Shown here: positions 1-64,000 of the stretch, one piece after another
Layout: the number at the start of each line of letters is the position of its first letter
Numbering within the stretch: the first letter of the stretch is position 1
IMG/VR virus record: IMGVR_UViG_3300042154_004306
Length of the DNA: 64,000 bases
Direction: 5' to 3' (one strand)
Source of the DNA: a virus
Taxonomy: Duplodnaviria; Heunggongvirae; Uroviricota; Caudoviricetes
Notes under the pieces: generated by a model
Databases searched by the model: none
Told to the model about the DNA's origin: nothing
Seen by the model: only the letters and a program-made list of their open reading frames with translations
Position numbers and translations under genes: made by a program

Positions 1-27
1 TAAATAACTAAAAATATTTCACAATTT

Positions 28-327
28 ATGAAATTCATTAAACTTCATTTTGAAAAAATTGTTTTGGGTTTACTATTGGTAATCTTTATTCAACAGTGCA
101 GCACATCAAACCGAGTTAACAAGATTGAAAAGCAGGCAAAAGTAATGAATCAAAGAATCGATTCAGTATACACATCAGATCTACGAAAGATGATTGAGAT
201 CGAAGGATTACGTGCATCAAAGCGTACGCTATACGATTGGAATGCAGTCGTTAGATCAGCAGTTCGTCCTGACGATCGTATGCATGAGTATGATTCTCAA
301 ATTGAAAAAATACAGAAGTCTAAATAA
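28..327 (+). CDS. hypothetical lipoprotein-like/membrane-anchored protein
   Basis: Hydrophobic N-terminal segment ending IQQC; preceded by late motif TAAATAA at 1-7. Confidence 0.6.
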   Translation: MKFIKLHFEKIVLGLLLVIFIQQCSTSNRVNKIEKQAKVMNQRIDSVYTSDLRKMIEIEGLRASKRTLYDWNAVVRSAVRPDDRMHEYDSQIEKIQKSK

Positions 328-1028
328 TGACAAAGAAGGCAACTCACGTATTCATAATAAGTACGTTTGTTACTCTATACCTACTGGTTTCGATCATTTC
401 AACGATTCACGTTATTGATTTCTTTTTAATGTCGAATCCGAAATGGTTAGCAGTTAGTCTAGCTATTGCATTTGAAGTTGGAGCAGCGGCTTCGCTAGCC
501 TCAATCATTACCCTCGATAAAATGAATAAGGGTATTGTTTGGGGACTCTTTATTTTACTGACCGTGATGCAGGCAATGGGTAACACCTATTACACATACG
601 TTCACTTAATCAATTTTCAGGGTTGGATTGAACTATTTGGACTAGTAGATGAGGAACTAATTTATCAAAAACGAGTTCTATCAATCGTTAGTGGAGCGAT
701 TCTACCGATTGTTGCATTAGGCTTCATTAAATCATTGGTCGACTATATTAAGCCAGCAGATGAACCCGTAAATGATATTGCAATTGAAACGCCTGAACCT
801 GAAAAAGAAGTTCCATACGTTAGCGATGATTTTCAAATAGGACCGGACGGCGCGTATGAGCATGTTGATGAACCAGTTGAAGATTTTTCCGAAACTCAGC
901 CTGAGGTTGAGCATTCTGTTGAAATTACAACTGAACCTGAGGTAGATAATAATAACATACGCCAATCTCGATTGTCAGATGATGCTCTAGCTCGAGGAGC
1001 AAGAATATCATTTAGTGATAGGATTTAA
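327..1028 (+). CDS. multi-pass membrane protein with acidic tail
   Basis: About 4 hydrophobic helices, then a Glu/Pro-rich tail containing PYVSDDFQIGPDGAYEH. Confidence 0.7.
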   Translation: MTKKATHVFIISTFVTLYLLVSIISTIHVIDFFLMSNPKWLAVSLAIAFEVGAAASLASIITLDKMNKGIVWGLFILLTVMQAMGNTYYTYVHLINFQGWIELFGLVDEELIYQKRVLSIVSGAILPIVALGFIKSLVDYIKPADEPVNDIAIETPEPEKEVPYVSDDFQIGPDGAYEHVDEPVEDFSETQPEVEHSVEITTEPEVDNNNIRQSRLSDDALARGARISFSDRI

Positions 1029-1044
1029 AAATAGTCTACTTTAA

Positions 1045-1752
1045 ATGCCATACATTAATTTCCAAGATGATCCGATTCCACAAAGAGTAAACAACTCATT
1101 TGCGAATCTATGTTCGTCTGATCCAAGTAAAAAAGTTCTAAAGATATTAGACAAGTGTTTCATTATCATAAATAATGGAAAAACTGAGGCTAAATTTTGC
1201 GATCTTGAAAAACTTTTATATCCAGTAGACGGACACCTACTTATCGATTTTGAAGTTTGTGCAGAAGAGAGGCTATCGGTATACGATAACTCATTAGAGG
1301 ATATTTTATCAAGCAGCCCATCCGGTGCATCCGTATACTATCCATTAGGCTTAGGCACTGAGTACATGATCCCAGCCGGATACACAGGACCTTCATCATC
1401 TCCTTCATCTAGCCCATCGTCAACCCCATACTATTTCATTCTACCAGTGGACCGCAATTACGTTAGAGGTTGTATTGTATACATCGACTATCCTGTACTA
1501 GATAAGAACGGTTCGGACGTTTTACCTGCAGACCAATCATGTGAAATTAAGCTGGTTGACCAAGACCTAAACGAGTCAACTCACCCAGTAGGCAATTTCT
1601 TTTCTCACTTAGGTAATCCAATGACGCGTAATGCCAATAAGCTAATAAATAAGATAGAGATATACAACCCAAATCCTAATTTTAGCGTTAAGGTGAGAGG
1701 TATGGTAATCTATGTAAAGGGCAATCCGGATCCAAATAACTGTGCTTGCTAA
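1045..1752 (+). CDS. hypothetical (probable virion) protein
   Basis: 235-aa ORF in late operon; beta-rich with a Ser/Pro linker. Confidence 0.6.
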   Translation: MPYINFQDDPIPQRVNNSFANLCSSDPSKKVLKILDKCFIIINNGKTEAKFCDLEKLLYPVDGHLLIDFEVCAEERLSVYDNSLEDILSSSPSGASVYYPLGLGTEYMIPAGYTGPSSSPSSSPSSTPYYFILPVDRNYVRGCIVYIDYPVLDKNGSDVLPADQSCEIKLVDQDLNESTHPVGNFFSHLGNPMTRNANKLINKIEIYNPNPNFSVKVRGMVIYVKGNPDPNNCAC

Positions 1753-1767
1753 AAAATTTAAAAAGAA

Positions 1768-2103
1768 ATGAATCATTCATCAGTTGCAAAACTTTTAAAA
1801 ACTCACACTGACTCAAACAATTCAATGAATTACACACCAACTTTCGTGAATGGGTCTTCTCGTGAAATTAATGCCAATGATACCGGTATAGGTTACTACA
1901 CCGACACTTGGTACGGCATCCATAATCCAAGCGGGTCAGCTATTTCAGTAACAGTCAAGACTGCCGACCAGGGTACTGCTGGCACAGGTGCAGTCGTTAG
2001 AATTAATGCGGGTGAGACTTTCTATGCAGTTATTTCAACTATTACTGTTGGCTCTGGAGTAACAGTCGTTCTATTAGGTATTCCAACAACATTTAGTAGA
2101 TAA
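1768..2103 (+). CDS. hypothetical (probable virion) protein
   Basis: Small T/G/S-rich beta protein in late operon. Confidence 0.6.
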   Translation: MNHSSVAKLLKTHTDSNNSMNYTPTFVNGSSREINANDTGIGYYTDTWYGIHNPSGSAISVTVKTADQGTAGTGAVVRINAGETFYAVISTITVGSGVTVVLLGIPTTFSR

Positions 2104-2555
2104 TGGGACCAGTACTTACATTTGGACAAAGACAACAGGCGCTAAAGGGATTGCCTTTCTACGGAAAGAGCGATTTTAACTTTGTTGCGTCCAGAAGTAA
2201 TTTCTCAGGAGGTATCGCAATTAAGGTACTTCCACTATCTGATCTTTCTAGAGCTCAAACCGTTAATATTGATGATTTTGATAGAGAAATTAAGCACTTA
2301 AACCAAGCCTTCAAAACTGGTTCCAGAATAAGCGGAATCACGGTTAATTCTCCATTCACAGGTAAAAAGGGAGAAGGTGAATCGGTCATAGGTAAATTTG
2401 AAAGTTTTAAAATCGATAAGCCTAACCAGACAATCCGAGCGTTCATTAGAGATCCAAAATCAATGAAGCTAGTTGAAGTTTACCCTGAAACACTGACTCG
2501 TCTTACGGAGTCTACTTCCCATGTAGCGAAAACCTTCCTGGATTTCGTGATATAA
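2103..2555 (+). CDS. hypothetical protein
   Basis: Coupled ORF; ends LTES..KTFLDFVI. Confidence 0.65.
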   Translation: MGPVLTFGQRQQALKGLPFYGKSDFNFVASRSNFSGGIAIKVLPLSDLSRAQTVNIDDFDREIKHLNQAFKTGSRISGITVNSPFTGKKGEGESVIGKFESFKIDKPNQTIRAFIRDPKSMKLVEVYPETLTRLTESTSHVAKTFLDFVI

Positions 2556-2575
2556 TCTTAAAAGAACAAATACTT

Positions 2576-3613
2576 ATGGCAATAGAACAAGAGAAGGATC
2601 TTGGCGGAGAAGAAGAAATATCTTCATTTCTCGAGCAAGAGGACTCAAAGTACGGCAAAAATTCAAACGATACAGCTAAGTCGGTTGAAGCTGAGAAACT
2701 GCTACCTAAAACTAATTTAGGAACTGCCCGATCAGTTCAAATCGCAGAAGAGTCTTCGATTTCTGGTGCAAACGATGGATACTGGAAGAACGTGCCTCTT
2801 GAGAATTTACCATCAGGCGGATTATTTTACGCAGAAGGTTCAGAATTAACGATTAGAGCAGCAACCGTTTCCGAAATAAGACACTGGTCAACCATTGACG
2901 AGGATGATGTTCTTGACATAGACGATAAGTTGAATTTCATAATTGAAAAGTGTACTCGATTTAAAGTCAAAGGCGGTCAGTCCTGGTTAACTTGGAGAGA
3001 TATTTTAGAGATCGATAGGTTATACGTAATCTTTTTGATTCATGAAATAAGCTTTCCAGACGGTCAGAACGAACTTTTCGTTAAGTTACAGTGTACTGAA
3101 ACTTGTTCAGAAGAAGGTAAGTTCAACGACGAGGTCAAGGTTAAGAGCGGAATGCTTCAATTTTTCGAATTTCCATCTGAACTTGAGCCATGGTATTCGG
3201 CTGAGTATCGCTGCTTTGAAGTAGTTTCGCAAAAGTTAAATGAAACGTTCTATTTGTACATGCCGACAATCGGCGTAATCGAAAGACTACGTAAACGCAT
3301 AGCTGAGGCAAAGACTCTAAATCGATCAATCGATAAGTCTTTTATAAAGATTGCACCGTACATCATTCAAGATTGGACCAAGTTTGGTCAGCAAGAATAT
3401 GCAGCACTACAATCCGAAACTTTAGGTTGGCATATTAATAAGTTCACATTCATTACCAAATTCGTTGATCAGGTACAAGCCTCACGAGATAATTCAGTGA
3501 CGGCTCAATGCCCTAAGTGTGGAGCAAAATTGACGTCATCAATTTTTTCGTCAAACAGCTTCACTGTCAAAGATCTTTTCCTTATTTCAGGTAGACTTGA
3601 CCAACTTATTTGA
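2576..3613 (+). CDS. T4 gp26-like baseplate hub assembly protein / tail chaperone
   Basis: LPSGG.FY, IRAATVSE, DRLYVIFLI, C-terminal CPKCG: typical pattern of gp26-like proteins. Confidence 0.65.
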   Translation: MAIEQEKDLGGEEEISSFLEQEDSKYGKNSNDTAKSVEAEKLLPKTNLGTARSVQIAEESSISGANDGYWKNVPLENLPSGGLFYAEGSELTIRAATVSEIRHWSTIDEDDVLDIDDKLNFIIEKCTRFKVKGGQSWLTWRDILEIDRLYVIFLIHEISFPDGQNELFVKLQCTETCSEEGKFNDEVKVKSGMLQFFEFPSELEPWYSAEYRCFEVVSQKLNETFYLYMPTIGVIERLRKRIAEAKTLNRSIDKSFIKIAPYIIQDWTKFGQQEYAALQSETLGWHINKFTFITKFVDQVQASRDNSVTAQCPKCGAKLTSSIFSSNSFTVKDLFLISGRLDQLI

Positions 3614-3770
3614 GACCAATCGTCTCCTGGCAGTGAAGCTGCACCAATCGATAACCGAACTTTACGGATTACCTTTCTACGAGTACCTAAGCTATGTCAA
3701 ATTCTTAATAGATGAGTCTGGCACAAACACTCAAGAAGTATTCGAAATTCAAACTGGACTTGATGCATAA
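3597..3770 (+). CDS. gp51-like small baseplate/tail assembly protein (TTG start or frameshift extension)
   Basis: +1-frame ORF LTNLFETNRLLAVKLHQSITELYGLPFYEYLSYVKFL overlapping the end of the gp26-like gene; not in ORF track (57 aa). Confidence 0.5.
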   Translation: MTNLFETNRLLAVKLHQSITELYGLPFYEYLSYVKFLIDESGTNTQEVFEIQTGLDA

Positions 3771-3794
3771 TTTGCTCAGGTCCTTTGTTTTTTA

Positions 3795-3802
3795 ATAAAT
3801 AA
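3795..3802 (+). promoter_or_regulatory. T4-like late promoter motif ATAAATAA (representative copy)
   Basis: Same motif upstream of genes at 8220/8243/8269, 12433, 14839, 41555, 54880, 60831 (+) and 23734, 35119, 37873, 41536, 46009, 46912, 47862, 61949 (-); resembles T4 TATAAATA. Confidence 0.7.
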
Positions 3803-3820
3803 CCAAAAGAACTTAACCAA

Positions 3821-5248
3821 GTGAAATATAATCAGAACTACTTAACGTCAGCGACTCTGTTTACCGAGGCTGGAATAACTAGGCTAGATATTAGAGTTAC
3901 TGATATCGCTAACGGAGAAATAGTCGCATCTGCTGGCGCGAATGAAGGTAGTTTAAAAACAATACACCAAACTGCAATCGATGAAATAAGGGATAAGCTT
4001 GATGAATTAAAGATAGTCGGTGTAATTCTACCAAGCGTTAAACAGTTGAAGGAAGGCGAAATCAGGTTATTTCCTTCAAAGCCTCAGGCCGGCAGTATCA
4101 TATCATCCGATCTTAGTTTATTAACCCCGGCGTCTATTTTAGAAAATGAGATTAACAAACTATCAACCCCCAAGAATATTCCAACCGAAGAAACTGTTTT
4201 ATCTAGCGAAACGGCTAAATCAACAGTTAGCGAATCTTCAACTAGCTTAAAATCTTTACCGATTGAAAATTCAGTCGAGGTCCCTAAAACGACTGAGGCC
4301 AAATCTGCTGAGTCTGAAGTTAGATCTACACCAATTCCGACAGTTAAGCCTGAGCCGGTCGAATCTGTTAAGATTGTGACTGTACCGGTTGAAGTTGAAA
4401 GGGCTGCTCCATTGGCAGCAACCGTTGCAACTTCCGGTAACGTTACACAAGCAGCAGTTTCGCCAATCACGACAACTAACATTACCTCGAATACAGTTAA
4501 TAAAACCGGCGAATCGATTGCTACTGCTACCGAAAAGGAGATCACTAAGGCCTTATTGGAAAGTACTAACTCTGTTAGTAAGACAACTGACGTCTCACAA
4601 AAGTCAACCAATTCAATCATAAAGGATGGATCAACTCTTTTAAAAGAACTTAGCTCAACCAAAGAAACTTCTCAAAAGTCAACCATTGAAAAAGTGACTT
4701 CTCCAGAAGATTTAATTCTTTCAAGTTTTGGATCAGTTGACTTTATGCAAGGTCTTATTAAAGAGGGCGTAAAATTTTCTGGTTCTGATAATATATTAAA
4801 GGCAGCAAACGAAAAAAAGGAGTCTCTGGCTAGTGGAGTTGAATCAGGTAATAGCAAAATCTCTTCCGAGGTAGCTAGTTTAAAAACATCAAAACTAGCT
4901 GATTCCAATTCGGTAAAACAATTGCTAACTCCTGATAAAACTTTAGAAAGGAGCGTTCGTAAATTAACTAAGGATCTTCCTGAATCAATAAACAATCTAA
5001 ATTCGTCATTTAGCAACTTCTCTCCGCAAAGTTCAAGTACGGCAACCGTTACAAATGAAGGAGCTAAAATTGATCAGAGTAGCACAGTTAATTCAATGCA
5101 ACCAAATAACCGGCAAGTCAGTCAACCGGAGACAGCTTCACCGCAAGCTAATTCTCAAACCGGCATGAATCAGAGTGATTTTTACATGCAGGCAATATAC
5201 GCAGCATTGATGTCGGGTAAAATCAGAGTTAAACTAGAACAATTATAA
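3821..5248 (+). CDS. Ser/Thr-rich low-complexity late protein
   Basis: 475-aa ORF, GTG start, late motif upstream. Confidence 0.65.
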   Translation: MKYNQNYLTSATLFTEAGITRLDIRVTDIANGEIVASAGANEGSLKTIHQTAIDEIRDKLDELKIVGVILPSVKQLKEGEIRLFPSKPQAGSIISSDLSLLTPASILENEINKLSTPKNIPTEETVLSSETAKSTVSESSTSLKSLPIENSVEVPKTTEAKSAESEVRSTPIPTVKPEPVESVKIVTVPVEVERAAPLAATVATSGNVTQAAVSPITTTNITSNTVNKTGESIATATEKEITKALLESTNSVSKTTDVSQKSTNSIIKDGSTLLKELSSTKETSQKSTIEKVTSPEDLILSSFGSVDFMQGLIKEGVKFSGSDNILKAANEKKESLASGVESGNSKISSEVASLKTSKLADSNSVKQLLTPDKTLERSVRKLTKDLPESINNLNSSFSNFSPQSSSTATVTNEGAKIDQSSTVNSMQPNNRQVSQPETASPQANSQTGMNQSDFYMQAIYAALMSGKIRVKLEQL

Positions 5249-5249
5249 T

Positions 5250-5477
5250 ATGGAACACATAAATCAAATTCGAGAAATCGTAAACGAGTACAGCAAGATA
5301 ACTGCTGGAATTAATGAGCTTGAAAGAATGACTCAATTGCTAAACTTTAGAAAAAATGAGTTAGAGACAGCATTGAACAACAACAAGAACCGTGAGAAAG
5401 CCCTAATAGATAAAATAGTAGAGGAGACTGGTCAGGCTCCAGACTTTTATAAAATTATGTCAGACTTAAATGTTTAA
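5250..5477 (+). CDS. small coiled-coil protein
   Basis: Coupled ORF, heptad pattern. Confidence 0.6.
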   Translation: MEHINQIREIVNEYSKITAGINELERMTQLLNFRKNELETALNNNKNREKALIDKIVEETGQAPDFYKIMSDLNV

Positions 5478-6099
5478 ACCATTATTGAAATTAGATCTAA
5501 AATCGATACTACTTGTCGTATTAGTGCTAATAATTGTATTAATGAGATCGTGCGAAGGTGGAGACTCTAAACCTGTAACTACCGTTAAGATCGATGGAAA
5601 AAAATACGAAGTCGTAAAGCACGATATCGATACATTTATCCAAAAGAAAGAAACTGTTGTTTACAAAAAAGGTACCGATATTTACCATGACACGACAATC
5701 TACGTACCAACTCCAATTAGCTTTGATACAGTACAGGTGGTAAACGACTATTATGCTAAACGAGTTTACACAGATACTTTAAAATTAGCAGATTCGCTAG
5801 GTTACATTGTAGTTAATGACACAATTTCACAAAATAGCTTACTAGGTAGATTATGGAATGCCCAAGTAAATAAGACAACTATAAAAGAAACGCTAATCGT
5901 TAAAGAGCTTCCAAAGAATCAAGTTTATATTGGTTTAGTCGGATGTTTCGATAAGGCAACCGTTGTTAACTTTGCAGGTCCATCGATAATGTTAAAAACG
6001 AAAACTGACAAAGTGTACAGTATCGGAGTCGGATACTCTGCCTCTAAAGTAGTGTCAATTCAAGGTGGATTGTACTGGAAAATTAAATTAAAGAAATAA
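5470..6099 (+). CDS. lipoprotein (possible Bacteroidota-type spanin)
   Basis: Signal ending LMRSC; DT-rich middle; amphipathic beta C-terminus. Confidence 0.5.
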   Translation: MFKPLLKLDLKSILLVVLVLIIVLMRSCEGGDSKPVTTVKIDGKKYEVVKHDIDTFIQKKETVVYKKGTDIYHDTTIYVPTPISFDTVQVVNDYYAKRVYTDTLKLADSLGYIVVNDTISQNSLLGRLWNAQVNKTTIKETLIVKELPKNQVYIGLVGCFDKATVVNFAGPSIMLKTKTDKVYSIGVGYSASKVVSIQGGLYWKIKLKK

Positions 6100-8159
6100 T
6101 GATTTCTAGATTTGTAACACTAACTGATTACTGCGTATTGGAGTACATGATGACTCCATTAGGAGACCCTGCGCCAAACATTATCAATTCACAATACTAC
6201 CTTGTTGATAACAAGCACGTTGACGGTTATCAGGTGTATAACACTGATTCGTATGATAGCATTACTAAAAATACTAGAGGACTAAGCGTTGTTGCGCTAG
6301 GCGGTTCACGATTAGTTAAAGTTGATCTTACTGATATACCGATCTACACACAGTACGATCCAAATATTACTGAGACTCAGATTGCTGCAAGCCTAAGCAG
6401 TTTCACAATAATGGATACGATGAGGTTTCACTTTGCCTCAGGTTTTAATTTCACAGAAGTTGAAAATATTATTTTAGGAGCTCGTCAAAAGCTGAATGAT
6501 CTAAAGCAATTACAGTTAGCGAATGTATTAGTGGATGCACAAACAGCTCAAACTCTTTTAACTTTCAATCCAAAACCGCTGTACTTAGCGAATACAATCT
6601 ATGATAAGTATATTGATATTAAGGTCCCTACTTTATCGTACTTAGCAGAAGATTTTAATCAATTTGAGTCAGCGTCATTTGAATATGCATTAACTGATGG
6701 AATCGGGTTCATTAAGGATGCTCCAATAACAGTTTCATTAATTGAAGCGACCTATGAAGATTATTATCCAGAAAATGGAGAGAAATATGAACTGTATCGA
6801 GTTGCCAACTATTTTGAAGGATCAGTTCCTCAAATCAATGAGTTCGATAGTTTAGGCGCGATAATCCAAGAGGCAACTGACGGAGACTACATTGAGTTCT
6901 TTGCTACCTGGAATGGAACATTCGCCGAGGACCTAATTTCAACGCTAAATGCAAAAGGTCCAGATAACGATTGGATTTTCATTCACCAACTCCAAGTTTA
7001 CGAACAGGTTGGAACAGCGATCGTACCTTCCGGCAATTTCACAGTTTATCAAGAAGATAATTTTGACACTGCTCTAAGTTACAGACCAATCCTAAAGGAG
7101 GCTGGTTTTGCGGTGTCAATGTCAATCGACTACACTCTTCGACTTGTGAATAAAAAGACAGGAGATCAGATCATTAGAGCTGGGTCAATGTCCCTATTCA
7201 ACCCAAATAAGTACGGCAAGTATTTAACTAAACTTGAGCTTGCGGACAAACCTCAATCGATGAAAGTTTACAATAAAATCATTCAAAAGAATCTTGAGAT
7301 TTCTAACCTGTTTACTGGAGGTAAAACGCCAAAATCTTCAACTTCTCAAATGGTAGCTCCGCCTACTGTGATCGAAAAAGAGGTCAAGGTCGGAGTCCCA
7401 GTATTTTATAAGCAGGCTAACATTCAAATAAGTCAAAAGAATGCTCTACTTAAATACGGAGACGGGTCAATGGAGGTTATTTTTGGACAGGGCGAATTAA
7501 TTATTCCAATCGATCCTACTGATAACTTTTTTAAGATCAACGTATACGAAAAGAATCCAGCTAATCCAAAGGTCCATACTCCTGCTAACTTAAATAACAA
7601 TTCAACATTTGCATTAACGTTCGGATCTGATTCAAAATTTGTTTATAATGGACTTACTGATCCAGCTTACGTGGATCCAAGTAAAGGCCAATTGGCTTTT
7701 AGAATACCTAAGGATCAGGCAAAGAAAATTCTTGAGTCAACCAATACTACTCTATTCATTTCTCTAATTGGCGAGGACGGCACCGAAACTTTACTGTATA
7801 CTGGTCGATGGTTACCGTCTTCACAGTATGCTACGGTATTAAGAGCAAATGAGGCTGCTCAAAATACACTGCTAAATGATCCTCAAGCGGTTATTTCTGA
7901 GCTAAGAGAGAAGATTACTTCACTTGAGGCATCTAATGCTGCGCTAATTAGGCGCCTAGGAACCACTAGACCTATATCAGGTAACTTATCGACTAAAACT
8001 GAAAATATTAAAAACATAAACCCAATAGCTGGACAGTTAAATCCTTATACTGATTTAGTACAGGCGAATCCTAATACAGAGACGACAAATACAACAACAA
8101 TCATCCAAGATGAACCGGTTCCTACGACTACTCGCAGATCGCAAAGGTCAAAGAGGTGA
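6099..8159 (+). CDS. large probable virion structural protein
   Basis: 686 aa, beta-rich, in late operon. Confidence 0.6.
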   Translation: MISRFVTLTDYCVLEYMMTPLGDPAPNIINSQYYLVDNKHVDGYQVYNTDSYDSITKNTRGLSVVALGGSRLVKVDLTDIPIYTQYDPNITETQIAASLSSFTIMDTMRFHFASGFNFTEVENIILGARQKLNDLKQLQLANVLVDAQTAQTLLTFNPKPLYLANTIYDKYIDIKVPTLSYLAEDFNQFESASFEYALTDGIGFIKDAPITVSLIEATYEDYYPENGEKYELYRVANYFEGSVPQINEFDSLGAIIQEATDGDYIEFFATWNGTFAEDLISTLNAKGPDNDWIFIHQLQVYEQVGTAIVPSGNFTVYQEDNFDTALSYRPILKEAGFAVSMSIDYTLRLVNKKTGDQIIRAGSMSLFNPNKYGKYLTKLELADKPQSMKVYNKIIQKNLEISNLFTGGKTPKSSTSQMVAPPTVIEKEVKVGVPVFYKQANIQISQKNALLKYGDGSMEVIFGQGELIIPIDPTDNFFKINVYEKNPANPKVHTPANLNNNSTFALTFGSDSKFVYNGLTDPAYVDPSKGQLAFRIPKDQAKKILESTNTTLFISLIGEDGTETLLYTGRWLPSSQYATVLRANEAAQNTLLNDPQAVISELREKITSLEASNAALIRRLGTTRPISGNLSTKTENIKNINPIAGQLNPYTDLVQANPNTETTNTTTIIQDEPVPTTTRRSQRSKR

Positions 8160-8296
8160 ATACCATGGAGGTAACCGACCGCGTAGATAACAATAATTCA
8201 TTTAGACCAGTTTGAATGAATAAATAACTCTAGCATATACAGATAAATAAAATCAGCGATATAAGCTGATAAATAATAAAAAAGACAAGCGTTTCA

Positions 8297-9835
8297 ATGA
8301 ACGGTCTCATACAAGAACTAACAACTGAGCTCAAATCTAATTCGAGCATAAATTCTAGCATCGCCGCGAAGGTTGTGCTTGAATCAATCAACAATTCACT
8401 TATGTTGGGTGTTGCGCCTAACCAAATCTTAGAAAATTCTCTAGAAACTTTGGAGCAATTTGCTACAGAAATGGTAAACGAAAACCTTAAGGAAGTCGTT
8501 GCTAAATTTAAGAAACTGGCTGAAAAGCCTACAGCAAGTCTGCAGAACATGGCTAAGGAAGCTGGTCTAAAGATCAAACTTCAAGCTATCAAAGAATCTG
8601 AAACTTATGGAGATCCAGTTTTCAAGCATACTGTTGCTAGATTGGAAGAGGCTGTTAATTCTATGCCAGAATACAGAGCTTTAGGTTTTGTGTACGAAGG
8701 TCTTTCTAAATTCGCTTATGATAAAACGGTTGCTGGAATTTTAGAAGAAATTTCAACATACGTTAACAACAATCGCGTAAAGTTAGAAGTATTAAACTCT
8801 GTTTTTGAAATGAGATTGGCTGGTCCAGTTCTTTACAAAGATGCATGCGCTCTTCTTGAGCAAGCAGTATTAGAAGGAATTGAAACTTCGGACGGTATTA
8901 AAATGAAATTGCGTTCTTTTTCTAATTTGCCAGTGGTTAGTAGACTTATTAACACAGTAAGCATGTTAGAGGCAAAAACTGATGGAACCTTTAATTTAGG
9001 AATCGGTAACGGAGACGCTCAAGTAAAGCCAATCGTAGCTCCTTTTTATAAAGTTACAGAGAGCGATGCATTAATTTTCATCGATAATAAATTCATCAAA
9101 GTTTCAGAAAATGATGATCCTACTCAAGTAACCGCAGAAGATGCTCAAGAATTTCCTGATTTCTTTGAAATCTGTGAAGCTTTTAGATTCTTGAACTTCA
9201 AAGAATCTGGTTCAGATACAGTTGCCAAAGGTAGAAACCTATCAGTAGCATTCGGAATCAACGAGAACGGTACCTTAAACCTTAAGTTAAATGGTGCAGT
9301 TGTTGAAAATCTAGATTCAGTTAGACTAACTGAACTTTTCGTAATGGAATCGCTTGAAACACGTAGTGCTCTTACTAAGATCTTTGATAACTTAGATCTT
9401 ATTGTCAATATTGAATTTGGTAAAACTATCGTTAACGAAAGACTTGGAAGAAATTCAATTGTTTTAAATCTTGGAGAAAACATTTTCGTTTTTGAAAAAT
9501 TAGGAGACACTCGTATTCTTAAGAAGATGAAGGACCTAACTTTCCACAATTACGTAATGGAAAACTTCAAGTACGACGTTAGTGAACTTTATTCGATTCA
9601 ATTAGAAGAAAGAGACATTAAAATCAAGGAACTTAATTCAGAGAAATCGGTAATTGAAGCTAACTTAGAGAAATTAGAAAAAACTATTTCTCAAATTAAC
9701 GAAGCTTTAGCAGATTCATCAATCTCTGCTGATAATAAAGAAAAATTAAACGAACTTAGAATGTCAATTGAAAAGAACGTTAATTCTCTAAAGAATCAAT
9801 ACATCTTAGTCGATCAGTCCAAAAAAAAAGCTTAA
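8297..9835 (+). CDS. probable prohead core/scaffold-type late protein
   Basis: Three late motifs upstream; helical with many L/I-x-E sites and a C-terminal coiled coil; ends at an A9 run. Confidence 0.55.
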   Translation: MNGLIQELTTELKSNSSINSSIAAKVVLESINNSLMLGVAPNQILENSLETLEQFATEMVNENLKEVVAKFKKLAEKPTASLQNMAKEAGLKIKLQAIKESETYGDPVFKHTVARLEEAVNSMPEYRALGFVYEGLSKFAYDKTVAGILEEISTYVNNNRVKLEVLNSVFEMRLAGPVLYKDACALLEQAVLEGIETSDGIKMKLRSFSNLPVVSRLINTVSMLEAKTDGTFNLGIGNGDAQVKPIVAPFYKVTESDALIFIDNKFIKVSENDDPTQVTAEDAQEFPDFFEICEAFRFLNFKESGSDTVAKGRNLSVAFGINENGTLNLKLNGAVVENLDSVRLTELFVMESLETRSALTKIFDNLDLIVNIEFGKTIVNERLGRNSIVLNLGENIFVFEKLGDTRILKKMKDLTFHNYVMENFKYDVSELYSIQLEERDIKIKELNSEKSVIEANLEKLEKTISQINEALADSSISADNKEKLNELRMSIEKNVNSLKNQYILVDQSKKKA

Positions 9836-9858
9836 GTGAGTCTGAGGACATTACTCTA

Positions 9859-10125
9859 GTGTCCCCAACCTCTGCGAAGTACGCAACTGGCCAACGTGTC
9901 ATGTTGAAGTCAGGTCAATCTGCAACAATCGTTGGAATTGACCCAGTTGGTAAAACTTACAAGGTAATGGGATCTGATAATAAGTACCAATCCGTTAAGC
10001 CTGAAGAGATTGAAAAGATTGACTCGTCTAAATATAAAGACTATCAGCAATCTGGTCCAAATCCTGAAAATCCAGACGAACTTTCAATTAAAGAAAAAGA
10101 CGTTACTCTAGACCAAAGCTCATAA
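9859..10125 (+). CDS. SH3/KOW-like domain; probably the -1 frameshift extension of 8297..9835
   Basis: GQRV...ATIVGID...YKV pattern; frame open from the A9 run at 9821. Confidence 0.55.
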   Translation: MSPTSAKYATGQRVMLKSGQSATIVGIDPVGKTYKVMGSDNKYQSVKPEEIEKIDSSKYKDYQQSGPNPENPDELSIKEKDVTLDQSS

Positions 10126-10127
10126 TC

Positions 10128-10138
10128 TTTAGTATAAT
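10128..10138 (+). promoter_or_regulatory. putative middle promoter TTTAGTATAAT (representative copy)
   Basis: Exact copies at 18071, 22236, 43694, 54845; (A/G)GTATAAT variants near 23716, 28161, 38643, 38721, 50657. Confidence 0.6.
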
Positions 10139-10159
10139 ATTCTCTAAAGATAATGTAAA

Positions 10160-10975
10160 ATGGCTGACGTACTATGCTCAATCGAAGAGGCTCGAATTAA
10201 TGGAACTCTTCAAGTCTTCGAAAAGAAGACCAAATACCACGACTATCAATTTCTAGTTAGATCTGAGGAAGAGATAAAATTCAATGTGTCTCAAAATATC
10301 TCTACTAAACCGACAGGCGGAGAATATTTTAAACCACTATTCATACCACATTATGCTCAAAACCCAGGAGGTCCATTGACTCTTGAGGATTTAGACGAAG
10401 AAGATGTTTGGTTGGATGCAGGCGGTCATATTGGAATATTTGCAACTCGTTTGCTAACCCAATTTCCAAGAATTCAAAAAGTTTATTCTTACGAACCTTT
10501 TCATAATAACGTTGAGTTTGCTCAGCAAAATATTGAAATGAATCACGTACAAGACCGTTGCGAGATAATCGAGAAAGCGATAGTAGCCGACGATTCTAAG
10601 TCCGTTGAATTCTTCTTATCTCAGGATTCAGGTAAGCACAGCGTTCATCCAATCCGAGGACGCCAGGTCACAACTGTTCCTGCTGAGAATATTAATACAA
10701 TCATTAAGGAAAAGGGAATTACCTGTATTAAGATGGACATTGAGGGTCTTGAATACGATATGATTAAAGCAATCAATAAGGAAAGCTTTGATCAGTTGAA
10801 GCTATTCATCGTTGAATACCATTTCCATTATAGTTGGTTACTTGAAAACCGTGCAGCTAAGTTCAATGAGATTATGGAAATTTTTGGAAATAATTTTGAC
10901 AGAATTTTCGTTAATCCAAGAACCGCAAACGGTAAGCACTTCATTACTCACTTTGCTGGATTTAAAAAGGCATAA
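10160..10975 (+). CDS. FkbM-family SAM methyltransferase
   Basis: LDAGGHIG, YEP, IKMDIEGLE, IVEYH motifs. Confidence 0.85.
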   Translation: MADVLCSIEEARINGTLQVFEKKTKYHDYQFLVRSEEEIKFNVSQNISTKPTGGEYFKPLFIPHYAQNPGGPLTLEDLDEEDVWLDAGGHIGIFATRLLTQFPRIQKVYSYEPFHNNVEFAQQNIEMNHVQDRCEIIEKAIVADDSKSVEFFLSQDSGKHSVHPIRGRQVTTVPAENINTIIKEKGITCIKMDIEGLEYDMIKAINKESFDQLKLFIVEYHFHYSWLLENRAAKFNEIMEIFGNNFDRIFVNPRTANGKHFITHFAGFKKA

Positions 10976-11400
10976 TGAGTCCATACAAGTTATTGCAGGA
11001 GATTTACCATAACGACCCTTGGAAGTCGCAAGTGTGTTGTATTCTGCTTAACTGTACTCGAAGAGTTCAGGTCGATAGAGTTCGTGATGAACTCTATCGT
11101 CGTTATCCGGATGCGGTTGAAATGTCAATTGCTGAGCCTGGAGAACTTTCACAACTTCTTAAACCCTTAGGCCTTTATAACAGAAGAGCCAAAACTTTAA
11201 TTAGATTCAGCATTGACTGGATTGATAAGGATTGGAAACATCCCAAGGAACTGTACGGTATCGGTCAATATGCTGCAGATTCTTGGGATATTTTCTATGA
11301 AAATCGGTTAGATATTGAACCAAATGATGGAGTTCTAGTAAAATACTTACAATGGAAAAGAAATCAAGTAAATCACTCTATGCCTATTTTGGCGAATTAG
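10975..11400 (+). CDS. MBD4-like HhH-GPD DNA glycosylase
   Basis: DPWK..CILLNCT, LKPLGLYNRRA, LYGIGQYAADS, P.D..L..Y..W. Confidence 0.85.
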   Translation: MSPYKLLQEIYHNDPWKSQVCCILLNCTRRVQVDRVRDELYRRYPDAVEMSIAEPGELSQLLKPLGLYNRRAKTLIRFSIDWIDKDWKHPKELYGIGQYAADSWDIFYENRLDIEPNDGVLVKYLQWKRNQVNHSMPILAN

Positions 11401-12419
11401 GACTATTCGATACGAATATACCAGGTCATACCTTCTATCAAATTGGATTAATGGACGCCCTGTCTGAAAAATTCAAAGTTGATCAATTTGATTTCTTAAA
11501 CTACGTTAGCGATAAGTACACAAGCGGCTCAATCGATCCAGTTTTTCCAAAGGATAATCTTGGAGAGCTCATGACCGAATACACAAGAAAATTAGTTAAT
11601 AACTATCAGATTGCCTGGCCTGAAGTTATGGAAAAGATAACAAATCGTGAATACGACAAAATATTCTTAAAAGCCAGATTCAGGAATTTGTCAACTTTGG
11701 AAAAAAAATTGAAAGATGCTAAGATTTTTGAAGACACTATCACAACTGCGTTAGAAGTAGGATACGATCCGGCCGATATCGTCATCATCGATACGGATCT
11801 TTCCCTAAGTGAATCGTTCTTATCTACGATCGAGTCTCTTGGCCTTAGTCGAGAAATTCCATCAATTACCATGCCTGGAATGAGTAAAGCATTTATTCAG
11901 GACTGCTTAAGAATTCATGAAAATTCAACAGAGTCACCGTATATAAATTTGATGTATTATGGAAACCTGTCATTTGATAATTACAAAGAAGGCCATTCCA
12001 AGAATCCAATCATAAATGATATTATCCAGTCAGTAGACCAGACCCAAATGTTTGATGGTACGACGTTCACAATGACAGTTGCCGCAAAGAAGGACTTAAG
12101 CCTTGATCACTGGATTGGTGCAATGAATAGAGTTTCCCTGACGGCCAGAGAGGATAGAGCACGTATTTGGCAGAATTTCTCACATTCAATAGTGTCGGTA
12201 AACGTAAGCAAGGATCTCTATATCAAAGAGAAATTTATCCCGGCTAGAGTTTACGAATCCATCATATTCGGTGTGATTCCAGTTTCATATAAATGGGGCC
12301 AGCATCCAGCAATGACGTTTGAAACAGTTGAAGATTTTTGGGAAATCTGCAAGTTTCTAGCCGAGTGTTCCAGACAGGACTATCTAAAGATTCTTAGACT
12401 TTGCGCTGACCGACTTTAA
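11352..12419 (+). CDS. putative GT-B glycosyltransferase
   Basis: YYGN motif and C-terminal FIPARVYESIIFGVIPV resembling the GT-B R-x-x-E donor-binding motif. Confidence 0.5.
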   Translation: MEKKSSKSLYAYFGELGLFDTNIPGHTFYQIGLMDALSEKFKVDQFDFLNYVSDKYTSGSIDPVFPKDNLGELMTEYTRKLVNNYQIAWPEVMEKITNREYDKIFLKARFRNLSTLEKKLKDAKIFEDTITTALEVGYDPADIVIIDTDLSLSESFLSTIESLGLSREIPSITMPGMSKAFIQDCLRIHENSTESPYINLMYYGNLSFDNYKEGHSKNPIINDIIQSVDQTQMFDGTTFTMTVAAKKDLSLDHWIGAMNRVSLTAREDRARIWQNFSHSIVSVNVSKDLYIKEKFIPARVYESIIFGVIPVSYKWGQHPAMTFETVEDFWEICKFLAECSRQDYLKILRLCADRL

Positions 12420-12462
12420 CCCAGGTTAGAGAATAAATAATAAGAAATTACGCAATCAATAA

Positions 12463-14850
12463 ATGCAATATGTAGTTTCAGCAGAAGAGTACTTTGACTC
12501 ACTAAATGAAAGCCGCCAGAATCTAGACAAGCTCATCAAGTATTTTGAAAATATACCAGAGGCCTTCTTTGAGGCAATCGACCGAACTAACTGGTCAAAA
12601 ATGGACGATTTCTTTAATCTTCCAGTGAATGAGGCCTCTTCGCAAGCAAAACTTAATCATCAACTTTTTTTACTAGATCACATTGAAGATATTAACAACA
12701 TCATTCAAAAAGAGGACTTTTTAGTTAGAGCAGGTTACGATACCGTTGCTCTACGCGAAAGCGGCGAGTATTTAGCTACAGTTCAGTCTCTCGATGAGGG
12801 TTTACTTGGAACGGTTTGGAGTTTCATTAAAGGCATGGTCGCCGATCCGGACCCAGTTGAGATGACCTTAAATATCATTCGTCTTGTCCTAGACGTTATT
12901 GGTATTGTTCCATTCACTTGGGCAGGTTTTCCAATCGATATTGTTGCAAACTTAATGTCTGCAGTAATTTCCATCTACAAGAACGATTTTTTCTCAGCGA
13001 TTCTTAGCATTCTGTCAGCAATTGATGTAAGTAAAGTGAATGCTGTTGCTACTAAGTTTCTTAAGCCTGCAGCGCCAATCATAAATAAAATAGCAAAAAT
13101 AGCATTCAGATCAGGATCAGAAGCCGTTGCCCTTGAAAAAGTCGTAATTAACGCAAGAGAAGAATTAATAAAAATAGGCGGAAAAAGCCTATTGGACAAT
13201 ATTATAGGCTTATTTAAGAATATTGCAAGCTTCATAGTCGGAGCAGGATTAAGCATTGTCAAATTAATCGCAGGATTCGTTGAGTTTGCAATCAACCTTG
13301 TAACCGGTGGAGCCGCTAAAAAATACACAGCAAAGATTCCACTATTCGTTGATAAACTTGCAGCCAACATGAGCTTATGGGGTAAAAATTTCGATAGCGC
13401 TTCTAAGATTTTAGTTGGAGCTGAGGGAGATTCTATTGCTCGAGCAAGTAAGGACCTTCAAAAAAATGCACTTGTAGCCACAAAGGGAGAAAGAAGCGCA
13501 CTTATAGCTCAAACTAAAGCCGATGCAATTGCCGCCGGTAAAACTGGAAAAGCCGGTGATTTAGAGGTTGCCGCAAAGGTCAATGATTTTGATAAAGCAA
13601 TAGTTGACCGATACTTGGATGCAACCGGCTATCTTGGAAATCTTAGAGGAACTGTTAAAGAGACAAAAGTCTTCACGGACAAAATTTCAAAACTTACGAA
13701 AGCTGAACAAGATATTTGGATTGCTGCAAAAATGGAGAATGAAATAATTGGACAAGCTAAATTAAGTGCTGATGCAATACTAAAAGATAAAGATCTAGCA
13801 AAGAGACTGGCTGATTTGGGTTGGAGACCCGGTAGTGCTGATCTAATGGCAATGGCAAAAAAAGGAGATACTGCCGGCGTTAAGAAGTTCTTTGAGGCTT
13901 TCTTAACCGATCCGCAATTATCTAAAAATTTAAGTAAGGCTGAAATCAGAGCATTCACACCATTTGTAGCCAGGCCGAAAGCATTCGTTGAAGGAGTCAA
14001 ACACATGGATGATGTACTTAAAGTCGCAAAAACCATGGAAGGACTTAGCCGTACCGTGGCAAAACGAGCGATTCCATTAGAAAGAGTCTTAAGTTTCTTA
14101 TCCAGACTCGTATGGCAGCAATTTGGAAATCTTGAGTGTTTAGTAGAAGTTGGAGCAAATAAGATGAGCGCAGCAATTGCGTCTCAAACGACTAAACTTG
14201 CATCAAAAGGCCTAGAGCTAGCTCTAAAACCTGCAGTAAATGAGGCAGACGAACCTGCTCAAGATTCAGCTCAATTAGATGAGCTAGTCGCACAAGAGGT
14301 CGAAAAGAACAAAAAATTAAAAGAGCAGCTAAAGGCTAAAAAGGGTAAAGCTGATTGTGGAATGCTTGCGGCCGCGAACTCAGCGATAGTTGCTGCTCAC
14401 GTTGCTGATTATCCTGGGTCAACTGCTAATTTAGGAGGAACTTCTAACATGGGAGACGACAAAAAAGCCAGAGAGAATTTTGAAAAAACGAGCACCGAAT
14501 ACACTCAACAAATTCTTAAATCAATGAAGCTTGACACAAGCATTGATGCACAACACGCAATCGATGGACTTGATCCAGTTACTCAACTTTCACTATCTGA
14601 TGTTTGGGATTCTGAACATGGAGTAGTTAGCGTAAATACATCAGAGGTTTCTAACATGAAGGAGATTGCGGATGGATTCGTTAAGCGAGGCCAATGGACT
14701 CAAGAAGAAGCTGATCGAGCTATTAAAAAGGCAACAGAGATGCTAGATTCCGGAGATATGCCAGAAATTCCACTGCCCAAGTCAATTGAAAAAACGGATG
14801 AGGGCCTTTTTAAAACAAAAGGATTCGGATTCTCCTCTATAAATAACTAA
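12463..14850 (+). CDS. large internal virion/ejection-like protein with hydrophobic PT-TG-like hairpin
   Basis: Late motif; N-terminal LNES; LDVIGIVP...DIVANL...NDFFSAILSILSAI. Confidence 0.5.
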   Translation: MQYVVSAEEYFDSLNESRQNLDKLIKYFENIPEAFFEAIDRTNWSKMDDFFNLPVNEASSQAKLNHQLFLLDHIEDINNIIQKEDFLVRAGYDTVALRESGEYLATVQSLDEGLLGTVWSFIKGMVADPDPVEMTLNIIRLVLDVIGIVPFTWAGFPIDIVANLMSAVISIYKNDFFSAILSILSAIDVSKVNAVATKFLKPAAPIINKIAKIAFRSGSEAVALEKVVINAREELIKIGGKSLLDNIIGLFKNIASFIVGAGLSIVKLIAGFVEFAINLVTGGAAKKYTAKIPLFVDKLAANMSLWGKNFDSASKILVGAEGDSIARASKDLQKNALVATKGERSALIAQTKADAIAAGKTGKAGDLEVAAKVNDFDKAIVDRYLDATGYLGNLRGTVKETKVFTDKISKLTKAEQDIWIAAKMENEIIGQAKLSADAILKDKDLAKRLADLGWRPGSADLMAMAKKGDTAGVKKFFEAFLTDPQLSKNLSKAEIRAFTPFVARPKAFVEGVKHMDDVLKVAKTMEGLSRTVAKRAIPLERVLSFLSRLVWQQFGNLECLVEVGANKMSAAIASQTTKLASKGLELALKPAVNEADEPAQDSAQLDELVAQEVEKNKKLKEQLKAKKGKADCGMLAAANSAIVAAHVADYPGSTANLGGTSNMGDDKKARENFEKTSTEYTQQILKSMKLDTSIDAQHAIDGLDPVTQLSLSDVWDSEHGVVSVNTSEVSNMKEIADGFVKRGQWTQEEADRAIKKATEMLDSGDMPEIPLPKSIEKTDEGLFKTKGFGFSSINN

Positions 14851-14865
14851 AATTACGATAACCGA

Positions 14866-15960
14866 ATGACATTCGTTAAAACATTTGAAGATTTTAAAAA
14901 TCAGGTCTCACAAGTTTCAGAAAAAGCCATTTCAGGTGGCTCTGTAACTAAGGAAGCTGAAAACAAAGCTGCTGGCGAACTTGCTAAATTCACAGTAGTT
15001 CTTAAAGCGACTAGCGATAATGATACGATAAGTGATGCAAATCCAGCACAGAGCGCCCTAGACCATCTTGTAAACAGTCAAGACTTCCAGAACTGGTATT
15101 CCGGTGAAACTACCAGCAATGATGCGGCTGCCCAAACTTTTACAAGTTCAAATTCAACTTCCATTGCATTCATTGACACTGGCAAGCACAGACAAGCTGG
15201 TTTCTTGAAAAGAGAAAAAGCAACTGAAACCTTTATTTTCAAGAGAATCGGTTCGCCTAACACAACTGATCGAAATAAGTCTGAACTTAATTATGACGTT
15301 AAGAAATTTCCAGCACAGGCAAAATCGAAAGTTGCTTCAGGCGGCACCGTTTATGCATGGAACCTTGAGCAGGAAAAGACAATGACTCTTAATCCAGCTC
15401 AACCAATGACAGTTCCATTGGACAGCTTAACCGTTGACCTTGCAATGAAAACTAATATTACTGCTACACCGGCTAGCCAATCAAGCCCACAAACTCCACC
15501 GGCTACACAAATTCCGGCTGGATCTGGAGGAGCGCCCACTACTACTCAAGCCTCTACTAATACTAATCAGGCCTCTTCTTATGTTGGACTTAAGCGTACT
15601 CAAACCTTTGATAAAAGAATTCAGGATCTACAAAAGACAATTATTGCTAAGGGTGGTCCTGCTGCTGATGCGATCGTTGCAAAAGGCGGAGCTATTGGAA
15701 AATACGGATCAGGTACAGCTTCGGCAATTGGTATTATAATTGGAACAAATAAGGCTGAAGATGAAATCACAGCAGACATTGATGCTAAATTAAAAACTGC
15801 TCTTGCTGGAGTAACCCCTGATCAAATTGCAAAGGTTCAAGCGCCTGCTGCAAAAACTGGAGTAACTTCACCGGCTGCTGCTAAGCCTGCAGCTACTTCT
15901 GCTAAACCGGCCGCTGCTGCTAAGCCTAAGGCTGTCGCTAAAGCTGACCCAGGATTCTAA
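14866..15960 (+). CDS. late protein with peptidoglycan-binding-like C-terminal region
   Basis: N-terminal KTFEDF; IQDLQK...GKYGSGTASAI; Ala/Pro/Lys tail. Confidence 0.5.
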   Translation: MTFVKTFEDFKNQVSQVSEKAISGGSVTKEAENKAAGELAKFTVVLKATSDNDTISDANPAQSALDHLVNSQDFQNWYSGETTSNDAAAQTFTSSNSTSIAFIDTGKHRQAGFLKREKATETFIFKRIGSPNTTDRNKSELNYDVKKFPAQAKSKVASGGTVYAWNLEQEKTMTLNPAQPMTVPLDSLTVDLAMKTNITATPASQSSPQTPPATQIPAGSGGAPTTTQASTNTNQASSYVGLKRTQTFDKRIQDLQKTIIAKGGPAADAIVAKGGAIGKYGSGTASAIGIIIGTNKAEDEITADIDAKLKTALAGVTPDQIAKVQAPAAKTGVTSPAAAKPAATSAKPAAAAKPKAVAKADPGF

Positions 15961-15981
15961 TAAAAATTAATAAAGTATACA

Positions 15982-16695
15982 ATGATTAACTTAAACAATT
16001 ACGCAATATTAGCTGAACAGAAAAAATACGGATACTCTACCCCAATCACTGAGAGCATTGATGTAGTAAATGAAGCTGCACCGGACATGCAAACCGAAGA
16101 CGGTGTCAAAAAGGTATTGGGTGGAAAAACTGACCCAAATTATGCAGCACAATGGAATCAACTAGTCGATGATGTGGCTACTCATAAAGCTGCCGGTACG
16201 TACACTGTGACAATCAATCACGATGACAATAGGCCAATGGTAACTTTGCAATATCAGATTGGTACTGATCTTAAGCCAGTAAAAGGTAGTGTTAAACTTG
16301 CAGCTACGACTGCTCAAGCGGCTCAAGGAGCCCCAGCTCAAATGTCTGAAGCAGACGGTTTCGCAAAGGTAAAAGCTGCATCTGACGTAATTCAAAATTT
16401 ATTTGTTGATAATTCACCGTTTTTTGCACCATTTAAAGGTACGTGGAATGATGAAGATTCAAAAGCAGCAGCAGAATTTGACAAATGGTATAATTCTAAA
16501 TGGAAGGTTGTAATTGATTCGTTAAAGGGTCATACTAATGAGGATATTAAAACAAGCGCAACTAACGTTTCAAAAGCAGTAACTTCAATACTTTCAAAAA
16601 TGAGAGGTGGAGCCGATGCGGATGATACGGTTGTTTGGAATATAGTTGCCGCAAATGGCGCTTACTCAACGTATAAAGTGGATACAGATTTTTAA
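15982..16695 (+). CDS. hypothetical late protein
   Basis: 237-aa ORF with ITES/VNEA sites. Confidence 0.6.
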   Translation: MINLNNYAILAEQKKYGYSTPITESIDVVNEAAPDMQTEDGVKKVLGGKTDPNYAAQWNQLVDDVATHKAAGTYTVTINHDDNRPMVTLQYQIGTDLKPVKGSVKLAATTAQAAQGAPAQMSEADGFAKVKAASDVIQNLFVDNSPFFAPFKGTWNDEDSKAAAEFDKWYNSKWKVVIDSLKGHTNEDIKTSATNVSKAVTSILSKMRGGADADDTVVWNIVAANGAYSTYKVDTDF

Positions 16696-16701
16696 TAGTA
16701 T

Positions 16702-16890
16702 ATGTTAATCGTAAATACAAAGGACAATGGATCATTAGACAGAGCCCTAAAGGTACTAAAAAGAAAATTTGAACAGACTGGAACAGTTATAGAACTTCGC
16801 TCACGTAAGGAGTTCACAAAACCTAGCGTCAAACGCAGAGAAGAGATGATTGATGCAAAGTATCGCCAAACCTTTATCAAGAATGATTAA
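16702..16890 (+). CDS. rpsU: 30S ribosomal protein bS21
   Basis: SLDRALK.LKRK...ELRSRKEFTKPSVKRR. Confidence 0.9.
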   Translation: MLIVNTKDNGSLDRALKVLKRKFEQTGTVIELRSRKEFTKPSVKRREEMIDAKYRQTFIKND

Positions 16891-17350
16891 AACATTTTCA
16901 GATTTTTTGAACGAGAAAAAAAAGAATTGGAGTGGAGCTGGCGTTGCTATTGTTTACGATGCCAAAATTCTATTGGTCCATCCAGCAAATGGCAGTTGGG
17001 TCAAACCGGTTATGGGAATTCCCAAGGGTGGAGTTGAGGAGGGCGAAGACCTTCTTGATGCAGCGCTTAGAGAACTTCGTGAGGAGACCGGCATTAAACT
17101 TTCACCCGATAAATTAGAGCAACAAGTCGAGTCAATCGACATTTTTAATAAAGACGGCAAGTACCAACATTCTCTACACTATTTCGTTTGTAGAATATCT
17201 GATCTTTCCGAAATTGGGCTAGACTCGCTAGCCGTTCCAAAATCCCAACTTCAAAAAGAAGAGGTTGATTGGGCAGGTTTTGTTAATATCAAGGAAGCTT
17301 ATGGAAAAGTTTCAAGAGCTCAATTAATAATATTAGACCGCCTTTCCTAA
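16883..17350 (+). CDS. Nudix hydrolase
   Basis: PKGGVEEGEDLLDAALRELREETG Nudix box; start refined to MIKTFSDFLNE. Confidence 0.9.
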   Translation: MIKTFSDFLNEKKKNWSGAGVAIVYDAKILLVHPANGSWVKPVMGIPKGGVEEGEDLLDAALRELREETGIKLSPDKLEQQVESIDIFNKDGKYQHSLHYFVCRISDLSEIGLDSLAVPKSQLQKEEVDWAGFVNIKEAYGKVSRAQLIILDRLS

Positions 17351-17404
17351 AACTTATTTGTCCAAGCGAGTAGAATTATCTATTAAAATCAAAATTTTAT
17401 TCAA

Positions 17405-18019
17405 ATGGAAAACACTCAAGAATTATTAACCGACACATTGGTTGCCGAAGAAACAACAGTTGATGTTGTAGCAAATGAGGTTGAAGAAACTCAACCTGAA
17501 ACTGAATTTATCTTGGACGAAGAGCTAATGAAAGCCGCTGGATCTCCTAACCAAGAAGGCGAGCAGTCTGCCTTAGACATGTTAATCGCGCGCAGAACTG
17601 GATTCTATCCAATCAAGTTGGATGTTGCTGACCTAAAATGGATCAAAAATTCATGTAAATCAGGCAAGTTCACATTCACTGGACCAAACGAAGCATTCAT
17701 GATAATGAACTGTTTCATGGGAGTATCTGCAGCAATCGCTAGACTTGAACAGGAAAAGGCTGAAAAAATGGAATCTACTGGATCAGTAGAGATGCAGGCA
17801 GCAGCAGTTGAAGCCGCAGCGATTCTACTTAACAAGTACGAAGGTGTTGGCCTTGAATCAGCTCAACGTGTTTTTAGAATTGCAATCGCACTAAACGGTC
17901 CAGTAATGGAAATGAAGCAACTTGATCAAATCATTAATCAGTTGAAAATCGAAGAGGCTAAACAGGATGAGCTTGCTAATCAAGCGGATTTGGAAAACAC
18001 TCCAGTAAATCCTAGCTAA
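17405..18019 (+). CDS. hypothetical acidic protein
   Basis: 204-aa ORF followed by terminator. Confidence 0.6.
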   Translation: MENTQELLTDTLVAEETTVDVVANEVEETQPETEFILDEELMKAAGSPNQEGEQSALDMLIARRTGFYPIKLDVADLKWIKNSCKSGKFTFTGPNEAFMIMNCFMGVSAAIARLEQEKAEKMESTGSVEMQAAAVEAAAILLNKYEGVGLESAQRVFRIAIALNGPVMEMKQLDQIINQLKIEEAKQDELANQADLENTPVNPS

Positions 18020-18044
18020 TTAAACAAAACGCCAATTATTCTCC

Positions 18045-18066
18045 AAAAGCCGCGACAGCGGCTTTT
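18045..18066 (+). terminator. rho-independent terminator
   Basis: AAAAGCCGC-GACA-GCGGCTTTT. Confidence 0.75.
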
Positions 18067-18088
18067 GTTGTTTAGTATAATAACCAAT

Positions 18089-19378
18089 ATGAACAATCAA
18101 GATTTTCAAGCAGTTGTAAATTTCATTGAAGAAATGAAAGCAACTTCATCAACCAACGATAAGAAATCAATACTTAAGAAGTATGACTCTCCAGTACTCC
18201 GAAAGTTATTTGAATATGTGTATTCTCCGTTCAAACAGTATCACGTCACTTCAGATAACCTAAAGAAGCGTCAGGATCTTAGTTTCGATAACTATGATAA
18301 TCTATTCTCAATACTTGATGATCTGAATGAACGTCATGTGACTGGTCACTCTGCTATTCAAGCCGTGAATGGTTTTATTGCCAAGAATCAAGAATTCTCA
18401 GATGTGATCTATGATGTGATTGACCGAAATCTAAAGACCAGAGCAACCGCTACTCTAATTAACTCGGTAATGCCCGGAACGGTACCAACCTTTGATGTTG
18501 CGCTAGCTGAAAAATTTGACGGCAATGAAAAGAAGGTTGACTTTGACTCTGGTGAATGGTGGGCAAGTCGTAAGCTTGATGGAGTTCGGTGCATTACCGT
18601 AATTGATGAGCATGGCGAACCTAAATTCTATTCCAGAGCAGGTAATCAATTCTTGACCTTGGGTGTCTTGGCTGAGGACATTAAGAAACTTGGTTTACGT
18701 AGTAAAGTTTTGGACGGAGAAGTCTGTGTCATGAAGGAAGGAGGTCTTGAAGATTTCCAAGGTATAATTAAGGAAATTGGCCGTAAGGATCATACGATCG
18801 TTTCGCCTAAATATTACGTTTTTGATTTTCTTGAGCTTGAGGAATTTAGTGCTCAATCAGGTAACGTTTCACTTGCTGCAAGATTAATTATCCTAAATGC
18901 AGTAGTCACCGGGCTAGCCTATGCAGAACCGCTGGTTCAGATACAGGTTGAGAACAAGGAGCATTTTGAGGAATTGGTGGCTGATGCAACTCAAATGGGA
19001 TACGAAGGGGTCATGATGCGTAAATCAGTTGGCTATGAAGGTAAGAGATCAAAGAACCTTTTGAAAGTCAAGAAAATGCACGATGCTGAATACGTAGTAA
19101 TTGATCACGAAAGCGGAGTTAACCGAGTTATTGAAAACGGTCGTGAGATTGAAGAGGTGATGTTAAAGGCCGTAATTGTCGAGCACAAAGGCAATCAAGT
19201 TAGAGTCGGTTCAGGTTTCTCTCTTGACCAAAGAAGATTTTACCATCAAAACCCAGATGAAATTTTAGGTAAAACAATAACCGTCCAGTATTTTGAAGAA
19301 ACGACCGATAAGCACGGAGAACACTCATTAAGATTTCCGGTAATAAAAGTAGTTCACGGACAGAAAAGAGAATTTTAA
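18089..19378 (+). CDS. ATP-dependent DNA ligase
   Basis: KLDGVR, LDGE, EGVM, LLKVK, VGSGF, LRFP. Confidence 0.95.
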   Translation: MNNQDFQAVVNFIEEMKATSSTNDKKSILKKYDSPVLRKLFEYVYSPFKQYHVTSDNLKKRQDLSFDNYDNLFSILDDLNERHVTGHSAIQAVNGFIAKNQEFSDVIYDVIDRNLKTRATATLINSVMPGTVPTFDVALAEKFDGNEKKVDFDSGEWWASRKLDGVRCITVIDEHGEPKFYSRAGNQFLTLGVLAEDIKKLGLRSKVLDGEVCVMKEGGLEDFQGIIKEIGRKDHTIVSPKYYVFDFLELEEFSAQSGNVSLAARLIILNAVVTGLAYAEPLVQIQVENKEHFEELVADATQMGYEGVMMRKSVGYEGKRSKNLLKVKKMHDAEYVVIDHESGVNRVIENGREIEEVMLKAVIVEHKGNQVRVGSGFSLDQRRFYHQNPDEILGKTITVQYFEETTDKHGEHSLRFPVIKVVHGQKREF

Positions 19379-19384
19379 TTAGAC

Positions 19385-19864
19385 ATGCATAAAAGAATAA
19401 TACTAGTCGGCCGTGCCGCAAGTGGTAAAGACCACATCCGCAAAAAATTTGAAGCTCAAGGCTTTAGATACGCAGTCAGCTATACAACTCGTCCTCCCAG
19501 AGAAGGCGAAGTAGCTGGAGTTGATTACATCTTCATTTCTCCAGCAGAGGCTCAAGCAATGATCAAGAATGATGAGTTCTATGAGTACGTTGAGTTTAAT
19601 GGTTGGCTCTATGGAACCTCAATTAGACAATTTGATGAGGACGATGTATTCATCATGACCCCGACCGGCCTAGCTCATGTCGATGAGGACTCTCGTAAAA
19701 GGTCATTCGTCATCTTCGTTGATATTGATGAAGAGGTTAGACGTGAGAGAATGGCGAGCCGTACCATGCCAGGAGATTCAGTCGATCGCAGAATTGAGGC
19801 AGATCGTAAGGACTTTGAGAATTTTACAAATTATAATATACGAATAACTAACCCAGACTTTTAA
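19385..19864 (+). CDS. gmk: guanylate kinase-like protein
   Basis: GRAASGKD, SYTTRPPREGEVAGVDY, YGT. Confidence 0.85.
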   Translation: MHKRIILVGRAASGKDHIRKKFEAQGFRYAVSYTTRPPREGEVAGVDYIFISPAEAQAMIKNDEFYEYVEFNGWLYGTSIRQFDEDDVFIMTPTGLAHVDEDSRKRSFVIFVDIDEEVRRERMASRTMPGDSVDRRIEADRKDFENFTNYNIRITNPDF

Positions 19865-19869
19865 TTACT

Positions 19870-20289
19870 ATGGCATTTGAATTAACAGGAATAATCATTG
19901 AAATATTCCCAGCACAGACTTTTAACAAGGGCTTTCGCAAAAGAGAGTTCATTATTGAAACGGGAGATAAGTACCCACAAAAAATAGCTTTTGGACTTGT
20001 TCAAGACAAGTGTGACATGATTGACTCTTATGGAGTTGGCGATACTGTTGCAGTTTCGTTTGACGTTAAGGGTCGAGACTGGACAGACAAGTCAGGTCAA
20101 ACCAAATACTTCAATACTTTGGAAGCCTATCGCATCAGCGGTCAACAACGCGCAGCAGTCAAGGGCAAGCAGATGGAAGAGGACGACGATGACGAAATTT
20201 TCCGTAGCTTAGGTATTGATACTACTAGTCCAAAGAAATCAACCGCAAAGGTTGATACGTCTTGGAGCGACGAGGACTTACCTTTTTAA
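19870..20289 (+). CDS. DUF3127 OB-fold (SSB-like) protein
   Basis: F.KREF..YPQ..GRDW..YFNTL.AYRI; acidic DEDLPF tail. Confidence 0.85.
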   Translation: MAFELTGIIIEIFPAQTFNKGFRKREFIIETGDKYPQKIAFGLVQDKCDMIDSYGVGDTVAVSFDVKGRDWTDKSGQTKYFNTLEAYRISGQQRAAVKGKQMEEDDDDEIFRSLGIDTTSPKKSTAKVDTSWSDEDLPF

Positions 20290-20321
20290 CTTTTAAAAAA
20301 TATAAATTAAAAAATAAAAGT

Positions 20322-20936
20322 ATGCGTTATGTTAGTATAGATATTGAGACTACTGGGCTTGATCCAGAGGCCTGTCAAATTTTACAGATTGGAGCAGTCA
20401 TTGAAGACACGGCCGATCCCAAACCTCTAGCTGAGCTTCCTCAATTCATGTGCATACTTGAGCATGAGACCTATTCGGGCCAGCCGACTGCACTAACCAT
20501 GAATGCATGGATCCTAAAGATCTTGTCAGGTATGGAAGGACTAGGCAAGGACGATCGTATTGAGTATCGTAAAGCCAACCGCATCATTCCAGCAGCGCTT
20601 GCTGCCAAACAATTTCAAATGTGGTTGATGGCAAACGGTTTTAAAATGGAATCTACTGGGCAAGTCAAGCTCAATGTGGCCGGTAAGAACTTTGCAACAT
20701 TTGACAAGCTCTTTTTACAAAAGTTACCGAGCTGGGGCTCATGTATTCAAATGAGACAGCGTATCATTGATCCAGCCATTCTGTGCACGGATTGGGCAGA
20801 AGACGACGGTTTACCGAACTTAAATACGTGTTTGAAAAGATTCAACTTACCTGGAGAAGTTACTCATGATGCTTGTCAGGACGCACTTGATGTGATTCGA
20901 GTAATTCGTGCAGCAACTCATAATTACACTAGCTAG
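20322..20936 (+). CDS. DEDDh 3'-5' exonuclease
   Basis: IDIETTG, NFATFD, HDACQDA. Confidence 0.85.
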   Translation: MRYVSIDIETTGLDPEACQILQIGAVIEDTADPKPLAELPQFMCILEHETYSGQPTALTMNAWILKILSGMEGLGKDDRIEYRKANRIIPAALAAKQFQMWLMANGFKMESTGQVKLNVAGKNFATFDKLFLQKLPSWGSCIQMRQRIIDPAILCTDWAEDDGLPNLNTCLKRFNLPGEVTHDACQDALDVIRVIRAATHNYTS

Positions 20937-20974
20937 GCTGATATTCTTGGCCAGTTTTTTAGTAAATTAACTAC

Positions 20975-21943
20975 ATGATATCTAACAATGTAAGACTTGG
21001 CTATTGCTGTATTAACTTATCGCTAGCTGATCAAAAAATTACCGCTAATCGCGGTATGATAAAGCGGACCTTTCAGCAGAAGGGTCCGTTGTACTGTGGC
21101 GAGCTTGCTCATCAAAACGTCAAGGACATTCTTAAAATTCTAGAATGGAACTTAGCTAATGACATTTATGTGTATCGTATGTCAAGCGATATTTTTCCGT
21201 GGATGTCAGAGTACGAAATTCAACAGCTTCCTAATTTTTCCAATATTCTGCCAGACATGCAGGCAATTGGTCGATTTGCACTAGCTAATGGCATACGTAT
21301 TTCAATGCATCCTGGCCAATTCGATGTTTTGCCGTCTCCGACTCAATCGGTGGTTACCAAAACAATCAAGGATTTGGATCAGCACTGCGAAATCATGGAT
21401 CTTATGGGCTTGCCAACCCATGTTGGGTTTCCAATCAACATTCATGTTGGTGGTGCGTACGGCGATAAGGTCTCAGCTGCTCAACGTTTTTGCGAAAACT
21501 TTCAGTTGCTAAAGCCCAATACCAGGGCGAGGCTGGTCGTGGAAAACGATGACAAGGCTGCTCAATATTCAGCAGCCGATCTCTATCAAATGGTTTATCT
21601 AAAGATTGGTGTACCAATCACATTCGATTTCCATCATCACCGCTTCAACACTGGTGATCTTACCGAAGAAGCTGCTCTACGCCTAGCCCATACTACTTGG
21701 CACGGTCACAAGCCTCTCACTCATTACTCAAGTTGCAAGAAAACCTTTGAAGATGCATCAGTCATTGCACGTTCTCATGCTGACCATATTTACGAGAAAA
21801 TAAATAACTATGGCTTGGCTATCGACATTGAGGTCGAGGCCAAGGCCAAGGATCTTGCGGTTCTCAAGTATCGTGAGCAATACTCAAGCCTGCTTGAAAA
21901 CTACTTGGAATTTAATGATACAAGATTCTTAGAAATAGTTTAA
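20975..21943 (+). CDS. uvsE: UV damage endonuclease
   Basis: RLGYCCIN, RMSS, HPGQF, ENDD, DFHHH, HAD, EAKAKD. Confidence 0.95.
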   Translation: MISNNVRLGYCCINLSLADQKITANRGMIKRTFQQKGPLYCGELAHQNVKDILKILEWNLANDIYVYRMSSDIFPWMSEYEIQQLPNFSNILPDMQAIGRFALANGIRISMHPGQFDVLPSPTQSVVTKTIKDLDQHCEIMDLMGLPTHVGFPINIHVGGAYGDKVSAAQRFCENFQLLKPNTRARLVVENDDKAAQYSAADLYQMVYLKIGVPITFDFHHHRFNTGDLTEEAALRLAHTTWHGHKPLTHYSSCKKTFEDASVIARSHADHIYEKINNYGLAIDIEVEAKAKDLAVLKYREQYSSLLENYLEFNDTRFLEIV

Positions 21944-21950
21944 AACTCGA

Positions 21951-22211
21951 ATGTCAACTGAGACAACTCAAAACTGCGGGTGCGGCTCAAATAGCCCGGC
22001 CCCAAAGGCAACAGTCCTAAGCCGAATCATGGACAAGGTTTTTGTTAGTGAGGCTGAGAAGAACCGCCGTATGGAAATCTGTAAAGCTTGCGAACACTTT
22101 AGTCCAACACTAGCGCAATGCGGAGTATGCGGCTGCTTTCTTGAAGCCAAGACTCGACTTGTTGGCTTTCATTGTGCTCTACCTGATATTGGTGAGGAAG
22201 CGAAGTGGTAA
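21951..22211 (+). CDS. small Cys-rich protein (DUF6171-like)
   Basis: R..IC..C...C..CGCF..AK....C. Confidence 0.6.
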   Translation: MSTETTQNCGCGSNSPAPKATVLSRIMDKVFVSEAEKNRRMEICKACEHFSPTLAQCGVCGCFLEAKTRLVGFHCALPDIGEEAKW

Positions 22212-22252
22212 TAATAGGTAATCCTTTTTAGTAATTTTAGTATAATAACCCT

Positions 22253-22486
22253 ATGAGCTTCAATAAGTATTACATGCCTGCGCCGGAAAACTTGGCTACC
22301 CTAATGAAAGAGAACGGTCCAACTCACACTGTCGCTAGAAAGATAGATGCACTAATTGGTAATTCAGTCAGCATTGAAATTTTCGATTTTGCATACGAAA
22401 TGGTCAGAAAAAAGGAATCGGATGAATTTGCGCTTGATGCCCTAACTCAAAAATTTCCAGACTACTTTAATGCCAAGTCCAACTAG
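22253..22486 (+). CDS. hypothetical protein
   Basis: ORF after middle promoter. Confidence 0.55.
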   Translation: MSFNKYYMPAPENLATLMKENGPTHTVARKIDALIGNSVSIEIFDFAYEMVRKKESDEFALDALTQKFPDYFNAKSN

Positions 22487-22757
22487 AGCCAAATACGTTC
22501 ATCTGATAACTGCCAGAAATGGGGAAACTGAAACTCCAATCTGCGTTGCTGCAACCTTTCGTGGAGCATTTAAGATTGCCCTGTTTGAGCAAGCAATTTC
22601 ATTCCCTAACCTTTCCGAAAGGGCCGCGTTGGGTATAATGAATCGGATGGGCCGAGTTTTTATCTGGGATTCAAAGCAATTTGAACACTTCGAAGAGGCA
22701 CAGTGGTCGCCGGTCGGCAAACTGGCAATAATTCAAAAAATACCAGTAAAAAGATGA
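22470..22757 (+). CDS. hypothetical protein
   Basis: Coupled ORF. Confidence 0.5.
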   Translation: MPSPTRAKYVHLITARNGETETPICVAATFRGAFKIALFEQAISFPNLSERAALGIMNRMGRVFIWDSKQFEHFEEAQWSPVGKLAIIQKIPVKR

Positions 22758-23011
22758 GTTTAGAAAAACATGTGGTTCTATGCGACTGTTATATGTCAGA
22801 ACACCAATTCATTATAATTAAAGACACTGACAACCAAGACGTTTGGTTAGAAATTCACCTTAGTCCAACTCCAGGATTCCTCAAGAGATTATGGGCAGGT
22901 TTAAAATATGCATTTGGATACAGATCCAGATACGGAGACTTTGACTCCATCTTAATATCGCCGGAAGACCAGGCTTCAATCTGTCAATTATTACAAACAT
23001 CTGAACAATAA
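22754..23011 (+). CDS. hypothetical protein
   Basis: ATGA-coupled start MSLEKH; RLW.GLKY.FGY.SRYG.FD phage family pattern. Confidence 0.6.
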   Translation: MSLEKHVVLCDCYMSEHQFIIIKDTDNQDVWLEIHLSPTPGFLKRLWAGLKYAFGYRSRYGDFDSILISPEDQASICQLLQTSEQ

Positions 23012-23036
23012 AAAAGGGAGCATTTAGCTCCCTTTT
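23011..23036. terminator. bidirectional terminator
   Basis: AAAAGGGAGC-ATTTA-GCTCCCTTTT between convergent genes. Confidence 0.8.
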
Positions 23037-23038
23037 CT

Positions 23039-23236
23039 TTATTCTATTAGTCCGAGTATCTTGGATTCTTGAACTGCTTCAAGTTGGCATGGCGAAATTC
23101 CTGTGCCGAATCGATTGAGCAATTTTTGTTCAGCCTCACCGACTGAACTTGCTTCAACCAAGTACTGTTCTCTAATTTTTTTGGTTTTACCGTTGTCGTC
23201 TTCCGACTCAAATCTTAATTTTGCTAAGTAATACAT
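23039..23236 (-). CDS. DUF4494-like protein
   Basis: NGKTKKIREQYLVEASSVGEAE resembles Bacteroidota DUF4494. Confidence 0.7.
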   Translation of the reverse strand: MYYLAKLRFESEDDNGKTKKIREQYLVEASSVGEAEQKLLNRFGTGISPCQLEAVQESKILGLIE

Positions 23237-23266
23237 GTTTTGCGAATTTGACTATTATACTTGAAA

Positions 23267-23707
23267 TTAGCGTTGAGTTCTTGACGGACGTAACGTAATT
23301 TTCTTTCCAGGTCTTGAATATTCGACTCTGCGAACTGCCTTATCTACCATTTCATTGTCTGGAATCTCATTATCCTTTGCGAACATTTCTTTTTTATTCA
23401 TTTCCGAAACTTCATAAGATTTCCGTAATGAGTCAGCCTCGTCCGCGAAGTCCTGCGCAAGGTCCTCGCTAGCAGTATCGTTTATCTCAACCGTTAGGTC
23501 GTCCAATAGGTCCCTAACTCTAGTTGAGGTCTCGTATTTTTCAGAGTATGGATCGATCTCGGTTGGATTTTGCATGTATTGATTAGCAAGTTTAATTAAC
23601 TCCTTTGCCATGGTGTGATAGAAACGATCTGATGTTAGGTCAGGTTTTTGATGAAAGTCATCAAACGCTTCTTCAAAGCTTTCAAATAGGGCAATGTAAT
23701 TTTTCAT
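23267..23707 (-). CDS. hypothetical late protein
   Basis: Late motif; N-terminal MKNYIALFESF. Confidence 0.6.
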   Translation of the reverse strand: MKNYIALFESFEEAFDDFHQKPDLTSDRFYHTMAKELIKLANQYMQNPTEIDPYSEKYETSTRVRDLLDDLTVEINDTASEDLAQDFADEADSLRKSYEVSEMNKKEMFAKDNEIPDNEMVDKAVRRVEYSRPGKKITLRPSRTQR

Positions 23708-23744
23708 TGATATTTGGTATAATTTTAGTAAAGTTATTTATCTT

Positions 23745-24644
23745 ATGAAAAACATACATTTAATAGCAACAGATAAACCAAGTAGGTTATCCATTTTAAA
23801 TAGCGGTAAATTAAACTTTGGTGCAGAAATAATGAGTTCATCTAACTCTAGACCACAAAATTTGTACATCACTAATGATGAAGAAATTAAAGAAGGTGAT
23901 TATAGTTTTTATCCTCCTTTTGGAGTAAGCAAAAATATAATTATTGATGGAGAATTAGTTTTTCACATAGAAGCTAAAAATGGTAAAGGATTTTTTACTC
24001 AAAGAACTTATCAAACTTTAGACAGAAATAAAAAAATAATCCTAACAACAGACCAAGAGTTAATCAAAGATTGTGTACAACCTATTGATGATGAGTTTTT
24101 AGAATGGTTTGTAGAGAATCCAAGTTGTGAGGAGGTTGAGATAGAAAATTGGTACAACAAATACTTATCTTGTTGTAGGTCAAAAGAAGAGTGTTATTGT
24201 AATAAAAAAAGAATCATTATTCCACAAGAAGAACATCCTAATCAGATTAAGTGTTATTGTGGTCATACAACAACTTGTGATTGTAGTCCATTAGAAGAAC
24301 CTAAACAATTTACTCCTGAAATGTTAGTAGATTTAAAACAGGGTTTAGATAACGCTATACAAAAAAGTAATCCACTGTTTCCAAACTATAACTTTTTAAA
24401 TAAAAAAGAAGAACCTAAACAAGAAACACTTGAAGAAGTTGAAAAAGTTGCAAAACTAAAATATGGAGCTACTATATATGGTTTAGAAAGGGTAAATGCT
24501 TTTAAAGCAGGTTACAAATTAGCACAAGAAAGAAGTTATAGTGAGGAAGAAGTCTATCACATACTTGTTGAACATACTGCATTTTTATTTCAAGGTGGTA
24601 AATCAACATTATCAGAATGGTTTGAACAATTTAAAAAGAAATAA
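23745..24644 (+). CDS. mosaic array protein 1 (MKNIH type)
   Basis: YITNDEEIKEGD, IILTTDQ, DDEFLEWFV modules; ends EQFKKK. Confidence 0.75.
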   Translation: MKNIHLIATDKPSRLSILNSGKLNFGAEIMSSSNSRPQNLYITNDEEIKEGDYSFYPPFGVSKNIIIDGELVFHIEAKNGKGFFTQRTYQTLDRNKKIILTTDQELIKDCVQPIDDEFLEWFVENPSCEEVEIENWYNKYLSCCRSKEECYCNKKRIIIPQEEHPNQIKCYCGHTTTCDCSPLEEPKQFTPEMLVDLKQGLDNAIQKSNPLFPNYNFLNKKEEPKQETLEEVEKVAKLKYGATIYGLERVNAFKAGYKLAQERSYSEEEVYHILVEHTAFLFQGGKSTLSEWFEQFKKK

Positions 24645-24645
24645 T

Positions 24646-24858
24646 ATGAAACAAGAAACCACTATTGAAGAAGCAGCTAAAGAATTTGTATTATCTCATG
24701 ATTTTTCACAACTTACTAATCCAAATCATTTAGCAAATAGGTGTTTTCAATATGGTGCTAAATGGCAACAAGAAGATATTTTAGAGCTATTAAAAGTAAA
24801 TGGATATGAAGATGAACCTATATTTGATTTAATTATTGAACAATTTAAAAAGAAATAA
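24646..24858 (+). CDS. mosaic array protein 2
   Basis: MKQETTIEEAA...GAKWQ...EQFKKK. Confidence 0.7.
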   Translation: MKQETTIEEAAKEFVLSHDFSQLTNPNHLANRCFQYGAKWQQEDILELLKVNGYEDEPIFDLIIEQFKKK

Positions 24859-24859
24859 G

Positions 24860-25138
24860 ATGAAAGAAACACTTGAAGAAGCTAAATTAAGACAATTATT
24901 TAAAAACAGAAGTAATTGCTATGCTGATGCAGATGATGTAGTTCAAACAATGGATGAGGATTGCTTTATTTCAACTATTAATGAATGGCAACAAGAAAGA
25001 AGTTATAGTGAAGAAGAAGTTAGACAAATGCTATTTGATTTAGGAGATGTTTTATTTAATAATTGTCAAAATGGTATTGAAGAAGGAGAACCTGAAAAAT
25101 ACTTTGATGTAATTATTGAACAATTTAAAAAGAAATAA
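24860..25138 (+). CDS. mosaic array protein 3
   Basis: MKETLEEA...ERSYSEEEV...EQFKKK. Confidence 0.7.
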   Translation: MKETLEEAKLRQLFKNRSNCYADADDVVQTMDEDCFISTINEWQQERSYSEEEVRQMLFDLGDVLFNNCQNGIEEGEPEKYFDVIIEQFKKK

Positions 25139-25139
25139 T

Positions 25140-25379
25140 ATGAAACAAGAAACACTTGAAGAAGCTGCTGAAAAATATGCAAGAAAACAATGTGATGATA
25201 TGTATGACAATCAAGGTCTTACAGGTGCATCTTGGGGATGGGAAACATCATTAGATTTTATTAATTGGATTGATGAAAAAGAAATCCCAAGAGAAGATGG
25301 ATTATGGATTATGTACTTTAATGGTAAAGACAATTATTTAACTACCAAAGAACTATTTGAACAATTTAAAAAGAAATAA
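25140..25379 (+). CDS. mosaic array protein 4
   Basis: MKQETLEEAAE...EQFKKK. Confidence 0.7.
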   Translation: MKQETLEEAAEKYARKQCDDMYDNQGLTGASWGWETSLDFINWIDEKEIPREDGLWIMYFNGKDNYLTTKELFEQFKKK

Positions 25380-26263
25380 TGAAAAACATACACGTATTAC
25401 CAACAGATAAACCAAGTAGGGTTTATAAACATTTAGGTAGAGAACTTAAACATACTGTAAGATATTTTGAACAAAAGGGACTTTTATGTATAAACCAACA
25501 CATCTACATCACTAACGATGAAGAAATTAAAGAAGGAGATTACTTTTGGAAACCTGATTGTAATATGATTTTCAAAGCAGAGTACACACCACATAAAGGT
25601 TGTGAAAAAATCATCTTAACAACAGACCACGACTTAATCAAAGATGGTGTTCAAGGTATTGATGATGAGTTTCTTGAATGGTTTGTTAAGAATCCAAGTT
25701 GTGAGAGTGTAGAGGTTGACAAAAATTGGAATTACCCATTAGATAAAAGTTGGGAATACAAAATCATCATTCCAAAAGAAGAACCTACAGAAAATTGTGA
25801 AAATTGTAAGCAACCTATTAGTAAATATGGGTGTGCTTGTGGTAAACAAATAGAAGAACCTAAACAAGAAAATTGTTGTACACCTATTGGTCAGATTAAA
25901 AGGTATGTTGATTGTATAGGATGTGATAGAAAACCTAAACAAGAAGAAAATGAAATTATTGATATTTCAGACCATGATGGGATAGGTAATGCGGTAGACA
26001 ATCTTAATAATGAACCACCACAAGAAACACTTGAAGAAGCTGCATATAGATTATCAATTGAAAAATTTGAACCTAAACATACAGCTTTTATGTTAGGAGT
26101 AATTGAAGGTGCTAAATGGCAAGCTGAGAGAATGTATAGTGAGGAAGATTTAAGAGAAGCATTTAAACAATCAAGACAAGCAAAAATATTTAAAGAAGGT
26201 ATGCCACCTGTTTGGGAATCTTTTGAAGATTACATCAACTCACTAAACAAACAAGACAAATGA
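25379..26263 (+). CDS. mosaic array protein 5 (MKNIH type)
   Basis: Same modules plus Cys-rich inserts. Confidence 0.75.
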   Translation: MKNIHVLPTDKPSRVYKHLGRELKHTVRYFEQKGLLCINQHIYITNDEEIKEGDYFWKPDCNMIFKAEYTPHKGCEKIILTTDHDLIKDGVQGIDDEFLEWFVKNPSCESVEVDKNWNYPLDKSWEYKIIIPKEEPTENCENCKQPISKYGCACGKQIEEPKQENCCTPIGQIKRYVDCIGCDRKPKQEENEIIDISDHDGIGNAVDNLNNEPPQETLEEAAYRLSIEKFEPKHTAFMLGVIEGAKWQAERMYSEEDLREAFKQSRQAKIFKEGMPPVWESFEDYINSLNKQDK

Positions 26264-26973
26264 AAAACATACACCAAATAAATGACAATATCTACATCAC
26301 TAATGATGAAGAAATTAAAGAAGGAGATTACTTTTGGAAACCCGATTGTAATATGATTTTCAAAGCAGAGTACACACCACATAAAGGTTGTGAAAAAGTC
26401 ATATTGACAACAGACCAAGACTTAATCAAAGATGGTGTACAAAGTATTGACGATGGGTTCTTAGAATGGTTTGTTAAGAATCCAAGTTGTGAGAGTGTTG
26501 AGGTTGGGTATGGATGGATTAGACTAACTGAAACTGACAATGAAGGATATTGGATTTCTATTCCCGATAATCAATTTGAAATGCAACAAGCAGAACCTAA
26601 ACAAGAAACACTTGAAGAAGCTGCTAAAAATGCTTACAAAAAACATTCAGTTAAAGATGATGCACTTTCATTAAATGAACAAATACAAAGAAGTGGAGGA
26701 TTTATTGTAGGTTTTAAAGAAGGCATGATGGAAGGTGCTAAATGGCAATCTGAAAGAATTGGTTTAATGGAAATTGAATTAAACCACACAAAAACACTTT
26801 TAGCGAGTTGTGAAAAAGCATTAGAAAATAGAGATAATCAAGCTAAAAGAATGTATAGTGAGGAAGAAGTTATTGAACTTTTGAACAAAAGAGAAGATTG
26901 TATTAATCAAACATCATCTATATTTGATTATACAAGTACAAAAGAATGGTTTGAACAATTTAAAAAGAAATAA
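26260..26973 (+). CDS. mosaic array protein 6 (MKNIH type)
   Basis: About 215 bp near-identical to protein 5; ends EQFKKK. Confidence 0.75.
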   Translation: MKNIHQINDNIYITNDEEIKEGDYFWKPDCNMIFKAEYTPHKGCEKVILTTDQDLIKDGVQSIDDGFLEWFVKNPSCESVEVGYGWIRLTETDNEGYWISIPDNQFEMQQAEPKQETLEEAAKNAYKKHSVKDDALSLNEQIQRSGGFIVGFKEGMMEGAKWQSERIGLMEIELNHTKTLLASCEKALENRDNQAKRMYSEEEVIELLNKREDCINQTSSIFDYTSTKEWFEQFKKK

Positions 26974-26974
26974 C

Positions 26975-27328
26975 ATGAGTATAGATCTAACAAATCTTTG
27001 TTACTATGATAAGAGAAATCCTGATTGTTCAGCAGATGATGAAGATATAGAATACCACAAAAGGAGTTTACTTAAAAAGAATAAAACTTGTAGTTGTGAT
27101 AATTGTTTTTATGGTAGAAGTGATTTAACAGAACAACTTATTTTGCAACAAGAAATAAGTTATAGTGAGGAAGAAGTAAGACAAGCTATCAAAAAAGCTA
27201 GAGATATTTCAGACGGAAAATATTGTTTTGATGCTGAAGATATTAGTGGGTGCACTGAAGTTTGTACTTATGATTGGAAATTTAATTTATCAGAAGATTC
27301 AATTATTGAACAATTTAAAAAGAAATAA
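26975..27328 (+). CDS. mosaic array protein 7
   Basis: CSCDNCFYG; YSEEEV; EQFKKK. Confidence 0.7.
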   Translation: MSIDLTNLCYYDKRNPDCSADDEDIEYHKRSLLKKNKTCSCDNCFYGRSDLTEQLILQQEISYSEEEVRQAIKKARDISDGKYCFDAEDISGCTEVCTYDWKFNLSEDSIIEQFKKK

Positions 27329-27331
27329 AAT

Positions 27332-28162
27332 ATGAAACCTAATTCAGACAAGCCTCCGCCAGAAGGTCCGGAATGCAGAAGAGTTTACGAAGGAATTTCG
27401 GAATTCTATCAAAATCGAACAATTACACAATTTGAAGTATTGGGAGGCCGTTTCCTAAAAAGAGCTCCTGATCTTGAAGTTCAGCCTGTCGTGCCCACTC
27501 GTGTGATTGGTGGTGGAGTTAAGGGCAAATTCATTTGGCTGGAGCTTAGTGACGAGACCTGTCTCTGGATAACGCTGGGGATGAGCGGCCATTGGTCAAC
27601 TGATAAACTGCAACACAGTCACTTTCGAATTGGATTTGAGGATGACTCTTCGCTTTACTTTGTCGATCAACGTAGATTTGGAACCTTGAAATTCACAAGG
27701 CTTGCGGAGTTACCAAAGAAATTATCAAGCTTGGGGCTTGACATGCTGAACGACCGGACCGCTAGCATGTACGATTTTATTAGAAGGGTTGAACTACCGA
27801 AGGCTCAAAAGAAAACCGTTGCTGAAGCGCTAATGGATCAGTCTCTCTTTGCTGGAGTCGGTAACTACATCAAATGTGAAATGTTATATCGTAGTAGAAT
27901 ATCGCCGTACCGACTTGTAAAAGACCTAACTCAGGATGAGATTTGCCAACTTTGGAATTGGGGAAAACTGATCATGAGAGCCTCATACGAACAGGGTGGA
28001 GCCAGTATCCGGAACTATCGCCAAGTAACCGGTGAGTCCGGCCTTTTTACATTTGAATTTGAAGTTTACGCTCAAAAACACGATCCGCTTGGAAATCAAG
28101 TGGTTAGGGAAGAAACGCCAGACGGTCGCACAACTCACTGGGTTCCGGAACTACAATCATAG
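27332..28162 (+). CDS. Fpg/Nei DNA glycosylase (zincless finger), N-terminally extended
   Basis: PEGPEC, KGK, LGMSG, D.RRFG, LMDQ..FAGVGNY..E, RTTHWVP. Confidence 0.9.
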   Translation: MKPNSDKPPPEGPECRRVYEGISEFYQNRTITQFEVLGGRFLKRAPDLEVQPVVPTRVIGGGVKGKFIWLELSDETCLWITLGMSGHWSTDKLQHSHFRIGFEDDSSLYFVDQRRFGTLKFTRLAELPKKLSSLGLDMLNDRTASMYDFIRRVELPKAQKKTVAEALMDQSLFAGVGNYIKCEMLYRSRISPYRLVKDLTQDEICQLWNWGKLIMRASYEQGGASIRNYRQVTGESGLFTFEFEVYAQKHDPLGNQVVREETPDGRTTHWVPELQS

Positions 28163-28173
28163 TATAATAAGTA

Positions 28174-28527
28174 ATGAAGGACATAATCGACGTTGGCAAT
28201 TTAGTATTCGATAAGTTAGTCTCTGATCATGGAGAGCTAGCTGAGTCGCGGACTCTTTTCCTATATGGAATAACGACCGGTACCACTTGGTTCGTGTTGG
28301 ATTCCGCAAAGTGGATCGCAATCGACCAGACCGGCATAGTTAAAAACTTTGATGATTCTGTAATAGACGGAATTAACAGCGATTGGAAGAGTCTGCTCTC
28401 AGCTAAAGAGCTTGCTAAAGCTGACAAAATACTTCAACAAATTAAGCCAAATGATAATGGCCCAAAGGATGGAGACACCTATGAATTTTGGAAGAATGAA
28501 TGTCCTTGGAGAGAAATATCTCTTTAA
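28174..28527 (+). CDS. hypothetical protein
   Basis: ORF after AGTATAAT. Confidence 0.55.
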   Translation: MKDIIDVGNLVFDKLVSDHGELAESRTLFLYGITTGTTWFVLDSAKWIAIDQTGIVKNFDDSVIDGINSDWKSLLSAKELAKADKILQQIKPNDNGPKDGDTYEFWKNECPWREISL

Positions 28528-28563
28528 CCTATGCAAGTATGGCACTTAAAATTTTAAATCAAA

Positions 28564-29022
28564 ATGAATACAATGGAAAATAGAATACAAATAAACGGGG
28601 ACTGGTATATTAAGGAACCAGTAGATGCACAGCCAAAAGAATTAGATTTAGTATACACAGAAATGTGTTCGTATGAAGTATTGGATTATTGCTTTGAAGC
28701 AACAAGACGTTTTAAAGATTATGATAAATCTGAGTTCTATGAGGACACTATCGATATTAAGGTTACTGATAAACGAACAAAATCTTGGAAAATACACAAT
28801 TGGGATAATGTTGCGTGGTTTCGTGGAGTTTTTGATAATGATAAAAGAGCAATAAATGATGCGTTAGCAGTAATGGGTACGTATGAGGTTATGGAGTTAA
28901 CTCAATTTATTGGACACTTAATAAAAATTGGTTGGATTAAGTATTACAATTGCGAAAATATTATTATTAAAAAAACCAAAACCTTTGAAACAAATCATAG
29001 AATACCTTTTGAAGGTTGTTAA
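28564..29022 (+). CDS. hypothetical protein
   Basis: AT-rich island ORF. Confidence 0.55.
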   Translation: MNTMENRIQINGDWYIKEPVDAQPKELDLVYTEMCSYEVLDYCFEATRRFKDYDKSEFYEDTIDIKVTDKRTKSWKIHNWDNVAWFRGVFDNDKRAINDALAVMGTYEVMELTQFIGHLIKIGWIKYYNCENIIIKKTKTFETNHRIPFEGC

Positions 29023-29180
29023 AATTTAAAAATAAAACGAATATGAAATATCTAATAGTATTAAGTGTAGTAGTGGCTATAACAGTTTACTTACTCATCA
29101 GTAAGAATACAAAACAACATAACAAACATTAAATACACCTTGTTATACACAGTACGGTTTATTAACTAAAAAATATAAAT

Positions 29181-29450
29181 ATGAAACTAATAATTAATAA
29201 CAAAATCTTCATTGGGAGATACAACGAAAATGGTAGATTACAAATACAATTGGATGATGAAAATGATGTTAAATTTTTCAAAAACTGGGAAGATAAATGT
29301 AAAACTTCCAATAGTAAGACGGATTATGTAGATAATATAGAATTTCACAAAATAACTGAACGTGGATTTTTGAAAAATTGTTTTCCTTTACTAAGTATAA
29401 ATGAAGATTTTGTTACACTCCACTATGATTTATATGATGTAGTATCGTAG
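29181..29450 (+). CDS. hypothetical protein in attC-like cassette
   Basis: Flanked by inverted GTTATACACAGTAC / GTATTGTGTATAAC. Confidence 0.6.
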   Translation: MKLIINNKIFIGRYNENGRLQIQLDDENDVKFFKNWEDKCKTSNSKTDYVDNIEFHKITERGFLKNCFPLLSINEDFVTLHYDLYDVVS

Positions 29451-29456
29451 TATTGT

Positions 29457-29588
29457 GTATAACGTTTTGCAGATACCCAAAGGAGGGGATTACGAAGCAC
29501 AAAATTTAAAATAACCACAAATGTTTAACCGAAGCAAAAATGTTCATATAACCACTAAAACCCCTCTTTTGCTTATGTGCTGTTATCG
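29457..29588 (+). mobile_element. integron attC-like recombination site
   Basis: GTATAAC...GTTATCG ends; inner arms CAAAGGAGGGG (29478-29488) / CCCCTCTTTTG (29561-29571); 132 bp. Confidence 0.6.
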
Positions 29589-29636
29589 GTAGGGCTTCTC
29601 ACAAAACTTAAATAAAATGACAAAATTAGAACAACT

Positions 29637-29819
29637 ATGAAATTAAAACGATACATAAATCGAACATGGTCCGATGATTTTAAACAAATAAACATCACCC
29701 CAACACTTTATTTTACTAAAAGTAAACTTACATCATGTGAATATGTGGTAAATTATATTATTAGTATTAATTTCTTAATATGGGATGTGGGGGTGATAAT
29801 AACTAAACTGGTTAGATAA
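29637..29819 (+). CDS. hypothetical protein
   Basis: Small ORF after attC-like site. Confidence 0.45.
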   Translation: MKLKRYINRTWSDDFKQINITPTLYFTKSKLTSCEYVVNYIISINFLIWDVGVIITKLVR

Positions 29820-29846
29820 CATACAACAATAAAACAATAGAAAGTT

Positions 29847-30422
29847 ATGAATAAAGAACAACAAGAATTATTGGGTGAGGCTTATAAGAATTATTATAAC
29901 TATATGAGGGATGATAGACAATGGGAATTAGATAAAGAAGAATTCATCAACAAATGTAAAACTGAACCTAAGTTCTCTGAAAAGTGGGGATTAAAGATTG
30001 AAGAACGAGAGTTGAGTTTGGAAGATAGAAAAATACATATGTCCAAATACTCCAATGATAGAATTTACCCAGATTGGGATGAAAAATTCTTAAGCGAAAA
30101 AAGCATCCCAACCAAACTAATCACAATAACATACAAAAAAACTACAATAGAAGTTATGAATAAAGTAAATGAAGCCGGATATAATGAAGCACCCAAATTT
30201 GGTCCTTCACAAAACAATCCACCGTATATCTCAGACGATTTCCAAATTGGTCCTAATGGTGCCTATGAACACAATGAAATAGTTCATATACAACAACAGT
30301 TAATCGATTTGTTATACTCACAGGTAATAGACTTATCAATGATGTCTAAAATTGAATTAGGTGATGATGTCATTGCTGAGGTTAAACGATTAAAATCTAT
30401 TATAGATGAAAAGACTACTTAG
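29847..30422 (+). CDS. mosaic/fused hypothetical protein
   Basis: Shares EEFINK.K...F..KWG and RELSLE with ThyA, and PYISDDFQIGPNGAYEH with 327..1028. Confidence 0.6.
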   Translation: MNKEQQELLGEAYKNYYNYMRDDRQWELDKEEFINKCKTEPKFSEKWGLKIEERELSLEDRKIHMSKYSNDRIYPDWDEKFLSEKSIPTKLITITYKKTTIEVMNKVNEAGYNEAPKFGPSQNNPPYISDDFQIGPNGAYEHNEIVHIQQQLIDLLYSQVIDLSMMSKIELGDDVIAEVKRLKSIIDEKTT

Positions 30423-30573
30423 AATTATTATTGGACTTCCGCTATGTCCAGTTCCGATGTTTTTAGGAACTTGGATATGGCTATTTTCAAACACTAAAGA
30501 TTCATGGATAGAGAGTATTGGGTATCTTACTTGGAATTTAGCATCGGGAAATTGGGATAAATTACCAGAATAA
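30406..30573 (+). CDS. small membrane protein
   Basis: 55-aa ORF MKRLLRIIIGLPLCPVPMFLGTWIWLF..., not in track. Confidence 0.45.
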   Translation: MKRLLRIIIGLPLCPVPMFLGTWIWLFSNTKDSWIESIGYLTWNLASGNWDKLPE

Positions 30574-30597
30574 AAACAATTAAAATAAAAAATAAAC

Positions 30598-30828
30598 ATG
30601 GCAGATTTTTCAAAACAATGGTGTGAAATTAATGACCCAGGTATGTCTGGTGACTTTGACATTTTAGAAGAGGCAAATAATATTAAACCTAATCATTATA
30701 TTCCTATGATATGTGAAGGATATGGTTTTGTAGCAATAGGCAAAGATGAGCATGATGATATTATATTAGCATTTAAAGATAATGAAGGTAATATTAAATG
30801 GGAAACTTATAACAGCGTTATTAAATAA
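30598..30828 (+). CDS. hypothetical protein
   Basis: MADFSKQWC...ICEGYG. Confidence 0.6.
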   Translation: MADFSKQWCEINDPGMSGDFDILEEANNIKPNHYIPMICEGYGFVAIGKDEHDDIILAFKDNEGNIKWETYNSVIK

Positions 30829-30845
30829 AACAAAAATAATTACAA

Positions 30846-31160
30846 ATGAATAATCTAGATAAGCAATATACAGACCTACTTCAAGACATACTTGATAATG
30901 GATTTAAGAAACAAGACAGAACAGGTACAGGAACAATCTCAGTATTTGGTAGACAAATACGTCATAAAATGAGCGACGGCTTTCCATTACTCACAACTAA
31001 AAAGATGGCTTGGAAATCAGTGGTAACTGAACTGTTATGGTTTTTAAAAGGCCGAAGTGACTTAAAGTACTTACTTGACAATGATTGCAACATCTGGACT
31101 GGGGACGGCTATCAAGCATATCTTAAAGAATGTGAAAAATATAAGGAAGAAGATAAGTAA
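30846..31160 (+). CDS. thyA: thymidylate synthase, N-terminal fragment
   Basis: [27 protein letters not shown]. Confidence 0.9.
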
Positions 31161-31200
31161 TTTTTATTAGCATCGCCAAAGATATATAAAATAAAAATCT

Positions 31201-31899
31201 ATGGAAAAATACATTCTTTATCTTAAAACTTCCCCTCTTGGTCTTAAATACCTAGGAAAAACTACCAAGGATCCTTACAAATACATAGGTAGCGGAAAAA
31301 TATGGCTAAGGCACCTAAAAAAACACGAGATTTCAACAGATGAGATAAAAACAGAAATTTTGTTTGAAACTGACAATCTGGAAGAATTTAAAATAAAGTC
31401 TAAAGAAATTTCAATAAAATTAAACATTGTTGAATCCGAAGAATTTGCCAATCTTAAAGTAGAGGAAGGAGATGGTGGGGATACTTCAAAGTATATAAAT
31501 TATGATAACCCAGTGTTTCATAAAAAAGGAAGAGCCGATCATTTAAACGGGGTTGGTTTAACTGAGGAGGAAAGAAAGAAAATCTTTATGGAAAGATCTA
31601 AACTTATAGATTATTCAAATCCAGAAAGAATAAGAAAAATAAAAGATAATACAGATTGGAAGAAATTAATTGAAAATAGACATACAGATTATTCTAAATT
31701 TTTAAATATAGTACACGAAAAAAATAAAAAACCTGTTTTACAGCTTGATTTGGAAGGTAACATTATTATGGAACACAAATCAGCGGCAGACGCAGTTAGA
31801 TACCTTAACGCTAAAAAATATAGCTCTAGTACAATAACTAATTGTTGTAAAGGAAAGGGTGAAACTGCGTTAGGATACAAATGGAAATATAAAAAATAA
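31201..31899 (+). CDS. GIY-YIG (Seg-like) homing endonuclease with NUMOD1-type DNA-binding domain
   Basis: LY..T...KYLGKT..Y.GSG; KPVLQLDL.G...S..DA...ITNCCKG...GYKWKY. Confidence 0.8.
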   Translation: MEKYILYLKTSPLGLKYLGKTTKDPYKYIGSGKIWLRHLKKHEISTDEIKTEILFETDNLEEFKIKSKEISIKLNIVESEEFANLKVEEGDGGDTSKYINYDNPVFHKKGRADHLNGVGLTEEERKKIFMERSKLIDYSNPERIRKIKDNTDWKKLIENRHTDYSKFLNIVHEKNKKPVLQLDLEGNIIMEHKSAADAVRYLNAKKYSSSTITNCCKGKGETALGYKWKYKK

Positions 31900-31903
31900 A
31901 CTT

Positions 31904-32857
31904 ATGAATAAAGAACATTTACACCCAGAAGGAAGACCCTACACACAAGAAGAATTCATCAACAAAATCAAAACAGATGATGAGTTTGCTAAGAAATGGG
32001 GTGATTTAGGTCCGATTTACGGTAAGCAATGGAGAAATTGGGATATTAAACCTAATATAGAAACTAAATCTTATATTCATAAAGGAGAGACGCACTTTAC
32101 ATTTGATATTAATGAAAGACAGCCAATAGACCAAATCGCAAACTCAATCAATCTACTTAAAATAGACCCAGACTCAAGACGTAATAAAGTTAGTGCTTGG
32201 AATGTCGGAGAATTGGATGAAATGGTTCTTCCACCTTGCCATACAGATTTTCAGTTTTTTACAAGAGAGTTGAGTTTGAAAGAAAGATTGCAAGTCTGGG
32301 ATAGTAAGTTTGGATTTGCCAATGATGAACAAAAGAATCAATTTAACACTGATGTTCATTTAGATACTCACGGAATACCTAAAAGAGCAATCTCATTAAT
32401 GTGGAATCAAAGATCAGTAGACACAGGATTAGGCTTACCATTTAACATTGCTTCTTATGGATTGTTATTAGAGATAATCGCTAAAGAAGTTAACATGGTT
32501 CCTGATGAGTTGATTGGTAATTTGGGTGATACACATTTATACTCAAACCATATTGAACAAGCAAAGGAGCAGATTGGTAGAGAGTTGAGTTTGGAAGAAA
32601 GGTTATCTTTAGTTAAAAATAATGTAATGAGTTTTGATGAATTATCCAAAGCAAATTATGATGAATTTTTTAAAAAGAATAATATACCGAACAGAACTAG
32701 AGAACCATACCCATTACCAACATTAAAAATTGTGGGTTACCCTGAAGAATATAAGCATCCCAATGACGAACGATTATTTGAAGAGTTTGACATATCTGAC
32801 TTTCAACTTGAAAATTATCAATCACACCCAACTATTAAAATGCCTTTATCAAACTAA
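31904..32857 (+). CDS. thyA: thymidylate synthase, C-terminal fragment
   Basis: GDLGPIYGKQWR, DSRR, LPPCH, QRSVD..LGLPFNIASY, GDTHLYSNH. Confidence 0.92.
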   Translation: MNKEHLHPEGRPYTQEEFINKIKTDDEFAKKWGDLGPIYGKQWRNWDIKPNIETKSYIHKGETHFTFDINERQPIDQIANSINLLKIDPDSRRNKVSAWNVGELDEMVLPPCHTDFQFFTRELSLKERLQVWDSKFGFANDEQKNQFNTDVHLDTHGIPKRAISLMWNQRSVDTGLGLPFNIASYGLLLEIIAKEVNMVPDELIGNLGDTHLYSNHIEQAKEQIGRELSLEERLSLVKNNVMSFDELSKANYDEFFKKNNIPNRTREPYPLPTLKIVGYPEEYKHPNDERLFEEFDISDFQLENYQSHPTIKMPLSN

Positions 32858-32870
32858 AAAAATATAAATT

Positions 32871-33107
32871 ATGGAAAACTACAAATCGGATTACTACAAT
32901 CCAGAAACATTTGAAAAATCAGAAGTTGAAACTAAAATACCTGCTAGTTTAGTTAATAAGGTTAAGCAAACACTAGATAAATTGGAAGGCTACATGATAA
33001 CACCAACAATGGTTAATCCCAAATATGATTCAGTAACATTCGGGATCATGGATATGACTAATAGAACATTAAAATATAGAGTTTCAATCACACCAAATTA
33101 CCTTTAA
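32871..33107 (+). CDS. hypothetical protein
   Basis: ORF in operon. Confidence 0.55.
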   Translation: MENYKSDYYNPETFEKSEVETKIPASLVNKVKQTLDKLEGYMITPTMVNPKYDSVTFGIMDMTNRTLKYRVSITPNYL

Positions 33108-33118
33108 GTAATTAATAT

Positions 33119-33478
33119 ATGATAGAAATAAGATTTAGAGATATCGATCCAGATACTGGAGGAATTTCTCAAGACATGAAAATCGCAACTTGCGAAATCC
33201 TAATTTACGCTGAATGGATCAAGCAAGCTCTTGAAACTGGAGACGCTGATCAACCTAATCGCGAGTATTATCTGGTCGATCGTGAAGATCCTAACCGTGA
33301 GCTCACGTATGAGGAAAGAATTGCATGGTTCGTTGCGAATCACTATGAAACTGGCATGGAGTACTCAAATCTATTAGAGTCGATGAAGACTACTAATCTT
33401 GATAATTTTGAATACATTAACGGTGAAATTGTTAAGATTCCAAAAACGGTTGGTGAACTTGGCCTAGCACAAGATTAA
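33119..33478 (+). CDS. hypothetical protein
   Basis: ORF in operon; contains RELTYEER. Confidence 0.55.
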   Translation: MIEIRFRDIDPDTGGISQDMKIATCEILIYAEWIKQALETGDADQPNREYYLVDREDPNRELTYEERIAWFVANHYETGMEYSNLLESMKTTNLDNFEYINGEIVKIPKTVGELGLAQD

Positions 33479-34716
33479 GCGACTTGTACGTCTAATAACG
33501 TGGCAATCTTTTTGCCGCCCTGCGAAATTAAACTATTTCCGCTATTTGCTCTACTGTTAATTGCAAGTTTAGCAAGTTCCTCAGGGTCAGTTACTCCTCT
33601 GCGAACTGCATCGTTTACGGTTTCTGCAAATTTATCGAACCAACCTGGCCCGTTCCATACTGAATATACAAAATTGAAAAGAAGTTTAGGATTCTCATTA
33701 ACGATCGCTAGCGCTGGTCCTGATAAGTATTTCGTAGCATAAGTGTCATAGTAACGCTTAATCATTTTACCAGCGAGCTCTCGTAGTTGAGTCTCAAGTT
33801 GGCCTCCGCGATATCCCCATTTCCACTCTGATCTTGCATTAGCTGAATCAATTAGATTCCAAAACTTGATGCCCTCAGGTGTTGTGTTAATTGCACCGCC
33901 TGCTTTACGATCAATTCCCATCATCGTTTCTCCCGAATTGCCGTATCTATCATCTTTTACTCGACCGTCATTCAGCATGTCAGGATGATAGTAACCGCCT
34001 TCGAGATTATCAATAACCTTTGCAACTATTCCGTCAAAGTCGTTAACGTCAAGTTCAATAGCTTTACCTGAGTCGGTCTTTTTAAGTTCTGCGAATTTGG
34101 CTAAATTTTTTTCTGAAAAATTCTTTTCCTTTAACGTGTTAATAAGTCGAGTTATTAGGTCAGCGTCAATAATAACGCTAGTAGCAGATTCAGTTGAATC
34201 AGCGGCAGCTGCGCCAGTCAATCCAGTAACCGTGATTGGATCATCAGTCTTTGCGTTAGCTGTTTTTGAATTTTCTGCATGATTACCATAAGACAAATGG
34301 AAGTGTCCGCCGGTCGCCGATTTACTAGGATTAGAGTATTCATCAATGTAGCTAAAACCTGGAGTACCGTCGGATACTCTATCTAAGACTGCCGTTAATT
34401 GCTGACGAGTCTCAGCAGTATTAGGGTTAACGGTCAAATCAATTGCTTGCCCTTTAGTATGGCGGCTAACATACGATAAGTTATGATGAAACACATCATT
34501 TCCACTAGTTACCTTAATCTTTACGGTTGGCGCAATTTTCTTAAATTCATCAAGCACCACTTCCACAATTTTTGCTATGTCAGCTGTAATATCTCCACCG
34601 CTACTAAGCTCTTTGGATTTTTCAGAATAGCCAAGAGTCGTTAATTTATCCCGAAGTTCGTCAGCCTGTGCAGCTTCCAATATTAACTTTTTAAAATCAG
34701 TATACGAGCCAATCAT
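33475..34716 (-). CDS. peptidoglycan hydrolase: M15-like peptidase plus GH108-like lysozyme
   Basis: SRHTKGQAID...GGHFHLS; EGGY...D...GETMMGI. Confidence 0.7.
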   Translation of the reverse strand: MIGSYTDFKKLILEAAQADELRDKLTTLGYSEKSKELSSGGDITADIAKIVEVVLDEFKKIAPTVKIKVTSGNDVFHHNLSYVSRHTKGQAIDLTVNPNTAETRQQLTAVLDRVSDGTPGFSYIDEYSNPSKSATGGHFHLSYGNHAENSKTANAKTDDPITVTGLTGAAAADSTESATSVIIDADLITRLINTLKEKNFSEKNLAKFAELKKTDSGKAIELDVNDFDGIVAKVIDNLEGGYYHPDMLNDGRVKDDRYGNSGETMMGIDRKAGGAINTTPEGIKFWNLIDSANARSEWKWGYRGGQLETQLRELAGKMIKRYYDTYATKYLSGPALAIVNENPKLLFNFVYSVWNGPGWFDKFAETVNDAVRRGVTDPEELAKLAINSRANSGNSLISQGGKKIATLLDVQVA

Positions 34717-35093
34717 TAGATTCCCTGGTCTTTTTTAGTGTCCTCATTGAACTTCTTGATCGCAGCTGCGGTTTCTGGTCCAAAATAACCATCCACGCCC
34801 CAGTTAGGCAGAGAGTAGCCTAAAAAGGTTAAAGCAGCCTGAATGTTCTCTACCATTTTAGAATACTGGAATTCTCCCTGTTTTTGAACAACGATCGATT
34901 TGCCAGCTTTTGCAAAATCTTCTAATGTTTTGTAAAAGTCAGATAGAGTATCGTCAGTTATTCCTTGCTTAGCAGAAGTTTCCTTCTTTTTTGCCTCGCC
35001 CTCTTCACTCTTACCAGTCAACCAGTCTTTGAACGTGCCTTCATTCATTGACCTGAAGTCTCTGAACGGCTTAATCATTTTTAAACTTTCCAT
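34716..35093 (-). CDS. peptidoglycan-binding domain protein
   Basis: IQAAL.FLGY...GVDGYFGPETAAAIKKF. Confidence 0.8.
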   Translation of the reverse strand: MESLKMIKPFRDFRSMNEGTFKDWLTGKSEEGEAKKKETSAKQGITDDTLSDFYKTLEDFAKAGKSIVVQKQGEFQYSKMVENIQAALTFLGYSLPNWGVDGYFGPETAAAIKKFNEDTKKDQGI

Positions 35094-35129
35094 ATTTCTT
35101 GTGTAATATATTGTAAATTTATTTATCCG

Positions 35130-35885
35130 ATGTCAGAATCAATAAAGAGAGTCGTAATGAATGGTTTCCGATACTACCAAGTATCAGATTCAACTGGAAT
35201 AGTCGGAACATTTCCAAGTGTAACCTCAGTCCTGGGTGAAACTTCTGATAAGAGTGGGCTTGATGCTTGGCGAAACAGAGTTGGCCATCAAAAGGCTGAT
35301 CAAATAGGTAAGGACGCGGCCAACCGTGGAACTGTCATGCACAGATTGTGTGAAATTTATCTTAACTTACCTCAGTCAATGTCGGTCAAGGACAGGCTTG
35401 AGGATACCCTGTCATTGGCAAGGCTAGACGACGAGATTGATCAATTTGACAATCGAGCAAAAATAGTCGGCGGCATGCTCTTCTATAACTTCATAAAGTC
35501 AAATTCATTCGATGAAATTAAACGAGTGATTGCTCAGGAGAAATTCCTATGGACCGCTAGAGATGGTGGATTTGCTGGTGCTGTGGATAATGTGTCAGAA
35601 TTAATAACGAACGATGTTGCAATAGTTGATTTCAAGACCGCTCGTAAACCAAAGGACGAGAAATGGATTGAAGATTACAAGCACCAAGTGGCAGCATATT
35701 CGGTAGCCGTTTGGGATAGAATGCAGGTAAAGGCAGTTACGTGTAGAATCTGGATCTCAAATGAGGTCACCATCGCTCCTCAGCACTTCAGAATGGACTC
35801 AAGCGAGATGCGTGAGTACTACTTTAAATTTAGAGAAAGGCTCTCCAAGTTTTACGAAATGCATCCTCCTATTATAGTTCAATAG
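35130..35885 (+). CDS. PD-(D/E)XK Cas4-like exonuclease
   Basis: PSVTSVL, RGT.MH, E..L, AG.VD, VDFKT, Q..AY. Confidence 0.85.
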   Translation: MSESIKRVVMNGFRYYQVSDSTGIVGTFPSVTSVLGETSDKSGLDAWRNRVGHQKADQIGKDAANRGTVMHRLCEIYLNLPQSMSVKDRLEDTLSLARLDDEIDQFDNRAKIVGGMLFYNFIKSNSFDEIKRVIAQEKFLWTARDGGFAGAVDNVSELITNDVAIVDFKTARKPKDEKWIEDYKHQVAAYSVAVWDRMQVKAVTCRIWISNEVTIAPQHFRMDSSEMREYYFKFRERLSKFYEMHPPIIVQ

Positions 35886-37851
35886 GGTCTCCAACCAACT
35901 TTCTCAATAGGTCAAGACGAACTGCAGTAGGTCTCTCTCCTCCACCGAAAGTATTCATGTAGATGAATGGTTGATTTGCAGTATTTCTGGTTGTGTAATC
36001 GCATTTGGCTAGGATTCCCCAGTTATTCATGTGATTCGCGATGTAGTAATGATCTCCGCCTCGTGCACTAAGTTTATCATCTTCAGTAACCGGCTCAACT
36101 CGATAAGCAGTTAGGCCAAGCCCAGTGAATGGAGGTTGAATTGATTTACCTGTTACCAAGTTGATTATCACAGAATTTCGTGGATTTGAAATTAATTCTT
36201 CAGGCGTCTCAATTGGTCTAACCGATCTACCTTGAGGGCCTATTCTTTTAAATGCTGCGAATACTGGAATACCGGTGTATCCTCTAAGTTGATCTCTTTG
36301 AGATGGTGCTAATAATATGAACTTAACAAAATCGCCAGTTCTCGCTTTCTTTAATAGATCGATTGATTGTAATGAAGGTCTATTAATTGTCAACTGCTTT
36401 AAATCACGACCGTTTGTCGGTAACCCGCCGAAAGTGTCTTTTGATCCAGCCCTCTCAGTATTCTCTTGACGTTCTCTTTCAACTCGCTGTCTTTCAGCTT
36501 CTCTTTCAGCTTCTCTACGTCTTTCAAGGTCTTCTGGGTCCAATAGAGACTGGACGTATCTTTTTTCGAGCGAAGTTAAGTTAATTGCATCGAGGTCAGG
36601 GATACTTTCTAAATTAATTTTAATCCATGAGGTTTTATCAGAAGTAGTGCGAAAATCATTCGATTGACCTGGAGAGATTTCACCAGCATCAATTCTAATC
36701 GCATCTGCTATTTTAACCGCAACGTAACTACGACCGTCTTGTGCAACTACTCTACGAATCGGTAGATCTTGGTAACTTGAGTTGTACAAGTATTGTTTAA
36801 CGACGATGAAGTCTCCGATATTCCACTCAGCGTCAGGATCTGCACCGAACTGGGTAAGTCTAGTAGCAAGGAGCTGACGTGTCTCAGCCTCTTGTCGTGC
36901 TTGAAGTTCACGGCGTTCAGTTTCTTCACGTTCAGCTCTTTCTCTTTCAAGGCGTTGAGATTCGGTTCGAGCAGCGATGATCTGTTCTTTTCTTTCAGGA
37001 GTTAATCTGGTCTGATTTAAAAGCTCATCTATATAACTTGGGTGAAGTTTAGTTAGGAACGTATCTGGCATTATTGCAAGAAGTTCATCGTCCATGTCAA
37101 AACGATCGCTCTTTGTGTTGTTTAATCCGATTGTGCTAGTTATAAATATTTGAGCAACATCAACTTTTTCTCTGTCAGGTAAAGTTGTTTTATCGATGGC
37201 CATCCAGTTAGAAGGCCCGATTATTGCATGACAATCGTCCTCAGAAGGAGATCCATCAGGATTTGCTTTGTAATCTAGCATTGATCCCCAAGCTTTATCC
37301 TTTTCTCTTGTGCCTGACGTATTTGAGGATATGTAACCCGCGTATTTTAATAGAGTTCGATAAAGTTTATAACCAAGACCGGTTCCCCTAAGACCAGCTG
37401 GAATTCCGCCATTTGGAAAATGACTTCGTTGTGAATCAGAAGGACCTTCTGTTCTAAAATGAATTGCATTGCTATTATTTGGATAGATGTCTTTCCAATA
37501 GCCAAAATTACTAGTGAATCGATTTTCATCGATCCCCTTTAATTCATTCATCAAGTCAACTATTTCTTGTGGAAACTTAGGATAATAACTTCTAGTGTTT
37601 GAAGGTTTTTCCATCGTTATTTGAGTCCTAGGAATATTCTTTAAAGCTTGTTCCAACTCTGCTGCAACTTGCGTGAATGATCTAGCAGGTGGGCGATTTG
37701 CCATTTGCTCTCTTCGTCTAATGGTTTCTTGACGAATTGTTCCCATTTGACTACCTGAAAGTCTTTCGGGTCTTTTAACTCCCATTTCGTCAACTAGGCC
37801 ATCTTTGTTTAGATTGGATTCGTTGACCATGTCAATAAATGAATTTATCAT
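35872..37851 (-). CDS. large late protein with GNAT-like acetyl-CoA motif
   Basis: IPAGLRGTGLGYKLYRTLL; charged coiled segments; late motif. Confidence 0.55.
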   Translation of the reverse strand: MINSFIDMVNESNLNKDGLVDEMGVKRPERLSGSQMGTIRQETIRRREQMANRPPARSFTQVAAELEQALKNIPRTQITMEKPSNTRSYYPKFPQEIVDLMNELKGIDENRFTSNFGYWKDIYPNNSNAIHFRTEGPSDSQRSHFPNGGIPAGLRGTGLGYKLYRTLLKYAGYISSNTSGTREKDKAWGSMLDYKANPDGSPSEDDCHAIIGPSNWMAIDKTTLPDREKVDVAQIFITSTIGLNNTKSDRFDMDDELLAIMPDTFLTKLHPSYIDELLNQTRLTPERKEQIIAARTESQRLERERAEREETERRELQARQEAETRQLLATRLTQFGADPDAEWNIGDFIVVKQYLYNSSYQDLPIRRVVAQDGRSYVAVKIADAIRIDAGEISPGQSNDFRTTSDKTSWIKINLESIPDLDAINLTSLEKRYVQSLLDPEDLERRREAEREAERQRVERERQENTERAGSKDTFGGLPTNGRDLKQLTINRPSLQSIDLLKKARTGDFVKFILLAPSQRDQLRGYTGIPVFAAFKRIGPQGRSVRPIETPEELISNPRNSVIINLVTGKSIQPPFTGLGLTAYRVEPVTEDDKLSARGGDHYYIANHMNNWGILAKCDYTTRNTANQPFIYMNTFGGGERPTAVRLDLLRKLVGDPIEL

Positions 37852-37919
37852 GAATATAAAAATTACTTTGAGTTATTTATTTTCGGAACCGCTGATCATT
37901 CCATAGTAAAAGATGCAGT

Positions 37920-38639
37920 ATGCAAAAGATAACATTCAATAAGAAATCAATTTTAATCTCATTTTGGGATGAATCTAGTGAAAAGTGGATTGACCGAAGT
38001 ATCACTGAGTCTGAATTACCTATTTCCTGGTATTTGCCGTATGAAGTATTCATTGAACCAAAGGTCACGATTCGAGACGTTATCAAACTTCTTGAACCGT
38101 ATACTGATCAGCTGAATTTCATATTCATTAACTACATGAGAGGCCTTCCGTTTGATGAGCTAGTAAAATTATTGAACTCGGCCAAGATTGAAAAATCTAA
38201 AGTGAAGGTTGACGCAGTGTGCCTGATCTGGGTTGGCGAAATAAAACCAGTAGAAGGAGATGAAGACTCTGTGGATATTTACCCAACCTTAATGGCATTA
38301 GCGATTGATGAGCTTGACCCAGAAGGAGAGGATGATACGTTTCATTCAATATTAGATATTAATATTAAGCAATTACTTGAGTCAGAATTAGTAGTTGATG
38401 ATCTATTGGAACTTTACCGAGAAGAAGAGCCTGCTGATACTGAGTTTAGCGGAATCTCTGGCTGGAGCCTCTTCGATTTCATGCGCGGTCTTCTTGGTGA
38501 ATTGGTGATGTATGCATTCGCTAATCGAATGGTTCAGCTATCCGAGCTCTCAAATCTTCCGCCGTTGACCGCTGATGAACTATTTAAGCACATGGAAAAT
38601 TTGGATAAATTTTTTAAGAACGGCAAGTCGATCGACTAA
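37920..38639 (+). CDS. hypothetical acidic protein
   Basis: 239-aa ORF. Confidence 0.6.
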   Translation: MQKITFNKKSILISFWDESSEKWIDRSITESELPISWYLPYEVFIEPKVTIRDVIKLLEPYTDQLNFIFINYMRGLPFDELVKLLNSAKIEKSKVKVDAVCLIWVGEIKPVEGDEDSVDIYPTLMALAIDELDPEGEDDTFHSILDINIKQLLESELVVDDLLELYREEEPADTEFSGISGWSLFDFMRGLLGELVMYAFANRMVQLSELSNLPPLTADELFKHMENLDKFFKNGKSID

Positions 38640-38734
38640 TTAAGTATAATATCTTTACGACTAATAACTATTAACCCTATGATTGCCGATTGGAGCTAAC
38701 AACCGTGTTAGCTCCTTTTTGGTATAATAATACT

Positions 38735-39754
38735 ATGAGAACCCAAAAAATAAAAACTTTCTATAATGACCGTCAAGTTCTAGCACAGGACTCTTACTCT
38801 AACTACAGTAAGTCCCCGCTAAAACCCAAGCTATTATTGGAATACTTTAGCCAAAAGGGTCTAATTAATCATTTTTCAGTGACTGATGACTTTGCACCCT
38901 ATTCTAAACACGATTTTAAATTAGCTCACGAAACTGGCTACATTGACGAATTCTTTAAAGGAACTGGCCGCTGCCGCTCAAATGGGCTTTCCTGGTCAAA
39001 ACAATTCGCTGAGTCTGTAAGATACACGAATGCATCATTGCATGCAGCAATACGAAATTCAATAGTGAATCCAGCCGAGGTTAGCTTTAGCCCAACCAGT
39101 GGATTTCACCATGCACGCCCAAGCGGTGGAAGTGGATACTGCACCTTTAGTGGTCAAGTTATTGCTTCACTAAAGATTTACCAGGAGTTTGGACTAAGCG
39201 GCGCCTATCTTGATCTAGACGGCCATTTCGGCAATTCAATTGAGGACAGCCGAGCCTTTTGTAAGGATCTAAACTCAGCGATTCCTCACGACTTTAATAT
39301 TAATCCAGCCGGCCATGATTCAGACTACTTGGCAGATTTAGCTAAATGGTTGGAGAGACTAAAGCATGCAATCATTACTGACAAAATTCAGTATGTGGTT
39401 TGGTGCCATGGGGCAGATTCTCACGCTGACGATAATCTAGGAAGCCAATGTGAAACTGATTACTGGACAGCATGTTCAACTCTTTTTTGGAGTTGGGTGA
39501 AAGAGATGGATGAAATATTAGGTCGACCTCTACCCGTTTCGTGCGCGTTATTCGGTGGATATCGAGATGATGATTATACGTCAGTATTAAGTTTACACAC
39601 TGCCGATTTCGTTGAGTGCCTTACTAAGTTACTGGACGTGGACGTTAAATATACTATAGAGGTAAAGCCTCGCCTAAAAATGGGATACTATAATGACAAA
39701 CGCATTACCGGAAAGAGAAGATGGTCAAGAAAGAGAATGGATCAAGAAATATAA
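38735..39754 (+). CDS. histone deacetylase-superfamily protein
   Basis: GFHHA..GSGYCTF, LDLDGHFGN, GADSH.DD.LG, GGY. Confidence 0.9.
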   Translation: MRTQKIKTFYNDRQVLAQDSYSNYSKSPLKPKLLLEYFSQKGLINHFSVTDDFAPYSKHDFKLAHETGYIDEFFKGTGRCRSNGLSWSKQFAESVRYTNASLHAAIRNSIVNPAEVSFSPTSGFHHARPSGGSGYCTFSGQVIASLKIYQEFGLSGAYLDLDGHFGNSIEDSRAFCKDLNSAIPHDFNINPAGHDSDYLADLAKWLERLKHAIITDKIQYVVWCHGADSHADDNLGSQCETDYWTACSTLFWSWVKEMDEILGRPLPVSCALFGGYRDDDYTSVLSLHTADFVECLTKLLDVDVKYTIEVKPRLKMGYYNDKRITGKRRWSRKRMDQEI

Positions 39755-39890
39755 CGATGTTTATAAAAAGGGAATCACCTCAGTCTACTGGAATGAAATC
39801 CTAACCATAATAAAATATCTAGAAAGTAAAGAGGAGTATGAAAAGTGCCAGGACCTCTGGGAATACTATCAATCAATTACAGGTCATTAA
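39693..39890 (+). CDS. UVR-motif small protein
   Basis: EEYEKCQDL. Confidence 0.5.
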   Translation: MTNALPEREDGQEREWIKKYNDVYKKGITSVYWNEILTIIKYLESKEEYEKCQDLWEYYQSITGH

Positions 39891-39904
39891 AAAAGTTACA
39901 AATT

Positions 39905-40345
39905 ATGAAAGCAATATTCTTAACAATCATATTATTCATTGGGTTCATGACTCTAGGTCAGAGCCAAACCAAAATAGCGGATCAGAAAGTCGATTCATTA
40001 GTTAAACCTTGGATAGGTAAGCCGTATCGATACGGTGGAACTACTAAAGCTGGAATTGACTGCTCAGGGTTCACTCAAAGAATTTTAATGGATTTGGGAA
40101 TACTTATCCCAAGAACAGCCAAGTCACAATACCGAGAATCAACTAAGGTAGATTTTTGCGATTTACAAATAGGCGATCTACTCTTTTTTATGAGTAAACG
40201 AAGCCCGTCAGGTTGGCATGTTGCATTTTATCTTGGAAACGGGCAATTCGTGCATGCAGCAAACAGAAAGATGGGAGTAATAGTTCAAGAACTATCAGCC
40301 GACGTTAAGCACCAAATTTATTCAATCGGTCGATTTACCAAATAA
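39905..40345 (+). CDS. NlpC/P60 peptidoglycan peptidase with signal peptide
   Basis: GKPYRYGG..GIDCSG, GDLLFF, HVAFY.G.GQFVHA. Confidence 0.9.
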   Translation: MKAIFLTIILFIGFMTLGQSQTKIADQKVDSLVKPWIGKPYRYGGTTKAGIDCSGFTQRILMDLGILIPRTAKSQYRESTKVDFCDLQIGDLLFFMSKRSPSGWHVAFYLGNGQFVHAANRKMGVIVQELSADVKHQIYSIGRFTK

Positions 40346-40346
40346 A

Positions 40347-40370
40347 AAAAACCGCCACTTGGGCGGTTTT
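40347..40370. terminator. bidirectional terminator
   Basis: AAAACCGCC-ACTTG-GGCGGTTTT. Confidence 0.75.
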
Positions 40371-40390
40371 GTCTTTCACAAGAAATTCAG

Positions 40391-40705
40391 TTAAGAATTA
40401 AGTTGTTCTGCTTCAGGTTTAACATCCTCAGCTTTTTCAGCTTTAGGTTGTTTGCCGTTAATCACATTCTTAACTCCAAGTAGTGCAGCACCAATCGTTG
40501 TGAACATCACAGATTGATTGATGATGTCAATCGACTTATCTAGAAACATCTTATCGATGCATCCTAGAAAGAAGCAAAGACCACCGATGAAAATGATATA
40601 GGCTCCAGACGTTGAAGTCGCAGAGGTTTTACCATTATCATTAGAGGTCATTTCACCAAAGGAGAATTTCTTAATGTCTCCGATTTTAGGAAGTGTCATA
40701 GCCAT
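40391..40705 (-). CDS. small 2-TM membrane protein (holin-like)
   Basis: GKTS.T followed by two hydrophobic helices and a charged tail. Confidence 0.55.
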   Translation of the reverse strand: MAMTLPKIGDIKKFSFGEMTSNDNGKTSATSTSGAYIIFIGGLCFFLGCIDKMFLDKSIDIINQSVMFTTIGAALLGVKNVINGKQPKAEKAEDVKPEAEQLNS

Positions 40706-40714
40706 CTATTTTTT

Positions 40715-41530
40715 TTATTTGACGTACTCTTCGAGTGATATCTTAAGGCCGTCTATATTCTCAAGTTCTGACGATGATTCGTCATAGTAATTTTGATATC
40801 GTTCTTCTAAAAGAACTGAGGCCTTTCCGAAGCCCAATTGATCTAATATTCGGATTGCAAGCCAGTCAGCTTCTCTTTCTTGCCGTTCATCGTATTTCGA
40901 AAGACGATTAGATTCATGATGATTGAGTAATGAATGCGAAATTTCATGAGCCTCAATTGCAAGAATGTGATCTTGCGTTAGGTTTTGAGACTCAACCTGA
41001 ACTCCATCTATGAATACTGTTTTTGAATTTAGGTCAGCGAATGCTGTTCCCAACCAGTCAAATATCTTTGCAACATGTCCGTAAAGTTCATCCTCTGGCC
41101 AGAGAACCAAGATCTTCCAACTTGGATCAATCTCACTTCTCCAAACGGCACTAGGCTCTCCAGAAGTTTCATCTGAACTCTCAGTCAAATTGTACTTCTT
41201 CATTTTTGAAGCACGGCGACCGGTTAGGTCTCTCCAAAGTTCCCTAACGTCAGGTTGTGCCAGCGTATCCGCTTGTACCATTGAATAGAACTGGTTGTCT
41301 GAATTTTGCAACATTGCAAAAAATTCTTCAAGTGTCGGTTTCTTTGGCAAGGCTTCAATTCTAGGTTTAAGTCTTCTGAACATTGGAAATAGTTCAGTTT
41401 CGTACTTGTCTCCAGTGTGCGGATTCCTACCAAATTTACGATTAATTCCCAAATCACCAACTTTCTTTAACGGTCTAGGCTGAGCCACGTTTTCAAGTAG
41501 CCAATCATTAAATTTAAGTAATGTCTTCAT
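40715..41530 (-). CDS. HExxH metallopeptidase-domain late protein
   Basis: AHEISH...EREAD. Confidence 0.7.
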   Translation of the reverse strand: MKTLLKFNDWLLENVAQPRPLKKVGDLGINRKFGRNPHTGDKYETELFPMFRRLKPRIEALPKKPTLEEFFAMLQNSDNQFYSMVQADTLAQPDVRELWRDLTGRRASKMKKYNLTESSDETSGEPSAVWRSEIDPSWKILVLWPEDELYGHVAKIFDWLGTAFADLNSKTVFIDGVQVESQNLTQDHILAIEAHEISHSLLNHHESNRLSKYDERQEREADWLAIRILDQLGFGKASVLLEERYQNYYDESSSELENIDGLKISLEEYVK

Positions 41531-41579
41531 TTAGTTTATTTATTAGGCAATCAGATAAATAACAAAAAACACAAAGACA

Positions 41580-41993
41580 ATGATCCATACGTATCAACAA
41601 TGGCTTGATGAATCTGAAAAGGTTGAAGCAGGAGCCGAAACTCCAGCTACGGCAATGCCAGAAATGCCAACTGAAGAAACTCCAGCAATGGACGCAACTG
41701 GTGAAATGCCTATCGATTCAGCTGAGTCTGAAATAGAACAGTATCGTACGCTAGACACGGCTCGTAGAGAAGCAATTAAAGCTTTCAAAGCAAAACAAGA
41801 AGAATTCTTGGAAATCCCAGATGAAACTCGTAAGAATCCAACTGAGGAAGCTGATAAAACTAAGATTGAAACTCTAAAAACCGAATTGATCGAGCTTAAC
41901 CAGAAAATGAAGGATGAGATTAGAGCATGGGACTCTTTTAATTCAATGGCATTGGGACTCAGTGATGACGCTGATTTAGACGATGAGCCTTAA
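41580..41993 (+). CDS. acidic late protein
   Basis: Late motif; MIHTYQQWLDES. Confidence 0.65.
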   Translation: MIHTYQQWLDESEKVEAGAETPATAMPEMPTEETPAMDATGEMPIDSAESEIEQYRTLDTARREAIKAFKAKQEEFLEIPDETRKNPTEEADKTKIETLKTELIELNQKMKDEIRAWDSFNSMALGLSDDADLDDEP

Positions 41994-41999
41994 TATAAA

Positions 42000-42788
42000 A
42001 TGCAGTACTTACTAGAATATAACGACTGGGTCTCACAACGTGAACGAGAACTCAATGAAGATTGGGACCTTGGCGATTGGGCGCATTTAACAGCAGACGT
42101 GGTTAGCGCTGTTGCTGACTCAGTTGTTCCAGGCTCAGGGGCAATAATCGACCTTATTCATTCAATAAGTTATTGGATTCAGGCTGAGTTAACTCAGATC
42201 CCTATTGAAAAACTGTCCCTTGATTTACAAGGAATTGTTACGTTAGGGTCGGTCGTTGCAATCTCAGCGTTTCAGGCAGCATCTGTCTCGTTTAAACTAG
42301 AGATTAAAGCCGTGCTTGATGCCTTTAAAAAGGGTGCTAACCCATCCACAATTAACCTTGCCAAAAAGGCCGCCGCTGGTGCAATGAGCCATGGGCAAAA
42401 GATCTTAACCCTAATTACTGATGTTGCAAAGTGGGTAGGAAGCCAGCTTGCAAAACTCAAGGATTCTACGTTAGGCGTTTGGATAATTGAGCACTTCGGC
42501 TCTTTCAAAACCGGCGTTGATAAAGTTCTTAACTTTCTAACAGTTAATGTGCCAGACTCAATCAGGAAGTTCTTGGCCCTATTGGCTAAATTAAATCCAA
42601 CATCGATTGGTGCAAATGCTGCAGGTGGAGAGGTTGGCGAACTTGCCGTAAAACAGGTTGCCAAGACTTACGCTGCAAATAAGGGCACAAATGCGGCAGT
42701 TAATGCGATTGCACAAACAACTCAGAATACGAATCAGAAAATTGTTCAATTACAGCAGAAAAAAGCAACGCCTCCTAAGAATATCTAA
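42000..42788 (+). CDS. late protein with hydrophobic PT-TG-like segment
   Basis: HLTADVVSAVADSVVPGSGAIIDLIH. Confidence 0.55.
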   Translation: MQYLLEYNDWVSQRERELNEDWDLGDWAHLTADVVSAVADSVVPGSGAIIDLIHSISYWIQAELTQIPIEKLSLDLQGIVTLGSVVAISAFQAASVSFKLEIKAVLDAFKKGANPSTINLAKKAAAGAMSHGQKILTLITDVAKWVGSQLAKLKDSTLGVWIIEHFGSFKTGVDKVLNFLTVNVPDSIRKFLALLAKLNPTSIGANAAGGEVGELAVKQVAKTYAANKGTNAAVNAIAQTTQNTNQKIVQLQQKKATPPKNI

Positions 42789-42803
42789 TTCTTAATATAA
42801 TTA

Positions 42804-43541
42804 ATGGACCAATTAAAATCTCTATATTCGTACCTAAAGAAACAAAAAAACAAAAAAATCGTTTTTTTAACTACCTCAACCAGATGGGAAGGTGAGCCTG
42901 ACTTACCAAAGTCATCTATGATAGCTGATGAATTGGCTGATAGATTTGATAATTGTCAGGTCATTGACGTTGCCAAATTAAAAATCTTTTCATGTGAGGG
43001 AAACGTTTCATCTAAAAAAGGCAATCACTGTGGAGTTAAGGCTGCTAAGTTAGACAATGATAAGCATAATCCAACTGGCAATATCAGATGTTGGGCCTCA
43101 GTTAATAATAAGTCAGACGAAATGTATAAAGTTGCAAATGCAATTTTTGAATCTGATATAATTATATTTTTTGGGTCAGTTCGTTGGGGCAAATTGAATG
43201 CAGTACACACTCGACTAATTGAAAGATTGACTTGGCTAGAAAATCGACACACTAGCTTAGGTGAATCTAACCTATTAAAAGACAAGGAGGCCGGCGTAAT
43301 TGCAGTAGGCCATAACTGGAATGGAAAGGGCGCAGTTGATCTAGAAAAGCAGGTTCTTAAATTCTTTGGATTTAAGACGCCTGACGTATTAACCTTTAAC
43401 TGGCAGTGGACCTCTAATAAGATGGATGAGAGTTTAGCCGGTTATAAAAGAGACTTTCCGGATTTTCTAAAAAGCTTTAAATTTAGTGAAGCGCTATATG
43501 AATCGGTCATGAAGTTTAAAAACTGGATCAGATTACAGTAG
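42804..43541 (+). CDS. flavodoxin-fold NAD(P)H-dependent FMN reductase / Fe-S flavoprotein-like
   Basis: TTS.R..KS, CEG..S...C, DEM, SDIIIFFGSVRWG, LIERL. Confidence 0.75.
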   Translation: MDQLKSLYSYLKKQKNKKIVFLTTSTRWEGEPDLPKSSMIADELADRFDNCQVIDVAKLKIFSCEGNVSSKKGNHCGVKAAKLDNDKHNPTGNIRCWASVNNKSDEMYKVANAIFESDIIIFFGSVRWGKLNAVHTRLIERLTWLENRHTSLGESNLLKDKEAGVIAVGHNWNGKGAVDLEKQVLKFFGFKTPDVLTFNWQWTSNKMDESLAGYKRDFPDFLKSFKFSEALYESVMKFKNWIRLQ

Positions 43542-43558
43542 ACTAACTCAATAACAGT

Positions 43559-43583
43559 AAAAGCCGGACGCCCGGCTTTTTTT
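43559..43583 (+). terminator. rho-independent terminator
   Basis: AAAAGCCGG-ACGC-CCGGCTTTTTTT. Confidence 0.75.
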
Positions 43584-43725
43584 ATGTGATCTGAGACGAC
43601 CTAATTTTCATGTTAGGTTACTATTGACCGATGAGTTAAGGTGTGGCTAGTGTGATCTCGTGTGTGGCCTAAACTGGTTAATTGCAGTGCCAATTTAGTA
43701 TAATATAACTATACCCGCAAAGATC

Positions 43726-44298
43726 ATGAAAAAGTTAATCATCATACTCTTTTTATCATTTGGAGAAATCGCCACGGCTCAGGATCTAAATGATCTCTAT
43801 TTTTTAAAGTTGGTGAATGCTCACAGGGCAAAAAATGGATTGGCTCTTGTAAAATACGACCTGACTCTTGACTCAGCGTGTAAGTTACAGGCAGATTATC
43901 AATTAAGGGTTGATCGATGCACTCACACCCAAGACCCAACGAACGGTACTGATACCCTGTTTTGGTATATTGCAGGCAATCGACTTGACCGAGTTGATGC
44001 GAATTGGACCAGAAGATTTCACAGATATCCAATTGGTGAGAACTGTGCAAAATGGAAGTATGCTGGCCCAGTGTTTCAACCTGAAATGAGAGTGGACACG
44101 ACCATGGTCAAAAGGATATTCGAGATGTGGATACATTCACCGGGCCATAATGCGGTCCTCCTTATGCCAGGCGCAACGGTTGCAGCAATTGAACTTAGCT
44201 TTTTAAGAACTCAAAATTACAATACGATTCTTGATTTGGCCTCTTATGATTTTAGACTGTTTGCAACCTGCTTGCTAATGATTGAACTTAAAAAATAG
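43726..44298 (+). CDS. CAP/SCP domain protein, secreted
   Basis: VNAHR...L, H.Q, GENCA, W..SPGHNAVLL. Confidence 0.85.
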   Translation: MKKLIIILFLSFGEIATAQDLNDLYFLKLVNAHRAKNGLALVKYDLTLDSACKLQADYQLRVDRCTHTQDPTNGTDTLFWYIAGNRLDRVDANWTRRFHRYPIGENCAKWKYAGPVFQPEMRVDTTMVKRIFEMWIHSPGHNAVLLMPGATVAAIELSFLRTQNYNTILDLASYDFRLFATCLLMIELKK

Positions 44299-44314
44299 TC
44301 TGGTCTCCAGGCAT

Positions 44315-44345
44315 AAAAAAACCGGACTCATTGGGTCCGGTTTTT
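44315..44345. terminator. bidirectional terminator
   Basis: AAAAAACCGGACTC-ATT-GGGTCCGGTTTTT. Confidence 0.75.
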
Positions 44346-44363
44346 GGGTATTATCAAAATAGA

Positions 44364-45977
44364 TTAGAATTTTGGACACTTAAGAGGTCCGCCTGGAGCT
44401 GGCATGGTAGGCATGCTCGGTAGGCTAAATCTAATTCGAGGAATTTTGATTGAGATTGATTCGTCCGCCCAGCTTATGTGACCTTTCCATTCTCCGCTAG
44501 GAGTTGCAGTTGCCAAAACCTCGGTTTCAGGTTTTTGAGGAACCTCATAGGTGAAGCTTAGGAAACACATTGAGTATCGCCAAGGTGAATAGATTGCCTC
44601 GTATTCTGGAGTTCTTGCACCTGGCTTGCCGAACTTTGGATCAGCCATTTCCTTGGCGGTCCAAACCGGTCCACGTTCTGGGTCCTCTCTGTTTTTGGCA
44701 GTATTGACAGTTGGGACGACGGTTATTCCGCTGGCAGCGATTGCATCAGCAAGGGCTTTATTAATGGAGGCTAAACGATCCTGAGCGAGTCCAGCATTGC
44801 CGGTTTTTCCATTCGCTGACCTGTACTTTGAGGGGACTCTACTTGTGCTTGAATAACCCCAAGTGCTAATGGCGGTTATTGTACCGCCAGCAGATTTCAC
44901 CGCGTCTACTGCCTGCTCGACAGCCGCATTAATCTCGGCAATCGCTTCAGGCTTAACGGCCACGCCGTTATCCGGAAACATGCTTAAGCCCTTTTTGAAA
45001 TTAGGGCTAGTTTCATCGCCCTTTGGATCTTCCGGATAGGAAAATACCAATGGTGGAGGAGCTGCTTGCGGAACGGTTGTGTCCACCTTAACCGTGATCT
45101 TTTCGTTCTGTGGTGCAATATAGAGATCGGTTGCGGCCATGATTGCCTTCGGCATGTCGAGCTGAACTCCAGCCTTTTGTTTTCGGGCAACATAGGCCTC
45201 AGCCTTTTGTTGAAATAGATCAAGTAGAGCCTTTTTGTTCTCATCATTAATCTGAGTGCTTGCGGCCCAGTAATTATTGACCTGGTCCGGATTGGTACGC
45301 ATCTGTTCCAACCAGTCAATTGAGCTCTTTGGATCCTTGCCCAATTCAGAGGTTGAGTAGTAGGCAACTCTCCAGGCCTTAAGCACCCTAACCAATTGGT
45401 CGTTTGGCTTGGGCTTGTCAAGGTCAGCCGCGATATCTGAGATTTTAAGAGTATCGAACTTATTATCGACTAGGGCTCCTGGAATAAGGGCTCCCAGGAC
45501 CTGAACGGTCTTTGGCACAAAACCCTTAGGCTGTAACTCCTTTAGCTTCCGAACGGCGGTGGCTAACCCCGTAAGTTTGGTCTGGTCAAGGCCAAGCCGT
45601 TGGCCGTTACGAACGATTGAGTCAGAGACCTTATAGAAATCGGTAAGGTTGGCCGTGGCTTGGCCTGAGGAGCCCGTACCCGACCAGTAATAGATTGATT
45701 TTAGGGAACGGGTAGTATCTGTCTTGCGAGCCGAGCCCTGCTTTAGGATTGACCGGATTAGGCCCAGATTACCGGACCCGTTCTTCCACCATTCCATGAC
45801 TGCGGCATAGGCTGGGTGAGCCTTTATCTGAGCGGAGTCAGCGGTTTGAGCCAGGGCAACAAGACCCTTACGGTCTCCGGCCTGATACATTGAGGTTGAG
45901 TCGGAGCCCTCAGCCTCGTGCAGGCCAAGCGACTCGGTCAACCAGTCAGAATAGGACTTTATAATTGAATTTTTCAT
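44364..45977 (-). CDS. late protein with OmpA-like C-terminal domain
   Basis: KSYSDWLTES N-terminus; F.DN...SS...GNAGLAQDR. Confidence 0.55.
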   Translation of the reverse strand: MKNSIIKSYSDWLTESLGLHEAEGSDSTSMYQAGDRKGLVALAQTADSAQIKAHPAYAAVMEWWKNGSGNLGLIRSILKQGSARKTDTTRSLKSIYYWSGTGSSGQATANLTDFYKVSDSIVRNGQRLGLDQTKLTGLATAVRKLKELQPKGFVPKTVQVLGALIPGALVDNKFDTLKISDIAADLDKPKPNDQLVRVLKAWRVAYYSTSELGKDPKSSIDWLEQMRTNPDQVNNYWAASTQINDENKKALLDLFQQKAEAYVARKQKAGVQLDMPKAIMAATDLYIAPQNEKITVKVDTTVPQAAPPPLVFSYPEDPKGDETSPNFKKGLSMFPDNGVAVKPEAIAEINAAVEQAVDAVKSAGGTITAISTWGYSSTSRVPSKYRSANGKTGNAGLAQDRLASINKALADAIAASGITVVPTVNTAKNREDPERGPVWTAKEMADPKFGKPGARTPEYEAIYSPWRYSMCFLSFTYEVPQKPETEVLATATPSGEWKGHISWADESISIKIPRIRFSLPSMPTMPAPGGPLKCPKF

Positions 45978-46112
45978 GTTTTGAAAACTAGTTAATTTTT
46001 ATCAAGGTTTATTTATTCTTTGGGCTCCCAAAAAATGTTTTTTACTCTAATTCGGCTAAAGGTTCAGAGCGAGCGGTACAATAGCCTTATCTTAAACAAA
46101 ATTCATTATAAC

Positions 46113-46397
46113 ATGAGCAAAACAAGCAAAAACACCGCTACAACAGTTGAGGCAACTGTTGCGGTAACCAAGACAGCAAGCCGTAAGGGTATGAGCTACG
46201 CAAAATTAAGCCAAGATCAAAAGCGAGAAATCATCGCCGGCCGTAAAAATCGTGGTGATGGTGCAGTGATCGCAGCTAAAATGGGAGTAACAACAGCCTA
46301 TGTGTCTAGTGTCATTACGGGTCGTAAGGCGAACCCGAAAGTGGTTAACCAAATGTACGACATGGTTAGAGGTCGTAAAGCAAAAGCAACAGCTTAA
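46113..46397 (+). CDS. small basic HTH DNA-binding protein
   Basis: IAAKMGVTTAYVSSVITG. Confidence 0.65.
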   Translation: MSKTSKNTATTVEATVAVTKTASRKGMSYAKLSQDQKREIIAGRKNRGDGAVIAAKMGVTTAYVSSVITGRKANPKVVNQMYDMVRGRKAKATA

Positions 46398-46421
46398 GCA
46401 GAACAACCGGCCTAGACCAAC

Positions 46422-46448
46422 AAGGAGCCCCGTAAGGCTCCTTTTTTT
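46422..46448 (+). terminator. rho-independent terminator
   Basis: AAGGAGCC-CCGTAA-GGCTCCTTTTTTT. Confidence 0.75.
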
Positions 46449-46484
46449 GGGTGGTTAGGCCAGGAGTCCATTTCAGCCGGTCTA

Positions 46485-46907
46485 TCATTGACCTAAATTT
46501 AGTAGTTTGTGTAGTTTTTCTGGAAGCAGGTCGCCGGTTGTAGCATCATACCAGTCGCCGGTGTCAAGGTCCCACAAGAGGTCAGCGTCAAACACCCTGG
46601 CCATCTTGAGCATAATCGCCAGCTTTTGACCAACCTCAGTTGCTGAGTATTCCCCAACCAAGGGCAACTTCCAAAACTGCTTAGGCGACTTGGCACTGGG
46701 CCAGTCACTATAGTAATTACACATCAGGACGGGCTCTCCATTATCCAGCCGCGAGGATTCCAGCTCTCCATTATCCAGCCGCAAGGATTCCATACAGGTC
46801 AAGACCTTCCAAGTTAACTCATCACCTAGCCCAAGGCTTACCAGGCGAATCTTATCAGCTAGGTCAAGGCTCTCCAAAACGAACCCCTTAAATGTCTGTG
46901 TTTTCAT
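46485..46907 (-). CDS. late protein, paralog of 46971..47411
   Basis: Shared ESLD..D..RL..LGL and AR.FDADL.W...W.DA.TG; internal 30-bp tandem duplication. Confidence 0.7.
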   Translation of the reverse strand: MKTQTFKGFVLESLDLADKIRLVSLGLGDELTWKVLTCMESLRLDNGELESSRLDNGEPVLMCNYYSDWPSAKSPKQFWKLPLVGEYSATEVGQKLAIMLKMARVFDADLLWDLDTGDWYDATTGDLLPEKLHKLLNLGQ

Positions 46908-46970
46908 AGAGTTATTTATCGCGAGCCCGGCCCCACCAAGGGGGTCCTGCCGGCGGTGCAGGCACGCCAG

Positions 46971-47411
46971 TTATTCAAGGCCAAGAGCCCGGTGGAGCTT
47001 GCCAATGTGCTCGCCGGTCCGGGCGTCGAGCCAAGTATTATCGGGAATTTTCCATACCAGGTCAGCGTCAAACTTGCGAGCGAGCCTCATGATCTCCGAG
47101 TCCACAATCCGGGGATCTACCGGGCCTTTCCGTCTTGACCTGATCATCTTGTCACTATACCATTCAACCCAATCACGATCCCTCTCAGTCGTACCCGGCC
47201 AGTTCTCGTAGATCCAACAGTGCATATAGTTGTGTAAATGCACGTAGTTTAGCAGCCGGTCCCAGCCGGGTTGACTAAGCCGGTCCCAGTCAACCTGGAC
47301 CTTTAGGACACGGGCCCCATGGTCAAGACCAAGCTGAGCAAGCCTAAGCCGGTCTTCCCAGTCCAGACTCTCGGTCAAGAACTCTGCAAATGATTTAATT
47401 GAATGGTCCAT
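46971..47411 (-). CDS. late protein, paralog of 46485..46907
   Basis: KSFAEFLTES N-terminus; shared C-terminal motif. Confidence 0.7.
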   Translation of the reverse strand: MDHSIKSFAEFLTESLDWEDRLRLAQLGLDHGARVLKVQVDWDRLSQPGWDRLLNYVHLHNYMHCWIYENWPGTTERDRDWVEWYSDKMIRSRRKGPVDPRIVDSEIMRLARKFDADLVWKIPDNTWLDARTGEHIGKLHRALGLE

Positions 47412-47422
47412 ATAGTTAATAT

Positions 47423-47857
47423 TTATAGGGCGTCAGTTGCAAGCCATTGGAGACGATATTCATCATTAAGGGCCTGGTCAAGAAGAACAAGGATATGCTC
47501 CTGAGATACCCCTAATTCCCTAAGTCTTAGGGCAAATGGTGCAAATACCTGGTCAACCAGATCCGGATCCGTCCCATTTGCCTGGGCAACAACGGCCTTT
47601 GCCCTACGGATAAGCTTTGACCTATCAGTAATAAGCTTGGCCATAGAGACGGCCTTGCTCACCGGATTAGGACTAGCGACAAGCACCTTGGCTCTATCCC
47701 GGTCCTTGGGATCCGGAAAATTATGGAGTATGTAAAACAGCTCCCTACCCGATAAGTGCCAAGGAGGTGGTGGATTTCCCAATCCAATACGGTGTAGTTG
47801 AATATGGTCCGAATAGACGCTCTCAAATAGTGAATATGATATGATATAGCTCTGCAT
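47423..47857 (-). CDS. hypothetical late protein
   Basis: Start refined to MQSYIISYSLFES after late motif at 47862. Confidence 0.6.
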   Translation of the reverse strand: MQSYIISYSLFESVYSDHIQLHRIGLGNPPPPWHLSGRELFYILHNFPDPKDRDRAKVLVASPNPVSKAVSMAKLITDRSKLIRRAKAVVAQANGTDPDLVDQVFAPFALRLRELGVSQEHILVLLDQALNDEYRLQWLATDAL

Positions 47858-48448
47858 GGGGTTATTTATATTGGGCACCAGACCCGGGGGAGAAACCGGA
47901 AAAAGTCCAGGGCCGTGACTCCGGGCCCGGGGAGAATTTGCACCGGGTAGAGGGCGACCGCGGAAACCCCGGAACCCGGTCGCATTTGGTCGGGACGTAG
48001 ACCCCAGGCCATGGGGATTTCGGAAAAAAGTAAAGTGCTGAGGTCGCCCTCCCGGAGTCATTTTATTACCTCGGCAAGGTCACTCCTGGAGCACAGCCAG
48101 GCGGCCAGGGGCCACTCCTGGGGTGCGCTGGGGGTCACTACCGGAGCAGACCGGGCGGCCGCCAGGGGCTACTACCGGGGTCACTGCCCGGGTCGCAATT
48201 CCGGGTTACCGGGGTCGGTTCCGGCAAGGTCCGTCGGGCAGCGGGTTGCAGGGTCCGGGTCTGTCCAACCTCGCGAGACCAGGCAGGTCTGTGCAGACCT
48301 GTCCAGAGACCTGTGGAGACCTGTCCAACGTTGCGATTGTCTGACAGACATTGCGGTTTGCGGAGTCCGACTCCGCGGTCTGACCCGGTCTCGAGAACCT
48401 GGAACCTGGTCCGAGTATAAGAAGTTATTACTTAACCCCAGAAAAAAG

Positions 48449-48757
48449 ATGTTATCTGAAAATCTAGTTACCGAATTCTTCAGGATTCTCGAGAAGACGG
48501 GCCGGGACTGGCACCGGGTCCGTTGGGCAATCCGCGGCCTCGAATCCGAAATTCGACGTAGTGCTCACGGTCAACCCTGGTCAGATGAGCTTGAAGGTTA
48601 CCTAGTCTTCCGGATTGGGGAGGCGCTGGCTACCGCCCAGAGTGTGGCAGTAGAGCGGGAGGAGTTTGAATGGGCGCATGAAATAGGGGTCCGGCTCAGG
48701 GAGCTTGGCCACGATCCTGAAAATACGTTAACCGTCAAAGATGCAGAAACAGATTGA
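48449..48757 (+). CDS. UVR-motif protein
   Basis: Start refined to MLSENL; AVEREEFEWAHEI. Confidence 0.55.
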   Translation: MLSENLVTEFFRILEKTGRDWHRVRWAIRGLESEIRRSAHGQPWSDELEGYLVFRIGEALATAQSVAVEREEFEWAHEIGVRLRELGHDPENTLTVKDAETD

Positions 48758-48926
48758 CATGATTGACCGGATTCTCGAGCGGGCTCTGGACCGCAAGGGT
48801 CTAATCGACTGGGCTTGGATAGATTCCGAACTTGCCAGAAAAGGAGCAACCGTGCAGAGACCGGTCTTACATAAACGGGTCAAGGCCCTGCTCGTGACCA
48901 GGGCAAAGAGACATTGGGTAAGATAA
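48741..48926 (+). CDS. hypothetical protein
   Basis: Coupled small ORF. Confidence 0.45.
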   Translation: MQKQIDMIDRILERALDRKGLIDWAWIDSELARKGATVQRPVLHKRVKALLVTRAKRHWVR

Positions 48927-48968
48927 AACCCTAATCCGTAATTTAAAAAAATAAAGAAGAAAAATACC

Positions 48969-49193
48969 ATGCAAAAACTAACAACTCTACTCGCGGCCCT
49001 GATTCTTGCGGTCGGACTCGCTTTTCTAGCCTCAGTACTTATTGCCTATCCGGTCAAGTGGCTCTGGAACTGGCTCGCTCCGGCGATTTTTACCGGTGTC
49101 AAGGAGATTTCTGCTCTACAGGCCTGGGGTCTCGGGTTCCTACTTAACCTCATGCTTCCAAACCGCAATCGGACTGAGAAGAAATCCGAGTAA
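48969..49193 (+). CDS. small membrane protein
   Basis: WLWNWL.P..F...I...QAWGL. Confidence 0.65.
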   Translation: MQKLTTLLAALILAVGLAFLASVLIAYPVKWLWNWLAPAIFTGVKEISALQAWGLGFLLNLMLPNRNRTEKKSE

Positions 49194-49278
49194 TCCGAAA
49201 GTTTAGGAAAAAAAAAAGCCCGGGATTTTTATTTCTCGGGTTTTTTGGTTATATTTGCTTTCTAAATCCAGAGAAAAT

Positions 49279-49440
49279 ATGTATACACTAGATTGCAACT
49301 ATTACCAGAAGGAGTTCCGCACGGTCGACGAACTCTTAACCGACGTTCTCGAGAGCGGTACCGATCCAAACTACGAAATTCTCCGCAACGGCAAACCGAC
49401 CGGCGAAACCGCATGGGACCTCATCGGCCCCGTGGCCTAG
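49279..49440 (+). CDS. hypothetical early protein
   Basis: MYTLDCNYY.. after promoter. Confidence 0.55.
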   Translation: MYTLDCNYYQKEFRTVDELLTDVLESGTDPNYEILRNGKPTGETAWDLIGPVA

Positions 49441-49561
49441 CAAATTTTGCCTTAGCGATCCCAGCCCAGGAGGTTGGGATTTTTTTTTCTAAAAAAGTGA
49501 AAATAAATTTTTTTGTTTGAGAAATTGGTTGTATATTTGCTTTATCAAATTCCAACAAACC

Positions 49562-50026
49562 ATGCTTAATCACACCACATTTCCAACCGCTCTCCTTGCC
49601 GGTAACTCCCGACTAACGATCACCAACCCCGTAACTGGCCAATGGATCAAGGTCAAGATGAAACGGCGCAAGGACCGCGAAACCGGCAAGCCCGGTAATT
49701 GTTACTTCCTCCAGCTTGCGCTCTTGCAGGACGGCGACCTCGGCTACAGCTACGTCGGAGCCTACTTCGCGGATTCCGGCAGATTCAAGCCCGGTCGCGA
49801 CGCCTCGACCAGAGAAGTTCAGATCGCCGAATTCCTGATCCGCGCGATCAAGGCTCCGCAACTGTTGCAGGCTGCAGAGATCGAGCACTGCGGTAAATGC
49901 GTCGCCTGCGGTCGGACCCTAACTGTACCGGAAAGTATTCGTTCCGGCTGGGGACCAGAATGTTTTACCCGCCAGTTCGGAGACCCAAGTCTAAGACCGC
50001 TCGCCAGATTGGGATTATTTGATTAA
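49562..50026 (+). CDS. DUF6011-like Zn-finger protein
   Basis: C..CGR.LT.PESI..G.GPEC. Confidence 0.8.
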   Translation: MLNHTTFPTALLAGNSRLTITNPVTGQWIKVKMKRRKDRETGKPGNCYFLQLALLQDGDLGYSYVGAYFADSGRFKPGRDASTREVQIAEFLIRAIKAPQLLQAAEIEHCGKCVACGRTLTVPESIRSGWGPECFTRQFGDPSLRPLARLGLFD

Positions 50027-50034
50027 GTAATCCT

Positions 50035-50125
50035 GCCCGGCCGGGCGGAGGAGCCACTCCCTAGTACAGGTGGCCGGCTTCTCTGGCCGGCCGGAGCGGA
50101 CCTGGGACCGGACTCCCTAGTAAAA
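50035..50125 (+). repeat. GC-rich element with paired ACTCCCTAGTA (copy 1)
   Basis: Motif at 50056 and 50112; homologous to 52269..52360. Confidence 0.75.
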
Positions 50126-50181
50126 GGGTATATTTGTAATAAGTATGTATTAGTTTTGTTTTACAATTAAAAAAATGAACT

Positions 50182-50376
50182 ATGTTTGAATGTAAAAAAT
50201 GTAAAAGTACTAATGTAGTATGTAATTTAATAGAAACTAATATAGAAAGTGGTAATGACTTCTATAAAGATAAAGAATTTGGAAAGGTTAATGTTACTAT
50301 TCAAGTTTGTTGGTGTTCTGATTGTGGTGGAACACCAATTTCATCAATACTAAACATATCTAAAAATAAATCATAA
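50182..50376 (+). CDS. small Zn-ribbon protein
   Basis: CKKC...CSDC; AT-rich. Confidence 0.55.
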   Translation: MFECKKCKSTNVVCNLIETNIESGNDFYKDKEFGKVNVTIQVCWCSDCGGTPISSILNISKNKS

Positions 50377-50443
50377 AAGATTTTCAGGTCTCAACTGTTT
50401 GGCTTATATTTGCCTTATCTTAAACAATTAAAACTCAAAAGAC

Positions 50444-50635
50444 ATGAAGAAGTTAATTCACAGAATCTTATTCGGAAAACCCGGTATCGGCGAGAGCTAC
50501 AGCATTACGGTCGGCCAGCCCAGAGTAATGAGCACATACAAACCTGCGGAGAAAGCGGGCTTCAATGAGGTATTCCAAAACGTGCACCGCGAGCTAAAGC
50601 GAGCGGAGGCAATCCGCCTTGGAATAACCGAGTAA
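50444..50635 (+). CDS. hypothetical early protein
   Basis: ORF after promoter. Confidence 0.55.
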   Translation: MKKLIHRILFGKPGIGESYSITVGQPRVMSTYKPAEKAGFNEVFQNVHRELKRAEAIRLGITE

Positions 50636-50669
50636 TCCAGGCTCTTCGAGGATTGGGTATAATAAACTT

Positions 50670-50927
50670 ATGAATGCAACTGCTAACCAAGAAAGAGACA
50701 AGATACTTAGAGACCTAACCGGCCTAGCCGCCAGCCTGGTCAGCGGAGGAATCTCTAGAAATCAGCCCGATATCCTGTTACTTGGCAAGGTCTTGACCGT
50801 CAGTATCGGAGCCCTGGATTCCGAAGCCGGTAAAGAAGAATTAGAAGACCTACTAAACAGGATTCACAGTGCGAGAGAGGGAGAAGCAGAAGTGAAGAAG
50901 ATGTTAAAAGACCTTGGTATTGGGTAA
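50670..50927 (+). CDS. hypothetical protein
   Basis: ORF after GGTATAAT. Confidence 0.55.
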   Translation: MNATANQERDKILRDLTGLAASLVSGGISRNQPDILLLGKVLTVSIGALDSEAGKEELEDLLNRIHSAREGEAEVKKMLKDLGIG

Positions 50928-50951
50928 TAACAATGATAAAAGATTACAACT

Positions 50952-51057
50952 GGTGGAGGAAGTAACAAGAGTTACCAACTGACTAGAGTAAAGGATTCTA
51001 CGGGTAAAAGGTCAGAACCCGCTTGAGAGAATCGTCGGAGCAACACCGAACTCCACC
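50952..51057 (+). ncRNA. candidate structured ncRNA (multi-branch, possible pseudoknot)
   Basis: Helices GGTGGAG/CTCCACC, GTAAC/GTTAC, GATTCT/AGAATC, CGGGT/ACCCG, TCGG/CCGA; followed by terminator-like hairpin GGAGAC-TCGCAAG-GTCTCC. Confidence 0.55.
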
Positions 51058-51228
51058 GCAAAATGATAAATTGGTTTGGTTGATTGATTCAGCAATGGGA
51101 GACTCGCAAGGTCTCCTTTGTTGGTTTATTAGGTATAGTATTTAATATTATTAAAGTTACTGCAATAGTATTCATAATGTTCATTACAGTAGTATTCTGG
51201 TCAAGAAAAAGAAATCAATAGATATACC

Positions 51229-51474
51229 ATGGAAAAAATAAGTTGGGACCCAGTACAGGACAGACATTGCCACGGCCATTGCGAGCTTGGAGATCTATGG
51301 ATTCGCTTGGACCGTGCGGGTAGGGTAAGCGGAATATACACTCTGTTCGGCGAGACGGAGAAATGGGTACCCGAATCCGAGGAAGAAGAAACTCTTTCCG
51401 GAGCAAAGGTAATCTGCGAATTACTCTTAGCGGGCGAGACCGCAGCCAGACAGATTGGAAAAATAATTCAATAA
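51229..51474 (+). CDS. hypothetical protein
   Basis: 81-aa ORF. Confidence 0.5.
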   Translation: MEKISWDPVQDRHCHGHCELGDLWIRLDRAGRVSGIYTLFGETEKWVPESEEEETLSGAKVICELLLAGETAARQIGKIIQ

Positions 51475-51530
51475 AATTTTTTTTACTGTCAAGAATTATT
51501 GTTATATTTGCTTACTAAACTAATATAGAC

Positions 51531-51770
51531 ATGGAAATATCAAATTTATCAGAAATCAAAAGCCTTGAAATTAAGAGCTTAATAATCAACAGGACCGGAA
51601 GCGAGCAACCCAATCCACAAGGTCTTTGTTGCCCGTATTGCGAGGCAAGAGAGGTCTATGCGGACCCACAGGAACCTAGAAATTCTGACCGCTGGTCATG
51701 GATAATCAGAGCATTTAAAATAGACGATTACTCAGAATGCCGCAACTGTGGACAATGGTTCAGATGTTAA
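51531..51770 (+). CDS. Zn-ribbon protein
   Basis: CPYC...CRNC. Confidence 0.6.
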   Translation: MEISNLSEIKSLEIKSLIINRTGSEQPNPQGLCCPYCEAREVYADPQEPRNSDRWSWIIRAFKIDDYSECRNCGQWFRC

Positions 51771-51873
51771 TAACACGGTTAATAACTTTTTTAAAAAAAG
51801 TGAAAATAAATTTTTTAGTGTCAAGTATCTGTTTTATGTTTGCTCTATCAATTAACACTTAAAACCCAATTTT

Positions 51874-52266
51874 ATGCAGATTAAATTAGAAAATCACGAA
51901 TCAGAACAGATGTTCCACAGTGCTCTTTGCAACGGCTTAGGCTACATGGGCGGCTATGGCCTAGAGGTCGAGTTTAAAAAAGAAGATTACGATTCAGCGG
52001 GTCGTAACCTACGCGACGCGGCAACGGCGGCGGTTTGTTACGAAGACGTCTTGATGCAGATTCTTCGAGAAGGCGGAGAGCTTACGATGGTAGACGTTGA
52101 ATGCGACGGCGAATACACTCGCTCAATCTCGTTAGCTGATGTCCACGACCGGGTTCAACAGGCTCCAGTTCGCTTTCTAATGGACATGATAAAAGAGCAA
52201 GACGATGCCGAGACGGCAGACGTTATCTTACAGACCGTGTTCTTCGAAGAAATAGTCTTCGGCTAA
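51874..52266 (+). CDS. hypothetical early protein
   Basis: DDAETADVILQ..FF.EIVFG phage family ending. Confidence 0.65.
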   Translation: MQIKLENHESEQMFHSALCNGLGYMGGYGLEVEFKKEDYDSAGRNLRDAATAAVCYEDVLMQILREGGELTMVDVECDGEYTRSISLADVHDRVQQAPVRFLMDMIKEQDDAETADVILQTVFFEEIVFG

Positions 52267-52268
52267 TC

Positions 52269-52360
52269 GGCCCGGCCGCGCCAGCTGACCACTCCCTAGT
52301 ACGGGTGGTCCGCCGGTCCGGACAGTCTGCGCCCAACCGGGACCGGACTCCCTAGTAAAA
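52269..52360 (+). repeat. GC-rich element with paired ACTCCCTAGTA (copy 2)
   Basis: Motif at 52291 and 52347. Confidence 0.75.
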
Positions 52361-52443
52361 ATTTAAAAAAAGTTTAAAAAAAGTTTTTTACTGTCAAAAA
52401 TTTGTTTTATATTTACAATCTAAATAATTAATCAATAAAAAAT

Positions 52444-52827
52444 ATGAACCGCGAATTTATCCCATACGAACAAGCATTAGCTTTAAAGGAATTAGGATTT
52501 GATGAACCTTGTTTTGGTTATTACAATGTCAGCAACCAAGAACTAATAGAAGACTTATCAAATAATAGAACAGGAAATGATGATTCAAGATGGGCATCAG
52601 CACCACTATACTCACAAGCATTTAGATGGTTTAGAGAGAAGTATAATTTAAATGTATTCATACAAAATGGTACATCTTCTTGGATGGCTTTTATTGGAAA
52701 TACCCCAAGTTATATTCCTTTTGTTGATGAAGTTGAAGGTAGTAATGAGTTTAAAGGTCATAACACATACGAAGAAGCAGAACAAGCTTGTTTAGATAGA
52801 CTAATAAAAATAGTTAAAAACAAATAA
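52444..52827 (+). CDS. hypothetical phage protein
   Basis: EFIPYEQALALKELGFDEPC...AFRWFREKY...TYEEAE. Confidence 0.7.
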   Translation: MNREFIPYEQALALKELGFDEPCFGYYNVSNQELIEDLSNNRTGNDDSRWASAPLYSQAFRWFREKYNLNVFIQNGTSSWMAFIGNTPSYIPFVDEVEGSNEFKGHNTYEEAEQACLDRLIKIVKNK

Positions 52828-52828
52828 T

Positions 52829-53200
52829 ATGAAAACAATGACAATTGATGGAGTAGAGTACAGCTTAACTCCTATTGAAAAACAATCTAAGCCAATAATC
52901 TTAGAACAACATCTAAAGTTTGAAGTGTATCCTAAAGACTTAGGTAAGCACAATTGGGAAGATGCGAAAAAAATATGTGAAGATTTGGGAGATGGTTGGA
53001 GACTTCCTACAAAGGAAGAGTTGAATCTAATGTGGTTAAATATAAAAAGTGTTGGCAATTTTGCCGTTGGCTCCTATTGGAGTTCTAGTGAGGGCAGTAG
53101 CTACTTCGCCTGGGCTCAAGACTTCTACAATGGCAATCAGTACTTCAACGACAAGTACTCCACTTACTATGTGCGTGCAGTTAGAGATGTAACAATTTAA
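52829..53200 (+). CDS. DUF1566/Lcl (CLec-fold) protein
   Basis: W..A...C...GWRLPT.EEL, YWSSSE, AW..F..G, YVRAVR. Confidence 0.85.
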   Translation: MKTMTIDGVEYSLTPIEKQSKPIILEQHLKFEVYPKDLGKHNWEDAKKICEDLGDGWRLPTKEELNLMWLNIKSVGNFAVGSYWSSSEGSSYFAWAQDFYNGNQYFNDKYSTYYVRAVRDVTI

Positions 53201-53220
53201 CAATTTAAAACATAATAATT

Positions 53221-53940
53221 ATGTCAAAAAGATTTGAAACAACGGATGGCCTACCGCAATACTTCAAGAGTATTGAATCAGTTGCCAAACCGCTAAGCAA
53301 AGCAGAGGAGCTTGCACTAGCGGACAGAATCCAGGCAGGAGACAAGCGCGCTCTCAACTCTCTAGTAACGGCTAACCTTAAGTTCGTCGTAACCCTTGCG
53401 AATAAGTTTATTGGTATGGGATTATCCATCGATGACTTGATTCAAGAAGGAAATGCTGGTCTAATTGAAGCCGCTCAAAAATTTACGTCAGCCAAGGACG
53501 TTAAGTTTATTACTTACGCCCAGTTCTGGATTCGCAAGCGCCTAAATCTTGCTCTTTGCGATCATGGCAGAATCGTTAGACTTCCGGTAAATCAAGAGTA
53601 CGATATTTACAAGCGTAAAATGAAGGGAGAAGAAATCAATCTCTCAAACGTACAGATCGATAAACCCGTTGGCGAGGATGGAGACAATACAATCGGCGAT
53701 ATAATGCTTCGTACCGATTTTGCTGATCCATTCGAGATGGAAGAAACTAATCGAGTCTTGACCAGATTACTTTCAAAGTTAAGGCCAACCGAATTAGAGA
53801 TTGTTCAACTATTCTATGGTCTCGTGGGAGATGGACTTTCTACAAAAGAAATTGCAGAACAAGTTGGAAAGACCCCAGCTGAAGTTAACCGCGCGTTGAA
53901 GGTCGCACGTGCACAAATGAGAAAGGAGATAAGCAAATGA
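53221..53940 (+). CDS. sigma-70 family (RpoD/RpoS-like) phage sigma factor
   Basis: ANLKFVV..A, DLIQEGNAGL..AA.KF, KF.TYA.FWIR, RIVRLP, region 4 HTH. Confidence 0.92.
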   Translation: MSKRFETTDGLPQYFKSIESVAKPLSKAEELALADRIQAGDKRALNSLVTANLKFVVTLANKFIGMGLSIDDLIQEGNAGLIEAAQKFTSAKDVKFITYAQFWIRKRLNLALCDHGRIVRLPVNQEYDIYKRKMKGEEINLSNVQIDKPVGEDGDNTIGDIMLRTDFADPFEMEETNRVLTRLLSKLRPTELEIVQLFYGLVGDGLSTKEIAEQVGKTPAEVNRALKVARAQMRKEISK

Positions 53941-54152
53941 ATACGCTAGAACACGCAAACACGATGGCCCAAATGGCAGTCGATATCCTCTACTCTGAGG
54001 GTAGCCCATTCATGGAGCCAATAGATAAATCAAGACTCCAGTGGGAGATTCGCCAGGCCACCCTAAAGAAACTGGTGACTGAAGATTCAGACGTATTGGA
54101 CGAAGAAGAATTCAGAGCCTGCGTCGATAACTCTAAAATTCAAACGTCATGA
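53937..54152 (+). CDS. hypothetical protein
   Basis: ATGA-coupled. Confidence 0.55.
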   Translation: MNTLEHANTMAQMAVDILYSEGSPFMEPIDKSRLQWEIRQATLKKLVTEDSDVLDEEEFRACVDNSKIQTS

Positions 54153-54445
54153 GTATTGTAAGAGTAATAGACAACACGGTCAATCTATTCGAGAATACCG
54201 GAAACCTAATCAGAACAATTACTGGCCGAGCGGTCTCAGCCCAGCTCTCTCCAGACGAGAGCCGTATTGTGCTGGTGACGGAATCAGGAACCGCCCAGCT
54301 TTGGGATGTAAGAGGTAATTACCTACAAGATATTACCGGCGGAGCAGCTGATGCCAGATTCTCAGGAGACCAGATTATCGTTATCAAAGAGTACGGACCA
54401 GACGAGGTTAGGGACGCTCGAGGAAACTTTCTCCGAAACATTTAA
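54149..54445 (+). CDS. WD40-like beta-repeat protein
   Basis: SPD..RIV...GTAQLWDVRGN repeats. Confidence 0.6.
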   Translation: MSIVRVIDNTVNLFENTGNLIRTITGRAVSAQLSPDESRIVLVTESGTAQLWDVRGNYLQDITGGAADARFSGDQIIVIKEYGPDEVRDARGNFLRNI

Positions 54446-54532
54446 CTAAATCTAAAAATACTTTTTCCCGTTTAAGAAAAAAGTGTTATATTTACAACAT
54501 CAATTATTAATCAACCCTTAAAAATTAAAATC

Positions 54533-54790
54533 ATGAGCTACAAATTAGGAAACAAATGGTCAGACAATTTTGATTACGATGGAATGCTCGAGACCGGAGC
54601 ACAGGTTACGGAAGAAACCCCATTGTCAGACTTGCAAAGGTTATTCAATTCTTTTGAAGATGTCAATTACCACACGGAATCCGAGCCGCTATGGGAAGCC
54701 ATACAGGGCAAGAAGGCCGGGCAAGAAGAATACTTCAAGAAGAATCTAATTGAATTCAAGGCTCGCTGTTCAGCTTGCATAGCGGATTAA
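54533..54790 (+). CDS. hypothetical early protein
   Basis: ORF after promoter. Confidence 0.55.
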   Translation: MSYKLGNKWSDNFDYDGMLETGAQVTEETPLSDLQRLFNSFEDVNYHTESEPLWEAIQGKKAGQEEYFKKNLIEFKARCSACIAD

Positions 54791-54893
54791 TAGAATCTAT
54801 CAAGAAAAAACAAAAGGGACCGAGGGTTAATCCTTCGGTCCCATTTTAGTATAATATAATAGAGCCCAATTGGGTCAAAATAAATAATCAAAC

Positions 54894-55157
54894 ATGTCAG
54901 ATCTAAACCGATACTCTAAAATCCTGCTAGACCTTGTCTATCTTAGACAGACCGACTACTCTGCTTTCATGGATCGCTTATACGAAGCCTTGACCGGCGA
55001 GTTCAAGGATGTAATCAATGATTCAACCCCAGTCGAGGAGAAGTCTCAAGCAATATGGACCATGATCAAGCATTTCGAACAGAACGAAGAATTCGAGAAG
55101 TGCGCTGACCTGAAGAAGTTAGCGGATCAATTACCTAAATCCAAAGACCACGCGTAA
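54894..55157 (+). CDS. UVR-motif protein
   Basis: FEQNEEFEKCADLKK. Confidence 0.6.
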   Translation: MSDLNRYSKILLDLVYLRQTDYSAFMDRLYEALTGEFKDVINDSTPVEEKSQAIWTMIKHFEQNEEFEKCADLKKLADQLPKSKDHA

Positions 55158-55248
55158 GGTCCTCCTAAAATTTTTTTGAAAAAAGTTTAAAATAAATTTT
55201 TTACTGTCAAGTTTTTGTGTTATATTTGCTCTATCAAATTAAATACAC

Positions 55249-55689
55249 ATGACACAGCAAATCATTAATTTAGAAAGAATCAATCAGGTTGATTTTATCA
55301 ATGGCCAAGCCGGCGAATACCGCGCGATAGTTAAAGTCCAAGCCGGGTTCTTAACCGTCGTTGAAGACCTTGGAATCCGAGCAAATTGGGGCCGCAAGCA
55401 ATGGAACTCTGCGATCGACGTATTCAGAGGTTTCAAGAAGGGAGCTTTACAGACCATCGAGTTTAAAGCAGAAGGTAGCAACACATGGTTAGCAGTATTC
55501 GCTCGAGCAGGTAATAAGATTAAACTAATGGACGAACGCCTTTTCATGGACATGGAAGTCGGAGATATCAACCAGAACTGGAGTAACACCAATCTTTATA
55601 GCCAAACTCAGTACACTGCAGTCGGCGCTAGAACTTGGGCGGACAAAGCCTTCGTAAAAATCTTAACCGATTTAGAAAATAATTCATAA
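55249..55689 (+). CDS. hypothetical early protein
   Basis: ORF after promoter. Confidence 0.6.
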   Translation: MTQQIINLERINQVDFINGQAGEYRAIVKVQAGFLTVVEDLGIRANWGRKQWNSAIDVFRGFKKGALQTIEFKAEGSNTWLAVFARAGNKIKLMDERLFMDMEVGDINQNWSNTNLYSQTQYTAVGARTWADKAFVKILTDLENNS

Positions 55690-55756
55690 ACTATTTTTTA
55701 GTGTCAAGTTTTTGTTGTATATTTGCTTTATCTATTAACACCTAAATTTTTAAATC

Positions 55757-56143
55757 ATGCAGAAATTAATCTTAGTCCGCTTCGGCAATCAACCGAGCCC
55801 AGCCGTTTCAACCGCTTTAAAACCACACATCGTCGGTGGCGCGTTCGCCTGTCCAATTCCCGGTGCAATCATGTCAGTCTTTAACACCGAGTCCACGAAA
55901 GAAGAGGTCGCGGCGGATGTCAAGGAAACCGGCGTCTACTTCATACTGATGCGAGCTGATGAGGCCGATGTCAATCTTCCTGAAGAGTTAATGGTGGTAA
56001 TTGCACAAATCGTCGGTGAGGAACCTGAAATCTCGACAGACCACCGTGAATTGACAATTGATGATATATTAGACCTCATCAACGAGAACGGAATTGAGTC
56101 CCTAACCCCTAACCAAAGACGTATCCTAGATAACCGCCAATAG
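55757..56143 (+). CDS. protein with DUF6576-like C-terminus
   Basis: IDDILDLINENGIESLT..QRRIL. Confidence 0.55.
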   Translation: MQKLILVRFGNQPSPAVSTALKPHIVGGAFACPIPGAIMSVFNTESTKEEVAADVKETGVYFILMRADEADVNLPEELMVVIAQIVGEEPEISTDHRELTIDDILDLINENGIESLTPNQRRILDNRQ

Positions 56144-56186
56144 GCGGTTATTTCTGGTGTTAAATATAATCTAAACATCTGTATAT

Positions 56187-56402
56187 ATGAATGAAATTGT
56201 AAGACTATACTTCTACACAGACGGCAAGGAAACCTGTGTCAAGGACCCGCACGAAATGGTAAGACTACTTTCAGATCCACAAGAAGAAATAGATCTGGAT
56301 TATCACGATGCGAGAGGTCATGCAAAGGCAGCAACCAGCAAGGATCTAATCGGACAGACCGTCAAGATCGGAGAAGAAGAGGTTCAGATACCTGAACATT
56401 AA
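56187..56402 (+). CDS. hypothetical protein
   Basis: 71-aa ORF. Confidence 0.5.
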   Translation: MNEIVRLYFYTDGKETCVKDPHEMVRLLSDPQEEIDLDYHDARGHAKAATSKDLIGQTVKIGEEEVQIPEH

Positions 56403-56539
56403 GATATTTCGAGAAATCGAGATTGGCGACAGGCGACAGCTGCTCAGAAATGGGCAGCTTTTTTTTTGAAAAAAGTTTAAAATAAATTTTTTACTGTCAA
56501 AACTATTTTGTATATTTGCCTTGTCAAACAGATACAGAC

Positions 56540-57734
56540 GGGACGGTCCAAACCAGGAGCGGGAGGTAGACTCCGACCTGCACCAGACCTAGGCAGTTGT
56601 TAACAACCGAATGTTAATAACTTCTTCTAAAAAAAGTCTAAAAAGATTTTTTGGTCTCAAAGGTTTGGCTTATATTTGCTCTATCTTAAACACTTAAAAA
56701 GAAAATTATGATTGCTATCGGATTTGCCACTCAATTTTATACTCTTTGGGATTACTCAAAAGAAGAACAATATTTTACCGATTGTAACGGAAAACACCAT
56801 TTCGGTGGATACAAGCATAGATACGTTTACCTAAAGAACATAAGCAAGGATCTAGATAAAGTGAATGCCTTGTATCCTAACTTGGAGCCAAACCTTGAAT
56901 TGTATGGTCGTAATTCTTCGTGGGAGAGAGCCGATGAGATTAAATTCTCTAAAACTCAATTCAGCTATGGACGTTATAAAGGAACTGAAATATTAGAGTG
57001 TAATGATGTATGGCAATTGGCTCGATGTTACAATGACCAATTCGCAGGTGCAAGAAGAGCATTCGCAAGACGCCGCTTAATTGAATTAGGGGAACTTGTT
57101 AGATATGATTGGTTAGAAACAGTTGATTCAAACATCAGTCGTTCAGTAAACCCTATTTATTGTGTAGCTGCTAGAAAGTACGCAACTTGTGCAGAGGTTA
57201 AATTGCTTGAAGCTAAAAAAGCGGAGGAGCTAAGAAAATCTCAGACAACGTTCCTACATCAGAATGGCGATAAGGTTGAATTAGAATTGACTCAAATAGA
57301 CCAGTTTTCATTTGAAACCCAATTTGGATATTGTTCAATTGTTACATATCAAAATAGGGAAGGGCAGGTTTACAAATACAAAGGTGGAACTCCGCCAAAC
57401 CTAAATGATTCAGAATACCTAAAAGTAAAGTGCACAATCAAGCATGCTGAATACAATGGAGAAAAACAAACGCTAATACAAAGAGTAAAGTTATTAACAA
57501 CCTAATGTTAATAACTTCTTCGAAAAAAAGTGATAATAAATTTTTCGGTCTCAAAGGTTTGGCTTATATTTGCTCTATCAATAAAAGATAATGGGACGGT
57601 TCGGAACAGGGAAGCGGGAGGTATACTCCGACCTGCACCAGACCTAGGCAGTTGTTAACAATGGATTGTTAATAACTTCTTCTAAAAAAAGTCTAAAAAG
57701 ATTTTTTGGTCTCAAAGGTTTGGCTTATATTTGC
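56540..57734 (+). repeat. about 140-bp direct repeat (56540-56679; 57593-57734)
   Basis: GGGACGGT...GCGGGAGGTA(G/T)ACTCCGACCTGCACCAGACCTAGGCAGTTGTTAACAA...GGTCTCAAAGGTTTGGCTTATATTTGC in both copies. Confidence 0.9.
56708..57505 (+). CDS. hypothetical protein with OB-fold-like C-terminus
   Basis: ETQFG...K.TIKH.EYNGEKQT.I.RVK. Confidence 0.6.
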   Translation: MIAIGFATQFYTLWDYSKEEQYFTDCNGKHHFGGYKHRYVYLKNISKDLDKVNALYPNLEPNLELYGRNSSWERADEIKFSKTQFSYGRYKGTEILECNDVWQLARCYNDQFAGARRAFARRRLIELGELVRYDWLETVDSNISRSVNPIYCVAARKYATCAEVKLLEAKKAEELRKSQTTFLHQNGDKVELELTQIDQFSFETQFGYCSIVTYQNREGQVYKYKGGTPPNLNDSEYLKVKCTIKHAEYNGEKQTLIQRVKLLTT

Positions 57735-57765
57735 ATATCAATTAATTACTAAACTATAATAGATT

Positions 57766-58023
57766 ATGCAGACATCGTTCCAACCAATCGAGGCCCAAAA
57801 CTTAAGGGCGCAACTACAGACAGGAATTGTAAAATTCTTTTTTATCAAAAAGGACGGCTCGCTTCGCGAGGTCCAAGGTACAACCAACTTACGCCATGTC
57901 CCAGCGGACAAACATCCACAAGGTGTACGTCAAACCCCACCTAGCGTTATCACCTTCTGGGATCTCCTAGCGGGCGATTGGCGCAGTGCGAAAGTAGAAA
58001 CACAATTCTTTGTTAACCCTTAA
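57766..58023 (+). CDS. WYL_2/SH3-like beta-barrel protein
   Basis: V.F.F.KKDGSLR...GT...FWD....WRS. Confidence 0.75.
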   Translation: MQTSFQPIEAQNLRAQLQTGIVKFFFIKKDGSLREVQGTTNLRHVPADKHPQGVRQTPPSVITFWDLLAGDWRSAKVETQFFVNP

Positions 58024-58035
58024 ACCCCACTCATC

Positions 58036-58221
58036 ATGGTAACTCAAGAAGCAATAGATGAAGCAATCAAAATATACGGCGAGGATGCCGTTTACCAAGC
58101 AATGGAGGTCGTGGCGATGTCAGACCCCGATGGTGCCTATACCATGTTTGAAGACACCGGCATGTTCGAAATGGCTGAAGCTGTAGAGTTTCTTTATTTC
58201 GACGGCTCGGCTGACGACTAA
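58036..58221 (+). CDS. small acidic protein
   Basis: 61-aa ORF. Confidence 0.5.
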   Translation: MVTQEAIDEAIKIYGEDAVYQAMEVVAMSDPDGAYTMFEDTGMFEMAEAVEFLYFDGSADD

Positions 58222-58273
58222 AATAGATAGAACTGTAGTACATTAGTCTTAACAATCAAAACCAAAAAGTAAT

Positions 58274-64000: not shown

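Follow-up and report, generated by a model that had tools for sequence, protein, structure and literature searches.

The window analysed here, a stretch of 64,000 nucleotides from an uncultured lake phage, carries a thyA gene in two separately encoded halves with the gene for a free-standing homing endonuclease between them. All three open reading frames lie on one strand and, by coordinate arithmetic, in three different frames. The ATG of thyA-C is the first start codon past the preceding in-frame stop. A first-pass annotation of this DNA had described an N-terminal half, an endonuclease ORF and a C-terminal half with its own ATG, and our analysis recovered the same three ORFs with spacers of 40 and 4 nt. 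An endonuclease gene between the halves of a gene that is uninterrupted in relatives is the arrangement of genes-in-pieces of the Aeh1 nrdA type.

Features of the interrupted thyA locus (positions are those of the window)
Feature	Position	Strand	Description
thyA-N	30846..31160	+	104 aa, TAA stop; PF00303 E 4.3e-31, profile 1-84
thyA-N half-linker (tail)	31110..31157	+	helical in the fused-allele model (helix 85-98, L123); conserved across all split alleles, not in uninterrupted ones
Spacer before endonuclease start	31161..31200	+	40 nt; weak hairpin can take in the endonuclease AUG
Free-standing homing-endonuclease gene	31201..31899	+	232 aa; N-terminal I-TevI-like (GIY-YIG) fold, C-terminal I-HmuI/NUMOD-type DNA-binding domain
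Gap from endonuclease stop to thyA-C ATG	31900..31903	+	4 nt (ACTT); coupling-distance junction, A-rich unstructured region
thyA-C	31904..32857	+	317 aa; PF00303 E 2.7e-58; carries catalytic Cys112 (PPCH)
thyA-C half-linker (head) MNKEHLHPEGRPY	31904..31942	+	coil in the fused-allele model; precedes conserved helix QEEFINKIKT
Mobile cassette / putative co-conversion tract	31040..32040	+	endonuclease gene + 121 nt thyA-N + 137 nt thyA-C; 6 differences per ~1000 nt vs L082

The same organisation recurs with limited variation: among 12 distinct split loci, the spacer between thyA-N and the endonuclease gene measures 9-47 nt, and the endonuclease gene is followed by thyA-C after 4 or 5 nt or, in relatives of the window, overlaps it by 8-14 nt. 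The region around the thyA-C start (31860-31940) is unstructured (MFE -2.5 kcal/mol, z +1.25). Folding of the 40-nt spacer gave z -0.73 in the window; its counterpart in the L083-type cassette has a significant fold (z -3.0; 2 of 200 shuffles fold as well). On the + strand, no terminator-like site was found within 30300-33300, and a sigma-70 promoter scan was uninformative with 16 sites found and 15.6 expected.

The thymidylate synthase halves and the endonuclease

The two halves jointly span one thymidylate synthase: ThyA-N scores 108.5 bits against PF00303 (profile positions 1-84 of 266) and ThyA-C 197.7 bits (76-245, in two stretches), at a cut-off of 24.3, and the C-terminal end of ThyA-C could also be aligned to the E. 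coli enzyme (TS). The PPCH, QRSVD and NIASY motifs, previously noted as intact, are all present in the ThyA-C translation. Residues 6-85 of ThyA-N align to residues 2-81 of E. coli TS, so that R25, E62 and W84 correspond to R21, E58 and W80; in ThyA-C, R92/R93 correspond to R126/R127, C112 to C146, R170 to R166, D173 to D169, N181 to N177, H211 to H207, and Y213 to Y209. All of these phage residues, three in the N and eight in the C half, are invariant in 39 sequences. In E. coli TS, the residues with known roles include the catalytic Cys in PPCH, the phosphate-binding arginines, the dUMP-selecting Asn, and the His and Tyr of the DxHxY motif. We assign the locus to the ThyA family, a placement in which sequence alone does not separate conversion of dUMP to dTMP from dUMP hydroxymethylation; according to passages of PMC3184105, phage proteins annotated as thymidylate synthases can turn out to be hydroxymethylases.

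The break had been placed in the variable small-domain insertion, and alignment bears this out: residues 1-97 of ThyA-N align to residues 5-101 of 4dq1, the long-form enzyme from S. aureus, ThyA-C aligns from its residue 15 to 4dq1 from residue 128, and the break thus maps between about 101 and 128 of that enzyme. In an AlphaFold2 model of L123, a natural allele in which the two halves form a single chain, the break falls in a coil of 13 residues (99-111) that links helix 85-98 to helix 112-121; of the five models, only the best is confident (pLDDT 84.9, pTM 0.86), the remaining ones having pLDDT values of 52-65. The small-domain insert is common to the phage enzyme and the long-form thymidylate synthases of L. 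casei, S. aureus and E. faecalis (PDB 1lca, 4dq1, 3uwl). However, the latter are single chains, whereas the chain of the window is broken inside the insert, and the phage clade has further variable loops.

The split gene is the only recognisable thymidylate synthase gene of the window: neither ThyX nor a second ThyA was found among 98 other ORFs (one overlapping minus-strand ORF left out) or in five related contigs. A complete relative of 308,574 bp with terminal repeats likewise has the split thyA only, with no ThyX and no second ThyA. As a separate observation, two of the five related contigs contain a remotely TS-like ORF of 264 aa (PF00303 18.7 bits, below the cut-off) that has no counterpart in the window.

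The protein encoded between the halves had been labelled a GIY-YIG/NUMOD endonuclease. Fold comparison supports this label, but the Pfam GIY-YIG model does not: neither the window protein nor a relative with 66% identity matched PF01541 at E ≤ 1. Similarly, the PHROG families yielded no match for the window protein, and neither did a PDB sequence search at E ≤ 10. In the fold comparison, residues 2-88 have the GIY-YIG alpha/beta catalytic fold, and the catalytic domain of I-TevI is the best match. Across 35 sequences, Y7, Y17, G19, R37, H38, N84 and E88 are invariant and E56 is nearly so; by conservation within the family, these residues are candidates for the Tyr...Tyr-x-Gly, Arg, Glu and Asn catalytic set that is typical of GIY-YIG enzymes. 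The C-terminal part is a modular NUMOD/helix-turn-helix DNA-binding domain, in which NUMOD1 is weak (E 0.0034, 18 bits, below the cut-off of 22.8; 26 bits in the L083 homologue), and PF07453 and PF22083 are present in many relatives of the endonuclease. When 50,697 phage records were searched by tblastn, only this DNA-binding module was matched (residues ~136-231), and none of the 33 matching records covered 80% of the query. The fold comparison supports a GIY-YIG-fold endonuclease that is not filed in the Pfam GIY-YIG family, and we use this wording rather than one of family membership because the PF01541, PHROG and PDB sequence searches were all empty.

Uninterrupted, split and fused alleles

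Most related phages have an intact gene. Flavobacterium phage immuto encodes one uninterrupted ThyA of 423 aa, and the 80 IMG/VR loci that were kept comprise 71 uninterrupted ones (47 distinct sequences), 8 interrupted ones and 1 that is incomplete, making split alleles a minority (8 of 79 scorable loci). In viral_contigs, the tail motif occurs at 20 loci, and at every one of them a stop follows no more than a few codons further on; 17 of them carry an endonuclease ORF, and three are cut by the contig end. Among 29 matches in metagenome_contigs, 23 have an endonuclease ORF, two are uninterrupted fused alleles, two are cut and two are unrelated chance matches. The 23 endonuclease loci are of the window type in 14 cases, of a 323-335-aa type in eight, and I-TevI-like in one. 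Three or four endonuclease types that are unrelated to each other occupy the same thyA site, and the two half-linkers are the same in every case. In the split alleles, these half-linkers vary synonymously but are otherwise conserved, unlike the linker of uninterrupted alleles, whose length and sequence are hypervariable.

Two natural alleles, L106 and L123, carry both half-linkers fused in frame, indicating that a native linker has been cut. Comparison of the fused L106 with the split L083 shows that both the stop of the upstream half and the Met codon of the downstream half come from the invading element. Breaks also occur elsewhere: L104 has two breaks in the gene, the last part of which was not found; in the close relative L006, the helix pair recurs as a copy where the gene has a second break, with the tail …DDELYQDYLK… and the head …EEFLEKLKTDKDF…. 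In 11 of the 12 distinct split alleles both halves are open and full length. The twelfth, L010, is doubtful only at the contig end, where ThyA-N has an in-frame stop 12-14 nt from the end of the contig.

The cassette tract is 99.4% identical to the related phage contig L082, and the adjoining thyA DNA is only 68% (left) and 58% (right) identical. Such a near-identical tract of about 1 kb with diverged flanks is the signature of homing and co-conversion. This comparison shows that the endonuclease gene together with about 130 nt of thyA per side has moved horizontally, and recently; it is this comparative footprint that suggests site-specific cleavage and homing by the endonuclease. The substitutions at 31107 and 31686 recur in a contig of run X5. 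In pairwise comparisons of the 12 split alleles, dS of the endonuclease gene is often below that of thyA, and the cassette thus appears to move faster than the gene bodies diverge.

The pairwise dN/dS values among the 12 split alleles range from 0.04 to 0.24 for the N half and from 0.17 to 0.46 for the C half, rough ratios since dS is saturated in most of the pairs. In the thyA segments flanking the endonuclease gene, pN is far below pS. As judged from these comparisons, both halves are shown to be under purifying selection. Since the cassette outpaces the divergence of the gene bodies, however, a low dN/dS between split alleles is no proof of selection after the split.

A probable two-chain enzyme without splicing

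We consider it likely, on comparative grounds, that the locus is an endonuclease-split thyA from which a working enzyme is made of two polypeptides without RNA or protein splicing. The catalytic residues are kept, dN/dS is well below 1, and the split gene is the sole copy in the 308-kb relative; the conservation of the half-linkers argues in the same direction.

The probability that an assembly chimera or a sequencing artefact put the endonuclease gene into thyA is negligible: the window is metagenome-derived, and conserved thyA segments draw reads and contigs from many phages, resulting in depth spikes, but both junctions are bridged by zero-difference contigs in two runs from lake water whose study codes differ (X1, 30917-31969; X2, 30987-31969; one of these runs may be the window's own source), and the same architecture recurs in many samples, at 17 loci of IMG/VR and 23 of the metagenomes. 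The bridging contigs establish that the split arrangement is not an assembly artefact. It is very improbable, if slightly less so, that the halves end up in one chain by way of a self-splicing RNA that escaped recognition, an intein-like element or a translational bypass. In other phages, group I introns with GIY-YIG endonucleases are indeed present in thymidylate synthase genes, as passages of PMC8351571 describe for T4 td, and introns with large ORF insertions can escape the Rfam models. Nevertheless, the absence of a group I intron and of room for its core, both claimed earlier, held up: the Rfam group I models gave no hit at E ≤ 10 in 30500-33200 and none at E ≤ 1 in six related loci, the non-coding sequence amounts to 40 and 4 nt and gives way to ORF overlaps in relatives, and the three or four unrelated endonuclease genes at this site share no flanking non-coding sequence and therefore no common RNA core. 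An intein or split intein, which the first-pass annotation had also denied, is ruled out by the three frames with their stops and by the ThyA halves themselves, which extend only 12 and 13 residues past the ThyA homology, too short for intein parts; in L106 and L123, the two extensions join into an ordinary linker of 13-16 residues. Finally, a bypass would have to span about 740 nt, far above the 50 nt of the T4 bypass as given in the abstract of bioRxiv 10.1101/2022.08.31.505936.

A more serious alternative, although we regard it as unlikely, is that the insertion inactivated thyA, that the halves look intact because the insertion is recent or because of gene conversion from intact alleles, and that the phage uses the enzyme of the host. 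The transfer of the cassette was indeed recent (6 differences per kb as compared to L082), and the intact halves of the window could thus just reflect a young insertion. Moreover, the cassette moves more readily than the gene bodies do, and L010 has an in-frame stop. The low frequency of split alleles would fit a cost, and the phage thyA may be dispensable since the host probably has a thymidylate synthase of its own. Yet, loss of function is difficult to reconcile with halves that are open and full length in all but one of the distinct split alleles, with invariant catalytic residues, and with a complete relative that retains the split gene only. It is equally at odds with an endonuclease family that has diverged to saturated dS and still stays at the site, and with half-linkers whose protein sequence is conserved in spite of synonymous change in a region that is hypervariable in uninterrupted alleles.

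For the two-chain enzyme, we propose the following mechanism. The inserted element brings the stop codon for the upstream half and the ATG for the downstream half, and the locus thus encodes three proteins on one strand, ThyA-N, the endonuclease and ThyA-C, with no splicing involved. The three ORFs are probably co-transcribed, and translation of ThyA-C may be coupled or may start independently in the A-rich open region. The N and C chains would associate non-covalently to form one protomer, and two such pairs would make up the usual dimer as (N/C)2. Its composite active site would combine R25, E62 and W84 of the N chain, C112, R170, D173, N181, H211 and Y213 of the C chain, and R92/R93 of the partner protomer. 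The half-linkers, i. e. the helix that ends the N chain and, in the C chain, the coil just ahead of the EEFINKIKT helix, may aid docking. During co-infection, the endonuclease would cut an uninterrupted thyA, and repair would copy the cassette in, thereby overwriting the hypervariable linker of the recipient.

It is tempting to speculate, although we hold this to be somewhat short of an even chance, that the split point is a long-lived 'landing pad': one native linker variant (…(NKN)DLHESGRP…) would have been cut once, its halves would move along with the endonuclease and serve as a portable docking pair, and homing would overwrite the recipient linker with pre-adapted ends so that the enzyme survives the cut. 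Such pre-adapted ends would explain both the mutual replacement of three or four unrelated endonuclease families at the site and the same helix pair at the second break site in L006.

Relation to known systems

The persistence of homing endonucleases in important genes is generally taken to require an intron, an intein or an intergenic site, and we know of a single well-studied exception, the mobE-split nrdA of phage Aeh1. A search of the literature available without subscription found no published thyA split by a free-standing endonuclease. The split thyA would be a second and far more widespread case, in another enzyme in which the pieces likewise share the active site between them. Moreover, natural controls exist, i. 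e. uninterrupted alleles, fused alleles with the same linker, splits at other sites, and several endonuclease families at one site, and these make the tolerance of a protein to being cut, the origin of 'reassembly tails' and the succession of endonucleases at a site testable. In practical terms, such thyA genes will be mistaken for fragments or pseudogenes by gene callers and pangenome tools. If the 'landing pad' idea is true, selfish endonucleases would have a general and evolvable route into essential genes that requires neither intron nor intein.

Among the known systems, T4 td carries a group I intron with I-TevI, and the gene is restored by RNA splicing. The target gene, the catalytic fold of the endonuclease and the co-conversion signature are the same in the phage studied here; in contrast, an intron is absent here, and the insertion is at another site, the small-domain linker. 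The 'fractured genes' of marine metagenomes, as described in parts of Dassa et al. 2009 (PMC2677866), resemble the split thyA in that a free-standing gene for a GIY-YIG or other endonuclease lies between the halves of a gene of DNA metabolism, with a spacer of 27-51 nt before the endonuclease and a hairpin at its start. In the model put forward there (PMC2677866), the upstream stop and the downstream Met codon come with the invader, and this is exactly what the difference between the fused L106 and the split L083 shows. However, in those genes split-intein halves flank the endonuclease gene and ligate the protein, whereas the thyA halves have extensions of 12 and 13 aa and no intein, and thymidylate synthase is not among the eight enzyme types of that study, in which the word 'thymidylate' does not occur (PMC2677866).

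The closest precedent is the nrdA-a/mobE/nrdA-b arrangement of Aeromonas phage Aeh1. Friedrich et al. reportedly described it in 2007 as a ribonucleotide reductase encoded by 'genes-in-pieces'. According to passages of Crona et al. 2011 (PMC3045599), NrdA-a and NrdA-b provide the precedent that an endonuclease-split enzyme can work. Neither system has an intron or intein, both have short terminal tails at the break, which in Aeh1 NrdA reportedly have a docking role, and in both the endonuclease gene abuts or overlaps the downstream half. The function of the Aeh1 enzyme has been demonstrated, whereas the thyA split is known from its sequence. The two systems also differ in the enzyme (ribonucleotide reductase there, thymidylate synthase here) and in the endonuclease, which is the HNH enzyme MobE in Aeh1 and a GIY-YIG-fold/NUMOD protein in the window. 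Moreover, the nrdA split is found in one phage, but the thyA split occurs in dozens of wild contigs, where one site holds several unrelated endonucleases. Finally, the tails of the Aeh1 proteins are thought to have arisen during the insertion, whereas those of the thyA halves appear, as judged from the two natural fused alleles, to be the halves of a native linker.

Architecture of the locus and position of the break

The thyA locus of the window consists of three ORFs in three different frames, as follows from coordinate arithmetic (see the table). The coordinates and the Pfam matches agree with the order given in the first-pass annotation, i.e. a ThyA-N piece, an ORF and a ThyA-C piece with its own ATG: ThyA-N covers positions 1-84 of the Pfam thymidylate synthase model (E 4.3e-31), and ThyA-C covers positions 76-245 and the C-terminal end (E 2.7e-58). 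The PHROGs are concordant with Pfam for both halves, and judged from these matches ThyA-N and ThyA-C are the two pieces of one enzyme. Since contigs from two lake-water runs span both junctions with zero differences, an assembly artefact can be ruled out.

Residues 2-81 of the E. coli enzyme align to residues 6-85 of ThyA-N. The S. aureus long-form enzyme 4dq1 aligns with residues 5-101 to ThyA-N residues 1-97, and again from residue 128 to ThyA-C from residue 15; the break is therefore located within the small-domain insert of long-form enzymes. These alignments, together with a linker that is hypervariable in sequence and length among 47 distinct uninterrupted alleles, confirm the earlier placement of the break in this variable insertion. 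The best AF2 model of the natural fused allele L123 (pLDDT 84.9, pTM 0.86; 52-65 for the other four models) puts the break in a predicted 13-residue coil (99-111) bounded by helices 85-98 and 112-121 (QEEFINKIKT).

Features of the split thyA locus, of related loci and of the surrounding window
Feature	Sequence	Coordinates	Strand	Remarks
ThyA-N	window	30846-31160	+	104 aa, stop TAA
Spacer ThyA-N to endonuclease	window			40 nt
Endonuclease ORF	window	31201-31899	+	232 aa
Gap endonuclease to ThyA-C	window			4 nt
ThyA-C	window	31904-32857	+	317 aa; starts at first start codon in its open frame
thyA-N body	window	30840-31039		136/200 identical to L082 (68%)
Endonuclease gene, 121 nt of N, 136 nt of C	window	31040-32039		6 differences to L082 in 1000 nt (99.4%)
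thyA-C, variable loops	window	32040-32389		202/350 identical to L082 (58%, with gaps)
thyA-C 3' part	window	32390-32839		428/450 identical to L082 (95%)
Segment with depth spikes	window	31936-32056		encodes EEFINKIKTDDEFAKKWG
191-aa ORF	window	29847-30422	+	two genes upstream of thyA
Ribosomal protein S21 homologue	window	16702-16887	+	phage-encoded; PF01165, E 4.2e-15
Serine recombinase	window	61300-62187	-	Resolvase N-terminal and HTH_17 domains; minority strand near window end
Second-site split thyA	L006	2343-4627		126.8-kb contig
Doubly broken thyA	L104	2325-4339
Two-part endonuclease gene	L086	2693-3407		160-aa and 97-aa ORFs
Uninterrupted thyA	L123	727-1761	-
ThyA-N with in-frame stop	L010	3-320
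264-aa ORF	L134 (G001)	125-919

The view that the locus has no room for a group I intron has held up: Rfam searches, group I models included, gave no match in window 30500-33200 at E <= 10 and, at E <= 1, none in six related loci that carry an interruption, and the two short spacers are the only non-coding nucleotides. In 12 distinct split loci, the first spacer has 9-47 nt, and the endonuclease ORF ends 4-5 nt before the ATG of ThyA-C or overlaps with it by 8-14 nt. Moreover, the insert at this one site varies from phage to phage among unrelated types, namely the window's family, a protein of 323-335 aa assigned to Pfam DUF7487 (L074, L079), a classical GIY-YIG/NUMOD protein (L010), and an insert in L115 that is called I-TevI-like solely because it begins similarly to the endonuclease of L006. 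A common RNA core across these inserts is thus impossible. The extensions past the ThyA homology, just 12 and 13 residues, exclude a split intein of the 'fractured gene' kind described in PMC2677866, in keeping with the earlier claim that there is no intein.

The endonuclease and the mobility of its cassette

The initial GIY-YIG/NUMOD label can be retained in part. Based on the comparison of its AF2 model (pLDDT 82.3) with solved structures, we call the protein a putative GIY-YIG-fold, NUMOD-type homing endonuclease of an uncharacterised family; the Pfam GIY-YIG model did not match, placing it outside that Pfam family, and the NUMOD1 match was sub-threshold. Neither PHROGs nor the PDB sequence search gave a match, and among 50,697 phage records relatives were found for its DNA-binding module only. 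The family to which it belongs has at least 551 members in metagenomes, with lengths of about 230-240 aa; NUMOD1 or I-HmuI-NUMOD-like domains are present in many of them, and dN/dS within the family is 0.08-0.2. In L086, the window-type gene is present as two ORFs next to an intact ThyA-N and appears to be decaying.

L082 is a contig of a related phage with an overall identity of about 90% to the window; along the thyA locus, this identity changes sharply (see the table). The pattern is the footprint expected from homing with co-conversion of the flanks, and the cassette, i.e. the endonuclease gene with the adjoining thyA ends, is by this measure mobile. An L082-type cassette is also present on a contig of a third run. 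In lake metagenomes, contig depth rises sharply, to 1200-2700, across the stretch encoding EEFINKIKTDDEFAKKWG, as compared to about 20 for the endonuclease, and in the 47 uninterrupted alleles synonymous codon identity peaks in the variable-loop flanks (0.74-0.91 versus about 0.45-0.55 in the N-terminal core). Both observations point to a constraint at the DNA level, i.e. possible recombination anchors or endonuclease target sites.

Two metagenome contigs, L106 and L123, carry uninterrupted natural thyA genes in which the end of ThyA-N (N-tail) is joined in frame to the start of ThyA-C (C-head): …KLKKD-NKNDLHESGRP… and …KLKKD-LHESGRP…, respectively. As compared to these, the split alleles have gained about four codons and a stop on the left, and an ATG and two codons on the right, inside the endonuclease ORF at its 3' end; the half-linkers thus correspond to the left and right parts of a single native linker variant. 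To the thyA halves, the invading element would have contributed only a stop and a start, which is exactly what the gene-breaking model of Dassa et al. (PMC2677866) proposes. L106 and L123 may be either empty ancestral (candidate homing) sites or precise-deletion revertants.

Probable function of the split enzyme

We consider it probable that the two pieces form a working two-chain thymidylate synthase, and unlikely that the split gene is a pseudogene. In favour of function, the residues aligned to the E. coli catalytic set are all invariant in both halves; they are shared out between two chains as in Aeh1 NrdA (PMC3045599). Both halves are open in 11 of 12 split alleles. Among all 12, dN/dS ranges over 0.04-0.24 (N) and 0.17-0.46 (C), with dS mostly saturated; in the codons adjoining the endonuclease, 36 on one side and 40 on the other, pN is much lower than pS, and the half-linkers display synonymous change with protein conservation. 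Selection after the split is nevertheless left unproven by these values because the cassette is of more recent origin than the gene bodies. The split gene is the sole thymidylate synthase gene of a complete 308,574-bp relative, no terminator-like site was found between the ORFs of the locus, and the ThyA-C start lies in an A-rich, unstructured stretch (z +1.25). Two observations count against a working enzyme: the minority status of split alleles, and the in-frame stop at about codon 10 of ThyA-N in L010, 12-14 nt from the contig start; this stop may be an error at the contig end or mark a true pseudogene.

Occurrence, related ORFs and known systems

Among the best 80 of 594 confirmed ThyA-C loci, 71 were uninterrupted, eight interrupted and one incomplete. 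The search for the N-tail motif, which favours conserved tails by construction, identified 20 IMG/VR loci, all with a stop a few codons on; an endonuclease ORF was present in 17 (broken in two in L086), and three end at a contig edge. The metagenome scan gave 29 hits, which are not independent of the IMG/VR counts as the collections partly overlap and several loci are near-identical: 23 have an endonuclease ORF (14 window-type, eight of the 323-335-aa type, one I-TevI-like), L106 and L123 are uninterrupted, two are unrelated chance matches and two are cut at the contig end. The real range of tails is shown by the less similar ones of L079 and L010, found by the ThyA-C search.

In L006, where the 3' end of thyA and the gene after it are almost the same as in the window, thyA is intact at the window's site but split at a second one, immediately ahead of MVLPPCH, the insert being an I-TevI-like GIY-YIG/NUMOD3 endonuclease. 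The ends created there, an N-tail (…DDELYQDYLKDIGKS) and a C-head (MNQLSKEEFLEKLKTDKDFNFRYG…), are similar to the helix pair around the window's break (AYQAYLKE… and EEFINKIKTDDEFAKKWG). In L104, thyA is broken twice, with an N piece, a window-type endonuclease, a 65-aa middle piece that ends in …DDELYEDYLKKVK and an HNH-looking endonuclease ORF; the rest of thyA was not found in this locus.

The window's 191-aa ORF contains, in ThyA order, AYKNY…, EEFINKCKTEPKFSEKWG (63% identity to ThyA-C residues 15-33, pairwise E 1e-5), RELSLEDR and …IPTKLIT…, but no part of the catalytic core, and appears to be a core-less 'mini-ThyA' assembled from variable-loop frames. L115 has a similar ORF upstream of thyA. 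A 264-aa ORF with remote thymidylate-synthase-like motifs (…VPCT…, …IRSCDY…; PF00303 18.7 bits, below cut-off) occurs in two of five related phage contigs, G001 and, in a similar place, G002, with no counterpart in the window; it is possibly a paralogue of the pyrimidine hydroxymethylase-like kind.

A scan of 98 ORFs of the window showed the gene content of a large phage, with DNA ligase, guanylate kinase, UvdE, Fpg, ribosomal protein S21 and a sigma factor, and no other thymidylate synthase of either type. The nearest isolate, Flavobacterium phage vB_FspM_immuto_2-6A (81.6% identity over 12% of the query), has thyA as a single 423-aa ORF. In the literature searched, we found no description of a thyA gene split by a free-standing endonuclease. 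Among known systems, nrdA-a/mobE/nrdA-b of the Aeromonas phage Aeh1 comes closest; it is of the same kind but involves another enzyme and another endonuclease fold. Beyond Aeh1, the split thyA is distinguished by its wide occurrence, by endonuclease turnover at one site and by native half-linkers that travel with the cassette.
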